From a virus (lineage: Duplodnaviria; Caudoviricetes), in the IMG/VR virus record IMGVR_UViG_2786546882_000003, positions 36,063 through 100,062 of that record: 64,000 bases of DNA, one strand, 5' to 3'. Positions 1 to 64,000 of the stretch are shown here, piece by piece. A model generated the notes under the pieces. The model ran no database searches. It was not told where the DNA came from and saw only the letters and a program-made list of their open reading frames with translations. How positions within the stretch are numbered: the stretch's first letter is position 1; each line of letters begins with the position of its first letter. The position numbers were made by a program, and so were the translations under genes.

Positions 1-180
1 GGTTTGAAAACGCGCACCGATGCCTGCTATAGCATAGGCTGCATGTGCGATATGCAGCCGAACTATGCCCCCGTGAACGCTTGGAACCTCGGCTACGCGG
101 AAGTTGAGATCGGCGAGAAGGGCACTTGGAACGTACAGCTGAAGATTGTCGACCGTGGGCAAGTCTATTCGGTGTGTTGA
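1..180 (+). CDS. C-terminal fragment of a calcineurin-like metallophosphoesterase (5' end outside window)
   Basis: Frame 1 reads ...SIGCMCDMQPNYAPVNAWNLGYAEVEIGEKGTWNVQLKIVDRGQVYSVC*, a GCxC..W..G pattern typical of phage metallophosphoesterase C-termini; TGA overlaps the next ATG. Confidence 0.55.
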   Translation, partial: GLKTRTDACYSIGCMCDMQPNYAPVNAWNLGYAEVEIGEKGTWNVQLKIVDRGQVYSVC

Positions 181-482
181 TGTTCCTGCTAATCAACGGA
201 AAGCGGTATCAACTCAAGTTAGTACGACGCATTGTCAACAATGACAACGAGGCGGACGGAGAGTGTGACGCCCCACACGTCAAAGGTAAACAGATTCGAA
301 TTCGGTCGGATCTAACCGGTCGGCGTCTTCTTGATGTGCTGATTCACGAGTTCTTGCACGGCGCGTTTTGGCACCTCAGCGAAGAGTCTGTCGAGCAAAC
401 TGCTTCAGAAATGGCGGCCTTTCTGTGGCGGCTTGGGTATCGCCTTCCACCGGACTGGAAGCAACGCAACAAGCTAGGTTAG
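180..482 (+). CDS. small HExxH zincin-like phage protein
   Basis: LLDVLIHEFLHG motif followed by EESVEQ; ATG at 180 coupled to upstream TGA. Confidence 0.65.
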   Translation: MFLLINGKRYQLKLVRRIVNNDNEADGECDAPHVKGKQIRIRSDLTGRRLLDVLIHEFLHGAFWHLSEESVEQTASEMAAFLWRLGYRLPPDWKQRNKLG

Positions 483-567
483 CTTGCCTTTGCGTATTGA
501 CCGCTGCTTGTCGTCCGGTATACTGAGATAGTCGCAAGTAAGTTTTCTTTCGCTATCAGAGTAGATA

Positions 568-1014
568 ATGGCCATTGGAATCATGCCGGAAGGCAACATC
601 GCGTACTGCGCGGAACACAACCTGCAGACAACACAGAAGCTTTGGTGTTTTTGCGTCGAAGACGGAGAAGAGCCAAACCCAGAGTGCAGCGAATGTGGCG
701 GTGCTGGCTACACACCGATCGTTAAGCGACCCTACGAGGTCTACATCAACGAGGACAATTTCAGACTGATTTGGAATGACCTCGGTGTTGAACTCGGCGA
801 CGGCATGTTCGGGTTGATCCATCCCGTGATGCTCCGGAGGCGACTGAACAACCCCGAGCTATCCGTAAGGCAACAAGCCGTAAATACGCAACCCGGGGAT
901 GCACCTACGATCTTCGGCGGTATTACCCTGAGTCAAGCCGTCGGGTATTATACGAGGCTTCGGGACATCTGCGACGAGGCAGAGAAACGCGAAGTACATG
1001 TTGTCTGGGGTTAG
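568..1014 (+). CDS. hypothetical protein with CxC/CxxCGGxG zinc-binding motif
   Basis: WCFC...PECSECGGAG in a 148-aa ORF. Confidence 0.6.
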   Translation: MAIGIMPEGNIAYCAEHNLQTTQKLWCFCVEDGEEPNPECSECGGAGYTPIVKRPYEVYINEDNFRLIWNDLGVELGDGMFGLIHPVMLRRRLNNPELSVRQQAVNTQPGDAPTIFGGITLSQAVGYYTRLRDICDEAEKREVHVVWG

Positions 1015-1019
1015 GCAAT

Positions 1020-1508
1020 ATGGACGATTCACAAACAGTTACGAGGGAACTTGTGGGTAAACAAGAATCGGCCGCTCAGGAGGTCAGAGCCAAGCCGTTT
1101 TCTGACATATTCAGAGAATCGCTCGAAGAGCAGTTCGCTTCTCTCTCCGAGGCCTCGGAGAAAACCGGCGTGTCTCTTTCCGTACTTACCCGCTACAAGA
1201 ATGGGACTCGGTCGTTGCGGCTTGATACGGTCGAGAAAGTTTGGCCACACCTTGGCATTCGGCTCGAACCACCGTCATTCGCAGAGACGGTGCGTACGCA
1301 AGGTCTACAGAAAGCGGTGATCGAAATGGTGCAGTCTCTTGCACTCCCGGACTTGGAGCTAGCGCGTCGATGCGGCCTTAATCAACCGACCTTATGGCGA
1401 TTCCTGCATGGCAAGAACGTCATTAAGCTCGAGGCAATGAGCAAGTTGTGGGCGGTGCTTCCGATCCGCGCGTATCGCGGCAAACGTCGCATCGATCTTA
1501 TTCAATAG
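1020..1508 (+). CDS. tandem XRE-type helix-turn-helix regulator
   Basis: Two HTH repeats: SLSEASEKTGVSLSVLTRYKNG and DLELARRCGLNQPTLWRFLHG. Confidence 0.8.
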   Translation: MDDSQTVTRELVGKQESAAQEVRAKPFSDIFRESLEEQFASLSEASEKTGVSLSVLTRYKNGTRSLRLDTVEKVWPHLGIRLEPPSFAETVRTQGLQKAVIEMVQSLALPDLELARRCGLNQPTLWRFLHGKNVIKLEAMSKLWAVLPIRAYRGKRRIDLIQ

Positions 1509-1599
1509 CGTCATTTGCCGCCATTTGTGCATTTTTGCTATGCTGGGCATCAGGGGTATTTCTACCTTGATGCCCTTTTTGTTTAGGAGAAACGCACAA

Positions 1600-1803
1600 A
1601 TGGCAAATACGTTGCGGAACGTTCAGTTTCCGAATCCATCAGGAAGCACGCAGGGGCAGATGCAGGTGTTCGGTGTCGCCACCGGTGCATCACAGCGCGC
1701 TAACCGGACTTCCAGCACTCAGCGTGAGTCTGCCTACCGCGCCCGGAAGGCAAATGCCCGGACTGCGGCTGCAGCGTCTGGCACCATCGACGTCACGCGG
1801 TAA
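1600..1803 (+). CDS. small basic protein preceding the PAPS reductase gene
   Basis: AGGAGA RBS upstream of ATG 1600; 67 aa, Arg/Ala/Ser-rich. Confidence 0.6.
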   Translation: MANTLRNVQFPNPSGSTQGQMQVFGVATGASQRANRTSSTQRESAYRARKANARTAAAASGTIDVTR

Positions 1804-1810
1804 TTGATAG

Positions 1811-2584
1811 ATGCCGCGTCGGCCAACACGCGCTAACAAGCTGCTTAAGCACAGCCCGCTCGAGGTGATCGAGCGGGCTAAATCGCATGGGGTCGAGGAA
1901 GTAATCGTCAGCTTTTCCGGCGGCAAAGATGCGATTGTTACGTTGGATCTCTGCGTTCAACACTTCAAGCGGGTCGAGGCATTCTTTCAATACGTCGTGC
2001 CAGGCTTGAGCTACGAAGAGGAGCCGCTGATCTGGGCAGAACGCACGTACGGCATCAAGATCTTCCGTACGCCTCACTGGGTGCTCAGCCGACTATTCCG
2101 CGAGTCGACTTTCAGGCACCCGACGCAAAGATCACGAGAGATGCCACTCGTGAAGGCTAGGCACGTTGAGAACAACGTACGTAGGCATTTCGGAATCCGA
2201 TGGATCGCAAGCGGGGAGAAAACTTGCGACAGCCCGCAACGAAATGGCTACATCAGGCACAGCAAAGGGGTCGAAGAGAACCGACTTCGGTTCTATCCGG
2301 TCGGATACTGGTCCGACACAGCCGTGCTCAGTTACATGAGTCTTAACAGACTCCCGACCCCCGTGCAGTATCGGATACTCTCTGGAGACAAGCAATTCGG
2401 TGGCTTTGGTATGGATTCGATGGCGGCCGTTTACGAGAAGTTCCCTGAAGACTTTGCGAAGATCCGTAAAGTCTTTCCATTGATCGAGGCTCAAGTTGTC
2501 AGACACCGTCTCAAGCAAAAAGCGAAGTCAGTTTCAGAAGTACCAGACGCAGACCATTCATCGGTCGCAGTTGAAAGAGGCTGA
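1811..2584 (+). CDS. PAPS-reductase-family PP-loop protein
   Basis: VIVSFSGGKDA PP-loop, SGEKTCDS..R, FYPVGYWSD. Confidence 0.85.
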   Translation: MPRRPTRANKLLKHSPLEVIERAKSHGVEEVIVSFSGGKDAIVTLDLCVQHFKRVEAFFQYVVPGLSYEEEPLIWAERTYGIKIFRTPHWVLSRLFRESTFRHPTQRSREMPLVKARHVENNVRRHFGIRWIASGEKTCDSPQRNGYIRHSKGVEENRLRFYPVGYWSDTAVLSYMSLNRLPTPVQYRILSGDKQFGGFGMDSMAAVYEKFPEDFAKIRKVFPLIEAQVVRHRLKQKAKSVSEVPDADHSSVAVERG

Positions 2585-3350
2585 TTACAACCCGCGAAAG
2601 ATCAACAAGGTCCAGGCCAAACGGCTCAGAGACGGGATCAAGATGCACGGGTTGGTTGGCGGGATTATCTGGAACAAGCGGACTGGAAACATCGTTTCCG
2701 GCCATCAACGGCTTTCACAGCTCGACGAGCTAGAAGGGACGCAGGACTACTCGCTCGATGTCGACGTGATCGACGTGAACGAGAAGCGAGAGCGGGCAAT
2801 CAACGTTCTGCTCAACAACCACACGGCTCAAGGTGAGTTTGACGGCGACAAGCTGGCGGAGGTCATTGAGTATTTGCGCGAAGAGCAAATCAGCGTTGAG
2901 CAGACTGGCTTCAATATGGCCGATTTGCAGGTCATGCTCGGGGATGATTTCCTGACCGGCGAGATGGGCGAGCAACGAGATGTCGAGGCTGATGCGATCG
3001 CCGCGTTGACAAAGGTGCGCGGCGACAGCAAGGAGAACGAGAGCGAGTTCTTCGGCAACGAAAAAGAGTCGATCAGCACTACGGTCCCAACGCCGCCGGT
3101 AGAGAAGGACGAGACCGGAGCGCCAATAGGCGAACCAAAGTCCAACTACAAGGACGAGCTGAAGCAACGCAAGGGTGATCTGCTGGCGGAGAACGCCGAA
3201 GAGGAAGACGCAGATTTTGCGGTCACCCTCGTGTTCGACAACAACAAGATGTTAGTCAAGTTCTTGTCGCACATCGGTCTGGACGTTGAGAAACGGTATT
3301 TCGACCGGTTTGAAGTCGAGACGGCTCTCGGTATTGATCTCACCGACTAG
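2496..3350 (+). CDS. ParB/Srx N-terminal-domain protein
   Basis: ADYNPRKI, GLVGGIIWNKRTGNIVSGHQRL, NVLLNN..QGEFD. Confidence 0.85.
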   Translation: MSDTVSSKKRSQFQKYQTQTIHRSQLKEADYNPRKINKVQAKRLRDGIKMHGLVGGIIWNKRTGNIVSGHQRLSQLDELEGTQDYSLDVDVIDVNEKRERAINVLLNNHTAQGEFDGDKLAEVIEYLREEQISVEQTGFNMADLQVMLGDDFLTGEMGEQRDVEADAIAALTKVRGDSKENESEFFGNEKESISTTVPTPPVEKDETGAPIGEPKSNYKDELKQRKGDLLAENAEEEDADFAVTLVFDNNKMLVKFLSHIGLDVEKRYFDRFEVETALGIDLTD

Positions 3351-3358
3351 GTGGTGTT

Positions 3359-4156
3359 TTGGAAACGCAACTTCTAGACAAGATGGGGAACGAGATAAAG
3401 GTTCCCCCGCGATTCAGCGGAGACGCCAAGAGGTTTGCCGCTCTTGTCTCTTCGCTGGAGCCACATCACTGCGCTTTCCCTACCGGATATCCGCTTCACC
3501 CCGACTCTGGCGAGCCGTGCCGATGCAAGAAGACGTCGGAAGGTGTCTGCAGGCTTCATAGCGAGAACCTTTTACCGCGCGTCATTAACGACGCACCGAG
3601 CGGACGGATTCGTGATGGCCTGATCTCCGCGTTCAAGGACTCGCGGCTGACAGATACTCGTCCGAACATCGCGATCGAAGAGTTTCTGCTCAGCGAGCGG
3701 ATGAAAATGATCGAGAACGGCGAGTCGCGCCGTTTCATCGAATATGTCGAATCAGCCACATCTCGGCTTCGAGATTTGTTTGATGCCATGAAGGCGGCAA
3801 TCAGCGCGGGTGATCAAGAAGAGTTTGCGAATCTGATGAAGAAGCTCGATCGAGCGATCACCAGCATCAACAAAGTCGTCGACAACCGACACAAGCATCA
3901 CTCAGCACTTCGGGAGTTGAGCGATGCCAACGGGTCATCGATCCGGATGAAAGAGACGGCCAGTCGCATCGCGATTAACGAGCGGCAGGTAATCTCATTC
4001 GACACCGCCGTGATCACGATGCGGGAAATGGTCGATCTGTTTCACTTGGCCGTAAACTCCGTCGTGACCAGCAAACAGGAGCGAAACGAGGTCTATCAGA
4101 AACTGTCACACAGCATGTATTCGATCGCCGGTCGCCTAAAGCCGGAGACTCAATAG
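3359..4156 (+). CDS. probable terminase small subunit
   Basis: Directly upstream of and coupled to terL; N-terminal C..CRC..CRLH knuckle and helical body. Confidence 0.5.
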   Translation: METQLLDKMGNEIKVPPRFSGDAKRFAALVSSLEPHHCAFPTGYPLHPDSGEPCRCKKTSEGVCRLHSENLLPRVINDAPSGRIRDGLISAFKDSRLTDTRPNIAIEEFLLSERMKMIENGESRRFIEYVESATSRLRDLFDAMKAAISAGDQEEFANLMKKLDRAITSINKVVDNRHKHHSALRELSDANGSSIRMKETASRIAINERQVISFDTAVITMREMVDLFHLAVNSVVTSKQERNEVYQKLSHSMYSIAGRLKPETQ

Positions 4157-6192
4157 TGTTTCAGAATTTGATTGACGAGGCTCGTCAGGAAACGTCGCAG
4201 AACTTCCTGACCAAGAGCCTCGACAGTTTCTACAACATCGGCGAAGACGCGCGAGTCGAGCACGCTAGAAAACTGGCCGCAACGGGAAACCCATTTCCGT
4301 TGATTGCTCTGCAGTGGCCCGACGACTTGGTCATCAAAGACAAAAAGCTCGAGCAGTATTTCGAAGGAGAGGTCGGCAACCCAGACAATCCTTGCCTGCG
4401 GATCGACCCGTGGCAGCGGTTGGTGATTCGCGCGGCATTTGACGTTACTGTCGGTGAGATTGCGATGAAGGGCTGTACGGGGGCCGGAAAAGGCTTCACG
4501 TCGGCGATCGTCGCTAATCTCCTGTTTGACGTCTTCAATCCATGCCGGATCAATGTGACGTCCGAGACGTTCCGTCACGCCAGTGAGAACCTGTTCGGTG
4601 AAATCTCGGTGTGGCGCGACAAGATGTCCAACCCTGGGCCCGGCAATCTGGTCAGCTGCCAGCTCGGCGACACAAAACGTCACTACATCACCGTCCTAAA
4701 CCCGAGTCCGCACGGGAAAGGGGAGGCGTTTTCGGGTATGCACTCGGAAATGACCGTCTATTTCTTTGACGAGGCATCTGGCGTACCTGAGATCCACTAC
4801 ACGAACGCGTTGAAGAACGCGCGGAAGATCTTCGCGTTGTCAAACCCGCGTATTACCGAGGGTTGGTTCCGAGACTTGTACCGACCCTTGCGTGGGGAAG
4901 GCACAAAGGAGGAGAAGAACGATCGTGAAAACGCGACGAACTATTGTACTGGTCGGATCGGCCGCCGACTTTGCGTGACCATTCCCGGCGACGCGTGTGC
5001 CAATGTTCGATTCGGCCGGATCAAGAACCCGGTAGCTCCCCGCCGTGGAGTCGTGATCGAAGGGAAAGAGTACGGACCGGCAGAGCGGATCCCAGACGAA
5101 GACTTCGAGAAAGTCAAAGCCCTCGTGCCTCGGCAGATCGACTTGGAGCAATACCAGTCGATCATCGACACGTCAAAAGAGCCTTGGGAAGTCGAATGCT
5201 ACGCGCACGCAAGGTTCCCGACGGAAGACCCAGTGCGTCAGGTCATTCTCGGGTCCAATCTGGAGCGACACGTCGAAGAATACCGAAGACGGGCTGGACG
5301 CATTGCCGTAACATGCTTTGGCCTTGACGTGGCCCGGTCAAAGAGCGGTGACGAAACGATTCTGATGGCAGGCAGTGTTGATGGCGTGGCAAGAAAGCAT
5401 GCCTGGAAAGATGACGACAACATGCGTCATGTCAAGAAGATCTTGCGACTTTGTGAATCGGAGTACGGCATCGATCTTCGTGACGGAACCAACCCGATTT
5501 GCATCGACTACGCGGGGGGATACGGTGCGGGCGTAGGCGACCGGCTACAGGAACTTGGCTGTTGGGTGATCAAGTTCCAGCCGGCTGGTCGAGCGGTTGT
5601 CGAGACCGGCGGCATTTACGTCAACGCCCGCGCTGAGTGGTACATGTTGCTAGGCCGTCGTTTTGACCCAAATGACATCTGGCAAGAAAAACCCTGGCCT
5701 TTTCCGCCGGACGATGAACTGATCGAAGAGTTGACCAGTCCCGTCAAATTTCCGGCTCGAGGCGGAACCGCCTGGCAGATCGAGCCAAAGGATGACATCA
5801 AGAAACGCCTCGGTCGGTCTCCCGACTCGGCTGACGCTATGGTCTGTTTGTACCGAGCCGTGTTCGAGCTCTATGAGCTTGAGAACGTCATGCGACAACA
5901 CAATGAGTATGAAGTCATTGCGGAGGCAGCCACTTCCGATCCAATCGTGTTGGGGCAACATCTTGATAACCCTCGCATCCGCAGAGCAAACGATCCTGTG
6001 AAGACGCCGGAAGAGCAAGAGTATGAACGTGTCGACCCACCGGTCCGGATGACAGAGGGGATTGAGTCACGTCCGATTGAAGAGATCATCGACGATTTCG
6101 CTGACTTTGTCAGCGGATACGAAAGGGGATCGAATCAGCGGGTAAAGCCTCCGACGTTGGACTTCTTTGATAACGATGGGGACGACTGGTGA
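4156..6192 (+). CDS. terL: terminase large subunit
   Basis: Walker A KGCTGAGKG, Walker B YFFDEASG, SNPR coupling motif, nuclease FGLDVARSKSGDET and GRSPDSADA. Confidence 0.92.
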   Translation: MFQNLIDEARQETSQNFLTKSLDSFYNIGEDARVEHARKLAATGNPFPLIALQWPDDLVIKDKKLEQYFEGEVGNPDNPCLRIDPWQRLVIRAAFDVTVGEIAMKGCTGAGKGFTSAIVANLLFDVFNPCRINVTSETFRHASENLFGEISVWRDKMSNPGPGNLVSCQLGDTKRHYITVLNPSPHGKGEAFSGMHSEMTVYFFDEASGVPEIHYTNALKNARKIFALSNPRITEGWFRDLYRPLRGEGTKEEKNDRENATNYCTGRIGRRLCVTIPGDACANVRFGRIKNPVAPRRGVVIEGKEYGPAERIPDEDFEKVKALVPRQIDLEQYQSIIDTSKEPWEVECYAHARFPTEDPVRQVILGSNLERHVEEYRRRAGRIAVTCFGLDVARSKSGDETILMAGSVDGVARKHAWKDDDNMRHVKKILRLCESEYGIDLRDGTNPICIDYAGGYGAGVGDRLQELGCWVIKFQPAGRAVVETGGIYVNARAEWYMLLGRRFDPNDIWQEKPWPFPPDDELIEELTSPVKFPARGGTAWQIEPKDDIKKRLGRSPDSADAMVCLYRAVFELYELENVMRQHNEYEVIAEAATSDPIVLGQHLDNPRIRRANDPVKTPEEQEYERVDPPVRMTEGIESRPIEEIIDDFADFVSGYERGSNQRVKPPTLDFFDNDGDDW

Positions 6193-6557
6193 TATTTCGG
6201 CGGATTTTAGAACGAATTCGACAGCGGCGCAGGCAGCGACAAATCGCCAGAATGAAAAGGTGGAGGGATCAAGACTTCCAGTTCCTCCGGGGCGAATACG
6301 TCAAACTCAAATCGCAGTTCAAAGAGTCAGACAGGGTTCACGAGAGCGAGAAGGCTGTTCTGCGTGATCGTCTGGAGGCGACCGAGCAGCAGTCAGAGAA
6401 GACTTCCAGGGAGCTTGAGCTCGCGAAGATGGAGAATCAACTTCTCGTGAACGTCATCGAACGTGACCGCCGGAGAGTTGAAGCGGAAACTGCTGCAGCG
6501 ACCAGGAAAATCAGCGACGCGATGACGGGCCTTCTGCGTGACGACGGTGGTGATTAG
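6189..6557 (+). CDS. coiled-coil hypothetical protein
   Basis: GTGA overlap with terL; charged helical sequence. Confidence 0.6.
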   Translation: MIFRRILERIRQRRRQRQIARMKRWRDQDFQFLRGEYVKLKSQFKESDRVHESEKAVLRDRLEATEQQSEKTSRELELAKMENQLLVNVIERDRRRVEAETAAATRKISDAMTGLLRDDGGD

Positions 6558-6623
6558 CGCTTTTAGGAGCGGGTGGGCTTAAGCAGTATTCTGTAAAGTT
6601 GGCCCCAATCACACGGATAGAAA

Positions 6624-8075
6624 ATGTCGAGTATCACCCAACACTCTTTGTCGCGCGCTCGCCAACTAAGCGATGGGTATCTAGAAACCATCCATCGTAA
6701 ACGTGCTGATCGCTCGGGGTCTTCTGGCGGTGCTTACGAGCAAGTCAGCGGGATCGGTCTGTTTGGCCAGCGGTCGAATTTCTCCAATTCGCGGCAGTTC
6801 TATGACGCCTTTCGCGACACAGCGTTTACCGCGATCAGACCGGTCGCTACCCGCTTCGCCCAGCAGCCACTCCGTGTTGCCGTAACGCCACGCCGCTCGC
6901 AACGGACGAGTTTCAGCTCGATGGTGAAGTCGCTTCGCGGCGAAGGTTTCATCGGCAGCGGATTCGAGGGCCGGCAGAAGAGCTACCGGCGCGCCATGCC
7001 GGAGGCCATCAAGCAAATGCTGCCGCCTGACAGCATCGTTCTGGATGAGCACATCGTGACGGAGGCCTTCCGGCGCCCGAACATCTGGCACAGCGACTAC
7101 AGCACTTTGTACAGCGTCGCCGCATCGATGCTGTGTTGTGGTTCGGCTTTGATTACCTGGGACGAGGAAAACCTCTCGGCCGGCGAGAGCGGAGAAGAGT
7201 CCCCCTCCGTGTATTACATTCCAATGCACTGGGTGGAGCCCAAGGAGAACGTTCTCCAAGGCTGGACGATTACTCCGCCGCACACAGGCGAATCGTTTGA
7301 TGTCGAGCCTGGCGAATACGTTTACTTCCAGATGCCTGACCCCGGGGATCCATTCAACACCGTTTCGCCGATGCGAGCAGCTGCCCGCGCAATTAACACA
7401 GCGGACAAGATCCACGACGCCAACTACAACGGCCTCCAGAACCTAATCAATCCGAGCTACGCGATCGTCGCCGGCAAGATCGAGCAGCCTACCGGTGGCC
7501 AGGCCAGGCGGCCGGAACTTCGCGGCGAACAGCGCCGGAAGCTGACCGAGTTGATTAAACGGTATGCCGCCGGTGTCTTGCGGAACGGTGATCCGATCAT
7601 CCTCGATGGAATCATCGAAGACGTCAAACCACTCGGTACGGTGCAGCGCGACGTCGACTATTCCGGCGGCAATGCGATGACCGAGCGGAAGATCATGCAG
7701 GCCTTCGGTGTCAGCCCCGTGGTCGCCGGCTACGCAGAGAACGCGAACCGGGCGGGATCAAATGTTGCGCACGAAGTGTTCTACGACGTCGTTCTAAACC
7801 CACTGCTATTGCAAGCAGGCCGATCTCTCACGCATACGCTTGGTCCGAAATACTCTACGGATCAGTATCGTGTGACCGTCTACATGGAGTCAGCACAGGT
7901 TAACGACCCTGACTCAAAGCTTCGTCGCGTGGCGTTGTTCAAAGACCGATTGAGTGACCAGGAGGCTCGCCGCTTCATGCGGACAGGTGAGCTCGACATC
8001 GAGGATGAGGATAAGACATTTGAGCAAGAAAGGCAGCAACGCCAGCGCGAACAGAACAATCCAGTGGGAAGGTAA
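6624..8075 (+). CDS. portal protein, HK97 family
   Basis: Position after terL; PDPGDPFNTVSPMRAA, IMQAFGVSPVVAG..NANRA, FYDVVLNP. Confidence 0.88.
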   Translation: MSSITQHSLSRARQLSDGYLETIHRKRADRSGSSGGAYEQVSGIGLFGQRSNFSNSRQFYDAFRDTAFTAIRPVATRFAQQPLRVAVTPRRSQRTSFSSMVKSLRGEGFIGSGFEGRQKSYRRAMPEAIKQMLPPDSIVLDEHIVTEAFRRPNIWHSDYSTLYSVAASMLCCGSALITWDEENLSAGESGEESPSVYYIPMHWVEPKENVLQGWTITPPHTGESFDVEPGEYVYFQMPDPGDPFNTVSPMRAAARAINTADKIHDANYNGLQNLINPSYAIVAGKIEQPTGGQARRPELRGEQRRKLTELIKRYAAGVLRNGDPIILDGIIEDVKPLGTVQRDVDYSGGNAMTERKIMQAFGVSPVVAGYAENANRAGSNVAHEVFYDVVLNPLLLQAGRSLTHTLGPKYSTDQYRVTVYMESAQVNDPDSKLRRVALFKDRLSDQEARRFMRTGELDIEDEDKTFEQERQQRQREQNNPVGR

Positions 8076-8307
8076 TCCCGGCGATCAGTTCTATGAATCC
8101 GGTGTGTTTGTCGGCACGCCTGAAGGCGACCTGAACGAGAGGCGGCAATTGGCTCAGGCCTTACATGGTTTGTATGCCGCGATCACAGAAAACCTTGGCA
8201 AAACCGGCAAATACGCGGAGATCGGATTTGCCGTCCAGATCGTTGACGGCAAGCTCAAGATCTGCGAGGCGTCAACAAAAAGGACATTCAAGCCAGCAAA
8301 AGAATAG
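8020..8307 (+). CDS. small protein with DUF2292/YezD-like C-terminus (start uncertain)
   Basis: TGKYAEIGFAVQIVDGKLKICEASTKRTFK resembles the YG.v.i.i.DG.i..ie..k pattern from memory; lies just upstream of a conserved leader. Confidence 0.45.
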   Translation: MSKKGSNASANRTIQWEGNPGDQFYESGVFVGTPEGDLNERRQLAQALHGLYAAITENLGKTGKYAEIGFAVQIVDGKLKICEASTKRTFKPAKE

Positions 8308-8425
8308 CGCTTTTTGACTTAAGCGTATGACTTTTGCAAATATCAGATTTGATGCGAATCGCATTTGATCCGAGGTTAGCACAAGCAACCCGGTAGCTGC
8401 ACCAAGCGGCTGCCGGGTTTTTTCG
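8305..8425 (+). promoter_or_regulatory. late leader copy 1: TAGCGCTTTTTGAC box, 22-nt conserved element and intrinsic terminator
   Basis: CGAGGTTAGCACAAGCAACCCG at 8371-8392 is identical to 21391-21412; stem 8387-8400/8406-8419 followed by a T tract. Confidence 0.8.
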
Positions 8426-8437
8426 TTGGGACATGCT

Positions 8438-9943
8438 ATGGCACTCATTGACTTGATTAAACACGCACGCAGTGGCAATGGACTCATTGCTACCGCTGCC
8501 CCGTATCTCAAGGAAATGCAAGCCTGTTTGAAAGGCGAAGGTGCCTGCCCAGCGAAACTGTTCGGTCTCGATAGCGCTGATGCCTGGAAGAAGGCTCTGG
8601 AAGAGGCCGACGAGAAGCTCACATACTGCGATCCAAACGGCGGGATCAAGAGCGTCAAGTCAGAGAAGGCCGAGCTGAGTGAAGGTTCGATCCTCGACTA
8701 CGACGCGATCCTGTCGACAAGTCAAAAAGACCGAGACGGTGACATTCTTCGCACAGAGGGCATGCAGCTTGAGCCTGGCATGCCGCTGCTTTGGCAGCAC
8801 ATGTGGAACCAGCCGATCGGCAAGATGCTCAGCATCGTGGAGCAGAACGACCGCCATGTCGTTTGCAAATACGCCGTTGCTGATACGGAAATGGGACGCG
8901 ATGCCGCGAAGCTAATCCGCATGGGCGCCCTTCGAAAAAGTCATGGGTTCATGCCAATCCCCGGCTATTTCGAAATGATCGACGTCGAAAAGTCGGCTGA
9001 TGGATCAATGACGCCTGCCGGCTATGACATCAAACGCTGCTCGGTGTACGAGTCCAGTGTCGTGAGCATTCCGGCCAACGCCGGCACACGCATCTTGCGG
9101 ACCTACGAGAAAGAAGCTTCCGCAATCTTCACGGCGGTTGAGCAAAAGCAGCTTGAGAGTGAAGTGTTCAGCCGATGGGCCAAGGGCCTGTACGACAACC
9201 GTCAGCGGTTCTTCCCTGGAGCCGATTTTGGGCGACTCGAAAAGATGATGACCGAGATGAAAAAGACGGTCGAGGATATGGTGACTGCCAAGACTCCTGG
9301 GCAGAAGGACATGCAGTCCGACAGCCGTCCGAAGTGCAGCGAGTGTGAAGACGGCTATTGCGATGAAAGCGGCACGTGCGACCACTGCGGTCATGTCATG
9401 CCGAAGTCTGGAAAGTCGGCAGGTCAACCCGCGTTCATCAAGTCATTTGACGAATCGGTTGCGATGACCAAGTCCTACGGGATGCCAGATTCGCTGCCTG
9501 GTTCATTCGAATCCGTTCAACGCGCCCTCAGTCGAAAGGCTGAAGACTACCTCGAGGATAACGGGGTCGATGTCGGCGACTACGAGTACGTAACCCTGAT
9601 CGCCACTTTCAGCGACAGTGCGATCGTCTGCAAGCGGAACTACCGCAAAGACTCTGAGTACTGTTACCGCCTCATGTGGGAAATGACCGAAGGCAAGCCG
9701 GCATTTACCGGCCAGCCCGAGAAGGTCGAGATCGAAGCCACCGTGGTCAGCAAGGCACTCGACGCCAGCGGCGCCCGCATCAAAGAGATGGGTGCTGACG
9801 CCTACGCCAAGAAGCTTGTCAGTTCGGCTTTCGCCGACGGCGAGCTGAGCGATGAGACCAAGAAATCAATCAACACGCTCGCGGCGCTGATCAACCAGCC
9901 AGAAGAGCAAACCAACCCATTGACCGCTTTGTTTGGCGGTTAA
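8438..9943 (+). CDS. HK97-type prohead protease with long C-terminal extension
   Basis: DRDGDIL, PLLWQH..QPIGK, SHGF, YESSVVSIPANA; extension includes CxxC..C..CxxC. Confidence 0.85.
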   Translation: MALIDLIKHARSGNGLIATAAPYLKEMQACLKGEGACPAKLFGLDSADAWKKALEEADEKLTYCDPNGGIKSVKSEKAELSEGSILDYDAILSTSQKDRDGDILRTEGMQLEPGMPLLWQHMWNQPIGKMLSIVEQNDRHVVCKYAVADTEMGRDAAKLIRMGALRKSHGFMPIPGYFEMIDVEKSADGSMTPAGYDIKRCSVYESSVVSIPANAGTRILRTYEKEASAIFTAVEQKQLESEVFSRWAKGLYDNRQRFFPGADFGRLEKMMTEMKKTVEDMVTAKTPGQKDMQSDSRPKCSECEDGYCDESGTCDHCGHVMPKSGKSAGQPAFIKSFDESVAMTKSYGMPDSLPGSFESVQRALSRKAEDYLEDNGVDVGDYEYVTLIATFSDSAIVCKRNYRKDSEYCYRLMWEMTEGKPAFTGQPEKVEIEATVVSKALDASGARIKEMGADAYAKKLVSSAFADGELSDETKKSINTLAALINQPEEQTNPLTALFGG

Positions 9944-9995
9944 TCACTACCCGTCGCCGACCGCATCATGTTCGGCCGCAAATTAGGAGATCTAC

Positions 9996-11633
9996 GTGAT
10001 CAAAGTGACGAAGGCGCTTGCTGCGCACGCGGCCGAACATCTCGGCCTCGATTCTGATCTTGCCAAGGACTACAAGGCAAACGAAGACGCAATCCGCAAG
10101 TGCGTTTCGGAAGCCTTGACCGAAGGTAAGTTGGAAATCGGACAACTGCAAAAGTTGATGGAAACGCCTGCCGAAGACGAGGCCAGCACGAAGGCCAAGC
10201 AGATGATCGGCGAGGCTGTCGGTGAAGCAATGGCTCCGTTTGCGAAGGGCCTGAGCGATTTGACCGATACCCTCAGCAAAGCGTTTGGCTCCGGCCAAGC
10301 GGCCACGGGTGAGACCAAGGAAACCAAGGGCGAAGGCGCTGGCGCCAAGGCCTATGGTGCGGCCGGTTCGAACCAAGGCGGAGAATCGACCCCTCCCCGC
10401 GTGAAGTGTGTCTCCGAACTGTACGACCGCACGACCAAGTCGGCGACTCGTCCCAACGGTATGCCGTACGCGATCAAGGGCGACGACGACGGAACTCCCG
10501 GTCGTGACCTGATGCACCCCAGTCAGTTTGACAAGGCTGTGTCGGGTGCGTGGTTGAAGTTCATGATCAACCGCCAGGCCAAAGTGGACAACCACAGCGT
10601 GCCGAACGGTCTGAAAATGACCGATCACGACTGGGCGTTGGTCAAGTATGCGGCCAACGAGATGCCGTTCCTCGGCCCTGTCGGCATGAAGAGCGAAGAC
10701 GACGACGCCAGCTCCGGTTGGGCCAAGGGAACGCGGCTCAACGACATGCAGGTCAAGACGTTGCTTGACGACGCGACCTCCGGCGGTTTGGAAGCAGTTC
10801 CAATCGTGTTCGACGACATCGCCATTCTGACCCCGTTGCTCAACGGCGAGTTGTTCCCCTACGTCGATGTCCGCACCACGACCCGTCGTCGTGTGGAAGG
10901 CTTCGCGATGGGCAACCCTTCGGTCTACTGGACGGCTGAAGGGTCCACCCCGACCGTGTTCAGCACCGACGACTTCATCTCGGCCTTCGACACCAACGTC
11001 CACCCCTGTACGGGAACGATGGAAGTCGGCCTGGACTTCGAGGCGGATTCGCCCGTCGGCATCGCCGATCTGTTGATCAGCCGCTACGGCCAGCAAATGG
11101 CTACCGAGTTGGACAACGTCATCGCGACTGGCTCCGGCACCGGCCGACCGCTTGGTATTTTCAACACGGTTGGGTTGACCTCGCTCAGCACCGCGAACGG
11201 AACCGGTGGTCCCTGGACGATCGGCGACATCGACAAGCTGTATTACGGCGTCGATGCGGCCTTCCGCCAGGAAGCCGGCAACCGATTGGTCTTCGTCGGC
11301 AACGACGTGACCTACCAGCGTCTGCGTTCGATCCAAGTCGGAACCTCCGACCAGCGCCGGGTGCTCGGAATGAGCTACCTCGGAACCGGTCGTCCGATGA
11401 TCAACGACGTCATGTATGCCCGCAACACGGGGATCGGAAACGGTTCGTTGGCAGCCTGCTGCTTGAACCGCTACGTCATCTACCGCCGGGCAGGTTTCTC
11501 GGTTCGCCGCGAAACCGGTGGTACGACCTTGGCGGCCAAGAACTTGAGCCAGTACATCTTCCGCATGCGGGTAGGTGGCCAGCTCAACCACAGTTCGGCC
11601 GCAGTCATCTACGACGGTGACGGCCAAACCTAA
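9996..11633 (+). CDS. major capsid protein (HK97 fold) with N-terminal scaffold region
   Basis: AGGAGA RBS; SGGLEAVP, ELDNVIATGSGTGRPLGI, RMRVGGQL; strong GC3 bias. Confidence 0.9.
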   Translation: MIKVTKALAAHAAEHLGLDSDLAKDYKANEDAIRKCVSEALTEGKLEIGQLQKLMETPAEDEASTKAKQMIGEAVGEAMAPFAKGLSDLTDTLSKAFGSGQAATGETKETKGEGAGAKAYGAAGSNQGGESTPPRVKCVSELYDRTTKSATRPNGMPYAIKGDDDGTPGRDLMHPSQFDKAVSGAWLKFMINRQAKVDNHSVPNGLKMTDHDWALVKYAANEMPFLGPVGMKSEDDDASSGWAKGTRLNDMQVKTLLDDATSGGLEAVPIVFDDIAILTPLLNGELFPYVDVRTTTRRRVEGFAMGNPSVYWTAEGSTPTVFSTDDFISAFDTNVHPCTGTMEVGLDFEADSPVGIADLLISRYGQQMATELDNVIATGSGTGRPLGIFNTVGLTSLSTANGTGGPWTIGDIDKLYYGVDAAFRQEAGNRLVFVGNDVTYQRLRSIQVGTSDQRRVLGMSYLGTGRPMINDVMYARNTGIGNGSLAACCLNRYVIYRRAGFSVRRETGGTTLAAKNLSQYIFRMRVGGQLNHSSAAVIYDGDGQT

Positions 11634-11668
11634 TCGGTAACGGCGGACTGAGCCCATCCGCCGTGTTC

Positions 11669-11707
11669 ACAGCCCCCGGGGTTTGCTCCACCCTGGGGGC
11701 TGTTTTT
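11669..11707 (+). terminator. intrinsic terminator after the capsid gene
   Basis: ACAGCCCCCGGGG / CCCTGGGGGCTGT stem then TTTT; an extra hairpin lies at 11640-11664. Confidence 0.75.
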
Positions 11708-11735
11708 CTGTCAGGAGCATCGAGGGGGATCTCGA

Positions 11736-12326
11736 GTGGTTAATGACTTGATTCGGCTCGTCGCTTTGACAGCCAAAGACGAAACGCTGTACCCGGTTCG
11801 GGTGAAGCTGCGCGATAAACTCGCCGAGCTCGAACTGCAACCATCAACTCCGTTTGAGCCGCTCAAACCTGGCGAACCGACGTCAGTGACTTTCGCGGTC
11901 AACCATATCCTGGCGTTCATCGAAAAGACCGTCCTTCCGGGTTGGCTCCCAAAGGACACGAACGAGACGGCCAAAGCGAAGATGGCGGAACGTTGCGATC
12001 TGCTGCAGAAGCTGGCCGCATCCATCAACCTCGACGTGTTGGACAAAGACAAAGAATCGGTGATGGTTTTTGAACCGACCGTGAAGTCTTCGCCGCTAGG
12101 CGTTGAGCCAGCAGTTGAGCCGGAGGCGGAACCAGCGGCGAACATCGTCGACACGTTTGCTCTTCAGGCACGTGTCGCCAATCGGCTGAAAGAAATACTC
12201 GACGAAAACGACGTTGACGCTACGTCGGTCGATGAAGTCAGAAAGTTCATTGAGTCAGCGAACGTAGACGACATGAAGGGGATCGGAAAAGCAAGTTTGG
12301 AGAAAGTCAGGGCCGCAGTGAAGTAG
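11736..12326 (+). CDS. hypothetical protein with C-terminal helix-hairpin-helix
   Basis: DDMKGIGKASLEKV HhH motif. Confidence 0.6.
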   Translation: MVNDLIRLVALTAKDETLYPVRVKLRDKLAELELQPSTPFEPLKPGEPTSVTFAVNHILAFIEKTVLPGWLPKDTNETAKAKMAERCDLLQKLAASINLDVLDKDKESVMVFEPTVKSSPLGVEPAVEPEAEPAANIVDTFALQARVANRLKEILDENDVDATSVDEVRKFIESANVDDMKGIGKASLEKVRAAVK

Positions 12327-12406
12327 CGTTAGTCTCTCACGACCGCGAATCCTGAATAAAACTGAGCTTTTCGCGACTGGCGAAACCGATCACTTCGAGG
12401 GGAAAT

Positions 12407-13024
12407 ATGGCAAACCAAAACAGCACCGGCAGCAGCAACTCCAACAACCAACAAAGCAATCGGCCAGCATCCGTGACAAAGCAACGGTATGCGATTGAGG
12501 TTGCCCACAAGCGGAACAACGGCTTGATGTTCGGGCCGCTCAGCCAACGACTTCGCGGACGCTGGGAGGCGAACAAGATTGTTCGGTTTCCGATCAGTGA
12601 AAACTCAGGCCTGGCCGGATTGATGGATGCTGCTCCGGAAATCCCTGGGATGTACATCTGGATTGACTTGGAAAAACGGTCGGCCGGTGCAAAAGACCCG
12701 CTGGAATGCACTGAGTCCGGCAAACGGATCATGGCCAAGATTCAGTCACACTACAAGCAGGTCGAGAGCGCCGTAGTCAGTCCGGCCGAACCGATCGAAA
12801 TCACCGGCATGACCGACGATCAGATCAAAGACTTCCTTTACTGGATGCGGCGATCGGTTGATGACGGCCATGCGGTGGCAGTGGCAAACAGCCCTGAGCT
12901 TCCTCCGATGGAGAAGATCAAGCAAATGCCAGGTCGGCGGACGCTCAACCACGCGTTTCCGACGACGAACCCCGAAACACGCCAGTTCGAAGAGCCTTAC
13001 GAGTTCTTCGTTCCGGCGAAATAG
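12407..13024 (+). CDS. hypothetical protein (head region)
   Basis: GAGGGG RBS; 205-aa ORF with phage-like codon usage. Confidence 0.65.
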   Translation: MANQNSTGSSNSNNQQSNRPASVTKQRYAIEVAHKRNNGLMFGPLSQRLRGRWEANKIVRFPISENSGLAGLMDAAPEIPGMYIWIDLEKRSAGAKDPLECTESGKRIMAKIQSHYKQVESAVVSPAEPIEITGMTDDQIKDFLYWMRRSVDDGHAVAVANSPELPPMEKIKQMPGRRTLNHAFPTTNPETRQFEEPYEFFVPAK

Positions 13025-13105
13025 CATCCCACCGGTGTCCCCCTCGCCACGGGATACCCACCTCGTGCTTCGGCGCGGGGTGGGATCAAACAACGGGAGC
13101 AAACG

Positions 13106-13234
13106 ATGAAGAAGATGGCTGACATGGTGTGCCCAAATTGCAAGGGCGCCAAACAAAAAGACGGGAAGGTTTGTGGGAAGTGCGGAGGAACCGGACTTCG
13201 AAACAAGAACCCGGTACGCGGGGTTGAGAAATGA
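13106..13234 (+). CDS. 42-aa DnaJ-type zinc-finger mini-protein (below ORF-track cutoff)
   Basis: MKKMADMVCPNCKGAKQKDGKVCGKCGGTGLRNKNPVRGVEK; GGGAG RBS; ATGA overlap with next gene. Confidence 0.65.
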   Translation: MKKMADMVCPNCKGAKQKDGKVCGKCGGTGLRNKNPVRGVEK

Positions 13235-13995
13235 CGTTTGTTACCCAGGATGAAGTCGCTCAGGCGGTACTTGGCGTTGCTGGCTGGTCATCCATGTCAG
13301 CAGTCGACCAATACTTGCTCGAGCCGATCATCACTGGGGTCGAGGCTGCCATCGCGGTACACCTCGGTTTGAACACGTCACGAACAACGCGTGAAGAGAT
13401 CCTCGCCCTGCACCATACGTTTCCGAAGCACTCGCTCGAGGTGGACGAGACGCGATGGGGCACGGATCTGATTTACCTGAAGCATACCCCTGTCACCGTG
13501 AGTGGTTTGACGGTCTATGCTCACGAGTCCGAGGAGCCCTCATCGTGGACTTCGAACGAAGAGCTGACTGCTGGCACTGACTTCCAGCTGGAAGACGTTG
13601 TCTCGATCAGCCTGGATGGCACACCGACTGACATGTCGATGACCGGAGCGCTGCGGCGACTCGGTGGTTCGACTTGGCCCGTTCGGCCAGGTTGCGTGCG
13701 GGTGACATACACCGGTGGGTTTGATTCGACCATGCTCACCAACAACTGGGAACTCGTCAAGATGGCGACGTTCACCTGCATCCGGGACCATTACGCGACG
13801 GCCAAAAAGGCGTATGGAATTCAAGGTGCTGGAGCGACAGGACCACTTAAAAGCGAATCGATCGGCAAGTATTCATACACGATTGACTCAGACGGCAGCC
13901 GAACACTGAGTCTGAACGGAACGTCGCTTGGCGGCCTGACCACTTCAGCGCGTGCGATTTTGAGCCCACTGGTTGACTACGGGATCTACTTCTAG
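13231..13995 (+). CDS. head-tail adaptor/connector
   Basis: Synteny; VRVTYTGGF and LKSESIGKYSYT motifs. Confidence 0.75.
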   Translation: MTFVTQDEVAQAVLGVAGWSSMSAVDQYLLEPIITGVEAAIAVHLGLNTSRTTREEILALHHTFPKHSLEVDETRWGTDLIYLKHTPVTVSGLTVYAHESEEPSSWTSNEELTAGTDFQLEDVVSISLDGTPTDMSMTGALRRLGGSTWPVRPGCVRVTYTGGFDSTMLTNNWELVKMATFTCIRDHYATAKKAYGIQGAGATGPLKSESIGKYSYTIDSDGSRTLSLNGTSLGGLTTSARAILSPLVDYGIYF

Positions 13996-14366
13996 TGAGC
14001 GTCAGCACGATAGCTACCGGAGATACGGTCCAGATCTACGCGGAAGCGTCAGATGATTGGACTGACAACCAGCGTGTGACTTTGCAGACGGCCGATGTTG
14101 ACTGCAAAGTTCAGATGCTATCAGCGGACGAAAGCGACGGGTTCCTTTCAGACGCTGAAGCTAAAGGGGTCCAAGTGTTGTTCGCGAGCGATCCGAGTTT
14201 GAACTCGCGTTGCTACTTGAAACATACCGCCAGGGCAGATGGCTCCATCTCTGCGAGATGGTTCAAAGTTATGGGGACGTTTGAGGAAGGGCGGCCTGGG
14301 CAAACATTGCTATGGGTCGCCATGTGCGAAGAGCTTACCGGCGCGGGAGCACCGACAGTTGTCTGA
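13995..14366 (+). CDS. head-closure (stopper) protein
   Basis: Synteny and size, beta-rich, coupled start. Confidence 0.55.
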   Translation: MSVSTIATGDTVQIYAEASDDWTDNQRVTLQTADVDCKVQMLSADESDGFLSDAEAKGVQVLFASDPSLNSRCYLKHTARADGSISARWFKVMGTFEEGRPGQTLLWVAMCEELTGAGAPTVV

Positions 14367-14721
14367 CATCCAGTACACGAACCGAAACGCGGCTTTTATC
14401 CGGCGGCTCAAGCGGGACATCGGTCGCAATATGGACGCTACTGGCGACTGGATGGTCAGAGAGATGGCCAAGAAGATGAGCATTCCGGCTCCTCCAGCCA
14501 GTCAGCCTGGAGAGTATCCACGGAAGCGTACTGGCCGCTTGGTAGACAGCATCAAGAAAACACGACGTGGCATGACCATGCGAGTTGGCCCCCGCGTGAG
14601 GTACGCAAAAGACTTGGCGGCCATGCGGCGAAAGCTTGCCCCTGAGTTCTTGCTCGAGAATCGCCGGGCGATCTTCCAACGGATTATTGGAGGGCGTAGT
14701 GGCTATCGACGCGGTTCTTAG
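14359..14721 (+). CDS. HK97 gp10-like neck protein
   Basis: ASQPGEYPRKRTGRLVDSI...VRYAKDL; TTG start inferred. Confidence 0.65.
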   Translation: MSDIQYTNRNAAFIRRLKRDIGRNMDATGDWMVREMAKKMSIPAPPASQPGEYPRKRTGRLVDSIKKTRRGMTMRVGPRVRYAKDLAAMRRKLAPEFLLENRRAIFQRIIGGRSGYRRGS

Positions 14722-15136
14722 CGGGCTAGAGGCACTGATCACTGAAAAGAACGGCAGCGGCCAGGATCTGGAGTTTCTGCAAGGCCTTGGCGTCGAAGTC
14801 GTTCCGCCGTCGTCATCTGCGCAGTTTCCATACGTCGTCATCCGCGATGTCGACGAGACGGAGGAGTTTGCGACCGACGCCAGCAAGTTCCATAGCGTAG
14901 GGCTCACGATATCGCTACTCGTCAAACAGAAGGACGATGCTGAAACAAGATTTGCGTCACTGAAAAGTGCGTTAGCCACCAAACTCGAAGACCCCCAAGC
15001 GTTTTCCCAATACATCACGAGTGATCAAGTGTGTGTCTGGGATATCAGTTTCGGTGACACCAATCTTGTGCCGCGCGACTCTCATATCTGGGAATACGCG
15101 TGGATATTAGAGTTTAAGACCAAAACCCTGCGATGA
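14699..15136 (+). CDS. tail terminator protein
   Basis: FPYVVI motif; position just before the tail tube; GTG start inferred. Confidence 0.55.
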   Translation: MAIDAVLSGLEALITEKNGSGQDLEFLQGLGVEVVPPSSSAQFPYVVIRDVDETEEFATDASKFHSVGLTISLLVKQKDDAETRFASLKSALATKLEDPQAFSQYITSDQVCVWDISFGDTNLVPRDSHIWEYAWILEFKTKTLR

Positions 15137-15148
15137 GGAAATTAAGAG

Positions 15149-15595
15149 ATGCCTGCAAATACGGATGTAGCATCTGGACGGTACGCCTGTGCGAAGCTTT
15201 CCGACGACTCGACATTGTACGAGATCACCGGTTGGACGATGCAGGACTCCGAGGATGACGTCAACTACGTCAGTTGTGAAACCGACGGCGCACGAAAGCG
15301 CGTTGACGGTAACACGGATACCCAAGGCACGCTATCCGGCGTGTTCAACACCGAAAACCCAATCACGGATCAGATCGACAAGGGAGACCTTGTTGTTCTG
15401 CACCTGTTCGTCCGCAAGCCGACGGCCAGCTACACGGGGCTGTACCACAAAGTCCCAGCCAAGATCCTCAGCGTCGATGAGACAGCCGACGTCGAAGGCG
15501 CCGCGCCGCACCGGTGGACTGCCAACTGGGTGTTGCACACGACGACAGCGGATCCGGCGCTGCTGAAGAACCAAACGGTTCCGGCGTTGACTTAA
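15149..15595 (+). CDS. major tail tube protein (module 1)
   Basis: GAGG RBS; EITGWT..D, G.RKRVDG..D.QGTL pattern; synteny. Confidence 0.7.
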   Translation: MPANTDVASGRYACAKLSDDSTLYEITGWTMQDSEDDVNYVSCETDGARKRVDGNTDTQGTLSGVFNTENPITDQIDKGDLVVLHLFVRKPTASYTGLYHKVPAKILSVDETADVEGAAPHRWTANWVLHTTTADPALLKNQTVPALT

Positions 15596-15635
15596 TAGTC
15601 ACAGATCCGGCAGGGTTTACTTTTAGGGGGAAAGT

Positions 15636-16121
15636 ATGAGTGTTGCAGTAGCGTTTGGGACGGATTTGGACATCGAGATCGGCGGAGAGAAAATCTCTCT
15701 CCCGCCGCTCACGATGTACGATCTGGCTCGGCTAGAGAATGCCTACATCGAGCACCTGTTTGAGAAGGTGAAGATCGACACGCAGTTGTCTACGCCTGAG
15801 GAAAAGAAAGAGGCCGTGGCAAAGGTCCGCGAAACTCGCTTGATGCTCAGCGAAGATGCGATGCCGTTGCTCCAGTGGATTGTCAAGAACGGTGAGGGGC
15901 AAGTGGCTGCGTTGCGACAGTGTCTGGAGCCCAAATACCCAGGCAAGTTCACAAAGCAAGACATCGCCAAATGGATGTTCTATGACGCCGTGGACAAGCA
16001 GCACTTTCAACGGTGGATGGTCGTCTCTGGGATCTTGGCGGACCCTACGAGTCCGTCGATGACGACGGAACCGGAAACGGAAGAAAAGACGGTCCAGCCG
16101 GATTCAGCATCAACGACCTGA
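15636..16121 (+). CDS. tail assembly chaperone (G-like)
   Basis: Between tube and tape measure; ends ADPTSP... Confidence 0.65.
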   Translation: MSVAVAFGTDLDIEIGGEKISLPPLTMYDLARLENAYIEHLFEKVKIDTQLSTPEEKKEAVAKVRETRLMLSEDAMPLLQWIVKNGEGQVAALRQCLEPKYPGKFTKQDIAKWMFYDAVDKQHFQRWMVVSGILADPTSPSMTTEPETEEKTVQPDSASTT

Positions 16122-16378
16122 TTTGGTGTTTGTGCCGGCCAGCAGGCATCGCAGGGGTGTCGGGTTACGGCATGCTCCCTTCAGAGGCTTCGCAGCTGAC
16201 ATTGGCGCAAGTCATGAATCTGCTGCGGCCAGCTGACGAGCACCGAAAAGGAAAGCCAAAACGCGTTGGAAAACGTGAGAGGTTGGCCTATCAACAGGAG
16301 CTTGAGGATTTGAAGTCTGCGGCGGACGATCTCCGCCTTGCGATGGAAGCAATAGAGAGAAAGAACAATGCCCAGTGA
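16013..16378 (+). CDS. tail assembly chaperone extension (T-like), probably by -1 frameshift
   Basis: Overlaps the previous ORF in the -1 frame; YGMLPSEASQLTLAQV motif. Confidence 0.6.
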   Translation: MDGRLWDLGGPYESVDDDGTGNGRKDGPAGFSINDLIWCLCRPAGIAGVSGYGMLPSEASQLTLAQVMNLLRPADEHRKGKPKRVGKRERLAYQQELEDLKSAADDLRLAMEAIERKNNAQ

Positions 16379-18566
16379 AGGCGAAATCGGAACTGGGATT
16401 GTCAAGATCAAGGTGGACTTCACCTACCTTGACAACCAACTCCGTCGCGTCAACCGCAAAATCCAGTCGTTCAAGTTCGCGCCGATCCAGCTGAAGCTGG
16501 ATAACAGCCGAATGATCAAGGACTTGGAGCGGTTTGGCAAAGTCCTCTATCGCTTTAAGGGTGCAGCAGAACGTCCGATCCACGTCCGCGTGGACACCTA
16601 CAAAGCCAAGCAGGATCTGCGGCAACTGCGTGAGTCTTATCGCCGGGCGGCGCAAGGCCCGACTTTTCCGACACGCGTTCCTGGCGCAAATCCAGGCATG
16701 GCTCCAGGCAATCGCGGCGGCATTGGTCGTATTGCAGCCGGCGTGTTTGGCGGAAACATTGCATCGAATCTCGGCATGCGTGCCGCTGGAATGGCCAGGA
16801 ACGCGGCCGTGTCGTTTGTTGGTGGCGGCCTTCAGCTCAACGCTGAAGTCGAAGCCTACAACAACTCTCTCGGCATTCTGCTGAAGGACCAAGAAAAGGC
16901 CAACAAACTCTTCCGTGAATTGCAGAAGATGGACCTTGAGCTGCCGGTTGATATCGGCATGCTAGCCCAAAACGCACAGAAGCTTGCTGGTGCGGGGTTT
17001 GATCCGAACAAGATCGAAGGCATGATGCGAACGATCACGGATGCCGCATCGATCAGCCCGATGGGGACCAACGAAGGGACGTCTCGTCTCGTCCGCGCTC
17101 TCACGCAGATGCGTGGTAAAGGCAACATCCAGTTGGAAGACCTCAACCAGATCGCGGAACTCGGTATCCCGATCCGTCAATTGATCCAACAGCAGTTCGG
17201 CATGTCTGCACAGGATCTTGGCGAGCGGACTCGTGACGGTTCGATGACGGTTGACCAAGCCATTGAGGGGATTCTCGACGGTTTCGACAGTAGCTTCGGA
17301 GGAGCACTCGAAGCGAGGGCCGGAACATTTAGCGGCATGATCGATCAGGTCAACGATCGTTTCAAGGCTCTGCGCCGCGAGATGATGGAGCCGTTCTTCG
17401 AGGCATTGCGATCTCAGCTTGAGGATCTGACTGGCTGGATGGCATCGGCCGAATTCGACAACCTCACTAAAAGTCTCGAAAACCTCGGTCGTGTTGTCAG
17501 CGAAGTTGTCCGAAGAAACACCGGTGGTGGCGGACCGAACAGTGAGGAGGGCTGGTTGAACTGGGGTGCTAGGAACCTCACGGCTGGTTTTCAGTTGATG
17601 ACGATGGATGAAGGTCTAGGCTACGCGCCTGGCGATCCGCGACAAGCACGCACCGAAGACATCGACAAATACCTGCGGCAATTCATCCGTGGCGAGGAGA
17701 TTTCTAAAGCCCAGAGCAAGATGCTGCAGATCGCCTTCGAACAGCAGCAACAATTCCAGAATGCCTGGCACGTAGCCAAACGGCGTGGCGACAAAGAGGA
17801 CATGGCCCGCCTTGAGGCGATTGATACTGAAGTAGGCACGTACGCCAAAGAGGAAAGGGCGGCCGAGGCAAGGCAAAAACGGGAAGAGCAGGAATCCAAA
17901 CGTGCCCAGATGACTTCTCAGGCCATCGAGCGTTTTGCTGGTTCATTCGGGGCGTTAGGGATTCGAGCCGAAGGTCGAACCGGCATTTACAACGCATTGG
18001 CCTCTGCTGTGCAAGGGTTCGGCGGCGGAGAGGCTCCAACTCCGATGCAACAGGGCCTCAACGGCGGGATCACGACGGCAATCAACGGGCTCAACAGCGC
18101 CGTCGGAAAAGCGGTCGACTTCGGCAAGAACTGGGGCAAAGGGGCCTCTGAAGCCTACAAAGAACGCCTGATCAACGAAGGCAAGAGCGAGAACCAGTTT
18201 GCTCGAAGCGAGTTTCAGAATCGCCTGGACAAGATGATCGCGGAAAATCCCGCGATCGCAGAGCGGTTGAAGAACACTGAGTTCTTCTCTGAGATGGTTC
18301 AGAACAAGGACGGCACGTTCGATACCAAGTTCAGCGTCGGAAAGCTTGGAAAAGGCGGTCCAGGAATGGCGCAGTTCACCGGTTTCGAGAGCCTCAACAA
18401 GATGCTGCAAGGTCAGGTCGACCAGGCCAACATGACGAAGTACGCGGAGGAGACGGCCAAAGCTGCTAAAGATCTGGTCGATGGAATGAACAAGAACAAT
18501 GACAAGCAGGACAAAGTGATTGAACTGCTCGGGAAAAAACCTGTTGGCATGGTGGGGGAAGGATGA
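16368..18566 (+). CDS. tape measure protein
   Basis: RLVRALTQMRGKGNIQLEDLNQIAELGIP tape-measure motif; AGTFSGMIDQVND. Confidence 0.9.
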   Translation: MPSEGEIGTGIVKIKVDFTYLDNQLRRVNRKIQSFKFAPIQLKLDNSRMIKDLERFGKVLYRFKGAAERPIHVRVDTYKAKQDLRQLRESYRRAAQGPTFPTRVPGANPGMAPGNRGGIGRIAAGVFGGNIASNLGMRAAGMARNAAVSFVGGGLQLNAEVEAYNNSLGILLKDQEKANKLFRELQKMDLELPVDIGMLAQNAQKLAGAGFDPNKIEGMMRTITDAASISPMGTNEGTSRLVRALTQMRGKGNIQLEDLNQIAELGIPIRQLIQQQFGMSAQDLGERTRDGSMTVDQAIEGILDGFDSSFGGALEARAGTFSGMIDQVNDRFKALRREMMEPFFEALRSQLEDLTGWMASAEFDNLTKSLENLGRVVSEVVRRNTGGGGPNSEEGWLNWGARNLTAGFQLMTMDEGLGYAPGDPRQARTEDIDKYLRQFIRGEEISKAQSKMLQIAFEQQQQFQNAWHVAKRRGDKEDMARLEAIDTEVGTYAKEERAAEARQKREEQESKRAQMTSQAIERFAGSFGALGIRAEGRTGIYNALASAVQGFGGGEAPTPMQQGLNGGITTAINGLNSAVGKAVDFGKNWGKGASEAYKERLINEGKSENQFARSEFQNRLDKMIAENPAIAERLKNTEFFSEMVQNKDGTFDTKFSVGKLGKGGPGMAQFTGFESLNKMLQGQVDQANMTKYAEETAKAAKDLVDGMNKNNDKQDKVIELLGKKPVGMVGEG

Positions 18567-19288
18567 TAGAGGTCCACACAGTTTACTTTGACGGCACGGG
18601 GCGGACTCGCACGGACTTCAAGCGACTACGCGACGTGTTCATCCATAGCTTCCGGGCTCATATGCCGGATGCGAGGTTGCACGTCCACAACATCCCCCCG
18701 TGCGCACTTGGCCGGCAGTACAAACTCGCTAGCAACACGTACAAGCTGACAAAGTGGGCTGAGATCGCCGAGAAGGCGACCGGTCCGACAGTCATTTGCG
18801 ACTGCGACCTCATGTTTGACGGTCGCATCGACGACGCGTTTGACTACGACTTCGACTTGGCCTACGCGCAACGGTACGGGCGATTCCCCTTCAACTGCGG
18901 CGTGATCTTCCTGCGGCCGACGGAGACAGCGCGCGAAGTCATGCGGCAATGGAAGGCGATTAACGACAAGATGTTCGCAGACGCCACGTTTCATCTCCGC
19001 TACACCGACAAGTATGCGGGGATGAACCAGGCGGCATGGGGATACATGCGCGAGACTGGCAAACTACCTGAGACGGTCATTCAGGTGCCGCACAAGTACA
19101 ACGCTTGTGAGGATGAATGGCTCCGCGTTGAAGACATCCGCGTGTACCACCTGAAGACTACGTTGCGGCAGGCCTGCCTAATACCTCCAGATCAACTACG
19201 TCGAAAAGACCTCCGGCCGATTGTCGAGAAGTTCCACGCATGGGAAGCACAAGGTGAAATTAATTTCCGAGGAGTACCGACAGCTTAA
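18563..19288 (+). CDS. GT-A fold glycosyltransferase
   Basis: KLTKW, ICDCD (DxD), FNCGVIFL, GMNQAAW, KYN, VYHLK. Confidence 0.75.
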   Translation: MIEVHTVYFDGTGRTRTDFKRLRDVFIHSFRAHMPDARLHVHNIPPCALGRQYKLASNTYKLTKWAEIAEKATGPTVICDCDLMFDGRIDDAFDYDFDLAYAQRYGRFPFNCGVIFLRPTETAREVMRQWKAINDKMFADATFHLRYTDKYAGMNQAAWGYMRETGKLPETVIQVPHKYNACEDEWLRVEDIRVYHLKTTLRQACLIPPDQLRRKDLRPIVEKFHAWEAQGEINFRGVPTA

Positions 19289-19772
19289 CGCCGAGCTCCA
19301 CCAGAGGTCGGATGTCGGGTACGGGGGAAAAGGATACCGGCACGCCTCGGATGTGAGGAAGTTCGCCGACCGCCTGTCCGCGCGAACCGTGCTCGACTAC
19401 GGGTGCGGCAAGGCAACGTTATCCGAGCACTTGGCGATGAAGGTCATCAACTACGATCCAGCGATAGAAGAGTTCGCGTCTCCCCCAGATCAACAAGACA
19501 TCGTAGTTTGCACCGACGTGCTCGAGCACATTGAGCCTGACCTCCTCCAGAACGTGCTTCGACACATTGATGGGTTAGCGATCTCCGGAATCTTTGCCGT
19601 GATAGCAACCCGGCCAGATGGCAGCAAACTTCTGGCTGATGGGTCAAACCCACACAAAATCATCAAACCAGCGCGGTGGTGGGGAGAAACGTTGGCCAGT
19701 GTTTGGGGGAGGTTGAGTTTGATCGAGAGGAAAGGCGAAGTGCAGGTCACAGTCGATAAGGTCTTGGGTTAA
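19254..19772 (+). CDS. class I SAM-dependent methyltransferase
   Basis: VLDYGCGK, YDPA, DIVVCTDVLEHI. Confidence 0.85.
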   Translation: MKLISEEYRQLNAELHQRSDVGYGGKGYRHASDVRKFADRLSARTVLDYGCGKATLSEHLAMKVINYDPAIEEFASPPDQQDIVVCTDVLEHIEPDLLQNVLRHIDGLAISGIFAVIATRPDGSKLLADGSNPHKIIKPARWWGETLASVWGRLSLIERKGEVQVTVDKVLG

Positions 19773-20680
19773 TGGCACAGGTCGTAGAAGGCGGATCAAA
19801 CGGTTGGGTTGAGGTTGGCGGTCACCCCGACCTCAGCATGAAGCTGGTCATGAGCCGCACTACGCGCAGCATCACCCGCGTGTTCATGATCGAGTCGCCG
19901 ACCGGCGTGTACGATGAGGTTAATGCCTTCTTGGCGGAATGCCGACCGGCTTTTTCCCCGCCGGGAAAATACCCGATCCTCGGCGTGCAGCTGTACGTGG
20001 ACACCGTCAACATTGAACCATACGGAGCGGTCGGCAAAGATGACTTAGGAAAGCCTGTCCAAATCAACGGGTTTCCGTCGTACGAGTCGTTCAAAGCGAC
20101 TGTCACCTACACGCCGTTGCCGTACCAGCCGAAAAACCCAAACCAACCTTCTCCCGATCCACTTCTGGACAACCTCGAGATCGTCGCGAATGTCGGCGCC
20201 GAGGCGATGTCCCTCCCTGGCTCTCAGTTGTACTGGGCCGGCGGAACAAAGGTCACGAACGATCCAACGGTTGCCGCGTCGATCCGGATCGACACGATCG
20301 ACTACCAGATCACGAAGCATCACCTCAGGCGAACTGACATCCCGTGGGATGCGATCCGTACGATCAACAGTCGAGTCAACGAAGCCGCGTTCAGTGACTC
20401 ACACCCCATCTTCCCTGGAGTCAAGCAGGAATCGCTGCTGTTTCGTGGCGCGCAGATCTCAATTCGGTTTTCTGGTGACGGGACGATCGAGAACTCGTTG
20501 ACGTACAACTTCTCGGAGCGTACAGCGACGCACGACGGGGTGGACGTGAGCTGGAACCACCTGTACGACTCGCAAGCGGGTCAGCAGAAATTCCGGAAGG
20601 TCTACAAGGACTCGGCGAACAACAAGCCGCTCTACTCTACGTCCACTCAATCGGAAATTGAGGCGATCTTCGACACATGA
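19772..20680 (+). CDS. distal tail / tail-tip protein
   Basis: Synteny after tape measure; beta-rich; coupled start. Confidence 0.5.
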   Translation: MAQVVEGGSNGWVEVGGHPDLSMKLVMSRTTRSITRVFMIESPTGVYDEVNAFLAECRPAFSPPGKYPILGVQLYVDTVNIEPYGAVGKDDLGKPVQINGFPSYESFKATVTYTPLPYQPKNPNQPSPDPLLDNLEIVANVGAEAMSLPGSQLYWAGGTKVTNDPTVAASIRIDTIDYQITKHHLRRTDIPWDAIRTINSRVNEAAFSDSHPIFPGVKQESLLFRGAQISIRFSGDGTIENSLTYNFSERTATHDGVDVSWNHLYDSQAGQQKFRKVYKDSANNKPLYSTSTQSEIEAIFDT

Positions 20681-21324
20681 TGTTGAGCATGCGGCAATCT
20701 GGGGCCGGCCCTCTTAAGCGGTGGTCGGCCGGCGATGCTATCGTTCAGTCCAGGCTGAACGGTATGGTTGACGGTATTAACCGCGCCAACGCGTTGTCGG
20801 TAGGCAATACATCCGGCAGCGTGCTGCTCGCGCAGACTGTGGCCGAGAGCTCGAGCTACCCCGCCGCATCGACAAACCCCAATGTCTACCCGTTCCGATG
20901 GTGTGGTTTAACGGATCCGGCTGACACGCGATTTACGGCCGCCGGTCGTGTTTCGCTGTCGGCAGACACGGCAGTATTCGGCATCAGCGGCTATGTCCTG
21001 AACATCGCGGCGACAAGTTCTGACGACCCTAGCAATTACATCCCAGAAAACTCACTGATCCTTCTTTCCCCGTGTAACCTCGGGTTCTGGGTCACCTTCT
21101 ACAGCGTCTTTCGGCTGTATCGGTTCACTTTGACCTCAGTGTTCACGAGTAATACGGCGACGGCCAATATCAGCGAGATGTCCGGGACTTCTGCGTTCAC
21201 GGGGGTTGATCTCAAAGACCCAGAGGCAGTGTTTGACACTCTGGAGTCGGGAGATACCGGCCTCTGCGTGTATCAAGACGGCCAGTGGTTTGCGATTCAG
21301 GCCCCATGCCCCGTGACGACCTAA
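20677..21324 (+). CDS. tail-tip associated protein
   Basis: Synteny; RLNGMVDGINR; C-terminal W..IQAPCP comparable to the 30866 ORF end. Confidence 0.45.
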   Translation: MMLSMRQSGAGPLKRWSAGDAIVQSRLNGMVDGINRANALSVGNTSGSVLLAQTVAESSSYPAASTNPNVYPFRWCGLTDPADTRFTAAGRVSLSADTAVFGISGYVLNIAATSSDDPSNYIPENSLILLSPCNLGFWVTFYSVFRLYRFTLTSVFTSNTATANISEMSGTSAFTGVDLKDPEAVFDTLESGDTGLCVYQDGQWFAIQAPCPVTT

Positions 21325-21330
21325 CCAGAT

Positions 21331-21448
21331 TAGCGCTTTTTGACCTATCTGGTTTATCTGCGAATATGACGTTTGATCCATAGAGATATTCGAGGTTAGC
21401 ACAAGCAACCCGAAATTCTGCCAGTGCGCAGGGTTTCGGGTTTTTTCG
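21331..21448 (+). promoter_or_regulatory. late leader copy 2 with intrinsic terminator
   Basis: TAGCGCTTTTTGAC 21331-21344; CGAGGTTAGCACAAGCAACCCG 21391-21412; stem 21407-21421/21428-21442 then T tract. Confidence 0.8.
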
Positions 21449-21465
21449 TGCCTTGAGGGGTTCAG

Positions 21466-21666
21466 ATGAACAAAGCAAAGGTTTGGAAATTCGTAAAGGG
21501 TGCGTTGATCGCATCCGCTGGCGCCGCCCTGGCTTATTTGGGCGGACAAGTAATTCCAGCGTTGGAAGTAGCTGGTACGTCGGCCACGATCGTCGCGATC
21601 GCTTCGGCATTGGTGAACCTTGGAAAGGTGATCCTGCAGAAGATCGACGACGGGGCCGCACAGTAA
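21466..21666 (+). CDS. holin-like two-TM membrane protein
   Basis: GAGGGG RBS; two hydrophobic segments, basic N-terminus. Confidence 0.6.
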   Translation: MNKAKVWKFVKGALIASAGAALAYLGGQVIPALEVAGTSATIVAIASALVNLGKVILQKIDDGAAQ

Positions 21667-21956
21667 TGCTCTGGATAATTCGTCGATTCAACGCCCGCAG
21701 GAAACTGCGGGCTTTGCCGCCTGAGCAGCGCGAAGTCGCTTTGGCGATGGCGGCCGATTGCTGCCACAACGCGGCGACAGCCGAAGACTGCGAACTGCTC
21801 GCCAAGAACAAACTTGAGAGCGATCCGCCTGTCGGTTTCGGCGTCGTCGAGATTCTCGCAGTGATCCAAGTACTCATTGCGATCTGGAAGTTCATCGACT
21901 CGATGGGCTGGCTTGATCGTGCAAACCGACCAATGCTCGAGAAGGAATTGCTGTGA
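21666..21956 (+). CDS. membrane protein
   Basis: TAATG coupling; GFGVVEILAVIQVLIAIW TM segment. Confidence 0.55.
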   Translation: MLWIIRRFNARRKLRALPPEQREVALAMAADCCHNAATAEDCELLAKNKLESDPPVGFGVVEILAVIQVLIAIWKFIDSMGWLDRANRPMLEKELL

Positions 21957-22216
21957 CCTATTTCTTTGTCGCGCTCGTCGTCATGAGCCTCGTGTATTTC
22001 GCGTGGCAGGCGTTTGTCAAATTCCGTCCAAAACGTGAAGTCCAGCAATTGGATGTTGATCCTGCGGACGTCGATCGCAATCGGATGGAAGCGCACCGAT
22101 GTTACGAATGGCTGCGGAAATACCTTGAGTTTGCTGGTGAGACGGAAGCACGGCAGCACCTCAACAAATCTGCGGCCAGCCTTTACACCAGCGAACCCAA
22201 AAGCACGCAGTCATGA
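21953..22216 (+). CDS. N-terminally anchored membrane protein
   Basis: GTGA coupling; N-terminal TM. Confidence 0.55.
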   Translation: MTYFFVALVVMSLVYFAWQAFVKFRPKREVQQLDVDPADVDRNRMEAHRCYEWLRKYLEFAGETEARQHLNKSAASLYTSEPKSTQS

Positions 22217-22647
22217 ACTTAAACAAAACCGTTGGGCTGGTTTTGGCATTGAGCTTAGCGTTCCTCGCCGGGCAGTTCTTCAGCGGCAGTGGCGGCTTCT
22301 CGATTCCGGACTTTGGCGGTGTCATTCCGATCGTCGAACCGAAGGTCAACGGCGAAGGCTGGTTGGTCATGGTCGACGAGCTAAGTGATCCGCTGACGGT
22401 GACTGTCGATGCCGCCAGGAACATGGAGTGGCAAGAGAAGCTGACCAGCAAAGAGATCAAGTTCGCACGCTACGACGATGACGACGCCGTGGCGGAGAGC
22501 TACGTCAAAGCGCTCAGCGAAAAAGTACCAGGCGTGTTGCTTATGGAAGACGAAGCCGACGGCAGGAAGGTCGTGGCGACAAAGGCTTTGACCAAAGACG
22601 ACACGCTCAGTTCGATCACCGCATTTGTGGACGCCCATACCAAATGA
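22213..22647 (+). CDS. secreted or anchored protein, possibly thioredoxin-like fold
   Basis: Signal-like N-terminus; VPGVLLM segment. Confidence 0.5.
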   Translation: MNLNKTVGLVLALSLAFLAGQFFSGSGGFSIPDFGGVIPIVEPKVNGEGWLVMVDELSDPLTVTVDAARNMEWQEKLTSKEIKFARYDDDDAVAESYVKALSEKVPGVLLMEDEADGRKVVATKALTKDDTLSSITAFVDAHTK

Positions 22648-23525
22648 CGAAAGTCGGCGAAATCGTAAAGACGGCTCCTGGCCAGCTTGATGAAATCATC
22701 GGGCCAGAGGGTAACCGGATCAAACTCGGGCTGCGGAAGCCGCCAAAAGAGTTGCCGGTCACATACGCGCCGTTGGTCGGGGCTTTGCCTCGCCTGTTGA
22801 CCTACGATGAGATTAAGGCAAGGTGCGAAAGCGTCGACCGCCGCCCCTCCCGTGATCGATGGGGCCCAGACACGATCAAGGACCAAGATGGCCGAGGAGC
22901 CTGCCAAGGGTATGCGTCTGCCGGCATGGCCGAGCGTGTCCGAGAATCTAGCGGTCAGAAGCGAGTCGTCTTGTCTGGCGACTTCTCTTACTCGCTTGCC
23001 AATGGCGGCCGAGACCAGGGGTCTGCTTTGTCGCGCGGCTTCATGGCGGCTACCCAGGTCGGCTATGCCCCTGAAGACACGCCCGGCCTGAAGCGATGGG
23101 AATACCGCAAATCGCACATGCCGCAGGCTGCGTTCGCGGCTGCTAGCCGGTTCAAGGGTATCGACGGATTCTACTGCGAAACGCAGCAGGAATTCTTCAC
23201 GGCTCTTGCCCTCGGCATGATCGGCGTGATCGCCGTACACGTTGCCGGCGCTTTTTCGCAACTCGACAACTACGGGATCAGTCAAGGCGGCAACGGCGAT
23301 GGTAACCACGCCGTGTGTGCGGACGACTTGGTCTACGACCGTCGGCTCGGCGGATTCAAGATCGACTCACCAAACAGTTGGAAGCGGACTTGGGGGGATA
23401 ACGGACGTTGTTACTACACGTTCGAACGTCACCTTCGCCGCACTATCGAAGTTCACAAGTTCTACGTCTTCCCGATTCTTACGCAGGATCCACAAGGCGA
23501 TAACCCACCTCAGGTGCTCGTATGA
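22644..23525 (+). CDS. papain-like (C1) cysteine peptidase
   Basis: DQDGRGACQGYA (Gln/Cys), GNHAV (His), PNSWKRTWGDNG (Asn). Confidence 0.88.
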   Translation: MTKVGEIVKTAPGQLDEIIGPEGNRIKLGLRKPPKELPVTYAPLVGALPRLLTYDEIKARCESVDRRPSRDRWGPDTIKDQDGRGACQGYASAGMAERVRESSGQKRVVLSGDFSYSLANGGRDQGSALSRGFMAATQVGYAPEDTPGLKRWEYRKSHMPQAAFAAASRFKGIDGFYCETQQEFFTALALGMIGVIAVHVAGAFSQLDNYGISQGGNGDGNHAVCADDLVYDRRLGGFKIDSPNSWKRTWGDNGRCYYTFERHLRRTIEVHKFYVFPILTQDPQGDNPPQVLV

Positions 23526-24214
23526 AAACTCTAGCATGGATGTTCAGCTCGGCGACCGTCGCCGCGCTTGTCTCTTTGATCGGCGTCACGGACCAAGAAC
23601 CACAGACCGCTGTCGACGTCCCTGTCGCAAGCGCGCCAGTTGAAGCCGAAGTAGCTCCGGCTACGACGGTGGAGAGTTCAGACTGCTGCAGCGGGAGCTG
23701 TAACTGCTGCACGTGCGACAAAGACGCGAAGGCGGAAGCGGAGCCGGCCGAAAAGGCTGAAGTCGAGACTGCAAGTCGCCCGGAACCGAAGTTCGCGGTC
23801 GGAGAGATCGTCAGTGCAAACGGCGAGAAGTTGCGAATTAAAAGTGCCTTCTACGACGGCGATGAGTGGAAATATAAGGCTGAAGCCGTAGCGAGTACAC
23901 CCGTGTACTCCTCGTCAACCGGTTCGATTGCTTCCGGGTTCTACGACGGTACGAGCAAGTGGGATTACCCAGGCGACATCGCCCAACACTTGCTGAATCA
24001 TCCGAACCATCAGTTCAGCTACTCGCAAGTGGCCGGGAAGTCCAAGGACGAACTCGAGGCAATGCACGACGCTCACCATGATCAGATGTCCGGCGTCTCT
24101 GGCCAAAGTGTTGGGGCATACCGGGTCACGAGCCCTGGGCTGTTGTCGTATCCGATGTTCCAGAGCTCTGGTCGCAGTTCGTATTGCCCCAGCGGTCGCT
24201 GCCCGTTTCAGTAA
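23522..24214 (+). CDS. secreted Cys-containing protein
   Basis: Signal peptide, CCSGSCNCCTC, HLLNHPNH..HDAHH, C-terminal CPSGRCPFQ. Confidence 0.6.
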   Translation: MKTLAWMFSSATVAALVSLIGVTDQEPQTAVDVPVASAPVEAEVAPATTVESSDCCSGSCNCCTCDKDAKAEAEPAEKAEVETASRPEPKFAVGEIVSANGEKLRIKSAFYDGDEWKYKAEAVASTPVYSSSTGSIASGFYDGTSKWDYPGDIAQHLLNHPNHQFSYSQVAGKSKDELEAMHDAHHDQMSGVSGQSVGAYRVTSPGLLSYPMFQSSGRSSYCPSGRCPFQ

Positions 24215-24226
24215 CACGGAATCAGC

Positions 24227-24430
24227 ATGCCGACAAAAGTAAGTCTCGACGAGGCCACGACCGAGATCTCACGGCGAGCCTCGCACAAACGCGACAAACT
24301 CTGCAAGGTTGACACCGAAGTCTGCCTTGCAGCGTTTTTTGATTACCTGAATGAACTTCCGGCAGACGAGGCCTTTGCTCTGGTGAGTAAAGGCATGGCT
24401 GCGTCAGTACGGCGTAAAGCCCGAGGGTAG
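24227..24430 (+). CDS. small hypothetical protein
   Basis: 67-aa ORF fitting the operon spacing. Confidence 0.5.
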   Translation: MPTKVSLDEATTEISRRASHKRDKLCKVDTEVCLAAFFDYLNELPADEAFALVSKGMAASVRRKARG

Positions 24431-24432
24431 AG

Positions 24433-24753
24433 ATGCCAAGTAAATCCATTTCAAGCACGACGTCTGGCCTCGGCCCGGATGGCATCTACTGTCCGTACGA
24501 GAAGACGCAGCTCTACATCACAGCCCCTGATTGGAGCGGCAGTAAGGCACTACAGCTTTGGACCGCGCCAACTGACGCGGACTCCAACGACTTTGTTCCA
24601 GAAATGGCATCCACCTCTGACGACACGGTCTTCGAGACCAGTGCCGACGGCCGCGTGCAGATCCTGGGCCCCTGCTGGGTTCGACCTTATCTGACGAACC
24701 CTGGCACCGGCGTGACTCTCACCGTCTCCGATCCGACCACTGGCATCAGCTAA
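24433..24753 (+). CDS. small beta-rich virion protein
   Basis: GAGGG RBS; pattern similar to the 26130 ORF. Confidence 0.5.
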   Translation: MPSKSISSTTSGLGPDGIYCPYEKTQLYITAPDWSGSKALQLWTAPTDADSNDFVPEMASTSDDTVFETSADGRVQILGPCWVRPYLTNPGTGVTLTVSDPTTGIS

Positions 24754-24787
24754 GCCGGAACCAGCAGAGCACTAGGAGACACCAGCC

Positions 24788-25612
24788 GTGACGATCTCTA
24801 GAACACTCGAGCGATGCGTTCAGCGCCCTCTACGGCGCGGTGTTTCACGCGATGGTGTGTTATCCGGTTCTGGCTATACGTTTTCAGACTCGGACGCCGA
24901 AGCCTACGTCACATTGGTCGAAACCGCAGACGGAGAAACGCTTGAAAATGGCGTTAAAGAGGCAATCGACAATTTTGTCGCCGGGTGCAAGACGGATGGG
25001 ATTTGGGCGGATATCAACGCTGCGGTGATACTTGCAGGGGCAAGAACCCTAACAGGGGCACTGGTGCCGTTGAAGGGAACCGCACCGACGAACGTCAACT
25101 TTGTCAGTGGCGACTATAGCCGCACCAACGGATTGACTGGTAATGGGAGCACGAAATACCTGAACAGCAATCGAGCTGCCGATGCCGATGACTTCGAGGA
25201 TATGCACCTGTCGGTATACGTCACAGGCAGCAGGGAAACCGGAGTCGGCGGTTACATTGGCGGTTCTGCATCATCGCCGCACGCGGTGCTTGGTAACGCA
25301 ACGGGGTTTAGAGCGCGAGTCAACTCGGCGACACTGAGAACACTTGGCACTGGAACAACAGTCCCTAGCTGTATCGCTGTTAGCCGTCCCAATGCTGCAG
25401 GCTATGACTGGTGTGGCCTTGGCCAATCGGGAAATCAAGTAGACGCGAGAGTCGGCGGGGAGACTGGAGACATCACAGTTTTTGCCCGTGGCGGAGCGTC
25501 GCTTTCCGCGTGTCGACTAGCGTTCTACTCAATTGGATCGGCGACGACGCTGGCTGACTTAGACTCGCGGATTGCAACTCTCGTTTCAGCAATAGGGACG
25601 GCACTGGCATGA
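24788..25612 (+). CDS. virion fibre / lectin-like protein
   Basis: DSDAEAYVTLVETADG..GCKTDGIW..AGARTLTGALVPL..GLTGNGSTKYLN, a recurrent phage structural pattern. Confidence 0.6.
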   Translation: MTISRTLERCVQRPLRRGVSRDGVLSGSGYTFSDSDAEAYVTLVETADGETLENGVKEAIDNFVAGCKTDGIWADINAAVILAGARTLTGALVPLKGTAPTNVNFVSGDYSRTNGLTGNGSTKYLNSNRAADADDFEDMHLSVYVTGSRETGVGGYIGGSASSPHAVLGNATGFRARVNSATLRTLGTGTTVPSCIAVSRPNAAGYDWCGLGQSGNQVDARVGGETGDITVFARGGASLSACRLAFYSIGSATTLADLDSRIATLVSAIGTALA

Positions 25613-26004
25613 GTGAGCAAGAACTGGCCATTATTGTTGCTATTGGTGATGCGTTGCGTGCGAGTCCTCTTTCATGGAACCAAATCCCAGAACAGCAAAA
25701 GGCAATGATCATCGAGATCATGCGCCCCAAGCCAACCTTCGACAACGAACAGAGGACATTTCTTGAGCGTTGGTGGATGGCCATTGATGATGCAGAACTT
25801 GCTTCGATTAACGCCAAACTTCCAGCAAACACGGTAGTTAGCCCCCGCATTGATGGCGACGGTGGCAAGTGGATTTGCGCGGACTTGTTCACCGACGCAG
25901 TTGAGGCCAGCGGACGACTACACGCGATTCTTGATGACTTGCTTGGACTGACGCTGCACTATCTGACCGAGGACTACTGGACAGTTGATGATTCGCCGCC
26001 GTAA
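25609..26004 (+). CDS. hypothetical protein
   Basis: ATGA coupling; 131 aa. Confidence 0.55.
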   Translation: MSEQELAIIVAIGDALRASPLSWNQIPEQQKAMIIEIMRPKPTFDNEQRTFLERWWMAIDDAELASINAKLPANTVVSPRIDGDGGKWICADLFTDAVEASGRLHAILDDLLGLTLHYLTEDYWTVDDSPP

Positions 26005-26129
26005 CTCCCAGAAACCCGTAGTCAGAACAAGAGAACGACACCACTAACGCTTAACGATCCATTATCTGAAGAACACAAGAAGTGACGCTTGCTAGTCAGT
26101 AAGCATTCTAAATAAGGAAGGAACCTGAA

Positions 26130-26477
26130 ATGCCAGCAGCTGGGCGAGCGAAAGTGGAGATCTCCGAAAACGGAGACACGTACGACGACAGTGAAGAGTA
26201 TCTGGACTGTGAGTTCGAGGGCTGGTACGTCATCGAGATTGACGGGACTGTCGACACGAGCACAGTCATCAAGCCGTGGATTTCATTTGGCGGAACGAGC
26301 ACGCCGAACTGGAAAGAAATCCCAGATCCGGATGCAAGTTCTTACACGCCGTTCACATTCACGGCAACTGGCGTCAAGACATTGATGGTGCCTGGAAACT
26401 CGAAAGTCAAATTCGTAACTACTGACTACGATTCTTCTACCGGAACTAATGCGCGAAGGACTCGCGCCGCAAAATAA
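26130..26477 (+). CDS. small beta-rich virion protein
   Basis: AAGGAAGG RBS; DGT..ST....W.EI....FTATG pattern. Confidence 0.55.
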   Translation: MPAAGRAKVEISENGDTYDDSEEYLDCEFEGWYVIEIDGTVDTSTVIKPWISFGGTSTPNWKEIPDPDASSYTPFTFTATGVKTLMVPGNSKVKFVTTDYDSSTGTNARRTRAAK

Positions 26478-26487
26478 AGGTGCCTAG

Positions 26488-26928
26488 TTGAGTACCACAT
26501 CTCACTACGACATCTTGCAGCGTGTGATCACAAAGCTGAAAGCACTCAGCTTATCTCCGGTGTCGTCATCTCAAATATACGCCTGTGAATTTCCCTTCGA
26601 CAGGCATGTGGTTCCTGGAATCGCATGCAGCGAAATAGAGGAACACGAAGGCGCTGGAACAAACGAGAAGGATGACTTCATGTACGGAGTCATGCTCACG
26701 AGGGTGTTTGGCGGATCCGGCCAGGGCGATTACCACCAGGATCAGTCTGCGTGGAGGCAGAAAGTTCGCAGCCACTTTCATCGCCAGCTTCTTGGAAATA
26801 TCGACAACGAGATCATAACAAAGGTGAGCCCAGGAAGAATCAATCTCACTAAACAGTGGAGAGACTGGGGCATCGACGGTAACACAATGGAAATCTGGAC
26901 TTGGGTCAGGGAAGGCCGAGATAGCTAA
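26488..26928 (+). CDS. second tail-terminator-like protein
   Basis: Size and position before a tube-like gene; helix then beta layout. Confidence 0.45.
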   Translation: MSTTSHYDILQRVITKLKALSLSPVSSSQIYACEFPFDRHVVPGIACSEIEEHEGAGTNEKDDFMYGVMLTRVFGGSGQGDYHQDQSAWRQKVRSHFHRQLLGNIDNEIITKVSPGRINLTKQWRDWGIDGNTMEIWTWVREGRDS

Positions 26929-27878
26929 TGTCAACTTGCATGTCAATCGGATCGGCAGCAAAGCTTGCCGTACAGGGCGGCGGAACTGCACCAAGAACAT
27001 TCAACTCCAGCAGCGAGCGGTACGACTTTCTGTATGAAACGCTGACAAAGAAGCAGCGCCGCGTAGGCAATCGCACCATCAAAGGCGACTTGTCTGACTG
27101 GGAAGAGCGAAACGTCGAAGGCGCATCGCTATGCTCTGGGGTAATTGCTTTCAACGCAAGCCCACTGTGGTTTTCCAACTGGATGACCAGAATCATCGGA
27201 ACCACAACGAACGGCAACAATGGTGACGGCGATGCGATTTACGAGCCAGGCACATCGCTTCCTTCGTTCGATGTTCTGATCGACAAAGAGGCTGACACGT
27301 TCCACTTCTACGACTGCATGGTCAATCGTTGCATCATTCGCGGCCAGAATGTCCCAAGCGAAGAAGAGCCAGAAGTCATCAATGTTGTTGTTCAGTTGAT
27401 CGCAAAGCAGCGAGTCCTGACCACCTCTTGGCCTGATCCAGAGCCTTCTCTCTCGACGAGTTCCAACGCGCTACCGGACGTAATGGGCAAATCTGTGCTC
27501 ACGATGGACAGCACTGAATACGCATACGACAGTTTCGTGCTATCGATCGACCACGGTCTTATTCCGAAGTTCCGGAACAGCCTGAACATCAGCTGTATTC
27601 GTCCTGGGATGCGAAAGGTTCGCCTGCAGACGAACAACCCATTCTTGTCGGCAAGCTTCTCTGCGCTGCACGACACTCTTGCCTCTCCGATCGGCGGAAG
27701 CCTGAAGTTCGAGAGGGGTGATGCTTACACCGAGTTTGCTTTCGGCACCTTGGACAACATGGGCGAAGACCCGAATGTTCGTGGCAAAACTGAAATTGTC
27801 CACGCACTTGACTTCCAGTGCCTGAAGGACGCTAGCGCCGGATCGCCTGAGATCACAGGGACCACCCACCTGGGATAA
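26928..27878 (+). CDS. second tail tube-like protein
   Basis: ETLTKKQ..VG..TIKG, LPSFDVLIDK, YDCMVN..I.G, SFVLSIDHGL, PNVRGK.EI; 316 aa. Confidence 0.6.
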   Translation: MSTCMSIGSAAKLAVQGGGTAPRTFNSSSERYDFLYETLTKKQRRVGNRTIKGDLSDWEERNVEGASLCSGVIAFNASPLWFSNWMTRIIGTTTNGNNGDGDAIYEPGTSLPSFDVLIDKEADTFHFYDCMVNRCIIRGQNVPSEEEPEVINVVVQLIAKQRVLTTSWPDPEPSLSTSSNALPDVMGKSVLTMDSTEYAYDSFVLSIDHGLIPKFRNSLNISCIRPGMRKVRLQTNNPFLSASFSALHDTLASPIGGSLKFERGDAYTEFAFGTLDNMGEDPNVRGKTEIVHALDFQCLKDASAGSPEITGTTHLG

Positions 27879-27886
27879 TATAAGCC

Positions 27887-28705
27887 TTGGAAGAATACAT
27901 CGACGAAAGCCGACGCAGGAAGCTGCGCAATACCCCGACGATCGAAGAGATTGAACGTCGGGATATGGTCGCCATGGCCTACATGAACTCGACTGCTTTT
28001 GGCAGTGGCATGAGTGTCATGGGCGCTGTGAGAGCGCAAAAGCCCATCGATGTACCAGAGCCAAAGTTTGTTGAGAATGACACTGGCACATTCAAGCCTG
28101 GCACTCTCACTCACATGGTCATGGCAAACGCTGATGATCTCGCCACTGAGATCCCAAGAGAGCAGTTTGACCCGATTGACACAAATGTTGCTCCGTCACC
28201 ACGCGAGCCGCTGCCGAGCGTTGATGATTTTCCGCTCGGTTTACCGGGGGAACAGGTGATGGCTGGCGCCGTGAGCCCCGAAGCTCCGGCGCCAGTCTCC
28301 CCCACTCCTATATTTGTGCAGCCTGAGCCTCAGCCTCAGCTTGACAGAATAGTGGAGCCGCCACCTCCACAGCCGCCACCAGCCGTTCCAAGAAGTTCAG
28401 TTCCAGATATTCCGGAACCGGATATTGGATTCGAGCAGTCACCGCCTCTGCCGTGGCTTCCTTTTGTTCCTCCTGTCCCGATGGAAGCCTTTGAGAAAGA
28501 TGCTTCCAGCAACCAAGAGGGGATTAACGGCCCGCAGGAGTACACAGAGGAGGCATTCCAGAGATTTGCCTACTCCTACAAGAACTTCCTGCACACGCTC
28601 GGCAGCATTCTTTACGGAATGACCGACAGGACGGACGAAGCCTTGGCGAGAATCCGCGAGCTTGAAACTCAGCTCGACCGAAGATACAAGAGGCGTTATC
28701 AGTGA
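27887..28705 (+). CDS. proline-rich protein with C-terminal coiled coil
   Basis: PEPQPQ/PPPPQPPP tract; occupies the tape-measure position of module 2. Confidence 0.55.
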   Translation: MEEYIDESRRRKLRNTPTIEEIERRDMVAMAYMNSTAFGSGMSVMGAVRAQKPIDVPEPKFVENDTGTFKPGTLTHMVMANADDLATEIPREQFDPIDTNVAPSPREPLPSVDDFPLGLPGEQVMAGAVSPEAPAPVSPTPIFVQPEPQPQLDRIVEPPPPQPPPAVPRSSVPDIPEPDIGFEQSPPLPWLPFVPPVPMEAFEKDASSNQEGINGPQEYTEEAFQRFAYSYKNFLHTLGSILYGMTDRTDEALARIRELETQLDRRYKRRYQ

Positions 28706-29445
28706 TTATCAAGTACGGAAGCTATTCATTCGCTGATGGTGAATGCTCGATGATCAACTTCTCTGCGCAGCCAAAGCTAACGCCTCGGCGAGTCAGAAGG
28801 AGCACGATCGTTCGGATGCAGTGCGCTGGCGAGTTTTGCTTTTCTGGTGCCGTAGATCAAGACGCTGTCAAGGCAAAGATTGTTACTGCAAAGGCTGCGC
28901 TCGACCAAGACTACCAAGACTTGGTGATGCTACATAGCGACGGAACGACAGAGAGTCCGTATAAGCTTGAGAGTGGCGCAGCAAACAATGCCACTGGAAA
29001 CATTGTCTATTACCAGAACTGGCCGTCCACGGCTCCAGAAGATTACGCCACGACGAAGCAGTTTCAGTTCGGCGTAGAGGCTGAATTCTACGATCCAAAC
29101 CTGAGCCTCCTTGATTTCAGTCAGTCGATTCGGATTACCGGGACTACTGGTCCGATCAAGAGATGGATTCGCCTGCTGGATGGAACATGGCAATCTCGCG
29201 TCATCCATACATCAAGCACGAAGAGGATCATCCAGGAAGGAAGGGCACTTGGTTTTGGCGCCTATCCTGTAGAACCGCCGCCAATTCTTGCTGAGATCTA
29301 TGAGCATCTTGACCAAAGGCAGATCTTCCAGGAAGGCCCAAGCATTTTCTACTCTCGGCCTTACGAGTATCTGAAGACGTGGAGATATGTCTTCGAGACT
29401 CCGCTTGAGTTCACCCCGCTCAATGTCTATCCGCTGCTACGATGA
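28702..29445 (+). CDS. distal-tail-like protein (module 2)
   Basis: MIIKYGSYSF start; synteny; GTGA coupling. Confidence 0.45.
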   Translation: MIIKYGSYSFADGECSMINFSAQPKLTPRRVRRSTIVRMQCAGEFCFSGAVDQDAVKAKIVTAKAALDQDYQDLVMLHSDGTTESPYKLESGAANNATGNIVYYQNWPSTAPEDYATTKQFQFGVEAEFYDPNLSLLDFSQSIRITGTTGPIKRWIRLLDGTWQSRVIHTSSTKRIIQEGRALGFGAYPVEPPPILAEIYEHLDQRQIFQEGPSIFYSRPYEYLKTWRYVFETPLEFTPLNVYPLLR

Positions 29446-30869
29446 CCATCAAGATAACCTACGGCGATGCCAAGATCTGGAGCGCCGACCTTCTCATCAG
29501 TGCTGGCGCTCAACCAAGTCGATTTATCCTTGAAGGTGATATCCAAGGTGATCTCGATGATGTCGCGCCGATTCTCAGAATTGACGATGGCGACACAGAG
29601 AGGATATTCGCAGACACTAGACTTCTGTCGATTGAGAACCGGCCATGTAGGTGGGGCGACGAGCTTTCATCCTATTACGTCATTGAAGATAAGAGATGGA
29701 AGTGGTGGGACATATTTGCTTCCTGTGACTACAACCGCCTGAAGTGCGACGGAGACAGGTATAACGACGCAACGTGTGGCGAGATCTTCGGAGATCTGCT
29801 GACACTCGCTGGCGAGGCGATCTTTGATGTCGGCAGCGCTAGTGACGCAATCTATCCGGTACTGCACTATGACGAGCAGGTTCCTGTTGGCAGGATGCTT
29901 CAGGACCTCTGTGAGCTGACAAAGCATACCATCGGATTCAAGGAAGATGGCAGCGTTAAGGTTTTTCAGCTAGGCCAGGGAAAGCTCCCGAATATCTCTG
30001 CGATCAAGAGTTTTCGACAATACACCAACCGAACAATCAATGACTTCAAAGTCATATCCAAGCCCACTCTTTTTGAGAGCCTGATCTCTGTCAACCCAGT
30101 TGGGATGGAATCAACTGGCGAGATCGTTGATCTGGATTCCGTCAGCTACAAGCCTGCTGCGGGATGGAGCGGAGAATGGCCAGGGCAGTTTAGCGGAGTT
30201 GCCTCTGCTTCTCAGTGGCTGGCGAACAAAAGCGTTTACCGACTGTTTGAGCCAAGCAGTGTGGAGAACGACCAGACGGCAGCTGCGTTCCCGCTAGATG
30301 GTCTGGAAATACTGGAAAACGGCGATTGCGCATATAACAGTATGAGAGGAGGAGTTTGCATTGACTATGTCATTGGCGAATTCTGGCCTGAGTACCACCG
30401 AGGGGATGTCGAGACATCTGCAACAGACCACTGGTTTGGCGATGTTTCCGTAAAGGAAAACATCTTTCAGTTCGGCAGGCCTGTATTCAAGGTTGATGAC
30501 GGCGCCGTATCTGAGCCAGTGCTGAAGATCAAGGCTTGGCATCGGCAGCGAGATGACGCCAATGGAGACTTCATTTTCGAGAGCCTTGGAAACGGTCCTG
30601 TTCGCGAGGCTTCTTGGGTTCAGCCTGTTGTCATCCACGATGAAGGGACAAATCTGACTGATGTTGGGAATCAGCTGACTGAATACAGGCGGATCTGCAT
30701 CCAAGAGTCCAATATCGACACATCGATGGTTGTTTATGACGGGATCCAGAGTGTCGAAGTCAATGGAAATGTAAGGTCAATTCGGCACAAGCTCAATCTG
30801 ACAGCAAGCTCTGGTGGCGCTGACACGGAAGTTTACATAGGCGATGGCTGGGACGGCCTGCAGGTATGA
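29442..30869 (+). CDS. tail hub-like protein (module 2)
   Basis: MLQDLCELT.HTIG..EDGSVKVF..GQG hub-like pattern; 475 aa. Confidence 0.5.
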   Translation: MTIKITYGDAKIWSADLLISAGAQPSRFILEGDIQGDLDDVAPILRIDDGDTERIFADTRLLSIENRPCRWGDELSSYYVIEDKRWKWWDIFASCDYNRLKCDGDRYNDATCGEIFGDLLTLAGEAIFDVGSASDAIYPVLHYDEQVPVGRMLQDLCELTKHTIGFKEDGSVKVFQLGQGKLPNISAIKSFRQYTNRTINDFKVISKPTLFESLISVNPVGMESTGEIVDLDSVSYKPAAGWSGEWPGQFSGVASASQWLANKSVYRLFEPSSVENDQTAAAFPLDGLEILENGDCAYNSMRGGVCIDYVIGEFWPEYHRGDVETSATDHWFGDVSVKENIFQFGRPVFKVDDGAVSEPVLKIKAWHRQRDDANGDFIFESLGNGPVREASWVQPVVIHDEGTNLTDVGNQLTEYRRICIQESNIDTSMVVYDGIQSVEVNGNVRSIRHKLNLTASSGGADTEVYIGDGWDGLQV

Positions 30870-31558
30870 CGCGCGGAGTATCCGACCCTTTATTCATGGG
30901 GTCGCAGTGGCACGACTGTAAAAACGCCAGCGGGTCTAGCATCCCTCCGTACGGTGTAGCCGAAACGGTTGGCATGACGACGATCACCGTCGATGGTGTG
31001 TCGAAGCCAGCGATATCCGTCCAGGCGCCAACGACAAACAATCCGGAAAAGCTGGTGTTTACTGGTCCGATGGGATGCCCGGCTGGTGGAACCGGGATTT
31101 GCCATGCGGAAGTTATTGGGTATGCAGCGCACTCCGGAACGCTCAGTACAAGCGCCAACTACGGGCTAGATGATGACGGCCCGCTACTTCAGGAAAAGGT
31201 TGGGAATTTCCGGGGGATTGGCGGAACATTCACGTCTGGTGGAAACAGCGTATCGCTCTTCTATCGGACGCCGAACACTGGCGCCAAGAAGATACTATTC
31301 ACGATTGTTTCCGCGAGTGGATCGTCTGCAACAGTTCAGGTCAACAAGGCTACATGCAACCTGACGGAGATTGATGGGATTGGCGTCAGTTGTTTGCTGA
31401 CTGTGTACGACGACCTCGGGTGCCTATTGTCAGCTGCGGATTCCGCTGCGTGGGTCGGAAAGAAGGGAACTGCGGTGTTGATGCAGTCACTTGACGAGGA
31501 CTCCTGTGAGCCAACTGGCTCGTGCAGATGGGTCATTGACGCACTGTGCTGTCCATAG
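30866..31558 (+). CDS. tail-tip associated protein
   Basis: KNASGSSIPPYGV; C-terminal WVIDALCCP. Confidence 0.5.
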   Translation: MTRGVSDPLFMGSQWHDCKNASGSSIPPYGVAETVGMTTITVDGVSKPAISVQAPTTNNPEKLVFTGPMGCPAGGTGICHAEVIGYAAHSGTLSTSANYGLDDDGPLLQEKVGNFRGIGGTFTSGGNSVSLFYRTPNTGAKKILFTIVSASGSSATVQVNKATCNLTEIDGIGVSCLLTVYDDLGCLLSAADSAAWVGKKGTAVLMQSLDEDSCEPTGSCRWVIDALCCP

Positions 31559-31567
31559 GAGAGATAT

Positions 31568-32152
31568 ATGTCACTCCTGACAATGCTGTGCTGTTGCGAC
31601 GAATCGAGCAGTTCTTCTTCATCCAGCAGTTCATCAAGTTCGAGCAGTAGTTCGTCGAGTTCTAGCAGTTCGTCCAGCAGCTCGGAAAGCTCAAGCAGTT
31701 CTTCGTCGTCAAGCTCAAGCAGCGATTCATCAAGCAGCAGTTCGTCTTCGTCGAGCAGTTCGTCGTCAAGCTCCAGTAGCAGTTCGTCGAGCAGTTCGAG
31801 TTCATCGAGTTCGAGCAGCTCAAGTAGCTCAAGCAGTGACTCGTCTAGTAGCTCGTCCAGCGATTCGCTCAGCAGCGAGAGTGCCAGCGAAAGCACAAGC
31901 TCTGAATCTGTCTCGTTAAGCGACAGCGTGCCTAGCGAGGAGGATCCTTGCGCCTGCCCAAGCCCTCCTGTTGTTGTGCCCGGTGGACCACAGCCTCCAT
32001 GCGGCGATGTGTATTTCGGCCCATGCGTGGCAACGCTTCCAGGCGAAAACTGCGACAGCCTGCAATGTACGTTTGAGTTTGATGGAACGAGATGGAGATT
32101 GATCCTTAACTGCTACGGCGAGAAGGTAGAGGAGATCCCAAGTTGCCCATAA
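31568..32152 (+). CDS. poly-serine Cys-flanked protein
   Basis: AGGAGAG RBS; CCC followed by a long near-pure Ser tract using mixed TCN and AGY codons; Cys-rich C-terminus. Confidence 0.8.
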   Translation: MSLLTMLCCCDESSSSSSSSSSSSSSSSSSSSSSSSSSSESSSSSSSSSSSSDSSSSSSSSSSSSSSSSSSSSSSSSSSSSSSSSSSSSSDSSSSSSSDSLSSESASESTSSESVSLSDSVPSEEDPCACPSPPVVVPGGPQPPCGDVYFGPCVATLPGENCDSLQCTFEFDGTRWRLILNCYGEKVEEIPSCP

Positions 32153-33360
32153 GCACCCAATGTGAGCATCTTAGTGACGGAAAATGCGAGATCGCATCAA
32201 AGCACGCTGGAATGCCGATCGTGGTAAACAGCAGTGGATGCGAGGCGTGCCTTGCTAATCCGAATCCAAAGCAGATGAACCACCCCATGGCAAGCATGTG
32301 CGTTGTTGCCATGATCAAAGCCGATAGGTTCAGGACGCCTGAGTATCGCGAGATATCAAAGCACATCCAGTCGCCCGAGGAAAGGTGCGAGAACACTGGA
32401 ACCTGCAAGGAAAATGCATTCGGCCCAGGAACTGAACTTAAAGAGATCGTTCCCAAGTTCTTCGAGCGAGGCAAGTGTTCGTGCAAGAGCTACGCTGCCA
32501 AGATGGATCGGTGGGGCGTAGACGAGTGCGAGCAGCGATTTGAAGAGATCGTCGATCACTTAGTCAAGCAGGCAAGCGGATGGGCGGTGCCAGCCTTTGC
32601 TTCTCGCGTTGTCGCGCGGCGATGGCTGCGCATGGCAATCGATAATGCAAAGTCTGACTGGCCTTTTGTGTGGGCATACTACGCAAAAGAGGCAAAGGGA
32701 GATGAGCTTCGGTACTCGATTCGATCGCTTCTCAAATGGAAGCCTGACGCGAGAGTGATCTTAATTGGCGACAAACCTGACTGGTATGGCGGAGAGTTTT
32801 ACGAGAAGCCAAGGATCGGACCAACGAGCTTTCAGGCATTCAAGGACTGCTACTCGAAGCTCCAGATGGCAGCAACGATCGTAGACAAGTTCGTCTGGAT
32901 GATGGACGACATATACTGGGTCAGCGACTTTAAGATGTATCACGCCACTAGCCCGAAGTATGTTCGGCATGTTACACAAGAGCAGTTCTACAACTGGAAG
33001 CCAAAGAATGCTTGGGCGAAGACTCGCGCCAACGCCTATTCATACCTACTTGAAAACAGTCTTCCGACGTACGACTTTGCTGGTCACCTTCCGCAGCCAA
33101 TCCGATCCAAGACATTCTTGGAAATGGAAGACGAACTTGGGTTGCTGGAAGAGTATCGAAACTGGGAGTGCATTTACTTCAACAAGTATTACTCTCAGCA
33201 CGCCATACCTTACGCAAGCAAGTATACAAGAGTTACCAAGGAGCCGAAAAGAATCTCTCCGAAAGGTGTTCTGCTCAATCACACGAGTTCGACGTACGGC
33301 GGGATGGTGCGCGAGTATCTTGAGAGTGCATTCCCAGAAAAGTGCGCGGTGGAGAAATGA
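32143..33360 (+). CDS. Cys-rich N-terminus fused to a Stealth-like/GT-A transferase domain
   Basis: ELRYSIRSLLK...VILIGDKPDW, FVWMMDDIY. Confidence 0.65.
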   Translation: MPISTQCEHLSDGKCEIASKHAGMPIVVNSSGCEACLANPNPKQMNHPMASMCVVAMIKADRFRTPEYREISKHIQSPEERCENTGTCKENAFGPGTELKEIVPKFFERGKCSCKSYAAKMDRWGVDECEQRFEEIVDHLVKQASGWAVPAFASRVVARRWLRMAIDNAKSDWPFVWAYYAKEAKGDELRYSIRSLLKWKPDARVILIGDKPDWYGGEFYEKPRIGPTSFQAFKDCYSKLQMAATIVDKFVWMMDDIYWVSDFKMYHATSPKYVRHVTQEQFYNWKPKNAWAKTRANAYSYLLENSLPTYDFAGHLPQPIRSKTFLEMEDELGLLEEYRNWECIYFNKYYSQHAIPYASKYTRVTKEPKRISPKGVLLNHTSSTYGGMVREYLESAFPEKCAVEK

Positions 33361-33992
33361 CATACGATGCCACAGTGATTATCCCGTGGAGGGAGTGCCC
33401 ATCGAGGCGACCCGGATTTGACTGGGTCCTTCGGTACTATCGCCATCGTTTTGACAAGGTGATTGTCAGCGAGCAAAGCGACGGAAAGTTCAACAAGTCA
33501 GCTGCAATCAACAGCGCGATCAAGCACTGCAATCCAAAGCCAGAGGACGTTTTTGTAATAGCTGACGCCGACTGTTTTATTGCTGACTGGGCAATGGAGG
33601 CTGGGATCAGCAAGGCGAAAGTGTCAAACAAGCTCGTCAGGCCGCACAAGAGATATCTTCGCACGAGCAAAGAACAAGCAGAATTTATCCTTCAGCAAGA
33701 CCCAACCAAAAAGATATTCTTTCACTGGTTCCACAAGAAATTCAACCGCTTCAAAGCAAAGGGCGGTGTGTGGATCATTCGATTTGAAGTCTTCGATAGA
33801 ACTGGCTGGATGGACGAGGGGTACGTTGGATGGGGTGGAGAGGATAGCGATTTCATTGCGAGATGCGGATCCGTTGTGATGAATGGACCGCTCTACCACA
33901 TCTGGCATGAGCCAGCGCCAGACAAGAGTTTTTCAAGTCCTGGATGCAAGCGTTTTCACGAGAAGTTTCGCCGCAGGAAAAAAAGACGATGA
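33357..33992 (+). CDS. GT2/GT7-like glycosyltransferase
   Basis: VIIPWR, FNKSAAIN, IADAD, MDEGYVGWGGED, LYHIWH. Confidence 0.85.
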   Translation: MTYDATVIIPWRECPSRRPGFDWVLRYYRHRFDKVIVSEQSDGKFNKSAAINSAIKHCNPKPEDVFVIADADCFIADWAMEAGISKAKVSNKLVRPHKRYLRTSKEQAEFILQQDPTKKIFFHWFHKKFNRFKAKGGVWIIRFEVFDRTGWMDEGYVGWGGEDSDFIARCGSVVMNGPLYHIWHEPAPDKSFSSPGCKRFHEKFRRRKKRR

Positions 33993-34807
33993 AGCGAGCG
34001 ATCTTCTTTGAAGTGAAGAGATGCTACAGAATTTACATGTGGCCTATCTTCCGCGAGATGGAAAGGCGTGGCTACAAGTGCTATTTCGCTGGTCCTAAAA
34101 CTAGACGATCGAAGTGGTACTGCGACTACGGTTTTGTGTGGAATGGGCATGATCACCGAGTGTCTAAGTTCAACAGATACCTCAAAGAATCTGGCATTCC
34201 ACATTCGTTCATTGAGTCTGGGTATTTCTCGCAACTGAATCACTCGTTTGTCAGCAGAGCTGGGTCAATCGGACGGTTTCTCTTCCTTGACGAAAAGATT
34301 GAAGATCCAACTGGAGAAGACATGGATCTGGTACAGCGCAAGAGCAGTTCATACGTCCCAGGATACACATACAAATACCTTGGCCATATTGCTGGGATGC
34401 TTCAACTGCAAAAGGACACATCGATCAAGACGCAGAGCGACTTCAAGGACTCGCAAGAATTCGTTGACAGGGTTGAGTCAGATCACCCGAATGACAATGT
34501 GATATTCAGGCCACACCCTTACGAACGAAACGTGAGACTGCGAACCAGTAGCCCATTGAGTAGAAGTAGAACTATGTGGGATCACGTTCTTCCAGCACGG
34601 AAGGTTGTCGGAATCAATAGCACTTCGCTTTACGAGTCGGTTCTCGCGGGTAAAGAAGTCGTGGCTTACGGAGATTGTGCTTTAAGCAGGAATCCTGACA
34701 ACCACATTGGCGTCGTTGCTGAAATCATCAAGAGGGAAATCCACGTCGATGCGGACAGGTGTGGGGATCAGCTCGAAAGAAGCCTTGGAGACGAAGCACC
34801 ACGATGA
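33989..34807 (+). CDS. capsule-biosynthesis (KpsS/KpsC-like) glycosyltransferase
   Basis: VWNG, IESGYF, LQLQKDTSI, FRPHP, INSTSLYESVLAGKEV. Confidence 0.75.
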   Translation: MKRAIFFEVKRCYRIYMWPIFREMERRGYKCYFAGPKTRRSKWYCDYGFVWNGHDHRVSKFNRYLKESGIPHSFIESGYFSQLNHSFVSRAGSIGRFLFLDEKIEDPTGEDMDLVQRKSSSYVPGYTYKYLGHIAGMLQLQKDTSIKTQSDFKDSQEFVDRVESDHPNDNVIFRPHPYERNVRLRTSSPLSRSRTMWDHVLPARKVVGINSTSLYESVLAGKEVVAYGDCALSRNPDNHIGVVAEIIKREIHVDADRCGDQLERSLGDEAPR

Positions 34808-35358
34808 GGCAAAAGATTACGGAGATATTCAGGCTTGCGAGGCTTTGTGGATCGCTTGGGTGCGAGAGCTACCTTGAGGTCGGATGTGCTGACGGAGAGA
34901 CTTTTCTTTCGATCGGAAGCACGATGAAGAAAGCCGTGGCTGTAGACATGCCCGGAATGAAATGGGGGACCGTCAAAACTGGCCCAGTTCTGGCGAGAAG
35001 AGTTTCAGACATGCGAACAAAACTCGGTGTCGACTCGCACCTCATAATTGGCGATTCTTCTGACGACAGTGTTGTTGACAGAGCGATGAAGCTTGGACCG
35101 TATGATCTTGTTTTCATAGATGGTGACCACACATACGATGGAGTTAAGCGTGACTACGAAAACTATGGCCCTATGGCAACAAAAGCCATCGCGTTTCATG
35201 ACATCATTGGAAACGGCATGAAGTTTCGTGACGGAAGCAAGGTTGAGGTTCCTATCCTATGGAAAGAGATATCTTCGTCTCTAAAGACAGTCGAGTTCTC
35301 GGAAACTTGGGGCCAGATGCCAATGGGGATCGGCGTGATCCTTGTCGGCGAGAGATAA
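34804..35358 (+). CDS. SAM-dependent methyltransferase (Methyltransf_24-like)
   Basis: YLEVGCADG, DLVFIDGDHTYDGVKRD, IAFHD. Confidence 0.85.
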   Translation: MRQKITEIFRLARLCGSLGCESYLEVGCADGETFLSIGSTMKKAVAVDMPGMKWGTVKTGPVLARRVSDMRTKLGVDSHLIIGDSSDDSVVDRAMKLGPYDLVFIDGDHTYDGVKRDYENYGPMATKAIAFHDIIGNGMKFRDGSKVEVPILWKEISSSLKTVEFSETWGQMPMGIGVILVGER

Positions 35359-35690
35359 AGTCCTGGGGAATAGCAACCAGCGTCTTCACGAACAAAGACA
35401 CTCACGTTTCGGTTGCTGAGATTCTGTCTGGAGGGAAGTCCAGCGTTCACAGGCACATCAAGTTCGACAACATCCTGTGCGTAATAAGTGGGCAGATTCG
35501 AGTCGATACCGACAAAGACAGGTACTTTCTTTCGCGCGGCGAGTCAGTGAGGATTCCATCTGGATTGCTCCATTCGTTTTTTGCAGAGCAGGATTCGGTG
35601 GTGGCAGAAGTCTATGTTCCTCCTGGGACCATGGGCGGCGCAGAGTTCAAAGATATACACAGGGTCATTGGCCCTTCAGAAGGAAACTAG
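35259..35690 (+). CDS. cupin-fold sugar isomerase-like protein (start uncertain)
   Basis: KSWG, SSVHRH, VISGQI, GESVRIPSGLLHSF. Confidence 0.7.
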   Translation: MERDIFVSKDSRVLGNLGPDANGDRRDPCRREIKSWGIATSVFTNKDTHVSVAEILSGGKSSVHRHIKFDNILCVISGQIRVDTDKDRYFLSRGESVRIPSGLLHSFFAEQDSVVAEVYVPPGTMGGAEFKDIHRVIGPSEGN

Positions 35691-35701
35691 GGAGAAGTGA
35701 A

Positions 35702-37774
35702 ATGGCATACGGTGGTAACAGCTCTGCTGCAGGGTACGGATACAGTACTGCTGGAAACAAATCAATTGGCGATGCTGCCAGGAAATACATGAGCAAGCAA
35801 ACTCCAGCGCAATCGCGCTATCAATCCAGCCAGTACGATTACAGTGGCGTTCTTGGTCAAAACAGTCCGATCAATCGAGATCCAAACTCCGCAGCAAGGG
35901 CAAGGTCACTGCCTGGAAGCCAGTACAGCGCAGCTGCAGAGTCTGCTTATCAATCCAGCCAGCCTCAAATCAGCAGTGGAGTGCCAAACTCGCAGTACGG
36001 CGAGGCGGCAAGGCAACTTGCTCAGCAGCAACAAGCATTGCAGCGAGATCAACAAGCGCTGAATAGCTTTCGCGCGGACGCAAACGATATCCACCAGCAA
36101 TCCCTGTCGAGTGCTGCTGCGCGACGTGCGTCAAATCCTGCTTTGCAAACCTACCAGAACATCCAGGACTCAATGCAGAAATCTGGCCAAGCTGCGATGG
36201 GTGACTACGCAGGGCAGACGAATGCGCTTGCAAACTCGATGGCAAGTCGTGGCGCTGCTGCCGAAGCTTACGGCAACGCTCGATATCAGGCTGCGCAAAA
36301 TCCAGTGACGTACAAGGGTGTTACTGTCAACCCTGCTGCAATCGCTGCAAATAAGACGATGAGCCCTGGCCGTGCTGCGATGCTTGCGGCAAACGGGTAC
36401 GAGGTATCTCCCGAGGGTGTTGTGCAGCAACAGGGACCAAAGAAGATCGTTGGCCAGAACATCGGCGGGACCGCTGCGGAAGTTGCCCAGCAAATCTACG
36501 GAGGCACTGGCGCTGATCTTGCCGCAGAGGCTCGTCGGATCGGCCAAGCTCGTTATCGCTACGGGATTCCTGAGGATGGTGGAGGATCTACTCCACAGAC
36601 TCGGGAGGATCTGATCAATGCTCGCAATGATTTGACTATGCAGGAAAAACAGGATTACATTTCCAAGAGTCAACAGCGAGACAATCCTTACAGTCCCGAA
36701 CGGATGGCTCGCATGGAGCGATACAACAATCGCCAACAACAGAAGGCGACTGCTGGTCAGATCGCACAACAGCAGGCGAGAAACGCACAGCTCGGTCAAC
36801 TTGCTCAGGCCGCTGCGATGGGAAGTGCTCCTGCGGCAGAAGCGTTGGGGCAGATTGCGAGGAGCCAAGCGTACGCACAGCAGGGCATGATGCAGAACCA
36901 ACTTGGCTATGCTCAGATTGCGTCCGATCAAGCTGCGCGGCAAGCAGAGCAGCAGTGGAGAGAAAAGCAGTCTGAAAGACAGAACCGACTGGACATGGCG
37001 AATGCTGCAATTCAACAAGCCGAAGTCGAGAGGGCTCGTGCGAGAGATGCGAGGGAATCCAAAATTGCAGACGCAAAGCTAGCGCAGGCCGAGTTCGAGT
37101 TGGACCAGGCAAAGAGGGAGGCTGGCAATCAGGCTCCTGGGTTTAACGATCTAGTGAACCAAGCGCTGACGCAGTACCCAGAAGCAACTCCGGCTGACGC
37201 AAGACAGATGGCGATGGTTGCCCAAGGAACCGACTCGATTAACCGTGCTGTTGAGGCAGGTGATCGCGGAGCTGCTTTGTTATCGACCGTTCCGGCGAGC
37301 GCTGAATATGGCCAAGCGATGGAGCCGATGGCTGCTGTCGATGACTACCTAAGCCGAGTATCCCAGTCGATTGGACTCGGCAATGAAGGCATTGGCAGTG
37401 TATCACCAGAGATGCTGATGAATGGATTCTCGGAGAACGGATTGAGCGCTGCTGATGCTCGCAAGTTTGCAGAAAAGCAACTGAAGGGGATTGGCGCGAA
37501 TAACACCATGAATGCGTCTCCTGGTGTTCCGACAATCGAAGAGCTTCACTCAGTTGGCCAAGTGACAGACGACACCTTCGATCGCATCCAAAGATTGAAT
37601 GCCGCAAGGAAGGCGATTGGCATGCCGCTGCTAACTCTCAGTGGAAAGGCGCTGCCGAAAGAAATGGGGCGAGCAAAGACTTATGAAAGCGGATATGCAA
37701 GCGTTCCAGGGCCAGTTGGCGCTATTTCTGAGTTCGCTATGACCCTTCAGGATCTGCTCGAAGGCAATAAATAG
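35702..37774 (+). CDS. Gln/Ala-rich internal virion (ejection-type) protein
   Basis: GGGAG RBS before ATG 35702; low-complexity helical Q/A/G sequence upstream of a giant protein. Confidence 0.6.
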   Translation: MAYGGNSSAAGYGYSTAGNKSIGDAARKYMSKQTPAQSRYQSSQYDYSGVLGQNSPINRDPNSAARARSLPGSQYSAAAESAYQSSQPQISSGVPNSQYGEAARQLAQQQQALQRDQQALNSFRADANDIHQQSLSSAAARRASNPALQTYQNIQDSMQKSGQAAMGDYAGQTNALANSMASRGAAAEAYGNARYQAAQNPVTYKGVTVNPAAIAANKTMSPGRAAMLAANGYEVSPEGVVQQQGPKKIVGQNIGGTAAEVAQQIYGGTGADLAAEARRIGQARYRYGIPEDGGGSTPQTREDLINARNDLTMQEKQDYISKSQQRDNPYSPERMARMERYNNRQQQKATAGQIAQQQARNAQLGQLAQAAAMGSAPAAEALGQIARSQAYAQQGMMQNQLGYAQIASDQAARQAEQQWREKQSERQNRLDMANAAIQQAEVERARARDARESKIADAKLAQAEFELDQAKREAGNQAPGFNDLVNQALTQYPEATPADARQMAMVAQGTDSINRAVEAGDRGAALLSTVPASAEYGQAMEPMAAVDDYLSRVSQSIGLGNEGIGSVSPEMLMNGFSENGLSAADARKFAEKQLKGIGANNTMNASPGVPTIEELHSVGQVTDDTFDRIQRLNAARKAIGMPLLTLSGKALPKEMGRAKTYESGYASVPGPVGAISEFAMTLQDLLEGNK

Positions 37775-37949
37775 CCGATCCGGCGAGTATCAGCAGCGGA
37801 AGAACCTCTCCGGCTATGACAGGATCAAATCTCCGGTCTTCCCTTCTTCCAGCTCCATACTTGAGCGAGTTGTGATGGTAACTAAACAGTATCCACGCAG
37901 CAACAATCGCAATAAAAAGCACGACAAGACGACGTACTAGGGCCATCAT
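37737..37949 (-). CDS. possible small two-TM membrane protein
   Basis: Two hydrophobic segments; fills the gap between the two large + strand genes. Confidence 0.3.
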   Translation of the reverse strand: MMALVRRLVVLFIAIVAAWILFSYHHNSLKYGAGRREDRRFDPVIAGEVLPLLILAGSAIYCLRADPEGS

Positions 37950-40900
37950 GGTTGATCTTCTCCGAGCTGCTAGGCTAGGCACTACGCCAGCCATCCAGGA
38001 CAACGAAAAAAAGCAGCAGCGACTAACTCCGATCAGGGCGGCTACTAACCGCGCTGAGCCAGATCAGTCTATCTTATCAAGTCTTGCTAGTACAGGCTTG
38101 AGTGGACTGGCGAAAGTCGGGAACTTTTTGGACCTTCCTGGTTCGGTCGTGCGCGATGTCAGCACCTGGCTCCCAGGCGGAATCGAAGCGCAGAATCCAG
38201 TCGATCAGTTTCTTTCCCCATTCACTTCAGAGAACCGTGTCTCCGGCGAAGACATGCTCCAGTCAGCAGGTCTTGCTGGCGAGAACACTTGGGGCGGATT
38301 GGCTGGTGGAATCGCAACCGAAATCGCGCTTGACCCTTTGACTTATTTGAGTTTTGGCGCGTCGGCTGTCGGAAAAGCTGGAACAGCCGCTGGCAAGGCT
38401 GGCCTCACTAAGAACGCCAAGTCGGTCGCGAACGAACTTGCTGGCCGAACTCTAGGCAAGGAGTCAGGCAAAAGGCTTGGTGCTACCAGCGCGAGGCAAA
38501 CGCTAACGCCGCGCAATCTGATTGACGCTGCTGCGGATCCAGCGGAAGCGATGAAGCGATTCAAGGTGGCTGGTGGCACTGATGCGATGCTCGATGAGAA
38601 GCTCGGTGGAGTTGCGAAGTTTTCTGTTCCATTCTTGTCGAAGCGATACGGAGATACTGTCCCCGCCCTGCGCGAACGAGTCCTGGGGACTACCGACCTG
38701 ACGCCTTCGCAGCTCGGCGCTAAGCCTTGGATGAAGGGTGGCGATGGCCCAAGCGGTCCCGATGCAGGTAGTGCCGCAAAGCCAAAGTCACCTCTGGATC
38801 CGAATGCTGACACTGGCCTGAAGAACCCGACGCCTGAAGAGTTCTCGGCTATCTCTCCGAACCACGCTCGGTTCAACCAAGAACTAGATGGTCTTCAACA
38901 GAGTGGTATTCTTGACGACGCTGACTCTGAGATCCTTCGCGGAATCTTTAGCCAATCAGACCTTGGCGGATTCGATCGAGTTTACTTCCGTCCAGTCAAA
39001 GAGATCTCGCCTGAGGCTACTCCCGAGATCGTGTCTGCATACGGCGCGAATGTTCCAGAAATTGGCGGTGCTGCAACAAAGACTCCCGATGGCGGATTTG
39101 ATATCCAGCTTTCTCAAAAGGCGCTGGCTGATGGAAACTACGTCGACACCGGAATTGACACTCTCGTTCATGAGATCGGCCATGCTTTTTTGGAGACAAC
39201 GAAGAAGCCACAGGGCGAGGCTGGCGTTGATGTTGTTTCTGAGTTCGACAATCTGATCAAAGACGGGACTCTCGGTCGATACTTCTCCGACAACTACGGC
39301 CCTGAGAAGGCAGCATACTTCGGACAAAATCCGCACGAGGCATTCGCTCAACTGTTCGCCGACTCGGTTATCAAGCGCAAGGGCCAAGAGATGCCCAAGC
39401 CAATCGAGTCATTCTTGGGCAAGGTGCGCAAGTTTGTTTCAGACATGCTCTCAAAGGTCCTTGGAAACAAGCAGCTGAGCGGTGAGGCAAGGCTGCGAAC
39501 CGATGCGATGATTGACTTGGTCGGAGGATTTATCGGTCCAGATCAATACAAGTCGATTATCGGAAAGGCTGACTCTGCATCGTCCAAACTGGATTTCTAC
39601 AAGCCAGCTACGAGAAAGATGCCTGGCATCGAGCCTGATGCCACTGGGATGTTCAGTCAAGTCGCCAGATCTCTTGACGCCATATTCCGCGAGTCGAGTT
39701 CGCTTCCTGCTGACCAGATGCTTGCTAGGCTGAGAAAAATGCCTGGAGTCAAAGAGGAGGAGATTGCTGACCTTGGTCTTGACAAGCTCAGTGGAAAGCG
39801 ACTCAGTCGAAATGACATCACTGACCACCTCAGCAAAAACATGCTCACCATGGAGGAGGCGATCAATACTGGAGACCGCGCTGGTTTCAGTGATCTTGCA
39901 GTTCCTGGTGGCGATGATGGAACTTACCGAGAACTTATCCTCAAGGCCAATGCAGGTGGAAAGCGAATTGAGGGCGGCGCCGATACTCACTGGATGGGCG
40001 ATGATTCGATTGCGCATATCCGGCTTGACGATGTTTCGCTTGCGAACGGAGAGAAGATTCTGCGAGTCAATGAGATCCAGAGCGATTGGATCCAGGGGCT
40101 GCGCAAGTTCGGAACGAAAACCGAAGATTTGCAAAGCGAAGCGAAGTCCATCAAGAAGGAAATGTCTGGCAACGCAGTTGAGCTTTTTCTCACAAGGCAG
40201 CAGATCAAACAGCTTGGAGAAAACGCACCCCCAGAGTTGCTTGCAAAAGAACAGTCATTGACTCAGAGTGTCGAGCAAGCAAGCTCTCGCATAACTCAGA
40301 TCGGAAAGATGCCAGCCGATGCCCCGATGAAGAAGTCGTGGGACAGCATGGCCATCAAAAAGATCTTCGACTATGCAGTCGCAAATGGGTATGACGGAGT
40401 TTCATTCGTCGACGGCCAGGATATCGCAAAGGTTGTTCAAGGTCCTGCTGATGCACTAAGTGGCTTCTATAACAAGGTTCAAACTCTCGCCGGAAAAATT
40501 GCAAAGAAATACGGAAGCGGAAAGGTATCGAACGAGAAGCTGGCCGGTCAATTCATCAACGACAGCGAGGAATTGCGCCGTGGTGTGACGTTCCCTGTCA
40601 CGGACGAGATGCGAAACACGATTGGCTCAGGTGGACAGCCGAGATACAAACCAGCGGAAAAAGTGGCCGAAGCCGCCAGCGCTGCTAAACAAGGAGCAAC
40701 TAAGGCGGCATCGTACGCAAACGACATGGCAAGGAGAGCGTTGTCGTCAGTCGGTGAGCTTGCGCTAGATAAAGATCTTGGTGCTGCTGTCGGCGCCACA
40801 ATGGACACTGTTGGAGGATTCTTCAAAAACTCTGCGCCAGTGAGATACCTTCGCGCCACCATCACCCCAGAGATGCTTGGCGCTTCAACCGAGCTTGGGC

Positions 40901-43746
40901 AGGAGATCGGCCAAAAGCGATTCGAGGCTTTGCAAGAGACGAAATATGAGATGCGGAAGCGAATGTTTCCGATCGCAAAGCAATTCCTCCAGAGCGAAGC
41001 ACTTGACTACGAAAAGCTCGTCGAAAAGCTTGGCGATGCGAAGAAGGCAAGAGGCGTTCTTAACACGAATTACCTGGAGGTGACTCGCTATCTTGAAGGT
41101 GGCACGGAACTTCTGGCTAAGGGCCAATCTCCAAAACTACCCGACGAACTGAAGCCGCTCATTCCTGCGATGGATGACATTCGCACTGCGCTGGATGAGA
41201 TCAGGCAGACCGAAATCAACAGCGGCCTCAAGTCTCCTCAGCTGGACGACATGTTCATCGACTACTTGCCTCGCCAGTTACAAGGGTTCCCGAACGACAA
41301 GTCGACTGGTTCTGGGAACTTAGGCAAGTTGTTTGAATTCGGAACTCCTTACCAGAAGCAACGCAAAGAATTTTTGCGAAATCTTCCAGGCGGAACATCC
41401 TCGATCAACAAACTGTCTCTTGATCCGCTTGTTTCGGGAATCGCCCATAGCTACCCTGGGTCTAAGATACCGGACGATGTCCTTCAGGAAGCAAAGAAGT
41501 ACCTGCGTGAATCATACGGCGGTGGTCAAGCAGGAAATAGAGAGCGAGATAGTATCTTCCATCTTGACATGGATGACAACAACAACGACTTGGATAAGCT
41601 TGCTCGGTGGATCACTGGTCTAGATCCAAGACATGCTGAACTCCAGGTTCCTGTATTCAAGCTTGATCCTGTTCAAAACGTGATGAACCGAATCGAATCT
41701 GGGCTTGCAGCGTCTTCGGCTGCTGATTTTACCACTGCGATGATTGCAAAAGCGGCTACCGAAGCTGGCGAAAATATATCAGATCCGAACTTGTACGATA
41801 TCCTGGTGGATAAGTTTGCAGTCGACGGCGCGGACGGCGACAAGATCAAGGAAATCGTCATCGGAAAGATGGGAGAAACCTTTCAGACTAAGCGTTTCGC
41901 GATGCAAGATGCTGCTGACAAGCTTGCGAGATCTCAGGTCGATGAATTGATTGCGAAATCGAATGTTACTGAAGATGGGATCTTGTTTGACGAGCCAGTC
42001 GTTGGTTCGATCGGTACAAGCAAGGCTAAGTTCCTCGGTGTCAAGGGTGATCAAGTTATCTATCAGTCTTCTGGCAAGAAAGGCTATGCTCCGCTTGACT
42101 CCATCGGTGGAAAAACTGTATCAGAAAACGATGTTCTCAAACAGTTTTCTATTCCTCAGCAACTGAGTGATGCGACATTCAGGTATCTCAAGGGGTTTAC
42201 TTCGCCTGAGGCACCCGATGCTATTCGCAAAGCACTGGGTCAAATCACTAGCCTATATAAGAGTCAGTTGACGATTCCTTGGCCAGCGTTCCATGTGCGC
42301 AACCTGCTGAGTGGTCAGTATGCAAACTGGCTGAACAACGCAACTGACCCTCGATATTCCGGTCCTCGCGCGATGGTCGAGCCGATTCGCGATGCGGACA
42401 GAGTTTTCAGAGGAGAATCCATACCTGACATCCTGAGCATTCCAGCGATTAAGGAGCTGGGGATAACCGATGAGTCTCAGGCTATGGAGTGGCTGCGCCA
42501 GGAGATCTTTGCAAACAAGCTTGTCGACTTTGGCCAAGGGATTTCAGCAGAGGCAGCTGCGAACAACTTGTCAGATATTCGCTCTCAGGTTGTCGGCCAA
42601 GTTCCGAAGAAGCGACGAGACATACTCGCTAAGTTGCCTCCGAGGCCGATTGGCGCATCGAAAGCGCAATCGTTCAATCCGTTGGCCGGAGCAGGAATCC
42701 TTGGTGCGACAGAGGATACATTTGGTCCGTATCGCTGGGGTCGGCAGGTTGGTGCATACACCGAGGGAATGAACCGCATTGCTCCTTTCATAGCATTTCT
42801 TCGGCAGGGGATGGACTCGCAAGAAGCTATGCGTCGAGTTCTTGCTGCACAGTTCGACTACAGCAAGATGACTCCGGCAGATCGTGACATCAAATTGTTG
42901 ATTCCGTTTTATGGATTTTCGCGAAACGTCCTGCCGTTCGTCGTCGGCAATCTTGTTCGCGATCCAGGCGGCGCGTTAGGGATGACAGTTCGCGCCACAA
43001 GAAACGCATCGGCAAGTCAGCCGTTGCCAGACTATCTTGCTGGCCAAACTGCAATCCCGTTTGGTACGCGAGGTGATGTGTCGGAGGGTAATTCGTCGTT
43101 CCTGACAGGATTTGGATTGCCGCACGAAGACACTCTTGGTCTGGCTGGTCTAGTAACAGGCGATCCAGCAGATGGCTTCAGGAATATTTTGTCTCGGATG
43201 AATCCGCTTGCCAAATCGCCGCTTGAATTGGCGTTTGGTGAGTCTACTTTCTTTGATGCCCCTGGAGGTGGGAGAGCACTGAAAGATCTTGATCCATTGG
43301 TTGGCCGTATTGGATCGAATATCAAAGACTTGGCGACTGGGTCTGATACCATGCGTGCTCAACCAGTCATGGGATCTCCATTACTAGAGCATGCGTTAGC
43401 TAACAGTCCGTTCAGCCGCGTCTTGACGACAGCGAGAACTATTACCGATCCAAGAAAGTGGAAGAACCCACTGAAACTTGGCCTCAATCTAGGCACAGGG
43501 ATGAGAGTGACCGACGTAAGCGAAAGCTCATGGGACGCAACAGTCAGCGACTTGATCTCAGAGAGAATGAGAGAGCTAGGCAGTCGCGATTTTGTCAGGA
43601 GCTATTTTCCGCAATATGCGCAAGAAGCAATGACAGACGAACAGCTTTCAGAAGCAAACTCACTGGAAGAGTTGATGAACTGGTTAGCGAATAGAGCTAA
43701 ACAGCGCAAGGCCGATCGAGAGGCTAAAGCCAATGCGCAAAACTAA
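37948..43746 (+). CDS. giant internal virion / polyvalent-type protein (1932 aa) with zincin domain
   Basis: TLVHEIGH...HEAFAQLF; GVKEEEIADLGL, YRELIL, AHIRL, RVNEIQSDW, DAPMKKSW; C-terminal PAFHVRN, FDYS, IPFYGF. Confidence 0.75.
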   Translation: MVDLLRAARLGTTPAIQDNEKKQQRLTPIRAATNRAEPDQSILSSLASTGLSGLAKVGNFLDLPGSVVRDVSTWLPGGIEAQNPVDQFLSPFTSENRVSGEDMLQSAGLAGENTWGGLAGGIATEIALDPLTYLSFGASAVGKAGTAAGKAGLTKNAKSVANELAGRTLGKESGKRLGATSARQTLTPRNLIDAAADPAEAMKRFKVAGGTDAMLDEKLGGVAKFSVPFLSKRYGDTVPALRERVLGTTDLTPSQLGAKPWMKGGDGPSGPDAGSAAKPKSPLDPNADTGLKNPTPEEFSAISPNHARFNQELDGLQQSGILDDADSEILRGIFSQSDLGGFDRVYFRPVKEISPEATPEIVSAYGANVPEIGGAATKTPDGGFDIQLSQKALADGNYVDTGIDTLVHEIGHAFLETTKKPQGEAGVDVVSEFDNLIKDGTLGRYFSDNYGPEKAAYFGQNPHEAFAQLFADSVIKRKGQEMPKPIESFLGKVRKFVSDMLSKVLGNKQLSGEARLRTDAMIDLVGGFIGPDQYKSIIGKADSASSKLDFYKPATRKMPGIEPDATGMFSQVARSLDAIFRESSSLPADQMLARLRKMPGVKEEEIADLGLDKLSGKRLSRNDITDHLSKNMLTMEEAINTGDRAGFSDLAVPGGDDGTYRELILKANAGGKRIEGGADTHWMGDDSIAHIRLDDVSLANGEKILRVNEIQSDWIQGLRKFGTKTEDLQSEAKSIKKEMSGNAVELFLTRQQIKQLGENAPPELLAKEQSLTQSVEQASSRITQIGKMPADAPMKKSWDSMAIKKIFDYAVANGYDGVSFVDGQDIAKVVQGPADALSGFYNKVQTLAGKIAKKYGSGKVSNEKLAGQFINDSEELRRGVTFPVTDEMRNTIGSGGQPRYKPAEKVAEAASAAKQGATKAASYANDMARRALSSVGELALDKDLGAAVGATMDTVGGFFKNSAPVRYLRATITPEMLGASTELGQEIGQKRFEALQETKYEMRKRMFPIAKQFLQSEALDYEKLVEKLGDAKKARGVLNTNYLEVTRYLEGGTELLAKGQSPKLPDELKPLIPAMDDIRTALDEIRQTEINSGLKSPQLDDMFIDYLPRQLQGFPNDKSTGSGNLGKLFEFGTPYQKQRKEFLRNLPGGTSSINKLSLDPLVSGIAHSYPGSKIPDDVLQEAKKYLRESYGGGQAGNRERDSIFHLDMDDNNNDLDKLARWITGLDPRHAELQVPVFKLDPVQNVMNRIESGLAASSAADFTTAMIAKAATEAGENISDPNLYDILVDKFAVDGADGDKIKEIVIGKMGETFQTKRFAMQDAADKLARSQVDELIAKSNVTEDGILFDEPVVGSIGTSKAKFLGVKGDQVIYQSSGKKGYAPLDSIGGKTVSENDVLKQFSIPQQLSDATFRYLKGFTSPEAPDAIRKALGQITSLYKSQLTIPWPAFHVRNLLSGQYANWLNNATDPRYSGPRAMVEPIRDADRVFRGESIPDILSIPAIKELGITDESQAMEWLRQEIFANKLVDFGQGISAEAAANNLSDIRSQVVGQVPKKRRDILAKLPPRPIGASKAQSFNPLAGAGILGATEDTFGPYRWGRQVGAYTEGMNRIAPFIAFLRQGMDSQEAMRRVLAAQFDYSKMTPADRDIKLLIPFYGFSRNVLPFVVGNLVRDPGGALGMTVRATRNASASQPLPDYLAGQTAIPFGTRGDVSEGNSSFLTGFGLPHEDTLGLAGLVTGDPADGFRNILSRMNPLAKSPLELAFGESTFFDAPGGGRALKDLDPLVGRIGSNIKDLATGSDTMRAQPVMGSPLLEHALANSPFSRVLTTARTITDPRKWKNPLKLGLNLGTGMRVTDVSESSWDATVSDLISERMRELGSRDFVRSYFPQYAQEAMTDEQLSEANSLEELMNWLANRAKQRKADREAKANAQN

Positions 43747-43910
43747 CATCCTCCAGCTCGAACACAAATCTGTCTACGAATGTTTTCAATCTTGTCCGGT
43801 GCAGCAGCAGGTCAGCACTAGCGCCTCCGCAGTATACTCCCTGCATGGCACTTCGCATTCCTATGAACTGATGCTTGGATAGTCGAAGCGTTGACATGAG
43901 TGGAGACATT

Positions 43911-44002
43911 AAAAACCTTGACTTATCTTACCATGTCGTACCATAACGTAACCCAACCCAACGGAACATGCTTTAACTTAACAAAGCAAAACTCGCGTTA
44001 AC
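43911..44002 (-). ncRNA. pentamer guide unit E (17 triplet+NN repeats, tail GTCAAGGTTTTT)
   Basis: - strand: gttAA cgcGA gttTT gctTT gttAA gttAA agcAT gttCC gttGG gttGG gttAC gttAT ggtAC gacAT ggtAA gatAA gtcAA ggttttt. Confidence 0.8.
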
Positions 44003-44010
44003 CGGCGATA

Positions 44011-44490
44011 CTACTTATTGAAAAGACTAAGTGTCTCTCCAATAGAAATCTCACTTGTAGACTTCTGGACCTTTGTTGCGATCTTTTTCGCAGATGTCTT
44101 CTTTGAAAACAGCGATATAGCTCCCATCTGCGCCGAAGCTACCACATGCTGTCTCTTGTAATCTTCCGGAAGAGAGTCGAACTTAACGACACTCAGTTTG
44201 TCGAGAGTCCTTTTTGACGCCCGAAGTATCCTAACTCTGTCGCTTTCGGTTGTGTCGACAATCTCCTCGTCATCGAGTCGCTTTAGCCCAACCCCTCGCT
44301 CTACCCCGAAGACAATACCACATTCGAGCAGTAAGCTTCGCCTCGCCGTGACTAGCGATGAAGATGCATGCTTACGCACGTCCCGGCCAATGGCCGTGCT
44401 AATTTCATCGTATGTTATTAACTGACCGACACTGGCAGCTTTGAGCATAGACTCAATAATTCGAGTGTCGGATGATTTTTCGTGGATCAT
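44011..44490 (-). CDS. accessory protein of the RAMP/pentamer locus, winged-helix-like N-terminus
   Basis: GQLITYDEISTAIGRDV...VFGVERGVGLKRL; embedded between units D and E. Confidence 0.65.
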   Translation of the reverse strand: MIHEKSSDTRIIESMLKAASVGQLITYDEISTAIGRDVRKHASSSLVTARRSLLLECGIVFGVERGVGLKRLDDEEIVDTTESDRVRILRASKRTLDKLSVVKFDSLPEDYKRQHVVASAQMGAISLFSKKTSAKKIATKVQKSTSEISIGETLSLFNK

Positions 44491-44523
44491 GGTGCATCTT
44501 CATCCTGAAAGGATCGTTATCCG

Positions 44524-44616
44524 AAAAAACCTTGACTTGTCTTGGCGCACTGCAACCAAACGAAACATAACGCAACAGGACCAAACAAAACGAGCCCTAA
44601 CGAAACGCAATGCGTT
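44524..44616 (-). ncRNA. pentamer guide unit D
   Basis: - strand: aacGC attGC gttTC gttAG ggcTC gttTT gttTG gtcCT gttGC gttAT gttTC gttTG gttGC agtGC gccAA gacAA gtcAA ggtttttt. Confidence 0.78.
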
Positions 44617-44621
44617 GAAAT

Positions 44622-44704
44622 AAAAAACCTTGACTTGTCTTACCAAAGCGCAACTCAACTCAACGAAACCAAACCCAACCTGACCCAACGAAACTAAACG
44701 CGAC
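44622..44704 (-). ncRNA. pentamer guide unit C
   Basis: - strand: gtcGC gttTA gttTC gttGG gtcAG gttGG gttTG gttTC gttGA gttGA gttGC gctTT ggtAA gacAA gtcAA ggtttttt. Confidence 0.8.
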
Positions 44705-44725
44705 TAATTGTATTGTTGTTGTGTT

Positions 44726-44813
44726 AAAAAGCCTTGACTTACCTCTCCGTGTCACAACGCAACTCACTCCAACGCAACCATACTCAGCACAACGCATCTA
44801 AACACAACGAGAA
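44726..44813 (-). ncRNA. pentamer guide unit B
   Basis: - strand: ttcTC gttGT gttTA gatGC gttGT gctGA gtaTG gttGC gttGG agtGA gttGC gttGT gacAC ggaGA ggtAA gtcAA ggcttttt. Confidence 0.78.
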
Positions 44814-44825
44814 TCAGTGCCAAGA

Positions 44826-45383
44826 CTAAACCCAGTCAACATCCTCAACGGAAAATCGACCGTAATAGCCGTTGTTTCTTGGGCGGAATCTGCCAACTCC
44901 GATGAACGAACCGGCGTCACGAAGGTGCTCAGTGAATACGTCTTTCGTGATAATCTCGTCAAGCACTAGGAACTCAACGACACCATCCCAATTCTGAACA
45001 AGCGGAAAGCACTTCTCTACTCGCTTGCTTCCTCCGCGCCGACCGTCGCTTGGAACGTGCAGCCATTCTCCGTGGATGTCGTCGATCTTTGTGTCAAGAA
45101 CGAGCGGCTCGACCACAAGAATCCCGGCTTCAAAGTGCTTTGTAAATGTTGACTTTCCTTTGCCTGGGATCTGGATTGATTTGTACTTTGCGGCTTCGGC
45201 CAGGCAGTTCTTAAAGCACATTGGTGGAATGAACAAATTGCCTTCTTTTGTAACGTGGCAGCGTTCTTTCCACACTCGCTTTTCAAAGTCTGCGTGAGTC
45301 TCGTCGCGACTCTTTTCGGACTGAATGAATCGGCCTTGGGAGTACGGGCTTGCACTCTTCAGGCGGCAGATTGCTTTCTTCAC
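44826..45383 (-). CDS. stand-alone RAMP/Cas7-like RNA-binding protein (Vipr-like), 185 aa
   Basis: N-terminal strand ICRLKSASPY, FIPPMCFKNCLAEAA (RAMP yiPg.s.Kg.l motif), C-terminal Gly-rich loop AGSFIGVGRFRPRNNGYYGRFSV; GTG start inferred. Confidence 0.75.
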   Translation of the reverse strand: MKKAICRLKSASPYSQGRFIQSEKSRDETHADFEKRVWKERCHVTKEGNLFIPPMCFKNCLAEAAKYKSIQIPGKGKSTFTKHFEAGILVVEPLVLDTKIDDIHGEWLHVPSDGRRGGSKRVEKCFPLVQNWDGVVEFLVLDEIITKDVFTEHLRDAGSFIGVGRFRPRNNGYYGRFSVEDVDWV

Positions 45384-45463
45384 AGGTATTCTCGCATCTT
45401 CAAGTATCACAGCAGACGAAAGGCACTGCTGACTGCCTTTGTGCTCATGCACATGACAAGACA

Positions 45464-45491
45464 ATCATACCCAAGTTGCGGAAGACGTCAA
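45464..45491 (-). promoter_or_regulatory. sigma70-type promoter of the RAMP gene
   Basis: - strand TTGACG, 16 nt, TATGAT. Confidence 0.7.
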
Positions 45492-45502
45492 CCAAAATCC
45501 AC

Positions 45503-45532
45503 AAAAAAATCCCAGGCTTGGGACCTGGGATT
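45503..45532 (-). terminator. intrinsic terminator after guide unit A
   Basis: - strand AATCCCAGG-loop-CCTGGGATT then TTTTT. Confidence 0.75.
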
Positions 45533-45624
45533 AAAAACCATGACATACCGTGACAGAACTCATCGTACTTTAACACAACGCATCTTGACGTATCAGGACG
45601 TGCTACGCCGTACGTCGACGTGTT
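45533..45624 (-). ncRNA. pentamer guide unit A
   Basis: - strand: aacAC gtcGA cgtAC ggcGT agcAC gtcCT gatAC gtcAA gatGC gttGT gttAA agtAC gatGA gttCT gtcAC ggtAT gtcAT ggttttt. Confidence 0.75.
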
Positions 45625-45628
45625 GATC

Positions 45629-45682
45629 AAAAAACCCAGCGCCGCAAGCTAGGAGGGTGGCATTGTGCCCGCGGCGCTGGGG
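45629..45682 (-). terminator. terminator-like hairpin after the 45697-46203 gene
   Basis: - strand CCCAGCGCCGC...GCGGCGCTGGG then TTTTTT, with a long loop. Confidence 0.55.
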
Positions 45683-45696
45683 TGCTGGTTGAATCG

Positions 45697-46203
45697 CTAT
45701 GCGCTGTAGTCAGGCAGCGCTTCGCAGACCTCGTAAAGAAACTCGACGGTCACGAGACCGCCAGCAGTGAATTTCTCGTCCGATGCAGTTCCACCAGTCT
45801 GGCAAGTGTAGAGCGATACTGTCGTTTCACTTGCAATGACTGCATGCGCAATCATGCTTGTGACTTTCGTATTCGCTGTCAGCGCAGACGTGAGCCCGTA
45901 AAGATCTGGATCTGCGGCAGTTCCAACTCCGATTTTTGCGAAATTGTCTGACCCGGAGCCGTCGCCGGTTACAGCCGTGTCGATTCGAGCACGAACTGCC
46001 TTGACAACAGCCCCCGCTGGAAGAGTATTTGTCAAGTCGACCTTGAGCGAGTTTGTCAATGTGACTTGCTCGCTGAAAGACACCAAGTCTGTGATGTCTT
46101 GCTCGACCTCAACCTCTTCCAAGATCTCCTTGATCTCGTCCGCAGCTGCCTTGTTGCCAAGCGCCGTCTGTAGGGACCGCACGGTCCCGCTCTTCAGTGT
46201 CAT
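45697..46203 (-). CDS. virion-type beta-sandwich protein (capsid decoration-like)
   Basis: TLPAGAVVKAV....TAVT, IGVGTAADPDLY, FTAGGLVTVEFLY pattern. Confidence 0.55.
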   Translation of the reverse strand: MTLKSGTVRSLQTALGNKAAADEIKEILEEVEVEQDITDLVSFSEQVTLTNSLKVDLTNTLPAGAVVKAVRARIDTAVTGDGSGSDNFAKIGVGTAADPDLYGLTSALTANTKVTSMIAHAVIASETTVSLYTCQTGGTASDEKFTAGGLVTVEFLYEVCEALPDYSA

Positions 46204-46733
46204 AAATCCTCGTCTCCTTCAAATCGCGGCATCTGCGCCGCTAAAGCACCTTCGATATCTGGGCCACGCCACCCAGGTGGTTTCCTTACTTTTCCGTTCT
46301 CGTCTTTGTGGGCGCCGGGGCCAAACTTTCGGTCGTTTGCGTCACACACTTCCAGCGTCGGAAGAAAGTCGCTTACTCCCATCGCAAGAAGCATCCAGTG
46401 GCAGACGTATTGGGTATCAATGCAGCCGTCAGTTGATTCCTTCAGGCTGAACTGGCTATCGGCCAAGTTGATCAGATCGAGCTTTCCGGCGTCGTTGAAT
46501 CCGATCTTAAACCCAAGAGCCTCGATAGTTTCCCTTGCCTCTTCAAGGATCAGCGAAGCACCCAAGCGTCTGACATCAGCCCCCGGATCTCCGGGGAATG
46601 GCAAGACTGGCTGGTTTCCTTGATCCATAAAAGCAAGAACTCGCTTGGCCACATCGCTCTTGCTGCAAGGAGCAGACGATTTGATAAATTCGCGGTATTC
46701 ATCCTGCGCCTTAATCTGTTCTTCGCTAAGCAT
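46200..46733 (-). CDS. MazG-like / PRA-PH NTP pyrophosphohydrolase
   Basis: LILEEARE, DGCIDTQYV, EVCDANDRK, GKVRKPPGW. Confidence 0.8.
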   Translation of the reverse strand: MLSEEQIKAQDEYREFIKSSAPCSKSDVAKRVLAFMDQGNQPVLPFPGDPGADVRRLGASLILEEARETIEALGFKIGFNDAGKLDLINLADSQFSLKESTDGCIDTQYVCHWMLLAMGVSDFLPTLEVCDANDRKFGPGAHKDENGKVRKPPGWRGPDIEGALAAQMPRFEGDEDL

Positions 46734-47247
46734 TGAGTGCGTCCCTGCAAGTGATAGCTACGGCAAGTGCCTGCCAAACGTGACTTGAGATTCCGTACAG
46801 CGGGCCTTGGTTTTTCTTTGTTCCAACCTGCGGTACTTTTCCACCACCAGTTGGTTCGTACATGTCGATTATGGCCTGACGGACGTTCGAGTCGCCTGCT
46901 CTGCTGTTCTTGCAAATATGTAGCAAGATAGCCGGTATCCCCTCAGAATCCTGCTTTCGGTAGAGTAGCTTTGCAGGTGTGCCAGAAGAGCCAAGTTCAT
47001 AAGCCTCCTGGAATCTCCCAATCCAGCGTACCGTCTCGAACGTGGATGATCCGACAGCGAGCCCATAACTGGCCACCATTTCGATTGCTAGCTCTGATTC
47101 GCCAAAGTACCGATCACGAATCATCTGCAGCAAATCTTCGTTCGCGCAGTATCCGTGCTCGATTACTTCCGTTCCGTCGATCCAAGCCCAGGCGCTTTGC
47201 CAAGTACCTGGATCAACACCAACGACTCTCGGTCCAATCCTTGACAC
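46726..47247 (-). CDS. RuvC-like Holliday junction resolvase
   Basis: VVGVDPG, LAIEMVASYG, FETVRWIGRF, HVWQALAVA; GTG start inferred. Confidence 0.8.
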   Translation of the reverse strand: MSRIGPRVVGVDPGTWQSAWAWIDGTEVIEHGYCANEDLLQMIRDRYFGESELAIEMVASYGLAVGSSTFETVRWIGRFQEAYELGSSGTPAKLLYRKQDSEGIPAILLHICKNSRAGDSNVRQAIIDMYEPTGGGKVPQVGTKKNQGPLYGISSHVWQALAVAITCRDALNA

Positions 47248-47257
47248 AAATGGCTTC

Positions 47258-47677
47258 CTAGAAAGGAATGTCGTCAGCAGTTTCGTAACTTGAACTGCTT
47301 TGCTGCTGCTGTCGTGGCTTTCCGTTCGACTGGGCGCCACTGCCATCGCCCTTGCCGCCAAGCATCTGCATCTTGTCGCCGATGACACTCAGCTTGGATC
47401 GCTTCTGGCCATCAGATTCCCACTGGTCAAGTTTGAGACGCCCTTCAACAAGGATGTTCGATCCCTTCTGCAGGTATTCGCCGCACACTTCAGCCGTTCG
47501 CCCAAAGAACGTCACGTCGACAAATGTCGTTTCATCTGTCCACTCGCCGTTCTTCTTAACGCGATCATTTACCGCGAGACCAAGCGTTGTGATCGCAGTT
47601 CCGCTTTGCGCGTACTTGATCTCGATGTCTCGCGTGACGTTTCCGGCGAGAATAACTCTGTTGAATGACGCTGCCAT
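47258..47677 (-). CDS. ssb: single-stranded DNA-binding protein
   Basis: FNRVILAGNVTRD, YLQKGSNILVEGRL, C-terminal DDIPF. Confidence 0.95.
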   Translation of the reverse strand: MAASFNRVILAGNVTRDIEIKYAQSGTAITTLGLAVNDRVKKNGEWTDETTFVDVTFFGRTAEVCGEYLQKGSNILVEGRLKLDQWESDGQKRSKLSVIGDKMQMLGGKGDGSGAQSNGKPRQQQQSSSSYETADDIPF

Positions 47678-48315
47678 TACGCAACTGCCTCTTCTTCTGG
47701 GGTGCTGATTCCAACAGCCTCAAGAACCTTGACTTCCAGTTCGTGAAGCGTTCCACTGTTCTCGATCTTGCAGTCAGCCATCTGGGCAACTGCCATCTTT
47801 TCGCTAGCGTGACTGACGTTCGTATCGATTCGTGGATTCTCTACCCACAAGATGATCCCACCCAGCGACTTGATGTACTCACCTTCGTTCGGAAAACGAA
47901 CATCGCTAATCACGAAGCAAGGTGGAGGCATCTTCGCAGCCTTCGCAAACTGCTCAAGATCCTGAATCTTCTTGTCAACTTGCTTGATCCAGCAGTCGGC
48001 GCCGAACATGTTCCGGCAAACCTCAGTGCCGAAATACTGCAAGTGATGACGAACATCTTCGGACTTCTTCGCCTCATCCCAGCCAACTGCGTCAACAAGT
48101 TTGCTGAGACGATTGAGCCAGGTAATTGGGACATCAGGATCGTTTGTGATCCCGTTGCTGCCCTGCCTGGCAACGACAATCGGGTCGAGCTTTAGAAGCC
48201 CATCTCTGACAGAGTCCGCAAAAGCAAGCTTTGTGTACCCTCTCTCAACCAGGAAAGACGCGGCAGTATCTTTGCCGTGCCTCATCTTCCCGCATATACC
48301 TACTAAATTTGCCAC
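47677..48315 (-). CDS. deoxynucleoside monophosphate kinase
   Basis: GICGKMRHGKDT, LAFADSVR, RHHLQYFGTE, ISDVRFPNE, HASE. Confidence 0.9.
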   Translation of the reverse strand: MANLVGICGKMRHGKDTAASFLVERGYTKLAFADSVRDGLLKLDPIVVARQGSNGITNDPDVPITWLNRLSKLVDAVGWDEAKKSEDVRHHLQYFGTEVCRNMFGADCWIKQVDKKIQDLEQFAKAAKMPPPCFVISDVRFPNEGEYIKSLGGIILWVENPRIDTNVSHASEKMAVAQMADCKIENSGTLHELEVKVLEAVGISTPEEEAVA

Positions 48316-48392
48316 CGCTATCCTCCGGGTGCGTTTGGAGAAATTACATTCGCCAGATTCTACGTCCGGTTGCGAAACTTGTCAACCAGAAT

Positions 48393-49502
48393 TTAATCGC
48401 AAAAAACTTCGCGAACGTCAACAGCGCCTGGCCGGTCCCGGTCAATCACGATGAATGTCTGCGATGGATGCGAGAAAGCAGCCTTCACTCGGCGCTGTGC
48501 GTAGGCGTTGTACCCAATCAAGCAATTGCAGCTGACGAACTTCGGGTGGCGAAGGAATTGGTGCCAATGGCCGAAGACATCCAGGTCGCTCTTTAGGCCA
48601 TCGTCCCAGTTGCGGATTGCCTTCAGGACAGGAATGGTGATCCCCCCTACCCCGCCGTTGTATCGAATCTCGTCTCCGTGGTGGAAGCGAACTCGCTTGC
48701 CTTCGATGTTGGCGAGATTGAAGTAGGAGTTCACAACGTGCCATTTGACTTTTGGCTCGTTGCGATAGTCCTTCTCCATCCACTTGTAAAGCAGCCACTC
48801 GTAGCTCTGCTTATGCGCCGTGGAGACGCGAGGCTTCTGGGAGATTCTCCCGTGGTTTCCAGCCGACGTGTAAATGTCGACCTGCTCAACCCCAGTCTCC
48901 TTCACGATCGTATCAATCGCCGAGTGCAAGTGATCACGAGCGAACATCAGCGCCTCGGTTGGCGACAGGTAGTTCGATTCCTTCTGATCGTCGTGGAGGT
49001 GGCCGGTGATCATGTCACCGAGGACCGGAATCGCAATCCGATGGATGTTTGAGATCGACCGGACAGAATCCAGCAGCAGCAAGAACCGCTGTACGCATTT
49101 TTCAACACGCTTCGCAGCAATGTCCAGGTTGAACTCGTTAAGACCGTTGATCGTTGACGGATCTACCTGTTCTTCGCAGTGCCAGTCAGTCAAGACCAAC
49201 ATTGCAGTTGCGTCTCCACCGGAGTAACTCGGCTCTGGCTCATAGGTCTCGTACATCTCTGGAGTGGAAGAATCCAAAGACTCCAGGACTTCTGATTGGG
49301 CGAGAAGCAACTCGACATCGTCTTCAAGCTGTTTGCGCTGCGCTCTCTCGGTCGTCAGTTCTCTGTAGTAGCTCTTGGCCTTTTTCTCGGCATCAAGGGC
49401 GCGACGAAGGAACAGTGCTGGCTCCACGCTGTTTGGGGGCATGGCTGCCAAGTCAGTGAGCGGGACCTGTGAAAGCAAGTCTGCTGGGGGTGCATCGGTC
49501 AT
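48393..49502 (-). CDS. calcineurin-like metallophosphoesterase
   Basis: LTDWH, LGDMITG, AGNHGR, FHHGD, FGHWH. Confidence 0.85.
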   Translation of the reverse strand: MTDAPPADLLSQVPLTDLAAMPPNSVEPALFLRRALDAEKKAKSYYRELTTERAQRKQLEDDVELLLAQSEVLESLDSSTPEMYETYEPEPSYSGGDATAMLVLTDWHCEEQVDPSTINGLNEFNLDIAAKRVEKCVQRFLLLLDSVRSISNIHRIAIPVLGDMITGHLHDDQKESNYLSPTEALMFARDHLHSAIDTIVKETGVEQVDIYTSAGNHGRISQKPRVSTAHKQSYEWLLYKWMEKDYRNEPKVKWHVVNSYFNLANIEGKRVRFHHGDEIRYNGGVGGITIPVLKAIRNWDDGLKSDLDVFGHWHQFLRHPKFVSCNCLIGYNAYAQRRVKAAFSHPSQTFIVIDRDRPGAVDVREVFCD

Positions 49503-49681
49503 CGCTGGGGGCCTTTGAGATAGCGCGTGAAACGATCGAAGGTGAATGTCAGACCCATGCGAGCCTTGGCGGCTTCGTACAGGAACCTCCGAGAGTGATG
49601 AGAAAGCTTTCCGGTGTGGTAGTCACTTAGAAAACTGTCCCATTCTTTCTTCTTAGCGCCACTCAATTCGCTGACTTTCAT
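49499..49681 (-). CDS. small hypothetical protein
   Basis: MKVSELSGAKKKEWD..., GGAGAG RBS, ATGA coupling. Confidence 0.5.
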   Translation of the reverse strand: MKVSELSGAKKKEWDSFLSDYHTGKLSHHSRRFLYEAAKARMGLTFTFDRFTRYLKGPQR

Positions 49682-49761
49682 CGGCCTTCTCTCTCCGTGA
49701 AAAGGAAAAGGGCGTCCCTGCCCAAGAGAAGAGAGCGTCATGCTCTGGGGTGGTGGTCTCT

Positions 49762-50106
49762 CTACACGCCTTGAAGGACGTGCTTCCTCTCGATGGTTAG
49801 TTTACCGAGAGATGGGTGGTCGACGACATCGAGCTCTTCAGTGGCCAGGAACGATCGAGTAAACGAATCTCCAGGGCGACCTGAGTAGAACGGCGTGACG
49901 AGGATATTGACTTCTGCGCCTTCATTGGCTGCAAATCCAAACCCGCTGCTAGCCGCAGGGATCTTTTGAGTTGAGACCCGGCTTCCGTCCGAGTAAACCT
50001 CAATCTGCCAGGAGTCCAGATCAGCGCCGCAGCAATCTCCACCGCAGCACTGGTTAATCTCTTGTCTGAAGTAAAGGATTTCAGTGTCTTGCACGCTTGC
50101 CTCCAT
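49762..50106 (-). CDS. hypothetical protein (beta-sandwich-like)
   Basis: GAGGA RBS; 114 aa. Confidence 0.5.
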   Translation of the reverse strand: MEASVQDTEILYFRQEINQCCGGDCCGADLDSWQIEVYSDGSRVSTQKIPAASSGFGFAANEGAEVNILVTPFYSGRPGDSFTRSFLATEELDVVDHPSLGKLTIERKHVLQGV

Positions 50107-50957
50107 GATGATGAACTTCCTCTCTCACAATGTTATATGCGCAAAGCCCAAAGTGACGCCAATCAGATGGTGGAATTTTCTGAAGGGGATGAGTCGTTGC
50201 AGGTTTTTTCCATTGAGGGAAGTGAATATGGATTGTTGTGCAGAGTAGCACGGCAAGATGAATCACCAGTTGCGTGACTTCCGAGAGGAGCCACAAACAA
50301 ACTGAATCTTCCCTTCTTCCATGGAGAATTCCTCAGCGGCGCGAACCAAGAATCTATCCCAGTGTTGACTCATGCCAGCAGAAAACTCAGTTAGAACACA
50401 CATCATTAACGACTCAACCATCGCATTCGAGTGTCCACCCTCTGAAAGACTTCCTGCCTTGCGCGCGAATTTTTTTCAGTGCATTGAGTGATTTGCAGAA
50501 GAGAGTCGGTCTGTTGCGCGCGCAAAGAGTCGTTTGAGTAGCAAAGTCGCTGAAGGGTTCATACGCGCGCACCCTGGGCCTTAGTGGGGCGGCCAAGATG
50601 GCAAAAGACACTCTCGCGTAGTACCAAAAGCCGGGGTTTCCCCTCGACACCGAAGCAAAGCTAGCGTATTTCAGCCCTTATAGGTGCAGTACATCAACTG
50701 TTATCACCGTCCGGTAACTGCGCGTCCACTAGCTCGTCGGCCTGCTAACCCAGTGCGCCACTCATAGCTTAGGAGCCTTGGCGTAGTGATGCCTACGTTT
50801 CCGACTCGGTCGCTTACTTGCCATCGCTGACAAGTGGACTTCCACAGATTGGGTACAACGCTCAAACGAGTGCCCCGGCAAGCACGCCTGTGGCGTATTA
50901 CACTCGCCGGTTGCAGCCTGACATTTGGGATCAGGCGCCCATGTCTGACATGCGGGT

Positions 50958-51227
50958 TCAGACGCCCGTTGCGGTCCCATGGTTTTTCGGGGGCCACTGC
51001 TTAATGAGATTGCCGTCCTTGTCCTTCTTGTTGTCTTCGTATATTCGCTTGACAACTCCGCTGGCGTGCAGCCAGTCCCAGTATTGCTTATCTCTGACGC
51101 GAACCTGCGACAGCCGAAGGCCTGCGTGTTTTCCGAACATGACGATGAGCTTAGCCTCTGCTTTGGCTCGCCTCATGCCGACTATGTTGTTCGCGCCACG
51201 CTTGCGATATTTCTTTTTCTTAGCCAT
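50958..51227 (-). CDS. small basic hypothetical protein
   Basis: MFGKHAGLRLSQV..D.QYWDWL motif. Confidence 0.55.
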   Translation of the reverse strand: MAKKKKYRKRGANNIVGMRRAKAEAKLIVMFGKHAGLRLSQVRVRDKQYWDWLHASGVVKRIYEDNKKDKDGNLIKQWPPKNHGTATGV

Positions 51228-51924
51228 TTGTTTCCGCTTCTAAACGCTTTGCTGCCTGATCGCACCAAGCTTCACTGCATTCAATGCCAATAGCCTTTCT
51301 GCCCTCGCGCACTGCCGCAATCAGTGTTGACCCTGATCCCGCAAATGGATCCAAAACAGTCTCCCCGAATCGCGAACTGCTTTCGATCATCTCCTGCAGT
51401 AACATCACTGGCTTCTCCGTTGGATGGTGCCCTTTTCGCCCATTCCTGCGCTGGTATCGAAGGATACTCCCTTTTCGCAGTTTTGACGCCAAGCCCTCCT
51501 TGCCGCGATGCCTAGAAGCCCTATCCGCCTTGGCGAAGAACATAATCGGTTCGTGCTGTTTCGCCCATGGCGATTTAAGGTCGCCACCAGACAGTGATAC
51601 CTTGTCCCAGATCAGCTGGACTGGCTTCGTGATCTTCAGTGTTGACAAATCAAATTCGCCAAACACGTATGCGTGCCTCGCAATATTCAGTTTTCCGACT
51701 GCCAGATCTAGGCACGCTGCAACATCCAGCGACCCGTCATCACCTGGTATCTTTTCGCCGTCGGTCCATCCTGATTTATAATCAACGCCGTATGGCGGAT
51801 CGGTGACAATTAGGTCAACCGTCTGAAGCAATGGCAAAACGTCACGGCAGTCACCGTGATACAGCACCGCCTCATCGCTCTCCCAGTATGGAGACAATGC
51901 CTGTGCAATAATGCCATCAACCAC
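51220..51924 (-). CDS. DNA N6-adenine/N4-cytosine methyltransferase (beta class)
   Basis: VTDPPYG, HPTEKP, VLDPFAGSGST. Confidence 0.92.
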   Translation of the reverse strand: MVDGIIAQALSPYWESDEAVLYHGDCRDVLPLLQTVDLIVTDPPYGVDYKSGWTDGEKIPGDDGSLDVAACLDLAVGKLNIARHAYVFGEFDLSTLKITKPVQLIWDKVSLSGGDLKSPWAKQHEPIMFFAKADRASRHRGKEGLASKLRKGSILRYQRRNGRKGHHPTEKPVMLLQEMIESSSRFGETVLDPFAGSGSTLIAAVREGRKAIGIECSEAWCDQAAKRLEAETNG

Positions 51925-51988
51925 AGATCATTCCTCAATAAATACTTTCAAGCTGTTGCTTCATTCTATGATAACCGGCCTCTTGTAG

Positions 51989-52029
51989 TGGCGTGTGCCG
52001 GAGTCGAACCGACGTTTTCCTCTCACGCC
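51989..52029 (-). ncRNA. tRNA-like mini-element (acceptor stem and T-arm only)
   Basis: - strand GGCGTGA-GAGGAAAAC-GTCGG TTCGACT CCGGC-ACACGCC-A. Confidence 0.4.
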
Positions 52030-52272
52030 CAATTGCCAGTAGCGGTGACTGGCGGAACCACCAGCTAGGGAATAATCCGATGCATGTTGCTATGGGTAAA
52101 TCCGCCCGACGTGGGCGCCGAGAAAAATCGCGGCTCCATACGACAGTGCAGTCATAAAGTTTGAGAATTCAGTGCCGCCTGTGATTTCTGCGCACGCAAA
52201 GAAAACAAGCATTGATAACAACAAAGCAACTGTCGAAAGCAAGAACCTGGTTCTGCTCATTGCTGACCCATT

Positions 52273-52524
52273 TTATCTGGTGTTTTTTGGTGCGTACTCG
52301 CGCAGCTCGGAATCTGCGTATCCTTCGTTGTCTAGCCACCATCCATACATGTCGTTGTCGCAGCGAAGGAACGGTGGCTTTTCGTCGTGACTGTCTCGCT
52401 CTCTTTCGATGTACCAGTCAAAGCCGACGCTGTTCCACCAGTTTTGCCAGCGGTGGATGGCATTTTCCAGTTCTCTTCTTCTTGGCTTACGCCTGAACAG
52501 TCTCGAAAGCATCCGCCTACCCAA
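52273..52524 (-). CDS. hypothetical Trp-rich protein
   Basis: 83-aa ORF overlapping the rimI stop. Confidence 0.45.
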   Translation of the reverse strand: MGRRMLSRLFRRKPRRRELENAIHRWQNWWNSVGFDWYIERERDSHDEKPPFLRCDNDMYGWWLDNEGYADSELREYAPKNTR

Positions 52525-53002
52525 TCAAGTGCGAAATCCGATTGCCAGCATCTACCTGCTCATGCTGATATCGACACTGCATCAAGTACGCATCCTCAGG
52601 CGAATCCTCGTAGAAGTCCCTTAGGATTGAGATCGCTCTGAAGCCAAGCTTCTTGAGGAACAGTTGTGCTGGAAGGTTTTTCTCGCGAACCTCCAGCATG
52701 ATTCGGTTTCTGCGGTCGGCGCTGAGCTTTCCCTGAAGCTTTGCGATCATCGACCTGCCAACCCCATTATTGCGGTTTCCTGGCAGCACAGCCAAATTCA
52801 GTAAGTGAAGCCTGTTTTTGTGCAGCTCGTAGATCATGAACCCGATGACTTGTTCATCCTCTTCGGACACCATGCCGATGCAGTTTCTTTGGCGAAGGCA
52901 GCGGATGAACTCCTCTTCGCTCCATGGAAACTCAAAGCTTTGGTTCTCGATTTCCAAGACCTGCGGCATGTCCCGACGAATCATCCAGCGAATGTGTGCC
53001 AC
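52517..53002 (-). CDS. rimI: ribosomal-protein-alanine N-acetyltransferase (GNAT)
   Basis: HIRWMIRRDMPQVLEIE..SFEFPWSEEEF, LHLLNLAV, LEVREKNLPAQLF, FYEDSPEDAYLM. Confidence 0.9.
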   Translation of the reverse strand: MAHIRWMIRRDMPQVLEIENQSFEFPWSEEEFIRCLRQRNCIGMVSEEDEQVIGFMIYELHKNRLHLLNLAVLPGNRNNGVGRSMIAKLQGKLSADRRNRIMLEVREKNLPAQLFLKKLGFRAISILRDFYEDSPEDAYLMQCRYQHEQVDAGNRISHLIG

Positions 53003-53037
53003 CAGTTCACTCCTTGATTGCAGACTATCAAGCTATA

Positions 53038-53226
53038 TTACTTGCCGTCATCGGTAGGGTTTTTCTTAATTGCCTCAAGAACCTCATCGAGGTTGTACTT
53101 GTTAAAACGACCGATTCTGTAGAACGGTATCTTTCCGTCGCTTGCAAGTCTGCTGATGCAGTTTGGAGTGACTCCGAGCTTTTCAGCAATTTCGTTTCTA
53201 CTGAGAAGATCTTCCGCTGGATTCAT
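53038..53226 (-). CDS. excisionase/MerR-like HTH protein
   Basis: LLSRNEIAEKLGVT...DGKIPFYRIGRFNKYNLDEV; GGAGG RBS. Confidence 0.85.
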   Translation of the reverse strand: MNPAEDLLSRNEIAEKLGVTPNCISRLASDGKIPFYRIGRFNKYNLDEVLEAIKKNPTDDGK

Positions 53227-53280
53227 GCTAGGTCCTCCACAATCTATATGCGCAAACCTGATCGTCCGTGAACGAATGTG

Positions 53281-53340
53281 AGAAGATTTGGGAAGATGTG
53301 GGAAAATATGAGAAGATGTGAGAAAACTTGAGAAAATCTG
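53281..53340. repeat. six tandem 10-bp direct repeats, consensus RGAARAYNTG
   Basis: agaagatttg ggaagatgtg ggaaaatatg agaagatgtg agaaaacttg agaaaatctg. Confidence 0.85.
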
Positions 53341-53418
53341 GGAATGGATCGGAATGTCGCGATGTATGCAATGTTTCGTGGCAAAACCGAAACTCGCCCG
53401 AAATCTATATGCGCCAAG

Positions 53419-53790
53419 TCATAATCTCTTGACCATGTCTGCTGCTTTTTCGAGCAAGATGACTCGCGGAGCTACCGATGCCTTCAGTGCTTGGCTACCA
53501 CCGATCATTGCTGGGGTGACAAGCATTACAGCGACCATGAGTGGTGCAATGATGATCGGCTCCATTTGGTTTTCCTTGATGGCTTTCCACTTCCAGATCG
53601 GAACAAAAACCAGCACAAGGATTGCAAATAAGCAAGTCAAGAACAAAAGCATCCCTGACCAAAACATCCAAGAAACGTACTCCTGCGCCACTAACGGCGC
53701 CTGGTCCATGACAAATCCACCAGCGTCATTCGCTGCGGACTCGACTGCATCCAAGTATCCGTTGATTCTTTGCTTGATCTCTTCGTCCAT
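53419..53790 (-). CDS. two-TM membrane protein
   Basis: FVMDQAPLVAQEYV.W, two hydrophobic segments, APRVILLE. Confidence 0.7.
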   Translation of the reverse strand: MDEEIKQRINGYLDAVESAANDAGGFVMDQAPLVAQEYVSWMFWSGMLLFLTCLFAILVLVFVPIWKWKAIKENQMEPIIIAPLMVAVMLVTPAMIGGSQALKASVAPRVILLEKAADMVKRL

Positions 53791-53805
53791 CTTCCTGGCC
53801 TTTGG

Positions 53806-54375
53806 TTATTTGTGCAGCGGGAACGGCGACACGATGATATCTGGCTCCATGTAGACAGGCTTTGCTTGACCATCTGGTCCTTTGAGCATGATCCAGGTAG
53901 CAGCAAGGCCTTCAGGCATGAACAAGCCGTTCGGGTCTGCTTGCGGCATCTGTTGCACTCGACCGTTATCGCTCATTGTGTGAATGCCCAAAAAGCGGTC
54001 GGCATCCACTAATGTTTTCGGGTTAGTAAACTGCACGCTATACGGGAGGCCAAATCCGATTGCTTCGCCGATAAAGATGAGTTCCCCGTTCAGGTTGACG
54101 ATGTAGCAGTACGTCGTGATTTCTTTGTCGCGAAGCTCAAGGATGTCCTTTGCTAGCTTTCGCTCTGTGAATCGAGTGATATCGGGCATCCCGATCTGGC
54201 GATCTGCCTCTGCCAACCTTTGCTTTGTTTCGGCTGACTGTCGTGTATCTGCATCGTTTCCTGACAGCGCATTTGATCCGTCGAAGCTGCGGATGGCGCC
54301 TATGATTAAGCCTGCAAGGATCGCGATGATTGCAATCACAACAAGAGCTTCAACAACTGAGAATGCCTTACGCAT
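53806..54375 (-). CDS. exported protein with prepilin-type N-terminal leader
   Basis: MRKAFSVVEALVVIAIIAILAGL; body GFGLPYSVQFTNP, PQADPNGLF, ATWIM, YMEP. Confidence 0.7.
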   Translation of the reverse strand: MRKAFSVVEALVVIAIIAILAGLIIGAIRSFDGSNALSGNDADTRQSAETKQRLAEADRQIGMPDITRFTERKLAKDILELRDKEITTYCYIVNLNGELIFIGEAIGFGLPYSVQFTNPKTLVDADRFLGIHTMSDNGRVQQMPQADPNGLFMPEGLAATWIMLKGPDGQAKPVYMEPDIIVSPFPLHK

Positions 54376-54700
54376 CTTTCAAATCCTCCAGGAAATCGCG
54401 AACGTCAGACGGGAGACGATCCCAATCAAGTTCGTTCGCGCGGTGCAGAATCAGGCTTCTCAGCGCAGACTTGTGGTCTTCGCCTGCCTTGGTGTATTCA
54501 ACTTGCATCTCTCGAAGGTCGCGAACTGTACCTTCTACATAGCTTTTGTTCTCTCGGTAGATGTCGGTTTTCACTGACTCAAGTTCAGTTCCGTAGGTCC
54601 GCATCACCTGAAGCTTCAGCCAAAGTGCGCCAAAGGCTATGCCGCCAACAACTGCGACAGCCAGAACCAACCCGCCGATCCAGGTAAGCGCATCTTTCAT
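54368..54700 (-). CDS. N-terminally anchored membrane protein
   Basis: TM segment then DIYRENKSYVEG. Confidence 0.65.
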   Translation of the reverse strand: MKDALTWIGGLVLAVAVVGGIAFGALWLKLQVMRTYGTELESVKTDIYRENKSYVEGTVRDLREMQVEYTKAGEDHKSALRSLILHRANELDWDRLPSDVRDFLEDLKDA

Positions 54701-54727
54701 TTGATTTGATCCGTAAGCGGTTAAATG

Positions 54728-54971
54728 TCATTTTCTGCGGAACGCATTCACATCTATAACGACCGTCTCGTATGGTCCGTATGTTTCTCTGTCGATAATC
54801 TCGCTTGATTCACTGTCGATGATGACGAATGTCCTGCTAGGAAGTGATTTGACAACATCGCCACCTGTATGCGAATCAAATAAACCTGTGAATTTTACAA
54901 TTTGCATAACACCAATTGAGAGCAACAAGCAAAATGCGATTTCCACTAAATCATCGGCAAGCTCTTTCATG
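54728..54971 (-). CDS. small membrane protein
   Basis: MKELADDLVEIAFCLLLSIG...; start inferred. Confidence 0.4.
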
Positions 54972-54981
54972 CTTTCCCTTG

Positions 54982-55410
54982 TCACAAAGGCCAGTCTGGA
55001 GGAGTTGTTTCTCCAGTCTTTTCGTACTTGTTTTTGTCGCCGACAAAGCGAACCGCAATTGCTAGGCTTTCTGAGCATTGCTTGTTGAATGTGTGGTCAA
55101 AAGCACTGAGAAACTGGAATTCAAATCCGCTGCCGCTAAAAAGACACTCAACCATACTCCATTCACAAGAAAGGGAATCGTACCCCCATTGTCCAGGAAG
55201 CGGATCGGATAAAATCCAAATCGGAATTACGCAGAATCTCTCGTTGCATGCGTTGATGTTGTCAACGATCGTAGAGACAATTTTGATAACTTTCTCTGAA
55301 CTTCCGCCGTGCATTTTGTTTGCATTTGAGGAGACTTCTATCAAGGCCTTCTCTCGCGCGCTTTTGTACTCGCCGATCACCCTCTCGGTTCTGCTTGTCA
55401 TTTCAGCCAC
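54982..55410 (-). CDS. hypothetical protein
   Basis: 142-aa ORF in operon. Confidence 0.5.
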   Translation of the reverse strand: MAEMTSRTERVIGEYKSAREKALIEVSSNANKMHGGSSEKVIKIVSTIVDNINACNERFCVIPIWILSDPLPGQWGYDSLSCEWSMVECLFSGSGFEFQFLSAFDHTFNKQCSESLAIAVRFVGDKNKYEKTGETTPPDWPL

Positions 55411-55849
55411 CCAGTTTTCTTAGGATTCCAAGTCTTGCTTCACGCCAAACAAGATCCACCACCTTTAGTGGCCTGAAGCAGTAATTACAGGCAAGTCTTC
55501 CGTTCTTCCAGACGCTTTGCCAAGAGACTGGAAGGTCGTTCGCTGCGTATTCTTCGAGTTTCTGATGCACCTCACTCCCGGCTTTGGCTTTGGTAACATC
55601 CACAAACTTGACGCTGACGAACTTGTCAGTGAACACCTCGAAGTATCCATCCCCATGAGCTACAACAAGAACCTTTGCTCTGCCGTTTGCCTTAGTGATC
55701 TTCTCTTGCCACTCAAGACCTTCGTCTGTCTCAAGCCACACTGGCATTTCTTCTGCCATGCATGACCGCAATAACGCACGTCCTTTCTCGCTTCTAACAA
55801 GCCACTCTCGGAGTGACTTCTTGGAGTTGAACGAAACCTTGCGAGCCAT
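55403..55849 (-). CDS. hypothetical protein
   Basis: MARKVSFNSKK...; start inferred. Confidence 0.55.
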   Translation of the reverse strand: MARKVSFNSKKSLREWLVRSEKGRALLRSCMAEEMPVWLETDEGLEWQEKITKANGRAKVLVVAHGDGYFEVFTDKFVSVKFVDVTKAKAGSEVHQKLEEYAANDLPVSWQSVWKNGRLACNYCFRPLKVVDLVWREARLGILRKLGG

Positions 55850-55850
55850 G

Positions 55851-55879
55851 ACATTACCACAGATGGACAAAAACCGCAA
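55851..55879 (-). promoter_or_regulatory. promoter-like element, copy 1
   Basis: - strand TTGCGG-tttttgtccatctgtgg-TAATGT, 17-nt spacer. Confidence 0.5.
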
Positions 55880-56051
55880 CTACAAAATCAGGAAAACCAC
55901 TGATTGCCTTCAAGCGCCTTGTACCAAATGCCAAGCTTGTGCTTGATTTTACGCTGCAATTCGAGTCGGTCTTCGCGGTGCATGTCTAGCTTGTTCGTGG
56001 CGAGAATCAGCTCGGTCGCCGTGAACTCGATGTCTTCTGCGTTGAGCCCTC

Positions 56052-56537
56052 TCACTGTTGGCGTCTGGTGCGGAGTCCGACCAGGTCGTTTAGGCTCTTT
56101 GCCCAGAATTCGTCTGGCGCTCGTGGCGCTGGTGGGTTGCCTTTCCATTTTGCCTTTATGAACTCCGGGTCGTAGTAGTCTGGGTCCCAAACGGACTTGA
56201 GCCAGATAGCATTGGAATTGTCAATCGTTGGCCACTCTTTGCCGCCGATCTTTAGTGTCGGTGTCTTGTCGCGGTCAGCCACATGCAGCATGTGCAGCAG
56301 CGGGCAGAGACAAATCACCATTCTTCGGTCGTCAACCCTCACCATGGAGCCAGAGCCAGATCCAAGGTGAGCAGCCTGCATGTACCAGGGGGCGAACCAA
56401 AAGCTTGGTCTTTGCGATATCCCGCTGGCCCAGCAGAAGTTTCTACCAGAAAGGCCGACTACAGTTCTAGCCGCGAGCCTTGACTGCTCGGACTGCGTCT
56501 CGCATCTTTCCGCTTGCGATTCCTTTGTCGAGTGCAT
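56052..56537 (-). CDS. HNH-like hypothetical protein (start uncertain)
   Basis: FCWASG, QAAHL, ICLCPLLHMLH. Confidence 0.45.
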   Translation of the reverse strand: MHSTKESQAERCETQSEQSRLAARTVVGLSGRNFCWASGISQRPSFWFAPWYMQAAHLGSGSGSMVRVDDRRMVICLCPLLHMLHVADRDKTPTLKIGGKEWPTIDNSNAIWLKSVWDPDYYDPEFIKAKWKGNPPAPRAPDEFWAKSLNDLVGLRTRRQQ

Positions 56538-56887
56538 ACTGCAACACTTCCTTGCGCGCTATTGGTTTGAGTCTCACTACCTCTCGGTGGTGCGTCCAGC
56601 TGAGTTCCGGCCATCGCTCGGAGGCTTTGAAGGCTCGTGCAATAGCAGCATGTCTTCCGATCATGTCCGCAGTGGTTGGGTCTGGGACGATGTTGTTGTA
56701 GAACGCTTCGCCGAATCGTGCTTCGCCGTAGGTCACAAGATCCCCGATCCACCACGGATGGTTCCTTGCAATCCAGAGCAGGAAATTGAGGGCGTTCTCC
56801 CAATCTTCTCCTTCGGGAGCGCCTTCCATTTCAAGCTGCGTTGGCCTGAGTACAAACGGGCCGATCTTCAGTTCAGGTGCTTCCATT
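56467..56887 (-). CDS. LmbU-like DNA-binding protein
   Basis: WWIGDLVTYGEARFGE, RWPELSWTHHREV. Confidence 0.6.
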
Positions 56888-57112
56888 TTCGTCGATCTCC
56901 TTGAGTTTCTTCTTGGCAAACTGGCGCATCATGTCGCCGATCTCATCGCTAGCTTCGTGATTCACAAACAGGCAGATACAGAAATGCCATCGCTGTAGCT
57001 TTTTGATCCAGCGCTCGCCGTTGCCTTGGCAGTGCTTGCACTTCTGGTACGGCTCGTACTTCGCCGACTCTCCAAGCCCGTACTTATTCTTCAGTTCGCT
57101 CAGACTTGGCAT
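56873..57112 (-). CDS. small zinc-finger protein
   Basis: CKHCQGNG...FCIC. Confidence 0.55.
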   Translation of the reverse strand: MPSLSELKNKYGLGESAKYEPYQKCKHCQGNGERWIKKLQRWHFCICLFVNHEASDEIGDMMRQFAKKKLKEIDENGST

Positions 57113-57431
57113 GCTCTTCCTTGATTATGTTGTAGATCTTCATCGCCGCTTCATCGGAAAGCTTCGATGTGTTTACGATCGAAATTTCACTCCTCGCTTG
57201 CTGAACTTTTGCCTCATGAATAATTTCCGGTGTTGCAATTTCTCCCCTGTATGGCCCCCATGCGTTTCTCCTCCCACGAATCAAAAGGTCTGGGTTTAGG
57301 GTGTACGTGCCACACTTGATGAATCCTTTCGGAGTGATCCTTTCGACAGGAACAATTTGCCACTGTCCAGTGCCGTACCCAGCCCTGAAAGCTATCTTGT
57401 CACCGACTTTCAATTCAGGTGCTTCACTCAT
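57084..57431 (-). CDS. SH3-like hypothetical protein
   Basis: LKVGDKIA, VERITPKG. Confidence 0.55.
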   Translation of the reverse strand: MSEAPELKVGDKIAFRAGYGTGQWQIVPVERITPKGFIKCGTYTLNPDLLIRGRRNAWGPYRGEIATPEIIHEAKVQQARSEISIVNTSKLSDEAAMKIYNIIKEEHAKSERTEE

Positions 57432-57793
57432 GACACAGTGTCCTCCTCGGCTTTTGATTCAAACTTCTGTTTCAGCCTGAGGAACTCTGTGTATTCTCGT
57501 TCCTCGCGCATCTTCTTGTATTCTTCTCGCCTTTTCTCTTCGGCCTGCCTTGCTGCTTCGTATTCATCGTCACCAAAGAATCGTCGCATCTTGTCTTCTC
57601 GGAAGTTCATCCAATTGAACTCGCCGTATTCGGTGATTTCTCCACGTTCGCCGTCATAGCCTGGGGAACCTTCCAGGCATGAGAATGTACCATCGTCGTA
57701 TCCGATGAAGAGATAGTCTTCTTCGTGCGATACAGTGTGGATTGTCTTCCCTACACAGTTATTGATCATGACTGGATCGTCGTTGATTCCCAT
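57428..57793 (-). CDS. hypothetical protein
   Basis: VGKTI, E.EY.EFLRLKQKFE; ATGA coupling. Confidence 0.6.
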   Translation of the reverse strand: MGINDDPVMINNCVGKTIHTVSHEEDYLFIGYDDGTFSCLEGSPGYDGERGEITEYGEFNWMNFREDKMRRFFGDDEYEAARQAEEKRREEYKKMREEREYTEFLRLKQKFESKAEEDTVS

Positions 57794-57796
57794 GGC

Positions 57797-58714
57797 TCAA
57801 TCCAAAACAGGGGTAACGGACCAGTCGAAGTCGATCTCCAACCGGCGATTCAAAGTGTGACAAGTGCGAGCAACCCAGTAGTGTGGCGCGAACTGCTCGA
57901 CTGCTTCGCGTTTCTTTTCTGTGAGGCTATGGCGGTGGTCGTAGATCCCAATGAAATCACCGTGCTCTTTCAGCCACTGGGCTGCCGTCTGCGGTCCAAT
58001 CCCAACGGCTGACGGAACGTCGTCCTTTCCGGTCAAGCACAGGTAATCCACGATCTGATTAGGCTTAATCCCAACCTTCTCCTCAACACCTTCTGCGTTC
58101 GTGTACTCACCTTTAGACCAAGCGACCACACCGCGACAGATGATTTGGTAGTAGTCTTTGTCTGAAGTGCAGACGACCACCTGCCCTCCCCTGACGATGC
58201 ATCTGGTTGTCATCGTTGCGGCAACATCATCAGCCTCATGCCCGTCAATTTGAATCCACGGAACCTGATAGAATTCACAGCTGGCTGCGATTACCCTGGC
58301 GATGTTGGTGATTTCTTGTGGCCGATCGTTCCTGCTCTTCTTGTACTCAGGGCAGATGTCCTTGCGAATCAGTCCATCTCTTTCGTCAGATGCGATGACA
58401 ATCCACCGAGGCTGAACTTTCTTTTCAAGCATTCGGACTCGCCGCATGAACGAGTCCTGCGCCTGCCCCATGTCCTGTGACTGTGAGAAATCAGCGCGAA
58501 TCCAATTCATCGCATCGACAATCAGCATCTTGGGCTTGTCTTCGCCAAGAAACTCCTTCCTCTTCCTGACGACAACCGGCCAGCAGGCTTGTCGATACCA
58601 CGGTTGACTTGACAGCAGGATGTCCGTCCCGATTGGCTCAAGTTCCTCGATCGACTTGGTCTTGTCGATGTCGGCCTGTGCCTGTGCAACTGTTTGAGCT
58701 TGCCAATCATTCAT
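57797..58714 (-). CDS. 5'-3' exonuclease / flap endonuclease
   Basis: LIVDAMN, EYKKSR, GHEADDVAAT, TSDKDYYQ, GIGPQTA. Confidence 0.9.
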   Translation of the reverse strand: MNDWQAQTVAQAQADIDKTKSIEELEPIGTDILLSSQPWYRQACWPVVVRKRKEFLGEDKPKMLIVDAMNWIRADFSQSQDMGQAQDSFMRRVRMLEKKVQPRWIVIASDERDGLIRKDICPEYKKSRNDRPQEITNIARVIAASCEFYQVPWIQIDGHEADDVAATMTTRCIVRGGQVVVCTSDKDYYQIICRGVVAWSKGEYTNAEGVEEKVGIKPNQIVDYLCLTGKDDVPSAVGIGPQTAAQWLKEHGDFIGIYDHRHSLTEKKREAVEQFAPHYWVARTCHTLNRRLEIDFDWSVTPVLD

Positions 58715-60357
58715 ATCAGATCCTCCCTGGCGACTTCGCGTACCTTGCTCCGCACGTCATTTGGATTGCGAGGCATGTTTCTCAGGTTCCTTGGTGGCCA
58801 AAACCCGTGTCGCTTTTTGAATAGCGTGAATGCCTGGGCAAAAGACATTGGCCTGTTGGACTTTGACTTCTTGCATGCCCAATACATCCGGTCCCAAAGC
58901 TCCTGGGCAGAGTATTCCTTGGGTTCATGGCTCTTGCGAAGCTCCTCCTCGGAGACGATTCGCATCTTCCCGCTTTTCTCGATAATCTTTTTTCCGCGAA
59001 ACGAAGACTCTTGACCGCAACCAACAGGAGGCTCTGGGCATTTAGCGCCAGACATCCGCATCGTCCCGCAGTTGGTGCAGGTAATGGGCGGTGCCTCAGC
59101 CATTTCCTTTTCGATCTTCTTTTGCTCTTCACAGAGCTGCTCCTCAGTCATGCCGAAGATCTTCTGCCAATCTCGATCCATGTTTGGTGAACCGAATCGC
59201 CAACAGTTGCCACAGTGGTCTGTGATAATGACGTGGTTTGGTGTTTCTGGCGAATAACGAAGCACCCTGCCGACCACTTGGACGAACGTCTTCAGCGTTC
59301 CTATGGGGCAGGCGAGGACGAGGTGATAAGTCGAACATTCATCTATCCCCTCCCTGAGTACAAAACGATTGCATAGGACTTTTATCTCGCCATTCCGATA
59401 GAGAGACATAATCTCGTCCCTTTTGTCCCCCTTAGGGTCTTTTACCAACTCCCCGTCGTGCCACACATCTGTGCCATCAATGTGCGCTGCTGGAATTCCT
59501 CGCTTGCAAAACTCTTCAGCCATCCAGATCGAAGACTTGACGCACGGAGCAAATAGGAATGTTGGCTTTCGTGCTGGATTTGCTATCAGCCACTCGTCGA
59601 TAATTTTTCCGACGACAGCCTGCGAGTAAACATACTTGGTGACATCGCCAACCCGGTATTCTCCCGTAGCCTCCCTGCCAACCTTGGAAAGGTCAAGCTC
59701 AGAGAATACCTTCACAATGGCTGGTACATGCGCTCCGCACTTGCGCAATTCAGTATTAGTTCCAGCGACGATAATGTCCTGGTACTTCTTCATTCCGACT
59801 GGGCTAGCGGTGATCCCAACTATGCACGCGCCATTGTCTGCTTGCTGTTGCAGGATGTTCATGGCCTGCGGGCCAAGCTGCGTGTGGGCCTCATCCACCA
59901 AAACAATGTTGGCCTTGTGAAGCTTCAGTACAGCATCGTCGCCAAGGCATCTCGAAGCTTCTGTTGGCATCGAGGAGATCTGCACAGGGTGATCGTGGTC
60001 CATCCTGTCAGGCATTGATGCTGCCCGAACACCGAAGTCCATGCCCGACCTTGAGAACACTTCAACCAGCTGCTTGAGGAGCATCTTTCGGTTGACTTTC
60101 AAGTCCACTCGCAGATCGTTTGCTACTGCCCAGCGAGTGACTGCCTCCATGATCTTAGACTTGCCGCCACCAGTAGGGCTTTGCATGCAGATCCACTTGC
60201 CAGGCTCAATGGATTTGATGATCTCTTCAGCGCCGTACAACTGGTGAGGCCAAGGCTTTACCGAGAAATATTTTTCGATGGTTTCCACCCGCTTACCCCC
60301 GAAACTTCCTTTGCCTCGTCCCTGAATGTTTCCCAAGCAAGCTTGAATTCTTTCCAT
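58711..60357 (-). CDS. SF2 DEAH helicase with C-terminal zinc finger (start uncertain)
   Basis: SPTGGGKS, VDEAH, TASP, VLREGID, QVVGRVLR, CTNC..CPEPPVGC. Confidence 0.9.
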   Translation of the reverse strand: MERIQACLGNIQGRGKGSFGGKRVETIEKYFSVKPWPHQLYGAEEIIKSIEPGKWICMQSPTGGGKSKIMEAVTRWAVANDLRVDLKVNRKMLLKQLVEVFSRSGMDFGVRAASMPDRMDHDHPVQISSMPTEASRCLGDDAVLKLHKANIVLVDEAHTQLGPQAMNILQQQADNGACIVGITASPVGMKKYQDIIVAGTNTELRKCGAHVPAIVKVFSELDLSKVGREATGEYRVGDVTKYVYSQAVVGKIIDEWLIANPARKPTFLFAPCVKSSIWMAEEFCKRGIPAAHIDGTDVWHDGELVKDPKGDKRDEIMSLYRNGEIKVLCNRFVLREGIDECSTYHLVLACPIGTLKTFVQVVGRVLRYSPETPNHVIITDHCGNCWRFGSPNMDRDWQKIFGMTEEQLCEEQKKIEKEMAEAPPITCTNCGTMRMSGAKCPEPPVGCGQESSFRGKKIIEKSGKMRIVSEEELRKSHEPKEYSAQELWDRMYWACKKSKSNRPMSFAQAFTLFKKRHGFWPPRNLRNMPRNPNDVRSKVREVAREDLI

Positions 60358-60743
60358 GCCTGCACGACTTCATTGAGATCGATAGTGTCTTCCCAGCCGT
60401 GGAGAATCCCGAACTCTTTGATCCACTCTCGGGGGTCCACTTCGCAGTATCGATCCACAAGGTGCTCTAGCTCACTCGCGTCCTCTCTGTCGACAAGCGA
60501 CTTGTTGGTATCTGTTTTTGCAGACATACCTTCCACTTCATCCAGGCAGGACGACGTGGTCATGTATCTTCCTGAAGCAATCTTCCTGCTCAGCTCCCGC
60601 ACTTTCGATGGAGACAGCTTCGCTATTCGCTTGGCATCCTCTCGGTTTATGTGGATTCCGCCATCCTGAACCACCGAATATGCCAGCGGCTCAAGTTTTT
60701 CGAGCGGGTTTTCCCCATCGACTTGGTACTTATATCGGATCAT
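60258..60743 (-). CDS. hypothetical protein
   Basis: ORF upstream of the helicase; start uncertain. Confidence 0.45.
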   Translation of the reverse strand: MIRYKYQVDGENPLEKLEPLAYSVVQDGGIHINREDAKRIAKLSPSKVRELSRKIASGRYMTTSSCLDEVEGMSAKTDTNKSLVDREDASELEHLVDRYCEVDPREWIKEFGILHGWEDTIDLNEVVQAWKEFKLAWETFRDEAKEVSGVSGWKPSKNISR

Positions 60744-60770
60744 TCTAACACAGGTAGACAAAAAACGCAA
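60742..60770 (-). promoter_or_regulatory. promoter-like element, copy 2
   Basis: - strand TTGCGT-tttttgtctacctgtgt-TAGAAT, 17-nt spacer. Confidence 0.55.
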
Positions 60771-60771
60771 C

Positions 60772-61206
60772 CTACGGCGCAATACTGAGCCGCTTCCCCT
60801 TGCTGATGCTATCTGCGGCGCCGACGACACGGTCGATCATGTTTTTGATCTCGCTTGAGTCCTCCGCGCTCCAGCCGGTGTCGGTCTTGATTGTCACAAA
60901 GCAATCACCGCCGTTTCCTGCTTCTGTCAACTGGTACTCGCATTTGATTTCCAGTTCTTCGGTGATTTCTGTCGTTCCAAGGGTGTTTCCTTCTTGGACA
61001 AACTTGCACGAGAGTTCGCATACCTCTAGGTCGCGCTTCTCTGCTTCCGATGGCGAGTGCCCAACTCTCGACGGCTCGACGTACCCAATGCCGTCCATGT
61101 AGACAGCGATGTTTCCGCCCAGTACTCGCTGCAGACTGTTGATTCCTTCCTCGGTTTCGTGGAACAGGATTTGGTGTCCAGAAACCAGTCTCCATCGGCT
61201 TTGCAT
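60772..61206 (-). CDS. hypothetical protein
   Basis: AAGGGG RBS; FVQEGNTLGTT, FVTIKT..WS. Confidence 0.55.
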   Translation of the reverse strand: MQSRWRLVSGHQILFHETEEGINSLQRVLGGNIAVYMDGIGYVEPSRVGHSPSEAEKRDLEVCELSCKFVQEGNTLGTTEITEELEIKCEYQLTEAGNGGDCFVTIKTDTGWSAEDSSEIKNMIDRVVGAADSISKGKRLSIAP

Positions 61207-61216
61207 GTCGTGCCCC

Positions 61217-62815
61217 TTAGATTAAAAACCGTCCGTGTTCGTCGACCAGAAACTCGCTCCAGTCATCGCCCTCTAGTATAATATATGCCAAACGCTGCTT
61301 TGCGCGAGTTGACATGACGTACAAAAGTCGCCGCTCTTCCTCTCGGCGCCTGCCTTTTTTGCTTCCTGGCATCTTTCTTTGGCATGGTCCAGCAACGAAG
61401 ACGGTGTCCCACTCCAGGCCCTTTGCAGCATGGCCCGTCAGGACTGCAACGCCATCTTCGGCAACCTGCTTTTCTTGCATGTCCATTAGCAGCGACTCAG
61501 GAACTGCGGAGAATTCCATGCCCTGGAATTTCATCAGGATCTTGTCCCGCACTGGCTCGTACCGCTCAAGTGTGGTTGTTCCGAAGATGCCACGAATGAC
61601 ATCCCACGCACTGTGGATCATCTGCTTTGTGAGAGATGGTCCAGTCTTTGTGATAGAATCCGCTATCAGCGTCCCAATTTCGCCTCCTGCTGCGTCTCGC
61701 AGGAACGAATGGTCTAAGAACCCTAGCTTTGCGATGTCGTTCGCTACAGAGCGTTTCTGAGCGTCTGTGATGGTCTTGCCTAGATACGCACACAGTGAGA
61801 TGGCGTTCGTTTGATCTGCCATGAAGTTGCAGTATGCACAGAATCTTTCGATGTCGCTGTTTTCTATCGGCAGCGGCCTTGCAACTGGGATGTTTTCTGA
61901 CTTCAGGTATCGAGCAATCTCATCGGCCTCTTGGTTGTACCGACAGAGGACTGCAAAATCCTCGTATCCCAAGAGTTCTTCATCGGACAATTCTTCGATT
62001 CGAGCGCGAATTGAGGCAGCGATGTCGTTAGTTTCGATAAAGCTGACCGATCCTTCGCCGCAAGATTCATCTGCTTCCATCGGCTCGGAGAACCCGCCGC
62101 ATGCAATGAGCCGGTTGGCCATCTCGATTATCTCGGACCCGCTTCTGTAGTTCCTCGATAGGTAGTATCGCTCGACCCCAGGCCTTGCGCAGAACTCTTC
62201 CCCCATTTCAGGGCTTGCGCTTCTCCACTCATAGATGCTTTGCCTGAAGTCACCGACGACCATGAGTGATGCAGTTCCAGGAAAGTCTGCCATCAGGTTT
62301 ACGCACTGCCACTGGTCGGACGAGTTGTCTTGCGCCTCGTCGACAATAATGTGGCATCCTTCGGGCAGCACCAGTTCAGGTGATTTTGTAAGCAGTCTAT
62401 TGCCGTACTGAATGATCTGATCAAAGCCGACGAGTTGCAGTTCCGCAGAGAACCGCTCGTCAAATTTTCTCCCGGTGACTGGTTTGCATTCCTTTTGCTC
62501 TGCTTCGTTGATTACTCCGTTGAATCCGTACGGGAACCCGATTTCACCTGCATGATCTTTGATCCACTGTAGGCAGATTGCATGGAATGTATCGCACACG
62601 ACCAGTGGGTTATCAATTCGCTCTCGGATTTCCCTGGCTGCTTTGCGAGTGAATGTGAAGACGATGATGTTTTCTGGTGGGATGCTAGTATCGATAAGCC
62701 ATCGCACCCTTTCTTCGAGCGTCCGTGTTTTACCAGATCCAGCGCCAGCGAAGACAGCAGAGACTCTTGCGTCTGTGTGGGCGATAGCCTGCTGTGTTTC
62801 CGAAAGTCCAGCCAC
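61217..62815 (-). CDS. UvrD/PcrA-like SF1 helicase
   Basis: AGAGSGKT, FTFTRKAA, VDEAQD, VGDFRQSIYEWR, NYRS, HAAKGLEW, EERRLLYV..TRAK. Confidence 0.93.
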   Translation of the reverse strand: MAGLSETQQAIAHTDARVSAVFAGAGSGKTRTLEERVRWLIDTSIPPENIIVFTFTRKAAREIRERIDNPLVVCDTFHAICLQWIKDHAGEIGFPYGFNGVINEAEQKECKPVTGRKFDERFSAELQLVGFDQIIQYGNRLLTKSPELVLPEGCHIIVDEAQDNSSDQWQCVNLMADFPGTASLMVVGDFRQSIYEWRSASPEMGEEFCARPGVERYYLSRNYRSGSEIIEMANRLIACGGFSEPMEADESCGEGSVSFIETNDIAASIRARIEELSDEELLGYEDFAVLCRYNQEADEIARYLKSENIPVARPLPIENSDIERFCAYCNFMADQTNAISLCAYLGKTITDAQKRSVANDIAKLGFLDHSFLRDAAGGEIGTLIADSITKTGPSLTKQMIHSAWDVIRGIFGTTTLERYEPVRDKILMKFQGMEFSAVPESLLMDMQEKQVAEDGVAVLTGHAAKGLEWDTVFVAGPCQRKMPGSKKGRRREEERRLLYVMSTRAKQRLAYIILEGDDWSEFLVDEHGRFLI

Positions 62816-63166
62816 TCAGTGATCTCCGTAAAAAATGACGTGAACCGTGATTCTTTTTGCAACTGCCCTGCGAATCATGTCGCGAGTTCCGCTCGACTTG
62901 CCGTCCCAGAATGCAATCAACTGTTCTGCGTAGTCTGCCATCTGCTGGTTGCGGATTGGTCCAGCGGCTTTACCATGAGCGCCCCAGTCAGCTGGGAATC
63001 CCTTGACTGGAATTCCATTTTCATTGGCCCATCGTTCGCCTTCTGAGTCAGCGCCGCGAGCCTTTCCGCTGACGACCTCGGTGATTGTTGGACGAAGGAT
63101 GTCTAGCATGCGCCGTCCTTCGTCGGTCAGCTTGTAGTCTCTTCCGCCAGCGATGATTGTTTTCAT
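62816..63166 (-). CDS. DUF2493/YspA SLOG-family protein
   Basis: IIAGGRDY, VVSGKARGAD, GKAAGPIRNQQM, FWDGKSSGT. Confidence 0.88.
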   Translation of the reverse strand: MKTIIAGGRDYKLTDEGRRMLDILRPTITEVVSGKARGADSEGERWANENGIPVKGFPADWGAHGKAAGPIRNQQMADYAEQLIAFWDGKSSGTRDMIRRAVAKRITVHVIFYGDH

Positions 63167-63181
63167 GTTGCTTCCATTGAG

Positions 63182-63253
63182 CAGGGTGCTAGGGAATCGA
63201 ACCCCAATTGTCCGCTCAGAAGGCGGTTGTCTTATCCATTAGACGAGCACCCC
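63182..63253 (-). tRNA. tRNA-Arg(TCT)
   Basis: Acceptor GGGGTGC/GCACCCT, D-arm GTCT/AGAC, anticodon loop CTTCTGA, T-arm TGGGG TTCGATT CCCTA; one mismatch in the anticodon stem; no encoded CCA. Confidence 0.85.
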
Positions 63254-63282
63254 GTAGGTTATATTTTTCTCAGAATCAGTCC

Positions 63283-63666
63283 TTATACGTTAGCGGCAGT
63301 CTCAAAGGACCGACGCAACTGTGGGTCGATCCTCTCCAACAGATTCGCCAAGAAATAGACCATTTCACGGCCATCGTATTTGCCGTGCTTGTAAGCCTGA
63401 TCCACAAGGTCGCTTGCCGTGTCGACAATTCGTTCGTCTTCGCTGGTTCGATCTTTTGTCTCCGCCTCGTGGATAGCCTGCCATCGCCAACAAGCCTCCT
63501 CTTCAGTGACTTCCAGCTCGTCGAACATGGCAGCCAAATTCTTCTTTTCGTGAGCGAGTAATCGGAATTCGTTTTCCACGTTTTTCAGACGCTCGTGAAC
63601 GTCATCAGCGTTGCGATTTAGCTGCTGAATCGCTACCAATCGAAAATACTTTTCCCTCTCGTTCAT
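63283..63666 (-). CDS. hypothetical protein
   Basis: 127-aa helical ORF with RBS. Confidence 0.55.
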   Translation of the reverse strand: MNEREKYFRLVAIQQLNRNADDVHERLKNVENEFRLLAHEKKNLAAMFDELEVTEEEACWRWQAIHEAETKDRTSEDERIVDTASDLVDQAYKHGKYDGREMVYFLANLLERIDPQLRRSFETAANV

Positions 63667-63693
63667 TGGTTGCCCTTTCAGAAGTATCTTCCA

Positions 63694-63903
63694 TTAGGTG
63701 TTATCGGTAGCCACGAAGACGTGTTCAGATTCACTGAAATGCCGCCTTGCCGTTTCTTCACCCACGTCGTCGTACCATTTCCAGCATCCCGTCTTGTACC
63801 ATCTGTACTCGTCCCACGTGGCATCTCGCTTCACAAAGCGACGGACAGTCATCAGGTGTTGGCGAAACGCAACAAAGTCTTTCGGCAATTCATGTTCAGC
63901 CAT
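63694..63903 (-). CDS. hypothetical protein
   Basis: AAGGGA RBS; 69 aa. Confidence 0.5.
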   Translation of the reverse strand: MAEHELPKDFVAFRQHLMTVRRFVKRDATWDEYRWYKTGCWKWYDDVGEETARRHFSESEHVFVATDNT

Positions 63904-64000
63904 TCGATATTCCCTTATGTGTTAGCCTTCCAAAGCCGCATCGACAGCCCAAGAAACCGCAACCGCTTTGGGTCGTTCCGTTGTGAAAACAACTCAGGAC

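What the first reader, a model, noticed from the sequence alone, without database searches (positions are those of the whole stretch)
41365..46074. The skipped base falls on the codon wobble position in every decoded target, and all self sites are mismatched
For units E, C, A and B the NN pairs align with codon positions 1-2 and the skipped base with position 3, in both sense and antisense guides. Such guides would be blind to most synonymous escape mutations and would in effect encode a protein motif. The resident genes differ at 3-9 dinucleotides per site, consistent with discrimination against kin phages while sparing self, or with old self-derived guides. Caveat: I found the sites by translating in this phase, so ascertainment favours it. 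How such guides are written is unexplained, as no cas1 or reverse transcriptase is in the window.
Basis: partly seen in the sequence, partly recalled or inferred. Interest (0 to 1): 0.85.

Follow-up and report, generated by a model that had tools for sequence, protein, structure and literature searches.

The report
Phage VIPR guides spell rivals' gene alleles
This phage carries a VIPR system, a CRISPR-like RNA-guided gene silencer first described in 2026. Three of its five guides, read two bases per codon, spell versions of the phage's own genes as relatives carry them, which makes it an ordinary new member with an unusual fixed triplet.

Summary
The locus at 43.9-45.6 kb is a VIPR system on the minus strand. 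It has a 185-aa Vipr (a Cas7-like RAMP with a sequence hit to the solved SUSP1 Vipr), a conserved 159-aa accessory gene, and five vrRNAs. The vrRNAs are built of xxxNN pentamers whose fixed triplet is mostly GUU rather than the published GGY.

- **Unit A.** Its site in the neighbouring gene is marginal at DNA level. At codon level it is the unique best hit (10/15). Homologues of that gene fit the guide at up to 14/15.
- **Unit B.** Its site is chance, and unit D has no site.
- **Codon phase.** E, C and A all skip codon position 3. Chance hits do so 47% of the time, so phase agreement of weak hits proves little.
- **Composition.** 91 of 135 guides from related loci fit codon positions 1-2 best.
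- **Self sites.** All fall below the published 80% threshold.

The wobble rule and the absence of self-targeting are already published (bioRxiv 2026.04.26.720920; 2026.10.15.759431). This scan has noted the same guide/self pattern on other DNA. No external DNA target was found.

The parts
45533..45624 (-). vrRNA unit A: 15 guide pentamers plus a short tail. The fixed triplets are degenerate (GTC, GAT, GTT, CGT and others). It is its own transcription unit, lying between two terminator-like hairpins.
   Evidence: Pentamer parse. Terminators at 45653-45635 and 45532-45508 on the minus strand. The decoded peptide fits homologues of the neighbouring gene at up to 14/15.
45464..45491 (-). Sigma-70-like promoter (TTGACG, 16 nt, TATGAT) upstream of vipr.
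   Evidence: Consensus scan, 10 of 12 positions. This is a pattern match only.
44826..45383 (-). vipr, 185 aa (GTG start; an alternative start lies at 45410). It is a Cas7-like RAMP with the glycine-rich loop GVGRFRPRNNGYYGRF.
   Evidence: PDB chain 36pp 'SUSP1 Vipr protein', E=7.6e-4. BLASTP to the SUSP2 homologue, 6e-10. phrog_4652, 7.5e-12. AlphaFold model with pLDDT 86.9, whose top Foldseek hits are Cas7 of type VII and Csm3 of type III. 2082 homologues found, start fixed by alignment.
44726..44813 (-). vrRNA unit B: 14 guide pentamers plus tail. Orphan guide.
   Evidence: No site above chance in the window, the assembly or the held loci.
44622..44704 (-). vrRNA unit C: 12 guide pentamers plus the tail GGTAA GACAA GTCAA GG T-run.
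   Evidence: Its unique best hit in the assembly is the antisense site at 43003-43037.
44524..44611 (-). vrRNA unit D: 13 guide pentamers plus tail. Orphan guide.
   Evidence: No site above chance. Five hits at 3 mismatches in 202 family genomes, about the chance expectation.
44011..44490 (-). vap-like accessory gene, 159 aa.
   Evidence: Found next to vipr in 53 of 80 related loci. No Pfam or PHROG family. No similarity to SUSP2 vap1.
43911..44002 (-). vrRNA unit E: 14 guide pentamers plus the tail GGTAA GATAA GTCAA GG T-run.
   Evidence: The self site is an outlier only for pentamer positions 4-5 read with a one-base skip.
41365..41414 (+). Near-cognate resident site of guide E in the 1932-aa gene (37948-43746). 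Sense orientation, skipped base at codon position 3. The motif is KEFLRNLPGGTSSI.
   Evidence: 10/14 core dinucleotides, 12/17 with the tail, 22/28 bases. Single outlier in 7.1 million positions.
43003..43037 (-). Near-cognate resident site of guide C in the same gene. The guide is antisense to the mRNA, skipped base at codon position 3. The motif is NASASQPLPDY.
   Evidence: 8/12 dinucleotides, 18/24 bases. 9/12 at codon level, the unique best hit in the assembly.
46030..46074 (-). Near-cognate resident site of guide A in the adjacent 168-aa gene (45697-46203, minus strand). Sense orientation, skipped base at codon position 3. The motif is SEQVTLTNSLKVDLT.
   Evidence: 8/15 dinucleotides (marginal). 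10/15 codon-compatible, the unique best hit in the assembly. Homologues reach 14/15.

Best explanation
This is a VIPR (Viral Interference Programmable Repeat) system of a phage.

**Mechanism, by analogy with SUSP1 (inferred).** Vipr protomers would line up along each roughly 90-nt minus-strand vrRNA, one per pentamer. They would hide the fixed triplet (here mostly GUU) and present the two variable bases. The filament would then pair with double-stranded DNA while skipping every third target base, and so block transcription.

**Targets (shown).** Guides E and C spell, as codon positions 1-2, two conserved motifs of the giant 1932-aa gene. Guide A spells a motif of the 168-aa gene next to the locus. 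In each case the spelling fits alleles of relatives at least as well as, or better than, the resident allele.

**Likely job (inferred).** The system silences those genes in related competing phages during co-infection or in lysogens. The resident copies have 4-7 mismatched dinucleotides, which puts them below the published 80% threshold, so they would be spared.

**Shown versus inferred.** Shown here: Vipr homology and fold, locus anatomy, the register and skip rule for E, the codon phase, and the better fit to non-self alleles. Inferred from the SUSP1 work: expression of the RNAs, filament formation, DNA binding and silencing. Also inferred: that the resident sites escape.
For: **Membership.**
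- Vipr hits the solved SUSP1 Vipr by sequence.
- It has a confident Cas7-like fold.
- Its relatives in LESphi2 and DSL-LC04 are flanked by GGC/GGT-NN arrays.
- 68 of the 81 sequences examined (80 related loci plus the window's own contig) carry 199 such arrays.
- The vap-like gene is conserved beside vipr.

**Strand.** Terminators and a promoter lie on the minus strand, which is also the strand of vipr and vap.

**Rule.** Only pentamer positions 4-5 read with a one-base skip give the outlier. Skips of 0 or 2 give background.

**Sites.**
- The self sites of E and C are the top hits in the whole assembly.
- At codon level E, C and A are each the unique best hit, and none of 200 permuted guides reaches the observed score.

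**Non-self fit.**
- Guide A is compatible with 14/15 codons of P0171 and 13/15 of four others, including the nearest relative P0167. Self scores 10/15.
- Guide E is compatible with 12/14 in P0006 and 11/14 in P0004, against 10/14 in self.

**Clade-wide phase.** 91 of 135 guides fit codon positions 1-2 best. Summed likelihood beats positions 2-3 by 65 bits and positions 3-1 by 379 bits.

**Literature.** The skip rule, wobble alignment, targets on both strands and absence of self hits at 80% or more are all published.
Against: - No external DNA target at 80% or more was found for any guide.
  - Exact sub-pattern scans of IMG/VR, JGI/ENA metagenomes and GTDB genomes gave nothing, or only chance-level hits.
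  - These scans cannot tolerate mismatches inside the pattern.
- The fit to homologues is shown at protein level only. Their DNA could not be fetched.
- The closest homologue of the giant gene is only 47% identical, so the real target phage is unsampled.
- Guides B and D have no site.
- There are no expression data.
- Mismatch tolerance of VIPR is not reported in the papers read, so sparing of the resident sites is an inference. At base level they reach 75-79%, close to the threshold.
- The resident allele of the unit A motif is not unusually diverged for its family.
- Near-cognate own-locus sites are not general in the clade: 3% of 125 guides at P<=0.05.
Confidence: 0.8

Rival explanations
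1. Self-regulation. The near-cognate sites in the phage's own giant gene and neighbouring gene are the real, weakly bound targets. VIPR would then tune or time the phage's own late genes.
For: - Three of five guides have their best match in the whole assembly within 3 kb of the locus, in the phage's own genes.
- Base-level identity of 75-79% is just under the published 80% cut-off, and that cut-off is a bioinformatic convention rather than a measured limit.
Against: - Guides A and E fit alleles of relatives better than the resident alleles. A self-regulator would be expected to match itself best.
- Published systems show no self hits and act on other elements.
- In the published reporter assay, perturbing NN pairing abolished silencing.
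Confidence: 0.1
2. Old self-derived guides. The guides were copied from the phage's own genes and have since decayed, or the genes have drifted. The mismatches would then carry no function.
For: - The sites lie in the phage's own genes.
- Unit A has the most degenerate fixed triplets.
- Guide C fits self (9/12 at codon level) better than any sampled homologue (7/12 or less).
Against: - At the positions where guides A and E differ from self, they carry the residues that relatives have. Guide A scores 14/15 in P0171 against 10/15 in self. Guide E has K, I and T, as in P0004-P0006. Random decay would not converge on relatives' alleles.
Confidence: 0.07
3. Chance or ascertainment. The sites are the best of many weak matches, found by translating in one phase.
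For: - This holds for unit B (6/15, below the chance maximum).
- It holds for unit A at DNA level (P=0.5).
- Weak hits fall in wobble phase 47% of the time regardless.
Against: - Untranslated scans recover the E and C sites as the top hits in the assembly.
- None of the permuted guides reaches the observed scores (0 of 200 or 300).
- Independent homologues fit guide A at 14/15.
Confidence: 0.03

Closest known systems
Type II VIPR systems of Escherichia phage SUSP1 and a Pseudomonas fulva prophage (bioRxiv 10.64898/2026.04.26.720920 and 10.64898/2026.04.26.720927)
   Same: - A small Vipr RAMP of about 20 kDa with a glycine-rich loop, followed by a small accessory gene.
- Several vrRNAs of about 90-100 nt made of pentamer repeats, one upstream of vipr and the others downstream.
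- NN read with a one-base skip, the skipped base at the wobble position, targets on both strands.
- No self hit at 80% or more.
   Different: - The fixed triplet is mostly GUU. The clade as a whole uses GGC > GUC > GGU > GUU, so the second base is G or U.
- The 3' tail is a short run of xxxAA pentamers ending in GG plus a T-run, not a pseudoknot.
- Vipr is only weakly similar to the SUSP1 protein: 38% identity over 63 residues.
- The accessory protein is unrelated in sequence to vap1.
- The targets look like alleles of the phage's own genes rather than a satellite or prophage regulators.
Solo and VIPR-borne vrRNAs that target relatives' VIPR loci while scoring lower on self (bioRxiv 10.64898/2026.10.15.759431)
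   Same: The guides match a rival's version of a sequence that the phage itself also carries. The lower self-match is read as avoidance of autoimmunity.
   Different: In that work the targets are vipr genes and vrRNA genes. Here they are a giant virion or ejection-type gene and a 168-aa gene whose domain also ends tailspike-like proteins.
Class 1 CRISPR-Cas Cas7 backbones (type III Csm3/Cmr4, type VII Cas7)
   Same: The RRM/RAMP fold is the top structural match. In the papers, the thumb breaks the guide-target duplex periodically.
   Different: There is no CRISPR array, cas1/cas2, Cas10 or Cas5/6 at the locus (ORF list; the window beyond the locus was not searched for them). The guide is a pentamer repeat with two read bases per unit, not a contiguous spacer.

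Membership tests
VIPR system | A Vipr protein: a small RAMP with an RRM core, glycine-rich loop and thumb, homologous to characterised Vipr | tested here: met
   Sequence hit to PDB 36pp 'SUSP1 Vipr protein', E=7.6e-4. BLASTP to the SUSP2 homologue, 6e-10. AF2 model with pLDDT 86.9, with Cas7 chains as top Foldseek hits at E down to 9e-8.
VIPR system | vrRNAs of 9-16 tandem pentamers with a conserved triplet (GGY or a related consensus) alternating with hypervariable NN, followed by a conserved 3' tail | tested here: met
   Five units of 12-15 guide pentamers on the vipr strand share a common tail. The triplet is GUU/GUY here and G-K-Y across 199 arrays of related loci. Whether the published 'related consensus' includes GUY could not be read, because the figure is not held.
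VIPR system | Targets read by the NN bases with a one-nucleotide skip | tested here: met
   For guide E, only pentamer positions 4-5 with a skip of 1 give an outlier: 10/14 against 8 or fewer for the 19 other register/skip combinations. This was tested on a near-cognate site, not on a perfect target.
VIPR system | Adjacent vap accessory gene | tested here: met
   The 159-aa gene is conserved beside vipr in 53 of 80 related loci. It shows no sequence similarity to SUSP2 vap1. Which of vap1-6 it is was not determined.
VIPR system | vrRNAs are expressed, co-purify with Vipr and direct DNA binding and silencing | not testable with these tools
No expression data were available.
VIPR system | Natural target at 80% NN match or more in another element, and none in the system's own contig | tested here: inconclusive
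   No self hit reaches 80% (best 22/28 = 79%). No external DNA target was found with exact sub-pattern scans. Homologous proteins are compatible at 86-93% of codons.
CRISPR-Cas | A repeat-spacer array together with cas1/cas2 or a multi-subunit effector | tested here: not met
   Only vipr and the vap-like gene lie at the locus. Repeats are 5-nt units, not repeat-spacer units. Rfam finds only a tRNA in the window. I ran no dedicated search for cas genes across the whole window.

The most novel reading that the evidence does not exclude
Each guide and the diverged resident allele beside it travel together as a linked weapon-and-antidote pair. The phage silences rivals that carry the common allele of a conserved motif, and its own copy is protected by changes at the read bases. 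Those changes include the Leu CTN-to-TTG switches seen at all three positions where a guide reads CT. This would push allele diversification of virion genes, and it implies an unknown process that writes guides from rival alleles.
Probability: 0.25. Interest if true: 0.7.

Novelty: new member of a known kind. Interest (0 to 1): 0.4.

Why it matters
The principle in the finding is already in three 2026 preprints: guides skip the wobble base, so in effect they encode a protein motif, and they do not hit self. This window adds three things.

- **An independent case in a distant Vipr clade.** Its fixed triplet is GUU/GUY instead of GGY. That suggests the second scaffold base is not strictly read in this clade.
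- **A clean example of guides aimed at alleles of the phage's own genes.** Two sites lie in one giant gene and one lies in the gene next to the locus.
- **A method point.** Decoding a guide to a degenerate peptide and comparing it with homologues of the near-cognate resident gene identified the likely target family when no DNA target was sampled.

It also gives a caution. Wobble-phase agreement of weak hits is expected about half the time, because guide composition resembles codon positions 1-2.

Tried and rejected
**First idea, dropped.**
- I first read the plus-strand AAC triplets spaced by 2 nt, behind a TTGACT -35-like box, as small RNAs or sites for a TRAP-like ring protein.
- I dropped this once the Vipr homology, the minus-strand terminators and promoter, and the literature were in hand.

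**Searches for perfect targets. None gave a convincing hit.**
- A single-protein scan for kin of the giant gene in IMG/VR found none.
- 37 distant loci (24-39% identity) gave at most 9/14 for E, at the homologous motif.
- Exact guide E patterns found nothing in IMG/VR, the metagenomes or the GTDB genomes.
- A 9-unit guide E pattern in the metagenomes gave 67 hits.
  - The best, L173, scores 12/14 but lies in an unrelated signal-peptide ORF.
  - None of the 67 is homologous to the giant gene, and the chance of such a hit is about 0.16.
- A guide C pattern gave one 9/12 hit, at chance level.
- Guide D and guide B patterns found nothing.
- A guide A 9-unit pattern gave 7 in-frame hits. Five are one methyltransferase-like family with differing wobble bases, but the flanks do not match.
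- Guide D with 3 mismatches in 202 family genomes gave 5 scattered hits against about 2 expected.

**Cross-targeting.** 135 guides of related loci, tested against 1.9 Mb of held loci, showed no advantage for a skip of 1. That set is too small to hold targets.

**Further homologue searches.**
- No shorter fragments of the giant gene were found.
- No homologue of the 168-aa gene was found in 400 class genomes or in GenBank phages.

**Test for unusual divergence.** The resident unit A motif is not unusually diverged for its family.

**Folding.** The units show no fold beyond shuffled controls, except B (z = -2.5).

Full report
**What is at the locus.**
- Between 43.9 and 45.6 kb the plus strand shows five units that start with AAAAACCTTGACTT and continue as NNAAC pentamers.
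- On the minus strand each unit is a run of xxxNN pentamers whose first three bases are mostly GTT. Each ends in a shared tail (GGTAA GAYAA GTCAA GG plus a T-run), and the tail is itself in pentamer register.
- The minus-strand order is: unit A, a 185-aa gene, units B, C and D, a 159-aa gene, unit E.
- Terminator-like hairpins flank unit A on the minus strand, and a sigma-70-like promoter precedes the 185-aa gene.
- Rfam finds nothing here.

**What it is.**
That led me to three 2026 preprints.
- VIPR systems consist of a small RAMP protein (Vipr), an accessory gene (vap) and vrRNAs of 9-16 pentamers. In each pentamer a conserved GGY alternates with a variable NN.
- The NN bases pair with double-stranded DNA while every third target base is skipped.
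- The 185-aa protein matches the solved 'SUSP1 Vipr protein' by sequence (E=7.6e-4). It also matches the SUSP2 homologue (6e-10) and phrog_4652.
- Its AlphaFold model (pLDDT 86.9) finds Cas7 subunits of type VII and type III CRISPR complexes first.
- Its relatives in LESphi2 and DSL-LC04 sit beside GGC/GGT-NN arrays.
- 80 IMG/VR loci encode 56-73% identical proteins. A de novo caller, run on these loci plus the window's own contig, finds 199 pentamer arrays in 68 of the 81 sequences. The triplets are GGC > GTC > GGT > GTT, and the tails are runs of xxxAA pentamers.
- The 159-aa gene accompanies vipr in 53 of the 80 loci.
- The locus therefore meets the tests for VIPR membership that can be run here. 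It has a GUU-rich scaffold.

**Checking the observation without translation.**
- I took the NN series of each unit and scanned every position of both strands with one wildcard between dinucleotides.
- Guide E has a single outlier in the whole 3.56 Mb assembly, at 41365-41405(+). It scores 10/14, or 12/17 with the tail. The next best is 8/14, and no permuted guide reaches it.
- Of 20 combinations of pentamer register and skip length, only positions 4-5 with a skip of one give this outlier. This is an internal confirmation of the published rule in a GUU-type system.
- Guide C's unique best hit in the assembly is 43003-43037(-), at 8/12. About one such score is expected by chance genome-wide. It lies in the same 5.8 kb gene as E's site, which is improbable by chance (about 0.002).
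- Guide A's site, 46025-46074(-), is not significant by dinucleotides.
- Guide B's claimed site is below the chance maximum, and guide D has none.

**Codon-level scan and homologues.**
- A target in a relative can differ from the resident gene by Leu, Ser or Arg codon-family switches. I therefore also scanned all six frames of the assembly for codon compatibility.
None of 200 permuted guides reaches these scores. B and D give nothing.
- The independent test is the homologues.
  - The 168-aa neighbouring gene has 229 representative relatives.
  - Guide A decodes to T-[DE]-T-V-T-L-T-[KN]-A-V-[KN]-T-[DE]-L-T.
  - P0171 reads EETVTLTNAVKTDLT (14/15). Four others, including the nearest relative P0167, reach 13/15.
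  - The resident gene reads SEQVTLTNSLKVDLT (10/15).
- For guide E, the three closest homologues of the giant gene read FLKNIPGGT-type motifs and are compatible at 10-12 of 14, against 10 for self. Three of the four positions where the guide differs from self carry the relatives' residues.
- Guide C fits self best among the sampled sequences, but those are at most 47% identical overall.
- Decayed copies of self would not converge on relatives' alleles. I therefore favour guides aimed at kin alleles.

**Codon phase.**
- In E, C and A the skipped base is codon position 3, in sense and antisense orientation.
- Partial hits (6 or more dinucleotides) of real and of permuted guides on the contig fall in that phase 47% of the time. 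Phase agreement of weak hits is thus weak evidence.
- The bias itself is informative. With dinucleotide tables from 661 long ORFs, 91 of 135 guides from related loci fit positions 1-2 best, 34 fit 2-3 and 10 fit 3-1. Summed likelihood favours 1-2 by 65 and 379 bits.
- In simulations, guides truly drawn from phase 1-2 are called 1-2 in 55% of cases.
- This test needs no targets and no translation-based site picking.

**Self sites.**
- At base level the resident sites reach 22/28 (E), 18/24 (C) and 21/30 (A). All are under the 80% cut-off the preprint used, which likewise found no self hits.
- Whether 75-79% is bound is unknown. The papers I read give no mismatch series.
- All three Leu positions where a guide reads CT are TTG in the resident genes, against a 20-25% TTR background. 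This is suggestive but thin, because the fourth Leu, where guide E reads TT, is also TTG.
- The resident unit A motif is not unusually diverged for its family.
- Near-cognate own-locus sites are not general in the clade.

**Limits.**
- No external DNA target was found. The available collection scans need exact patterns, and every hit was at chance level.
Sequencing runs could not be queried.

**Verdict.**
Its core is already published.
- The same guide/self pattern has been noted by this scan on other DNA (these are unchecked notes).
- I class it as a new member of a known kind. It has a scaffold variant and a clear kin-allele targeting pattern.

Noticed in passing
L045-L124 (80 IMG/VR loci with Vipr homologues): Within one Vipr clade that has an invariant glycine-rich loop (GxGRFRPRNNG), the fixed triplet of the arrays ranges from almost pure GGC to almost pure GTC or GTT. 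Many GTC arrays are called on the strand opposite vipr, where they would read GAC. The second scaffold base therefore seems free, and strand calls for GTC/GAC arrays are ambiguous.
   Followed up: partly
window 43911-43932, 44524-44546, 44622-44644; related loci: The 3' tail in this clade is a run of 2-4 pentamers with NN = AA, followed by GG and a T-run. It is not a pseudoknot. In guide E's resident site, two of the three tail AA units also match (N, K codons). For C and A none match.
   Followed up: partly
L016:3637-3692 (minus strand): A GGTTT/GGTTA pentamer run of about 7 units lies in a phage contig that carries a distant homologue of the giant gene. It could be a low-complexity vrRNA or just a simple repeat.
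   Followed up: no
window 37948-43746: The 1932-aa target gene has no Pfam or PHROG family. Its closest homologues (47% identity) carry the ART-PolyVal ADP-ribosyltransferase domain of polyvalent proteins (PF18760).
   Followed up: partly
window 45697-46203: The domain of the 168-aa gene (residues 40-165) recurs as the C-terminal module of much longer proteins. One of these has a pectate-lyase-like tailspike domain (P0259). It may therefore be a fibre or spike-end module.
   Followed up: partly
L200, L201, L203-L205: The 9-unit core of guide A (VTLT[KN]AV[KN]T) matches five IMG/VR contigs of one methyltransferase-like family. Their DNA differs at the skipped bases, and all matches are in frame. 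This illustrates wobble-blind matching, but the flanks do not fit the guide.
   Followed up: yes
L173:2901-2926 (minus strand): Twelve consecutive units of guide E match a 1180-aa ORF with a signal peptide in an unrelated metagenome contig (FFKNMPGGTITI). The chance of such a hit is about 0.16, and the ORF is not homologous to the giant gene.
   Followed up: yes
window 46200-49502 and 63181-63253: Minus-strand genes beyond the locus look like a MazG-like pyrophosphatase (46200-46733), a Holliday-junction resolvase (46726-47388) and an exonuclease (48393-49502). A tRNA-Arg(TCT) lies at 63181-63253.
   Followed up: no
L206-L216: Vipr homologues of this clade (43-63% identity) sit in MAGs labelled from many phyla, including Propionivibrio, Desulfovibrionaceae, Dehalococcoidales, Cytophagia and Saccharibacteria. 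These are probably binned phage contigs or prophages.
   Followed up: no

What the first reader, a model, noticed from the sequence alone, without database searches (positions are those of the whole stretch)
43911..45624. Phage RAMP/Cas7-like gene with five pentamer-coded guide units: a candidate gapped-code RNA-guided (VIPR-like) system with a GTY scaffold
Seen: a 185-aa - strand gene (44826-45383) with RAMP-type motifs (FIPPMCFKNCL and the terminal Gly-rich loop GVGRFRPRNNGYYGRF), and no other cas gene or classical CRISPR array. Around it are five non-coding units on the same strand (43911-44002, 44524-44616, 44622-44704, 44726-44813, 45533-45624). Each has 15-17 in-register pentamers, a semi-fixed triplet (mostly GTT/GTC, sometimes GGT, GAY, AGY) plus a variable dinucleotide, and ends in GTCA(A/T)GG(C)TTTTT. 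Known: Cas7/RAMP proteins polymerise along guide RNA with fixed periodicity. From memory, unverified, recently reported phage VIPR systems use GGY/NN repeats; the triplet here is mainly GTY, so this may be a distinct subtype. Inference: each protomer binds one triplet and presents NN for pairing with a target read as NN-skip-NN.
Basis: partly seen in the sequence, partly recalled or inferred. Interest (0 to 1): 0.97.

Follow-up and report, generated by a model that had tools for sequence, protein, structure and literature searches.

The report
Phage VIPR locus with G-U-Y guides
A marine phage carries a genuine VIPR system (a small Cas7-like protein, a winged-helix helper gene and five guide-RNA genes built of five-base repeats), a CRISPR-like kind first published in 2026, so it is a new example with an unusual repeat spelling and not a new kind of system.

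Summary
Five strand-locked tracts of 15-17 pentamers (G 91%, U 64%, Y 97%, then two variable bases), each ending in the GTCA(A/T)GG-plus-T-run tail, are the only such tracts in the 64-kb window, and they flank a 185-aa gene.

VIPR systems were published in 2026 preprints, non-canonical triplets included, and this scan already holds hundreds of VIPR notes on other DNA.

The "GTY subtype" idea is not supported. GTY, GGY and GAY spellings are scattered among close relatives, and all share the same G-loop.

New here:
- Metatranscriptome contigs cover exactly the three-unit array.
- Under the 1-nt skip rule only, the guides match the phage's own portal, giant-protein and 168-aa genes better than any control. 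This suggests rival relatives as targets, but no perfect target was found.

The parts
44826..45383 (-). vipr gene: 185-aa single-RRM RAMP protein (G-loop residues 162-176, thumb hairpin about 104-129)
45464..45491 (-). sigma-70-like promoter (TTGACG, 16 nt, TATGAT) ahead of vipr
   Evidence: Consensus scan, 10 of 12 matches. This is a prediction only.
45533..45624 (-). vrRNA-like unit u5 (upstream, the most degenerate): 16 pentamers, tail GGTAT-GTCAT-GG plus U-run
   Evidence: G1 13/16, U2 8/16, Y3 16/16.
45508..45532 (-). hairpin terminator directly after u5
   Evidence: Terminator scan: 10-pair stem followed by a T-run. A fold of 45500-45624 has z -2.3, driven by this hairpin.
44726..44813 (-). 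vrRNA-like unit u4, which begins shortly after the vipr stop codon
   Evidence: Covered by RNA-library contigs of X5, X6 and X8; the X8 contig bridges from vipr into u4.
44622..44704 (-). vrRNA-like unit u3
   Evidence: G1 15/15, U2 12/15, Y3 15/15. Covered by the RNA-library contigs of X5 and X6.
44524..44616 (-). vrRNA-like unit u2
   Evidence: The X5 contig ends at 44527, inside this unit's U-run.
44011..44490 (-). vap1-type accessory gene: 159 aa, N-terminal winged helix followed by long helices
   Evidence: A homologue lies beside vipr on the same strand in 28 of 46 viral loci. AF2 pLDDT is 90.1 with an H-S-H-H-S-S winged-helix order. Foldseek gives only weak matches, to GntR, MarR and PadR regulators. 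hhalign to the gene after vipr in phage LESphi2 gives 94.4%, E 9e-8. That gene matches SUSP1 vap1 at E 2e-14. The direct comparison to SUSP1 vap1 gives only 64%.
43911..44002 (-). vrRNA-like unit u1, downstream of the accessory gene
   Evidence: 17 pentamers, Y3 17/17.
41365..41406 (+). best partial match of guide u1 under the 1-nt skip rule (22 of 28 bases), in frame inside the 1932-aa gene. Probably the phage's own mismatched version of a rival's target site.
   Evidence: Top hit on the 100-kb contig; 0 of 300 permuted guides reach it. Alignment.
43002..43037 (-). best partial match of guide u3 (18 of 24 bases), antisense in the 1932-aa gene
   Evidence: Weak on its own: 30 of 300 permutations reach it.
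46024..46074 (-). best partial match of guide u5 (23 of 34 bases), in frame in the 168-aa gene 45697-46203
   Evidence: 13 of 300 permutations reach it.

Best explanation
This is a VIPR (Viral Interference Programmable Repeat) system of a marine phage, built like the type II system of Escherichia phage SUSP1. It has a vipr gene, a vap1-type winged-helix accessory gene and five guide-RNA (vrRNA) genes: one upstream of vipr, three in a row directly after it, and one after the accessory gene.

Most likely mechanism:
- The units are transcribed on the vipr strand, partly as a read-through precursor from the vipr promoter.
- Vipr protomers polymerise along each RNA, one per pentamer. They hold G1 and Y3 tightly and the middle base loosely; here it is mostly U.
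- About 12-14 variable dinucleotides are left exposed.
- Two or three constant xxxAA pentamers, GG and a U-run form the 3' end.
- The filament binds double-stranded DNA whose sequence reads NN-x-NN-x and silences it. The accessory DNA-binding protein enhances the effect.
- The likely targets are rival relatives of the phage, at their versions of the portal, giant-protein and 168-aa genes. The phage's own copies are protected by mismatches.

Shown here: the fold and homology of the protein, the anatomy and statistics of the units, their conservation beside homologues, the accessory-gene homology, and the presence of the array in RNA libraries.

Inferred from the SUSP1 work: one protomer per pentamer, the gapped pairing, and silencing.

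Inferred from partial matches only: the identity of the targets.
For: Protein:
- The only PDB sequence hit is 'SUSP1 Vipr protein' 36pp_D.
- The family profile aligns with SUSP1 Vipr over its whole length, 98.6%, E 1e-15.

RNA units:
- They are the only five period-5 tracts in the window, all on the vipr strand, with G1 91%, Y3 97% and variable NN.
- They share a common tail.
- They fold no better than shuffles, as expected of a protein-bound single strand.
- They match no Rfam family.

Architecture: one unit upstream and three downstream, as in SUSP1.

Conservation: 123 of 130 loci with a homologue have pentamer units on the same strand. Their 3' end follows a shared pattern.

Accessory gene.

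Phage context: MazG, RuvC, SSB, dNMP kinase and exonuclease genes and a portal gene.

RNA libraries: a 292-nt contig at 44527-44818 with no differences spans exactly u2-u4. A second contig ends at 44819. A third bridges vipr into u4.

Skip rule and targets:
- The summed best matches on the phage's own contig are 102 of 148 under the 1-nt skip rule, against 93.6 +/- 1.6 for permuted guides (0 of 400 reach it).
- Skip 0 and skip 2 stay within their nulls.
- Reversed guides give 96, swapped 92 and backwards 93. Real guides on 30 random 100-kb chunks of the rest of the assembly give 92-98.

Published mechanism: bioRxiv 10.64898/2026.04.26.720920 and .720927.
Against: - No perfect or near-perfect target was found in any collection reached: the MAG, 202 genomes of the same family, IMG/VR exact-pattern scans, and 126 related loci.
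- The RNA evidence is from assembled contigs of one study. DNA carry-over is not excluded, and contig ends cannot be read as RNA ends.
- The 3' tail shows no fold like the pseudoknot described for the SUSP1 clade.
- The SUSP1 residues that read G1 and G2 (D177, R138, W178) are replaced here by R165, F126 and F166. How the scaffold is recognised in detail is therefore not known for this clade.
- No promoter was predicted for the single units.
Confidence: 0.86

Rival explanations
1. One reading: the G-U-Y scaffold defines a distinct VIPR subtype whose protein has a recognition pocket of its own for U at the second position.
For: In this locus U is the commonest middle base, 64%. Thirteen to fourteen related loci also use GTC or GTT. 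The SUSP1 residues that hold G2 (R138, W178) are replaced by F126 and F166. GTY is not named in the text of any of the four papers read.
Against: The F126/F166/R165 set and the whole G-loop are shared by GGC, GGT, GAC and GTY members alike. No alignment column separates U-type from G-type or A-type members. On the tree GTC needs 8 changes for 10 rows and GTT 3 for 3, and this protein's nearest relatives use GGC, GAT and GGT. Non-canonical triplets such as GAC/NN are already in print.
Confidence: 0.07
2. The pentamer tracts act as DNA rather than as guide RNAs. They would be iteron-like binding sites for the winged-helix protein, for example in replication or regulation of the neighbouring DNA-metabolism genes.
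For: The tracts surround a winged-helix gene and lie next to a replication and repair module. RNA contigs cannot exclude DNA carry-over.
Against: The tracts are strictly strand-locked to vipr, with a U-run at one end only. They travel with vipr homologues in 123 of 130 loci, while the winged-helix gene was found in only 28 of 46. In SUSP1 the equivalent tracts are shown to be RNAs that co-purify with Vipr. In the RNA library the deepest and longest contig coincides with the non-coding array.
Confidence: 0.03
3. A decaying or repurposed VIPR locus. The guides have drifted and no longer have targets, or they serve as decoys that occupy a rival's Vipr, as described for solo vrRNAs.
For: No perfect target was found anywhere. 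Unit u5 is degenerate, with U2 in 8 of 16 pentamers. Solo and decoy vrRNAs are described in bioRxiv 10.64898/2026.10.15.759431.
Against: The vipr and vap genes are intact and typical of their families. G1 and Y3 are kept at 91% and 97%. The guides carry a skip-1-specific signal toward phage genes. The databases hold no relative of this phage at all, so missing targets are expected.
Confidence: 0.04

Closest known systems
Type II VIPR of Escherichia phage SUSP1 (KT454805.2: Vipr ALH47069.1, vap1 ALH47068.1, four vrRNAs; PDB 36pp; bioRxiv 10.64898/2026.04.26.720920 and .720927)
   Same: Homologous Vipr protein over its whole length. A small accessory gene right beside vipr. One guide unit upstream and three in a row downstream. 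Units of about 90-100 nt made of pentamers with a fixed triplet and variable NN. Phage-borne. Neither locus has a CRISPR array or other cas genes.
   Different: The triplet is G-U-Y (U 64%) instead of GGU. The 3' end is two or three xxxAA pentamers, GG and a U-run, with no sign of the SUSP1 pseudoknot tail. G-loop and thumb contacts differ: D177/W178/R138 of SUSP1 are R165/F166/F126 here. The G-loop carries a 4-residue NNGY insertion. The accessory gene here is separated from vipr by three guide units. The accessory protein is related only through an intermediate.
VIPR of Pseudomonas phage LESphi2 (OQ594955.1, genes P21_9 and P21_8), which I presume belongs to the published Pseudomonas fulva prophage clade
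   Same: Vipr is 28% identical over 157 aa, tblastn E 7e-9. The accessory protein is homologous, hhalign 94.4%. Pentamer arrays lie beside vipr on the same strand.
   Different: LESphi2 uses GGC units, all three upstream of vipr. It sits next to the cI/cro region of a temperate phage.
Non-canonical VIPR arrays reported in bioRxiv 10.64898/2026.10.21.760802 (GAC/NN, CAC/NN, WGT/NN, TGH/NN; 21 clusters, 6,318 sequences)
   Same: Five-base repeats with a fixed triplet other than GGY, next to a Vipr-fold protein. GAC and AGT spellings also occur among this protein's relatives.
   Different: GTY is not named in that paper's text; its figure S10A could not be read. That work did not relate spellings to protein phylogeny.
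Cas7 backbone subunits of class 1 CRISPR effectors (Csm3 of type III-A, Cas7 of type VII)
   Different: No repeat-spacer array and no Cas5, Cas6, Cas10 or small-subunit genes nearby. Sequence identity is 5-21%. Guide periodicity is 5 nt with 3 bases hidden, against 6 nt with 1 flipped. The target is dsDNA read with gaps.

Membership tests
VIPR system | Sequence homology to an experimentally characterised Vipr | tested here: met
   PDB 36pp_D SUSP1 Vipr is the only hit, E 6e-4. hhalign 98.6%, E 1e-15, over 169 columns.
VIPR system | vrRNA genes: tandem 5-nt repeats in which a fixed trinucleotide (GGY or a related consensus) alternates with hypervariable NN, about 9-16 repeats, beside vipr on its strand | tested here: met
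   Five units of 15-17 pentamers with G1 91%, Y3 97% and NN variable. The triplet is G-U-Y and not the canonical GGY. Both census papers accept other consensus triplets.
VIPR system | Constant 3' extension (tail) after the repeat tract | tested here: met
   The tail is shared by all five units. A clade-wide pattern of xxxAA pentamers, GG and a U-rich run is seen. The pseudoknot described for the SUSP1 clade is not seen; the paper gives that as a feature of the clade and not of the family.
VIPR system | Minimal locus: vipr plus a vap accessory gene, with no CRISPR array and no other cas genes | tested here: met
   A vap1-type gene is present. Neighbours are phage DNA-metabolism genes. The repeat finders show no repeat-spacer array. 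The rest of the contig was not screened for cas genes with profiles.
VIPR system | Homologues elsewhere keep the pentamer units beside the gene | tested here: met
   123 of 130 loci.
VIPR system | Units are expressed as discrete small RNAs that co-purify with Vipr | tested here: inconclusive
   Contigs from marine metatranscriptome libraries cover exactly the u2-u4 array with no differences. They are contigs from one study and DNA carry-over is not excluded. Binding cannot be tested with these tools.
VIPR system | DNA recognition by the NN dinucleotides with one skipped base | tested here: inconclusive
   Own-contig matches exceed every control only under the 1-nt skip rule. No full-length target was found.
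Class 1 CRISPR-Cas effector | Repeat-spacer CRISPR array and further cas genes (Cas5, Cas6, large and small subunits) beside the Cas7-like gene | tested here: not met
   No such array in 40000-50000 or in the window. The flanking genes are vap1-type, MazG, RuvC, SSB, a kinase and an exonuclease.

The most novel reading that the evidence does not exclude
The guides are aimed at rival relatives of the same phage. Read in the gapped code, they spell diverged versions of the phage's own portal, giant virion-protein and 168-aa genes, while its own copies escape through a few mismatches. This would be a kin-discriminating exclusion weapon.

In this Vipr clade the middle scaffold base is not read by the protein. 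It therefore drifts freely between G, A and U from phage to phage while staying uniform within one genome. The effective scaffold code would then be G-N-Y rather than GGY.
Probability: 0.35. Interest if true: 0.5.

Novelty: new member of a known kind. Interest (0 to 1): 0.33.

Why it matters
The locus adds a clean, intact environmental example to a family that is only months old in the literature. Three points are testable.

1. In a large Vipr clade only G1 and Y3 of the scaffold are strict. The middle base switches among G, A and U between close relatives without any matching change in the protein. This bears on how freely synthetic vrRNAs can be designed.

2. The one scaffold change that does track the protein is C-G-C, which goes with a Phe-to-Tyr change at the thumb position equivalent to SUSP1 R138. 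This points to a specificity determinant that could be swapped at the bench.

3. The guides carry a signal, specific to the 1-nt skip rule, toward the phage's own structural genes. This fits the published picture of VIPR as a weapon between related viruses and gives concrete sites to look for in marine metagenomes.

None of this changes the standing of VIPR itself.

Tried and rejected
Target searches that gave nothing usable:
- Guides against the whole 3.56-Mb assembly at skips 0-3: no hit above permuted guides. The only perfect hits were the loci themselves at skip 3.
- 279 guides from all related loci against 0.8 Mb of those loci: no enrichment for skip 1.
- Exact 12-dinucleotide patterns of u1 and u3 in IMG/VR: 0 matches.
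- u2 with up to 3 mismatches in 202 genomes of the host's family: one hit in G125, where about 0.2 are expected by chance (my own estimate).

Relatives of the phage were sought so that orthologous sites could be checked, and none was found:
- a fragment of the giant gene in IMG/VR;
- the giant gene and the 168-aa gene in the INPHARED phages;
- both genes among the fetched loci;
- the 202 family genomes;
- the 5.8-billion protein set, long proteins only.

Near-identical copies of the phage could therefore not be fetched, although the accessory protein is on record on 31 contigs.

Ideas dropped:
- I first thought the replacements D177R, W178F and R138F explain U at the second position. These residues are shared by the GGC, GAC and GTY members alike.
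It does in 4 of 5 best sites, but 47% of permuted guides do the same, so this carries no weight.
- Pfam and PHROGs give no family for the giant protein, the 168-aa protein or the accessory protein.
- Foldseek of the accessory model found nothing below E 0.018.
- The Foldseek PDB copy does not hold the Vipr structures, so no direct structural superposition with SUSP1 Vipr was possible.
- Parts of 43800-45700 without RNA-library contigs say nothing about expression.
Full report
**Observation**

Read on the - strand, the stretch 43911-45624 holds five non-coding tracts. Each resolves into in-register pentamers of the form G-T-T/C plus two variable bases.
- A scan of both strands of the whole window for 'GT' recurring at period 5 finds exactly five clusters. 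The + strand never exceeds 6, and shuffles reach 6-7.
- Anchored on the tail, the units hold 15-17 pentamers, 78 in all. G is at position 1 in 91%. Position 2 is T 64%, G 19%, A 12%, C 5%. Position 3 is a pyrimidine in 97%. Positions 4-5 are variable.
- The tail motif is present in all five units, and the repeat finder returns them as one five-member family.
- The 185-aa ORF at 44826-45383 and its quoted motifs are real.

**The protein**
- Pfam has no model for it. PHROGs gives only an unnamed family.
- A search of PDB sequences returns a single hit, 'SUSP1 Vipr protein' (36pp_D, E 6e-4).
- tblastn against isolated phages hits the same gene in SUSP1 and its Felix-O1-like relatives, and more fully a gene of Pseudomonas phage LESphi2.
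- The family is large: over 3,100 clusters at 90% identity and 1,106 clusters at 50% identity.
- A profile of 74 members aligns with SUSP1 Vipr over 169 columns at 98.6% probability, E 1e-15.

It is therefore a RAMP-fold protein and, more precisely, a Vipr.

**What is known**

The library holds four 2026 preprints.
- The discovery paper defines VIPR as a phage-borne Vipr protein plus vrRNAs of 9-16 pentamers (GGY alternating with NN) followed by a constant tail. DNA is read by the NN with one skipped base, and the outcome is transcriptional silencing of competing elements. It describes seven types and vap accessory genes, and notes 'related consensus' repeats.
- The structural paper shows one protomer per repeat. 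In SUSP1, G1 is read by H17 and D177, G2 by R138 and W178, and Y3 by a narrow pocket.
- A third paper shows competition with a satellite and describes solo guides.
- A fourth reports 21 clusters of non-canonical triplets such as GAC/NN, CAC/NN, WGT/NN and TGH/NN next to Vipr-fold proteins.

GTY is not named in the text of any of them, and the relevant figures could not be read. The SUSP1 locus itself shows the same layout as here: one unit upstream of vipr, then vipr, vap1 and three units.

**Relatives**

I fetched 46 loci from IMG/VR, 80 from metagenomes and 6 from MAGs of several phyla.
- Of 130 loci examined (the 46 IMG/VR and 80 metagenome loci, the three phage records and this contig), 123 have at least one pentamer unit on the vipr strand.
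- The units share an end pattern: two or three pentamers with NN = AA, then GG and a U-rich run.
- The commonest triplet per locus is GGC in 62, CGC in 14, GAC in 12, GTC in 10, GGT in 7, GTT in 4 and AGT in 2.
- Pooled over G-x-Y pentamers, the middle base is G 2,428, A 782, T 609 and C 74. Within a locus the commonest middle base has a median share of 0.85.
- On a quick maximum-likelihood tree the GTT, GTC, GAC and GGT spellings are scattered. GTC needs 8 changes for 10 rows. This protein's nearest relatives use GGC, GAT and GGT.
- All members, whatever their spelling, share the G-loop and have Phe at the position of SUSP1 R138. The exception is the C-G-C group, where all 11 distinct proteins have Tyr.

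G-U-Y is therefore a lineage-level spelling inside one Vipr clade and not a subtype with its own protein. My first idea, that the D177R, W178F and R138F replacements explain U at the second position, fails for the same reason.

**Accessory gene**
- The 159-aa gene at 44011-44490 has homologues beside vipr on the same strand in 28 of 46 viral loci.
- Its model (pLDDT 90) begins with a winged helix and continues in long helices. Structural matches are weak and all to winged-helix regulators.
- Its profile matches the gene that follows vipr in phage LESphi2 at 94.4%, E 9e-8. That gene matches SUSP1 vap1 by BLASTP at E 2e-14.
- The direct comparison with SUSP1 vap1 gives only 64%.

I read it as a vap1-type gene by transitive homology, which places the locus nearest to type II.

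**Expression**
- Four marine metatranscriptome runs of one study hold parts of the stretch.
- Laid on it, one run gives a single 292-nt contig at 44527-44818 with no differences. That is the u2-u4 array, from 7 nt after the vipr stop codon to inside the U-run of u2.
- A second run of the same sample gives a contig at 44634-44819.
- A third gives a contig that bridges the 3' end of vipr into u4, and a fourth a piece of the accessory gene.
- This fits transcription of the array, in part by read-through from the predicted promoter at 45491-45464. These are contigs, however, so DNA carry-over is not excluded and contig ends are not RNA ends.
- The units fold no better than shuffled sequence (z -0.2 to -0.7). 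Only u5 is followed by a real hairpin terminator. Rfam has nothing.

**Targets**
- The window lies on a 100,062-bp contig of a 3.56-Mb, 165-contig assembly. The contig carries phage genes.
- No target stands out in the assembly, in 202 genomes of the same family, in IMG/VR by exact pattern or among related loci.
- On the phage's own contig, the best matches of the five guides under the 1-nt skip rule sum to 102 of 148 bases. Permuted guides give 93.6 +/- 1.6; none of 400 reaches 102 and the maximum is 98.
- Skip 0 (94) and skip 2 (92) sit inside their nulls.
- Reversed, swapped and backwards guides give 96, 92 and 93. The real guides on 30 random 100-kb chunks of the rest of the assembly give 92-98.
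- The best sites are in the 1932-aa gene (u1 at 41365, u2 at 40746, u3 at 43002), the 168-aa gene (u5 at 46024) and the portal gene (u4 at 7083).
- u1 alone is beyond all 300 permutations. Three of its four mismatched codons would be conservative replacements.
- I read this as indirect support for the gapped code in this spelling, and as a hint that the real targets are rival relatives' versions of these genes.

**Verdict**

This is a genuine, intact VIPR system of type II-like build in a marine phage.
- It is the same as the published systems in protein family, locus plan, guide anatomy and presumed mechanism.
- It differs in the spelling of the scaffold (G-U-Y), in a short unstructured tail, and in the residues at the scaffold contacts.

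The kind has been in print since April 2026, non-canonical spellings since October 2026, and this scan already holds 369 VIPR notes in at least 269 genomes. It is a new member of a known kind, of moderate to low interest. The lability of the middle base, the Phe/Tyr covariation with C-G-C, and the skip-1-specific self-similar matches are the points worth passing on.

Noticed in passing
related loci L008, L010, L011, L014, L015, L044, L045, L047, L048, L068, L073, L090, L105 (Vipr residue aligned with window protein F126): Among distinct proteins, all 11 from loci whose units are spelled C-G-C have Tyr at the thumb position equivalent to SUSP1 R138, and all 72 of this clade with G-x-Y units have Phe. 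This is the only clean protein-scaffold covariation seen. The C-G-C rows form at least two or three clades.
   Followed up: partly
related loci L004-L129, pooled pentamers: In G-x-Y pentamers of this Vipr clade the middle base is G 2,428, A 782, T 609 but C only 74. C seems to be avoided while the other three are tolerated.
   Followed up: no
window 37948-43746 (+): A 1932-aa ORF next to the VIPR locus has no Pfam or PHROG family and no relative in any collection searched. Three of the five guides have their best partial match inside it.
   Followed up: partly
window 44818-44819: RNA-library contigs of two runs (one sample) both end here, 7-8 nt after the vipr stop codon and 5-6 nt before the first pentamer of u4. 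This could be a processing site or a start, or an assembly accident.
   Followed up: no
window 47722-47734 (-): A copy of the vrRNA tail motif with one mismatch (AGTCAAGGTTCTT) lies inside the dNMP kinase gene, with no pentamer tract beside it. Probably chance.
   Followed up: no
window 53275-53337: Tandem repeat of period 10 (unit AATGTGAGAA, 6.3 copies; also read as period 20), unrelated to the pentamer units.
   Followed up: no
contig C155 of G000 (window = 36063-100062 of it): The 100-kb phage contig is the longest of the assembly. It has 54.5% G+C against 57.7% for the whole assembly and no terminal repeat. It may be a phage binned with the MAG rather than a prophage, so the host is not established.
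   Followed up: partly
L008 2225-2985 and L011 210-970: Seven C-G-C-type units stand head to tail upstream of vipr. This shows that arrays in this clade can expand well beyond the three seen here.
   Followed up: no

What the first reader, a model, noticed from the sequence alone, without database searches (positions are those of the whole stretch)
43911..44002. Unit E decodes to a diverged copy of the phage's own giant-protein gene (41365-41415)
The NN series is AA GA TT TT AA AA AT CC GG GG AC AT AC AT AA AA AA. As codon positions 1-2 this is compatible with K-E-F-L-K-N-I-P-G-G-T-I-T-I-N-K. The 1932-aa gene at 41365-41415 reads aaa gaa ttt ttg cga aat ctt cca ggc gga aca tcc tcg atc aac aaa ctg (KEFLRNLPGGTSSINKL). 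By hand, 12/17 dinucleotides and 26/34 bases match with no gaps, same sense as the mRNA. A rough binomial estimate gives below about 1e-4 such hits by chance in both strands of 64 kb. Two mismatches are conservative (R/K, L/I), as expected if the true target is the orthologue in a related phage.
Basis: seen in the sequence. Interest (0 to 1): 0.93.

Follow-up and report, generated by a model that had tools for sequence, protein, structure and literature searches.

The report
VIPR guide spelling rival giant-gene motif
Unit E is a guide RNA of a phage-borne VIPR system (a CRISPR-related DNA silencer described in 2026); it spells, two bases per codon, a conserved motif of the phage's own giant virion-protein gene in the version carried by related phages, so it is most likely aimed at rivals while the resident copy escapes through a few mismatches.

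Summary
Read on the minus strand, unit E (43911-44002) is 17 pentamers, mostly GTT+NN. Its NN series matches 41365-41415 under the one-base-skip rule at 26/34 bases. The match is in frame with the 1932-aa gene, and the skipped base falls on the wobble position. None of 3000 shuffled guides reached 26 on the 100-kb contig (expected about 1e-4 to 1e-3). Skips of 0, 2 and 3 gave only background. In the whole 3.56-Mb assembly the next best site scores 23/34.

The setting is a known kind of system, VIPR (bioRxiv 2026). There is a Vipr gene with a Cas7-like fold that is homologous to the solved SUSP1 Vipr, a conserved vap gene, and five vrRNA units. The last three AA dinucleotides lie in the conserved 3' tail. 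The true guide is therefore 14 NN, scoring 22/28 on the resident gene, just under the published 80% target threshold.

The site lies on the conserved FLKNIPGGTxTIN block. The five nearest relatives carry K, I and T where the resident gene has R, L and S, which is what the guide spells. I could not obtain the relatives' DNA, so the rival target is supported at protein level only.

This scan has already reported VIPR on at least 35 other genomes, including the same rival-allele logic. This is a new member of a known kind.

The parts
43933..44002 (-). vrRNA unit E, guide part: 14 pentamers (11 with a G-K-Y handle, mostly GTT; the others CGC, GCT, AGC). NN series AA GA TT TT AA AA AT CC GG GG AC AT AC AT.
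   Evidence: Pentamer parsing. A 5-base AAC/GTT periodicity is found only at 43.9-44.8 kb of the window.
43911..43932 (-). vrRNA unit E, constant 3' tail: GGTAA GATAA GTCAA GG TTTTT
   Evidence: The same tail closes units D, C and B, with a variant on A. In 54 units of related loci the last three NN are mostly AA.
41365..41415 (+). Partial target-like site in the resident giant gene (codons 1140-1156, KEFLRNLPGGTSSINKL): 26/34 with the tail, 22/28 for the guide alone.
37948..43746 (+). Giant 1932-aa gene at the end of the structural module. It has no Pfam or PHROG hit itself. Its nearest relatives (2207-3019 aa) include proteins with an ART-PolyVal domain, so it is probably a polyvalent-type virion protein (inferred).
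44011..44490 (-). vap-like accessory gene (159 aa)
   Evidence: A homologue lies next to vipr on the same strand in 28 of 46 related loci. No Pfam family matched. The single-sequence model has low confidence.
44524..44813 (-). vrRNA units D (44524-44606), C (44622-44704) and B (44726-44808), each 15 pentamers plus GG and a T-run.
44826..45383 (-). vipr gene (185 aa, Cas7-like RAMP)
   Evidence: phrog_4652 at 5e-12. BLASTP to SUSP1 YP_009199429 at 6e-10. A profile hits PDB 36pp 'SUSP1 Vipr protein' at 2e-9. The model has pLDDT 90.8 and its best fold matches are Cas7 subunits.
45533..45619 (-). Unit A, an upstream and degenerate vrRNA-like unit (handles GTC, GAT, GTT, CGT and others; tail GTCAT GG TTTTT).

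Best explanation
Unit E is one of five vrRNAs of a VIPR system (vipr 44826-45383, vap 44011-44490, all on the minus strand) carried by a marine siphovirus-like phage. By analogy with the characterised SUSP1 system, Vipr protomers would assemble along the RNA. Each would hold a G-K-Y handle (here mostly GUU) and present the next two bases. The complex would then bind double-stranded DNA that matches the NN series with every third base skipped, and block transcription.

The 14-NN guide of unit E spells codon positions 1-2 of [K/N][D/E][F/L][F/L][K/N][K/N][I/M]PGGT[I/M]T[I/M]. This is the conserved FLKNIPGGTxTI block of the giant polyvalent-type virion protein, in the form carried by related phages.

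I infer that the guide silences that gene in co-infecting or resident relatives. The resident copy differs at four codons (R, L, S, S; 6 of 28 guide bases), which puts it just under the published 80% target threshold.

Shown here: the repeat anatomy, the Vipr homology and fold, the vap synteny, the significance and frame of the match, and the relatives' peptides.
Inferred: transcription and processing of unit E, binding, silencing, and that a rival with a match of 80% or more exists.
For: Match statistics: 26/34, or 22/28 without the tail, seen only with the one-base skip. None of 3000 shuffles reached it, and it is the best site in the whole 3.56-Mb assembly. The skipped base is the wobble position and the match is in frame, as published for natural VIPR targets.

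VIPR identity of the locus: Vipr sequence and fold; pentamer units with a constant handle, variable NN and a constant tail; vap synteny; and SUSP1 shows the same layout of one unit upstream and three downstream.

The site overlaps the most conserved block of the 217-aa stretch across 144 homologues.

The nearest relatives carry I at position 7 and T at position 13 in all five cases, and K at position 5 in two of five. That agrees with the guide where the resident gene does not, and P0007 allows up to 26/28. Ser at position 13 of the resident gene is nearly unique in the family.

The published systems show no self hit at 80% or more, and show self-match scores lower than rival-match scores.
Against: No nucleotide-level target at 80% or more was found in any phage. 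Exact-pattern scans of IMG/VR found nothing. The one distant orthologue with DNA available scores 20/34.

Guide position 12 (AT) fits none of 125 homologues. Across the wider family, R at position 5 is commoner than K.

The peptide compatibilities are upper bounds, because codon choice (for example CTN Leu) is unknown. There is no expression evidence for unit E. Three handles of unit E (CGC, GCT, AGC) depart from G-K-Y.
Confidence: 0.62

Rival explanations
1. Relic or self-derived guide. The NN series descends from an older state of the phage's own gene, or of a recombined relative. It now has no living target, and the similarity to the resident gene is a historical trace.
For: The guide agrees with the clade-typical (possibly ancestral) residues at three of four mismatches. 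No perfect target was found anywhere. Position 12 fits no known family member.
Against: No mechanism is known that writes a gene's codon positions 1-2 into a pentamer array. The unit keeps an intact tail and mostly intact handles. Sampling of this phage clade is very thin, with five near relatives among billions of proteins, so a missing target says little.
Confidence: 0.15
2. Self-regulation. The partial match lets the phage's own VIPR complex bind weakly inside its giant late gene and damp or time its transcription.
For: The only significant site for any of the five guides is in the phage's own genome. VIPR silences from either strand inside transcription units. Decoy REP sites are counted in the literature down to identity 0.72.
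Against: The site lies 3.4 kb inside a 5.8-kb gene, not near a promoter. The published systems have no self hit at 80% or more and interpret low self-match as avoidance of autoimmunity. The mismatches fall where relatives agree with the guide, which a self-tuned guide would not need.
Confidence: 0.12
3. Chance. The 26/34 match is a coincidence among five guides and 200,000 positions.
For: Five guides, and possibly four skip rules, were inspected. At terabase scale a 14-NN guide finds 25/28 hits by chance, as the Chitinophagales hit shows.
Against: The expected number is about 1e-4 to 1e-3 per guide per contig, so at most about 5e-3 after correcting for five guides. The skip rule was fixed beforehand by the literature. 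The match is in frame and overlaps the family's conserved block. Three of four mismatches agree with the relatives.
Confidence: 0.04
4. The real target is unrelated to the giant gene, for example the Chitinophagales T9SS surface-protein gene that matches 12 consecutive NN (25/28).
For: L005 and L052 match guide positions 3-14 perfectly, including position 12, which the search pattern left free. That exceeds the published 80% threshold.
Against: The two hits are one gene of one species (94% identical over 7 kb), found in searches of the order of a trillion bases with a pattern I built from the guide. About 0.1-1 such hit is expected by chance. It is a chromosomal gene of an unrelated bacterium beside housekeeping genes. 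It has no homologue in the assembly that holds the phage.
Confidence: 0.03

Closest known systems
Type II VIPR of Escherichia phage SUSP1 and the P. fulva prophage (bioRxiv 10.64898/2026.04.26.720920; structures 10.64898/2026.04.26.720927; PDB 36pp)
   Same: A small Cas7-like Vipr protein, with a homologous G-loop end (GVGRFRPR..GRFSVE against GVGDWRPRFGRFSVE). A neighbouring small accessory gene. vrRNAs of about 90 nt made of pentamers with a constant triplet and variable NN, followed by a constant 3' tail. One unit upstream and three downstream of vipr. The one-base-skip rule with the skipped base on the wobble position. No self hit at 80% or more.
   Different: The handle here is mostly GUU (G-K-Y across the subfamily) rather than GGY. 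The tail is short, (xxxAA)2-3 GG U-run, with no evident pseudoknot. The vap shows no detectable similarity to SUSP1 vap1. A fifth unit follows vap. Identity to SUSP1 Vipr is detectable only over the C-terminal half. The inferred target is a giant virion-protein gene of related phages, not a satellite or a lysogeny regulator.
Solo and VIPR+ phage vrRNAs that target relatives' VIPR loci while scoring lower on self (bioRxiv 10.64898/2026.10.15.759431)
   Same: The guide resembles the carrier's own sequence but matches the rival's version better, so it distinguishes self from rival by a few NN mismatches. The codon periodicity of the guide limits escape by synonymous change.
   Different: There the targets are vipr genes or vrRNAs, and the rival matches were shown at DNA level. 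Here the target class is a structural or injected giant protein gene, and the rival match is inferred from peptides only.
Class 1 CRISPR Cas7 backbone with crRNA (type III Csm3, type VII Cas7)
   Same: The RAMP fold. The best Foldseek matches have probability 1.0 and TM about 0.55. Protomers tile a guide RNA with a fixed period.
   Different: There is no CRISPR array, no other cas genes and no spacer-repeat structure. The period is 5 with only 2 read bases, and the target is read with a period of 3.

Membership tests
VIPR system | Vipr protein: a minimal RAMP (RRM core, G-loop, thumb) homologous to described Vipr proteins | tested here: met
   A profile of 19 subfamily members hits PDB 36pp 'SUSP1 Vipr protein' at E 2e-9. 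Pairwise BLASTP to the SUSP1 protein gives 6e-10. The AF2 model has pLDDT 90.8 and its top fold matches are Cas7 of type VII and type III CRISPR. The thumb was not inspected separately.
VIPR system | vrRNA: 9-16 tandem pentamers with a conserved triplet and hypervariable NN, then a constant 3' tail | tested here: met
   There are five units of 15-17 pentamers with a shared tail. In 54 units from 20 related loci the handles are GGC, GGT, GTC and GTT, the body NN use all 16 dinucleotides, and the last three NN are mostly AA. The handle here is GTT/G-K-Y rather than the published GGY. The paper allows 'a related consensus', but I could not see its figure.
VIPR system | Minimal locus: vipr plus a vap gene, with no CRISPR array or other cas genes, on a viral genome | tested here: met
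   The window encodes terminase, portal, head and tape-measure proteins. A homologue of the 159-aa gene lies beside vipr in 28 of 46 related loci. No other cas-like gene was noticed near the locus, but I ran no dedicated cas search. The DNA-binding nature of vap was not shown, because the model has pLDDT 45.
VIPR system | One-base-skip targeting rule, with the skipped base on the codon wobble position | tested here: met
   Only skip 1 gives a hit above the null, and that hit is in frame with the skipped base at codon position 3. This rests on one guide and one sub-threshold site.
VIPR system | vrRNAs are expressed as RNAs of about 100 nt and co-purify with Vipr | not testable with these tools
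   No listed RNA run holds the stretch. One 131-nt metatranscriptome contig resembles part of unit C at 31/36 bases but comes from a relative. This is not evidence either way.
VIPR natural target (published criterion) | At least 80% of NN positions match, without gaps, in a competing mobile element | tested here: not met
   The resident site scores 22/28 (78.6%) or 26/34 (76.5%). No phage DNA at 80% or more was found. Relatives' peptides allow up to 26/28, but their DNA was not obtainable.

The most novel reading that the evidence does not exclude
The resident giant gene has been pushed away from the clade-typical motif (R, L, S, S in place of K, I, x, T) by the phage's own guide. VIPR would then act as a kin-discrimination or superinfection-exclusion device among closely related phages. 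Guide and self gene would co-evolve, and the GUU handle would mark a Vipr lineage with changed handle specificity. If guides are in some way copied from relatives' coding sequence, that would point to a still unknown way of acquiring guides.
Probability: 0.25. Interest if true: 0.65.

Novelty: new member of a known kind. Interest (0 to 1): 0.42.

Why it matters
VIPR was described only in 2026, and its natural targets are known for a few clades (satellites, prophage regulators, rival VIPR loci). This case adds a marine phage whose guide is aimed at a conserved motif of a giant virion-protein gene that the phage itself carries in a mismatched form. It is a clean example of self/rival discrimination by a handful of codon changes, and the handle is mostly GUU rather than GGY. 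It also yields a testable pair of sites, resident against relative-type, for measuring how many NN mismatches VIPR tolerates.

Tried and rejected
Sources that gave no relative's DNA:
- The search for related loci with the giant-protein segment or alignments found nothing in viral contigs with a single protein.
- With alignment A1 it found one distant orthologue, L003, which scores 20/34.
- It found nothing in metagenome contigs or genome contigs. Alignment A2 was too diverse to search with.
- The genome search over 400 genomes of the same order found no orthologue.

Pattern scans:
- Exact guide patterns in IMG/VR gave no hits.
- A relaxed pattern in metagenome contigs and genome contigs gave one Chitinophagales surface-protein gene. 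I judge it to be at chance level for that database size.

Other checks that led nowhere:
- blastn of the region against GenBank phages gave no match.
- Rfam gave no family in 43500-45200.
- The sigma-70 reading of the plus-strand AAAAACCTTGACTT was rejected. It is the reverse complement of the vrRNA tail, and no -10 box follows it.
- My first idea, a TRAP-like protein-sponge RNA, was dropped once the VIPR papers were read.
- Guides from related loci have no site at 80% or more in this contig. Guides A-E have no hit in the 46 related loci. No guide is shared between loci.
- Sequencing runs: no RNA holder is listed. The 243-nt contig of run X5 over 41387-41425 reads in another frame context and was judged unrelated.
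- The vap single-sequence model was too poor (pLDDT 45.5) to use for a fold search.
- The PF18962 search of the window's own genome was uninformative, because the controls also failed to match.
- The host taxon was not determined.

Full report
**What is at the coordinates**

The plus strand of 43911-44002 reads AAAAACCTTGACTT followed by a run of NNAAC steps. Three more such units lie at 44524-44813, and a degenerate one lies at 45533-45619. A scan for 5-base AAC periodicity finds it nowhere else in the 64-kb window.

Read on the minus strand, each unit is 15-17 pentamers with a constant triplet followed by two variable bases. The triplet is mostly GTT, with GTC, GGT, GAC, CGC, GCT and AGC as variants. 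Each unit closes with a shared tail, GGTAA GAYAA GTCAA GG and a run of five or six T. The promoter-like TTGACT on the plus strand is simply the reverse complement of that tail. No -10 box follows it, and Rfam has no matching family.

**The system**

VIPR systems consist of:
- a small Cas7-like Vipr protein;
- an accessory vap gene;
- vrRNAs made of 9-16 pentamers (GGY handle plus NN) followed by a constant 3' tail.

The complex binds double-stranded DNA that matches the NN series with every third base skipped. Natural targets are called at 80% NN match or more. The skipped base falls on the wobble position, and no self hit reaches 80%.

The locus here meets the family's features.
- **Vipr.** The 185-aa minus-strand gene 44826-45383 hits phrog_4652. 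It aligns to the SUSP1 protein YP_009199429 over the G-loop end (BLASTP 6e-10). As a 19-member profile it hits PDB 36pp 'SUSP1 Vipr protein' at E 2e-9. Its AlphaFold model (pLDDT 90.8) has Cas7 subunits of type VII and type III CRISPR complexes as best fold matches (probability 1.0).
- **SUSP1 comparison.** The SUSP1 locus I fetched shows the published GGTNN arrays in the same layout, one upstream and three downstream.
- **Abundance.** More than 3000 homologues of this Vipr exist in metagenomes, and 46 related loci could be fetched from IMG/VR.
- **Related vrRNAs.** In those loci the handles are GGC, then GGT, GTC and GTT in falling order. The body NN use all 16 dinucleotides, and the last three NN are mostly AA. 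The GTT handle of this phage is therefore a minority form of a G-K-Y consensus, and the trailing AA pentamers belong to the tail.
- **vap.** The 159-aa gene 44011-44490 has a homologue beside vipr in 28 of the 46 loci, so it is the vap of this subfamily. Its fold could not be modelled.
- **Carrier.** The window is a tailed phage, with terminase, portal, head protease/capsid, tape measure and replication genes. It sits on a 100,062-bp contig of a 3.56-Mb marine metagenome assembly.

**The claimed match**

With one skipped base it matches 41365-41415 at 12/17 dinucleotides and 26/34 bases. The match is in frame with the 1932-aa gene (codons 1140-1156), with the skipped base at codon position 3.

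The nulls all point the same way.
- In 3000 shuffles of NN order, scored on both strands of the whole contig, the maximum averaged 20.9 and never exceeded 25. The expected number of sites at 26 or more is about 1e-4.
- Skips of 0, 2 and 3 give 21/34, the background level.
- Using the rest of the assembly as a decoy, the site is the single best among 7 million positions. The next best is 23/34, and that tail extrapolates to about 1e-3 per 100 kb.
- Without the three tail dinucleotides the score is 22/28. This is still above all shuffles and above every other site in the assembly, where the next best is 19/28.

After correcting for five guides the match stays significant, at about 5e-3 or less. 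The other four units have no significant site. Unit C reaches 18/24 at 43037 and unit A 22/32 at 46071, each with p of about 0.08 on the contig, and each is equalled or beaten elsewhere in the assembly.

**What the site is**

The giant protein has no Pfam or PHROG match. It does have 144 homologues over the 217-aa stretch around the site. The nearest (P0003, P0007, P0268) carry an ART-PolyVal domain, so it belongs to the polyvalent giant-protein class.

The guide footprint overlaps the most conserved block of that stretch, with consensus LKNIPGGTxTINxxSxDP.

The guide decodes to [K/N][D/E][F/L][F/L][K/N][K/N][I/M]PGGT[I/M]T[I/M]. The resident gene reads KEFLRNLPGGTSSI. The five nearest relatives read as follows:

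| Protein | Peptide at the site |
|---|---|
| P0007 | KDFLKNIPGGTATI |
| P0003 and P0268 | QDFLTNIPGGTATI |
| P0006 | LPFLKNIPGGTATL |
| P0048 | KDFLTNIPGGTYTI |

At three of the four codons where guide and resident gene disagree, the relatives agree with the guide: Ile at position 7 and Thr at position 13 in all five, and Lys at position 5 in two. The resident Ser at position 13 is almost unique among 125 homologues. P0007 allows up to 26/28.

If the guide bases at the four mismatched positions were random, agreement with one relative at three of them would have a probability of about 1e-3 (my estimate).

Position 12 of the guide (AT) fits no sampled homologue. Across the wider family, Arg at position 5 is commoner than Lys. 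The guide therefore fits the near clade rather than the whole family.

**The search for a real target**

The one distant orthologue with DNA available scores 20/34 at the orthologous place. Exact guide patterns found nothing in IMG/VR.

A relaxed pattern found one gene in both the metagenome and the genome collection. It is a T9SS surface protein of a Chitinophagales bacterium, and the two records are 94% identical. It matches guide positions 3-14 perfectly, 25/28 overall. In searches of that size (596 billion bases in genome contigs alone, both strands), about 0.1-1 such hit is expected by chance, depending on base composition. The gene is chromosomal, sits beside housekeeping genes, and is absent from the assembly that holds the phage. 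I treat it as chance. It also shows that the 80% rule is not specific for a 14-NN guide at that scale.

**Reading**

The most likely explanation (0.62) is that unit E directs Vipr to the giant-protein gene of related phages, and that the resident copy is spared by six mismatched bases at four codons. This matches published VIPR behaviour:
- guides track codon periodicity of conserved genes;
- self scores lie below rival scores.

Three alternatives remain: a relic guide, weak self-regulation, or chance. They are set out with their tests in the rival explanations. Binding, silencing and expression are inferred, not shown.

**Novelty**

The system is known, and this scan has already recorded it on at least 35 other genomes. 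That includes a guide that spells rivals' endolysin while the carrier's own copy differs. This finding is a further member. Two points are of modest interest: the mostly GUU handle with a short AA-rich tail, and a giant polyvalent-type protein gene as the inferred target.

Noticed in passing
window 44554-44699: In the likely source sample, Logan contigs break inside the vrRNA array and continue as other NNAAC-type pentamer arrays (loose ends at 44554, 44557, 44589, 44593, 44655, 44699). Co-occurring variants or relatives with different guides may share the tails.
   Followed up: no
window 44664-44699: A 131-nt contig from a marine metatranscriptome run (X6) matches part of unit C on the minus strand at 31/36 bases. 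It comes from a relative, so it is only a faint hint that arrays of this kind reach RNA libraries.
   Followed up: no
L005:2892-2926 (-) and L052:4126-4160 (+): A Chitinophagales T9SS surface-protein gene (HYR and Por_Secre_tail domains) matches guide E at 25/28 with 12 consecutive perfect NN (peptide GQFFKNMPGGTITISRT). I judge it to be at chance level for a search of the order of a trillion bases, but it exceeds the published 80% criterion.
   Followed up: partly
L006-L051 (46 IMG/VR loci): Within one Vipr subfamily (46-70% identity) the vrRNA handle differs between loci: GGC in L009, L014, L019, L022 and L024; GGT in L023; GTC in L008 and L020; GTT in L015 and this window; mixed in L006 and L007. 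Handle specificity seems to drift within G-K-Y.
   Followed up: partly
Each has p of about 0.08 against shuffles and is equalled or beaten elsewhere in the 3.56-Mb assembly, so neither is significant alone.
   Followed up: yes
window 63181-63253 (-): A tRNA-Arg (TCT) gene lies at the end of the phage's replication module.
   Followed up: no
L022:8213-8267 (-): A short GTTGA/GTTGT pentamer run lies on the strand opposite to vipr in a related locus whose main arrays use GGC handles. It may be a foreign or solo unit.
   Followed up: no
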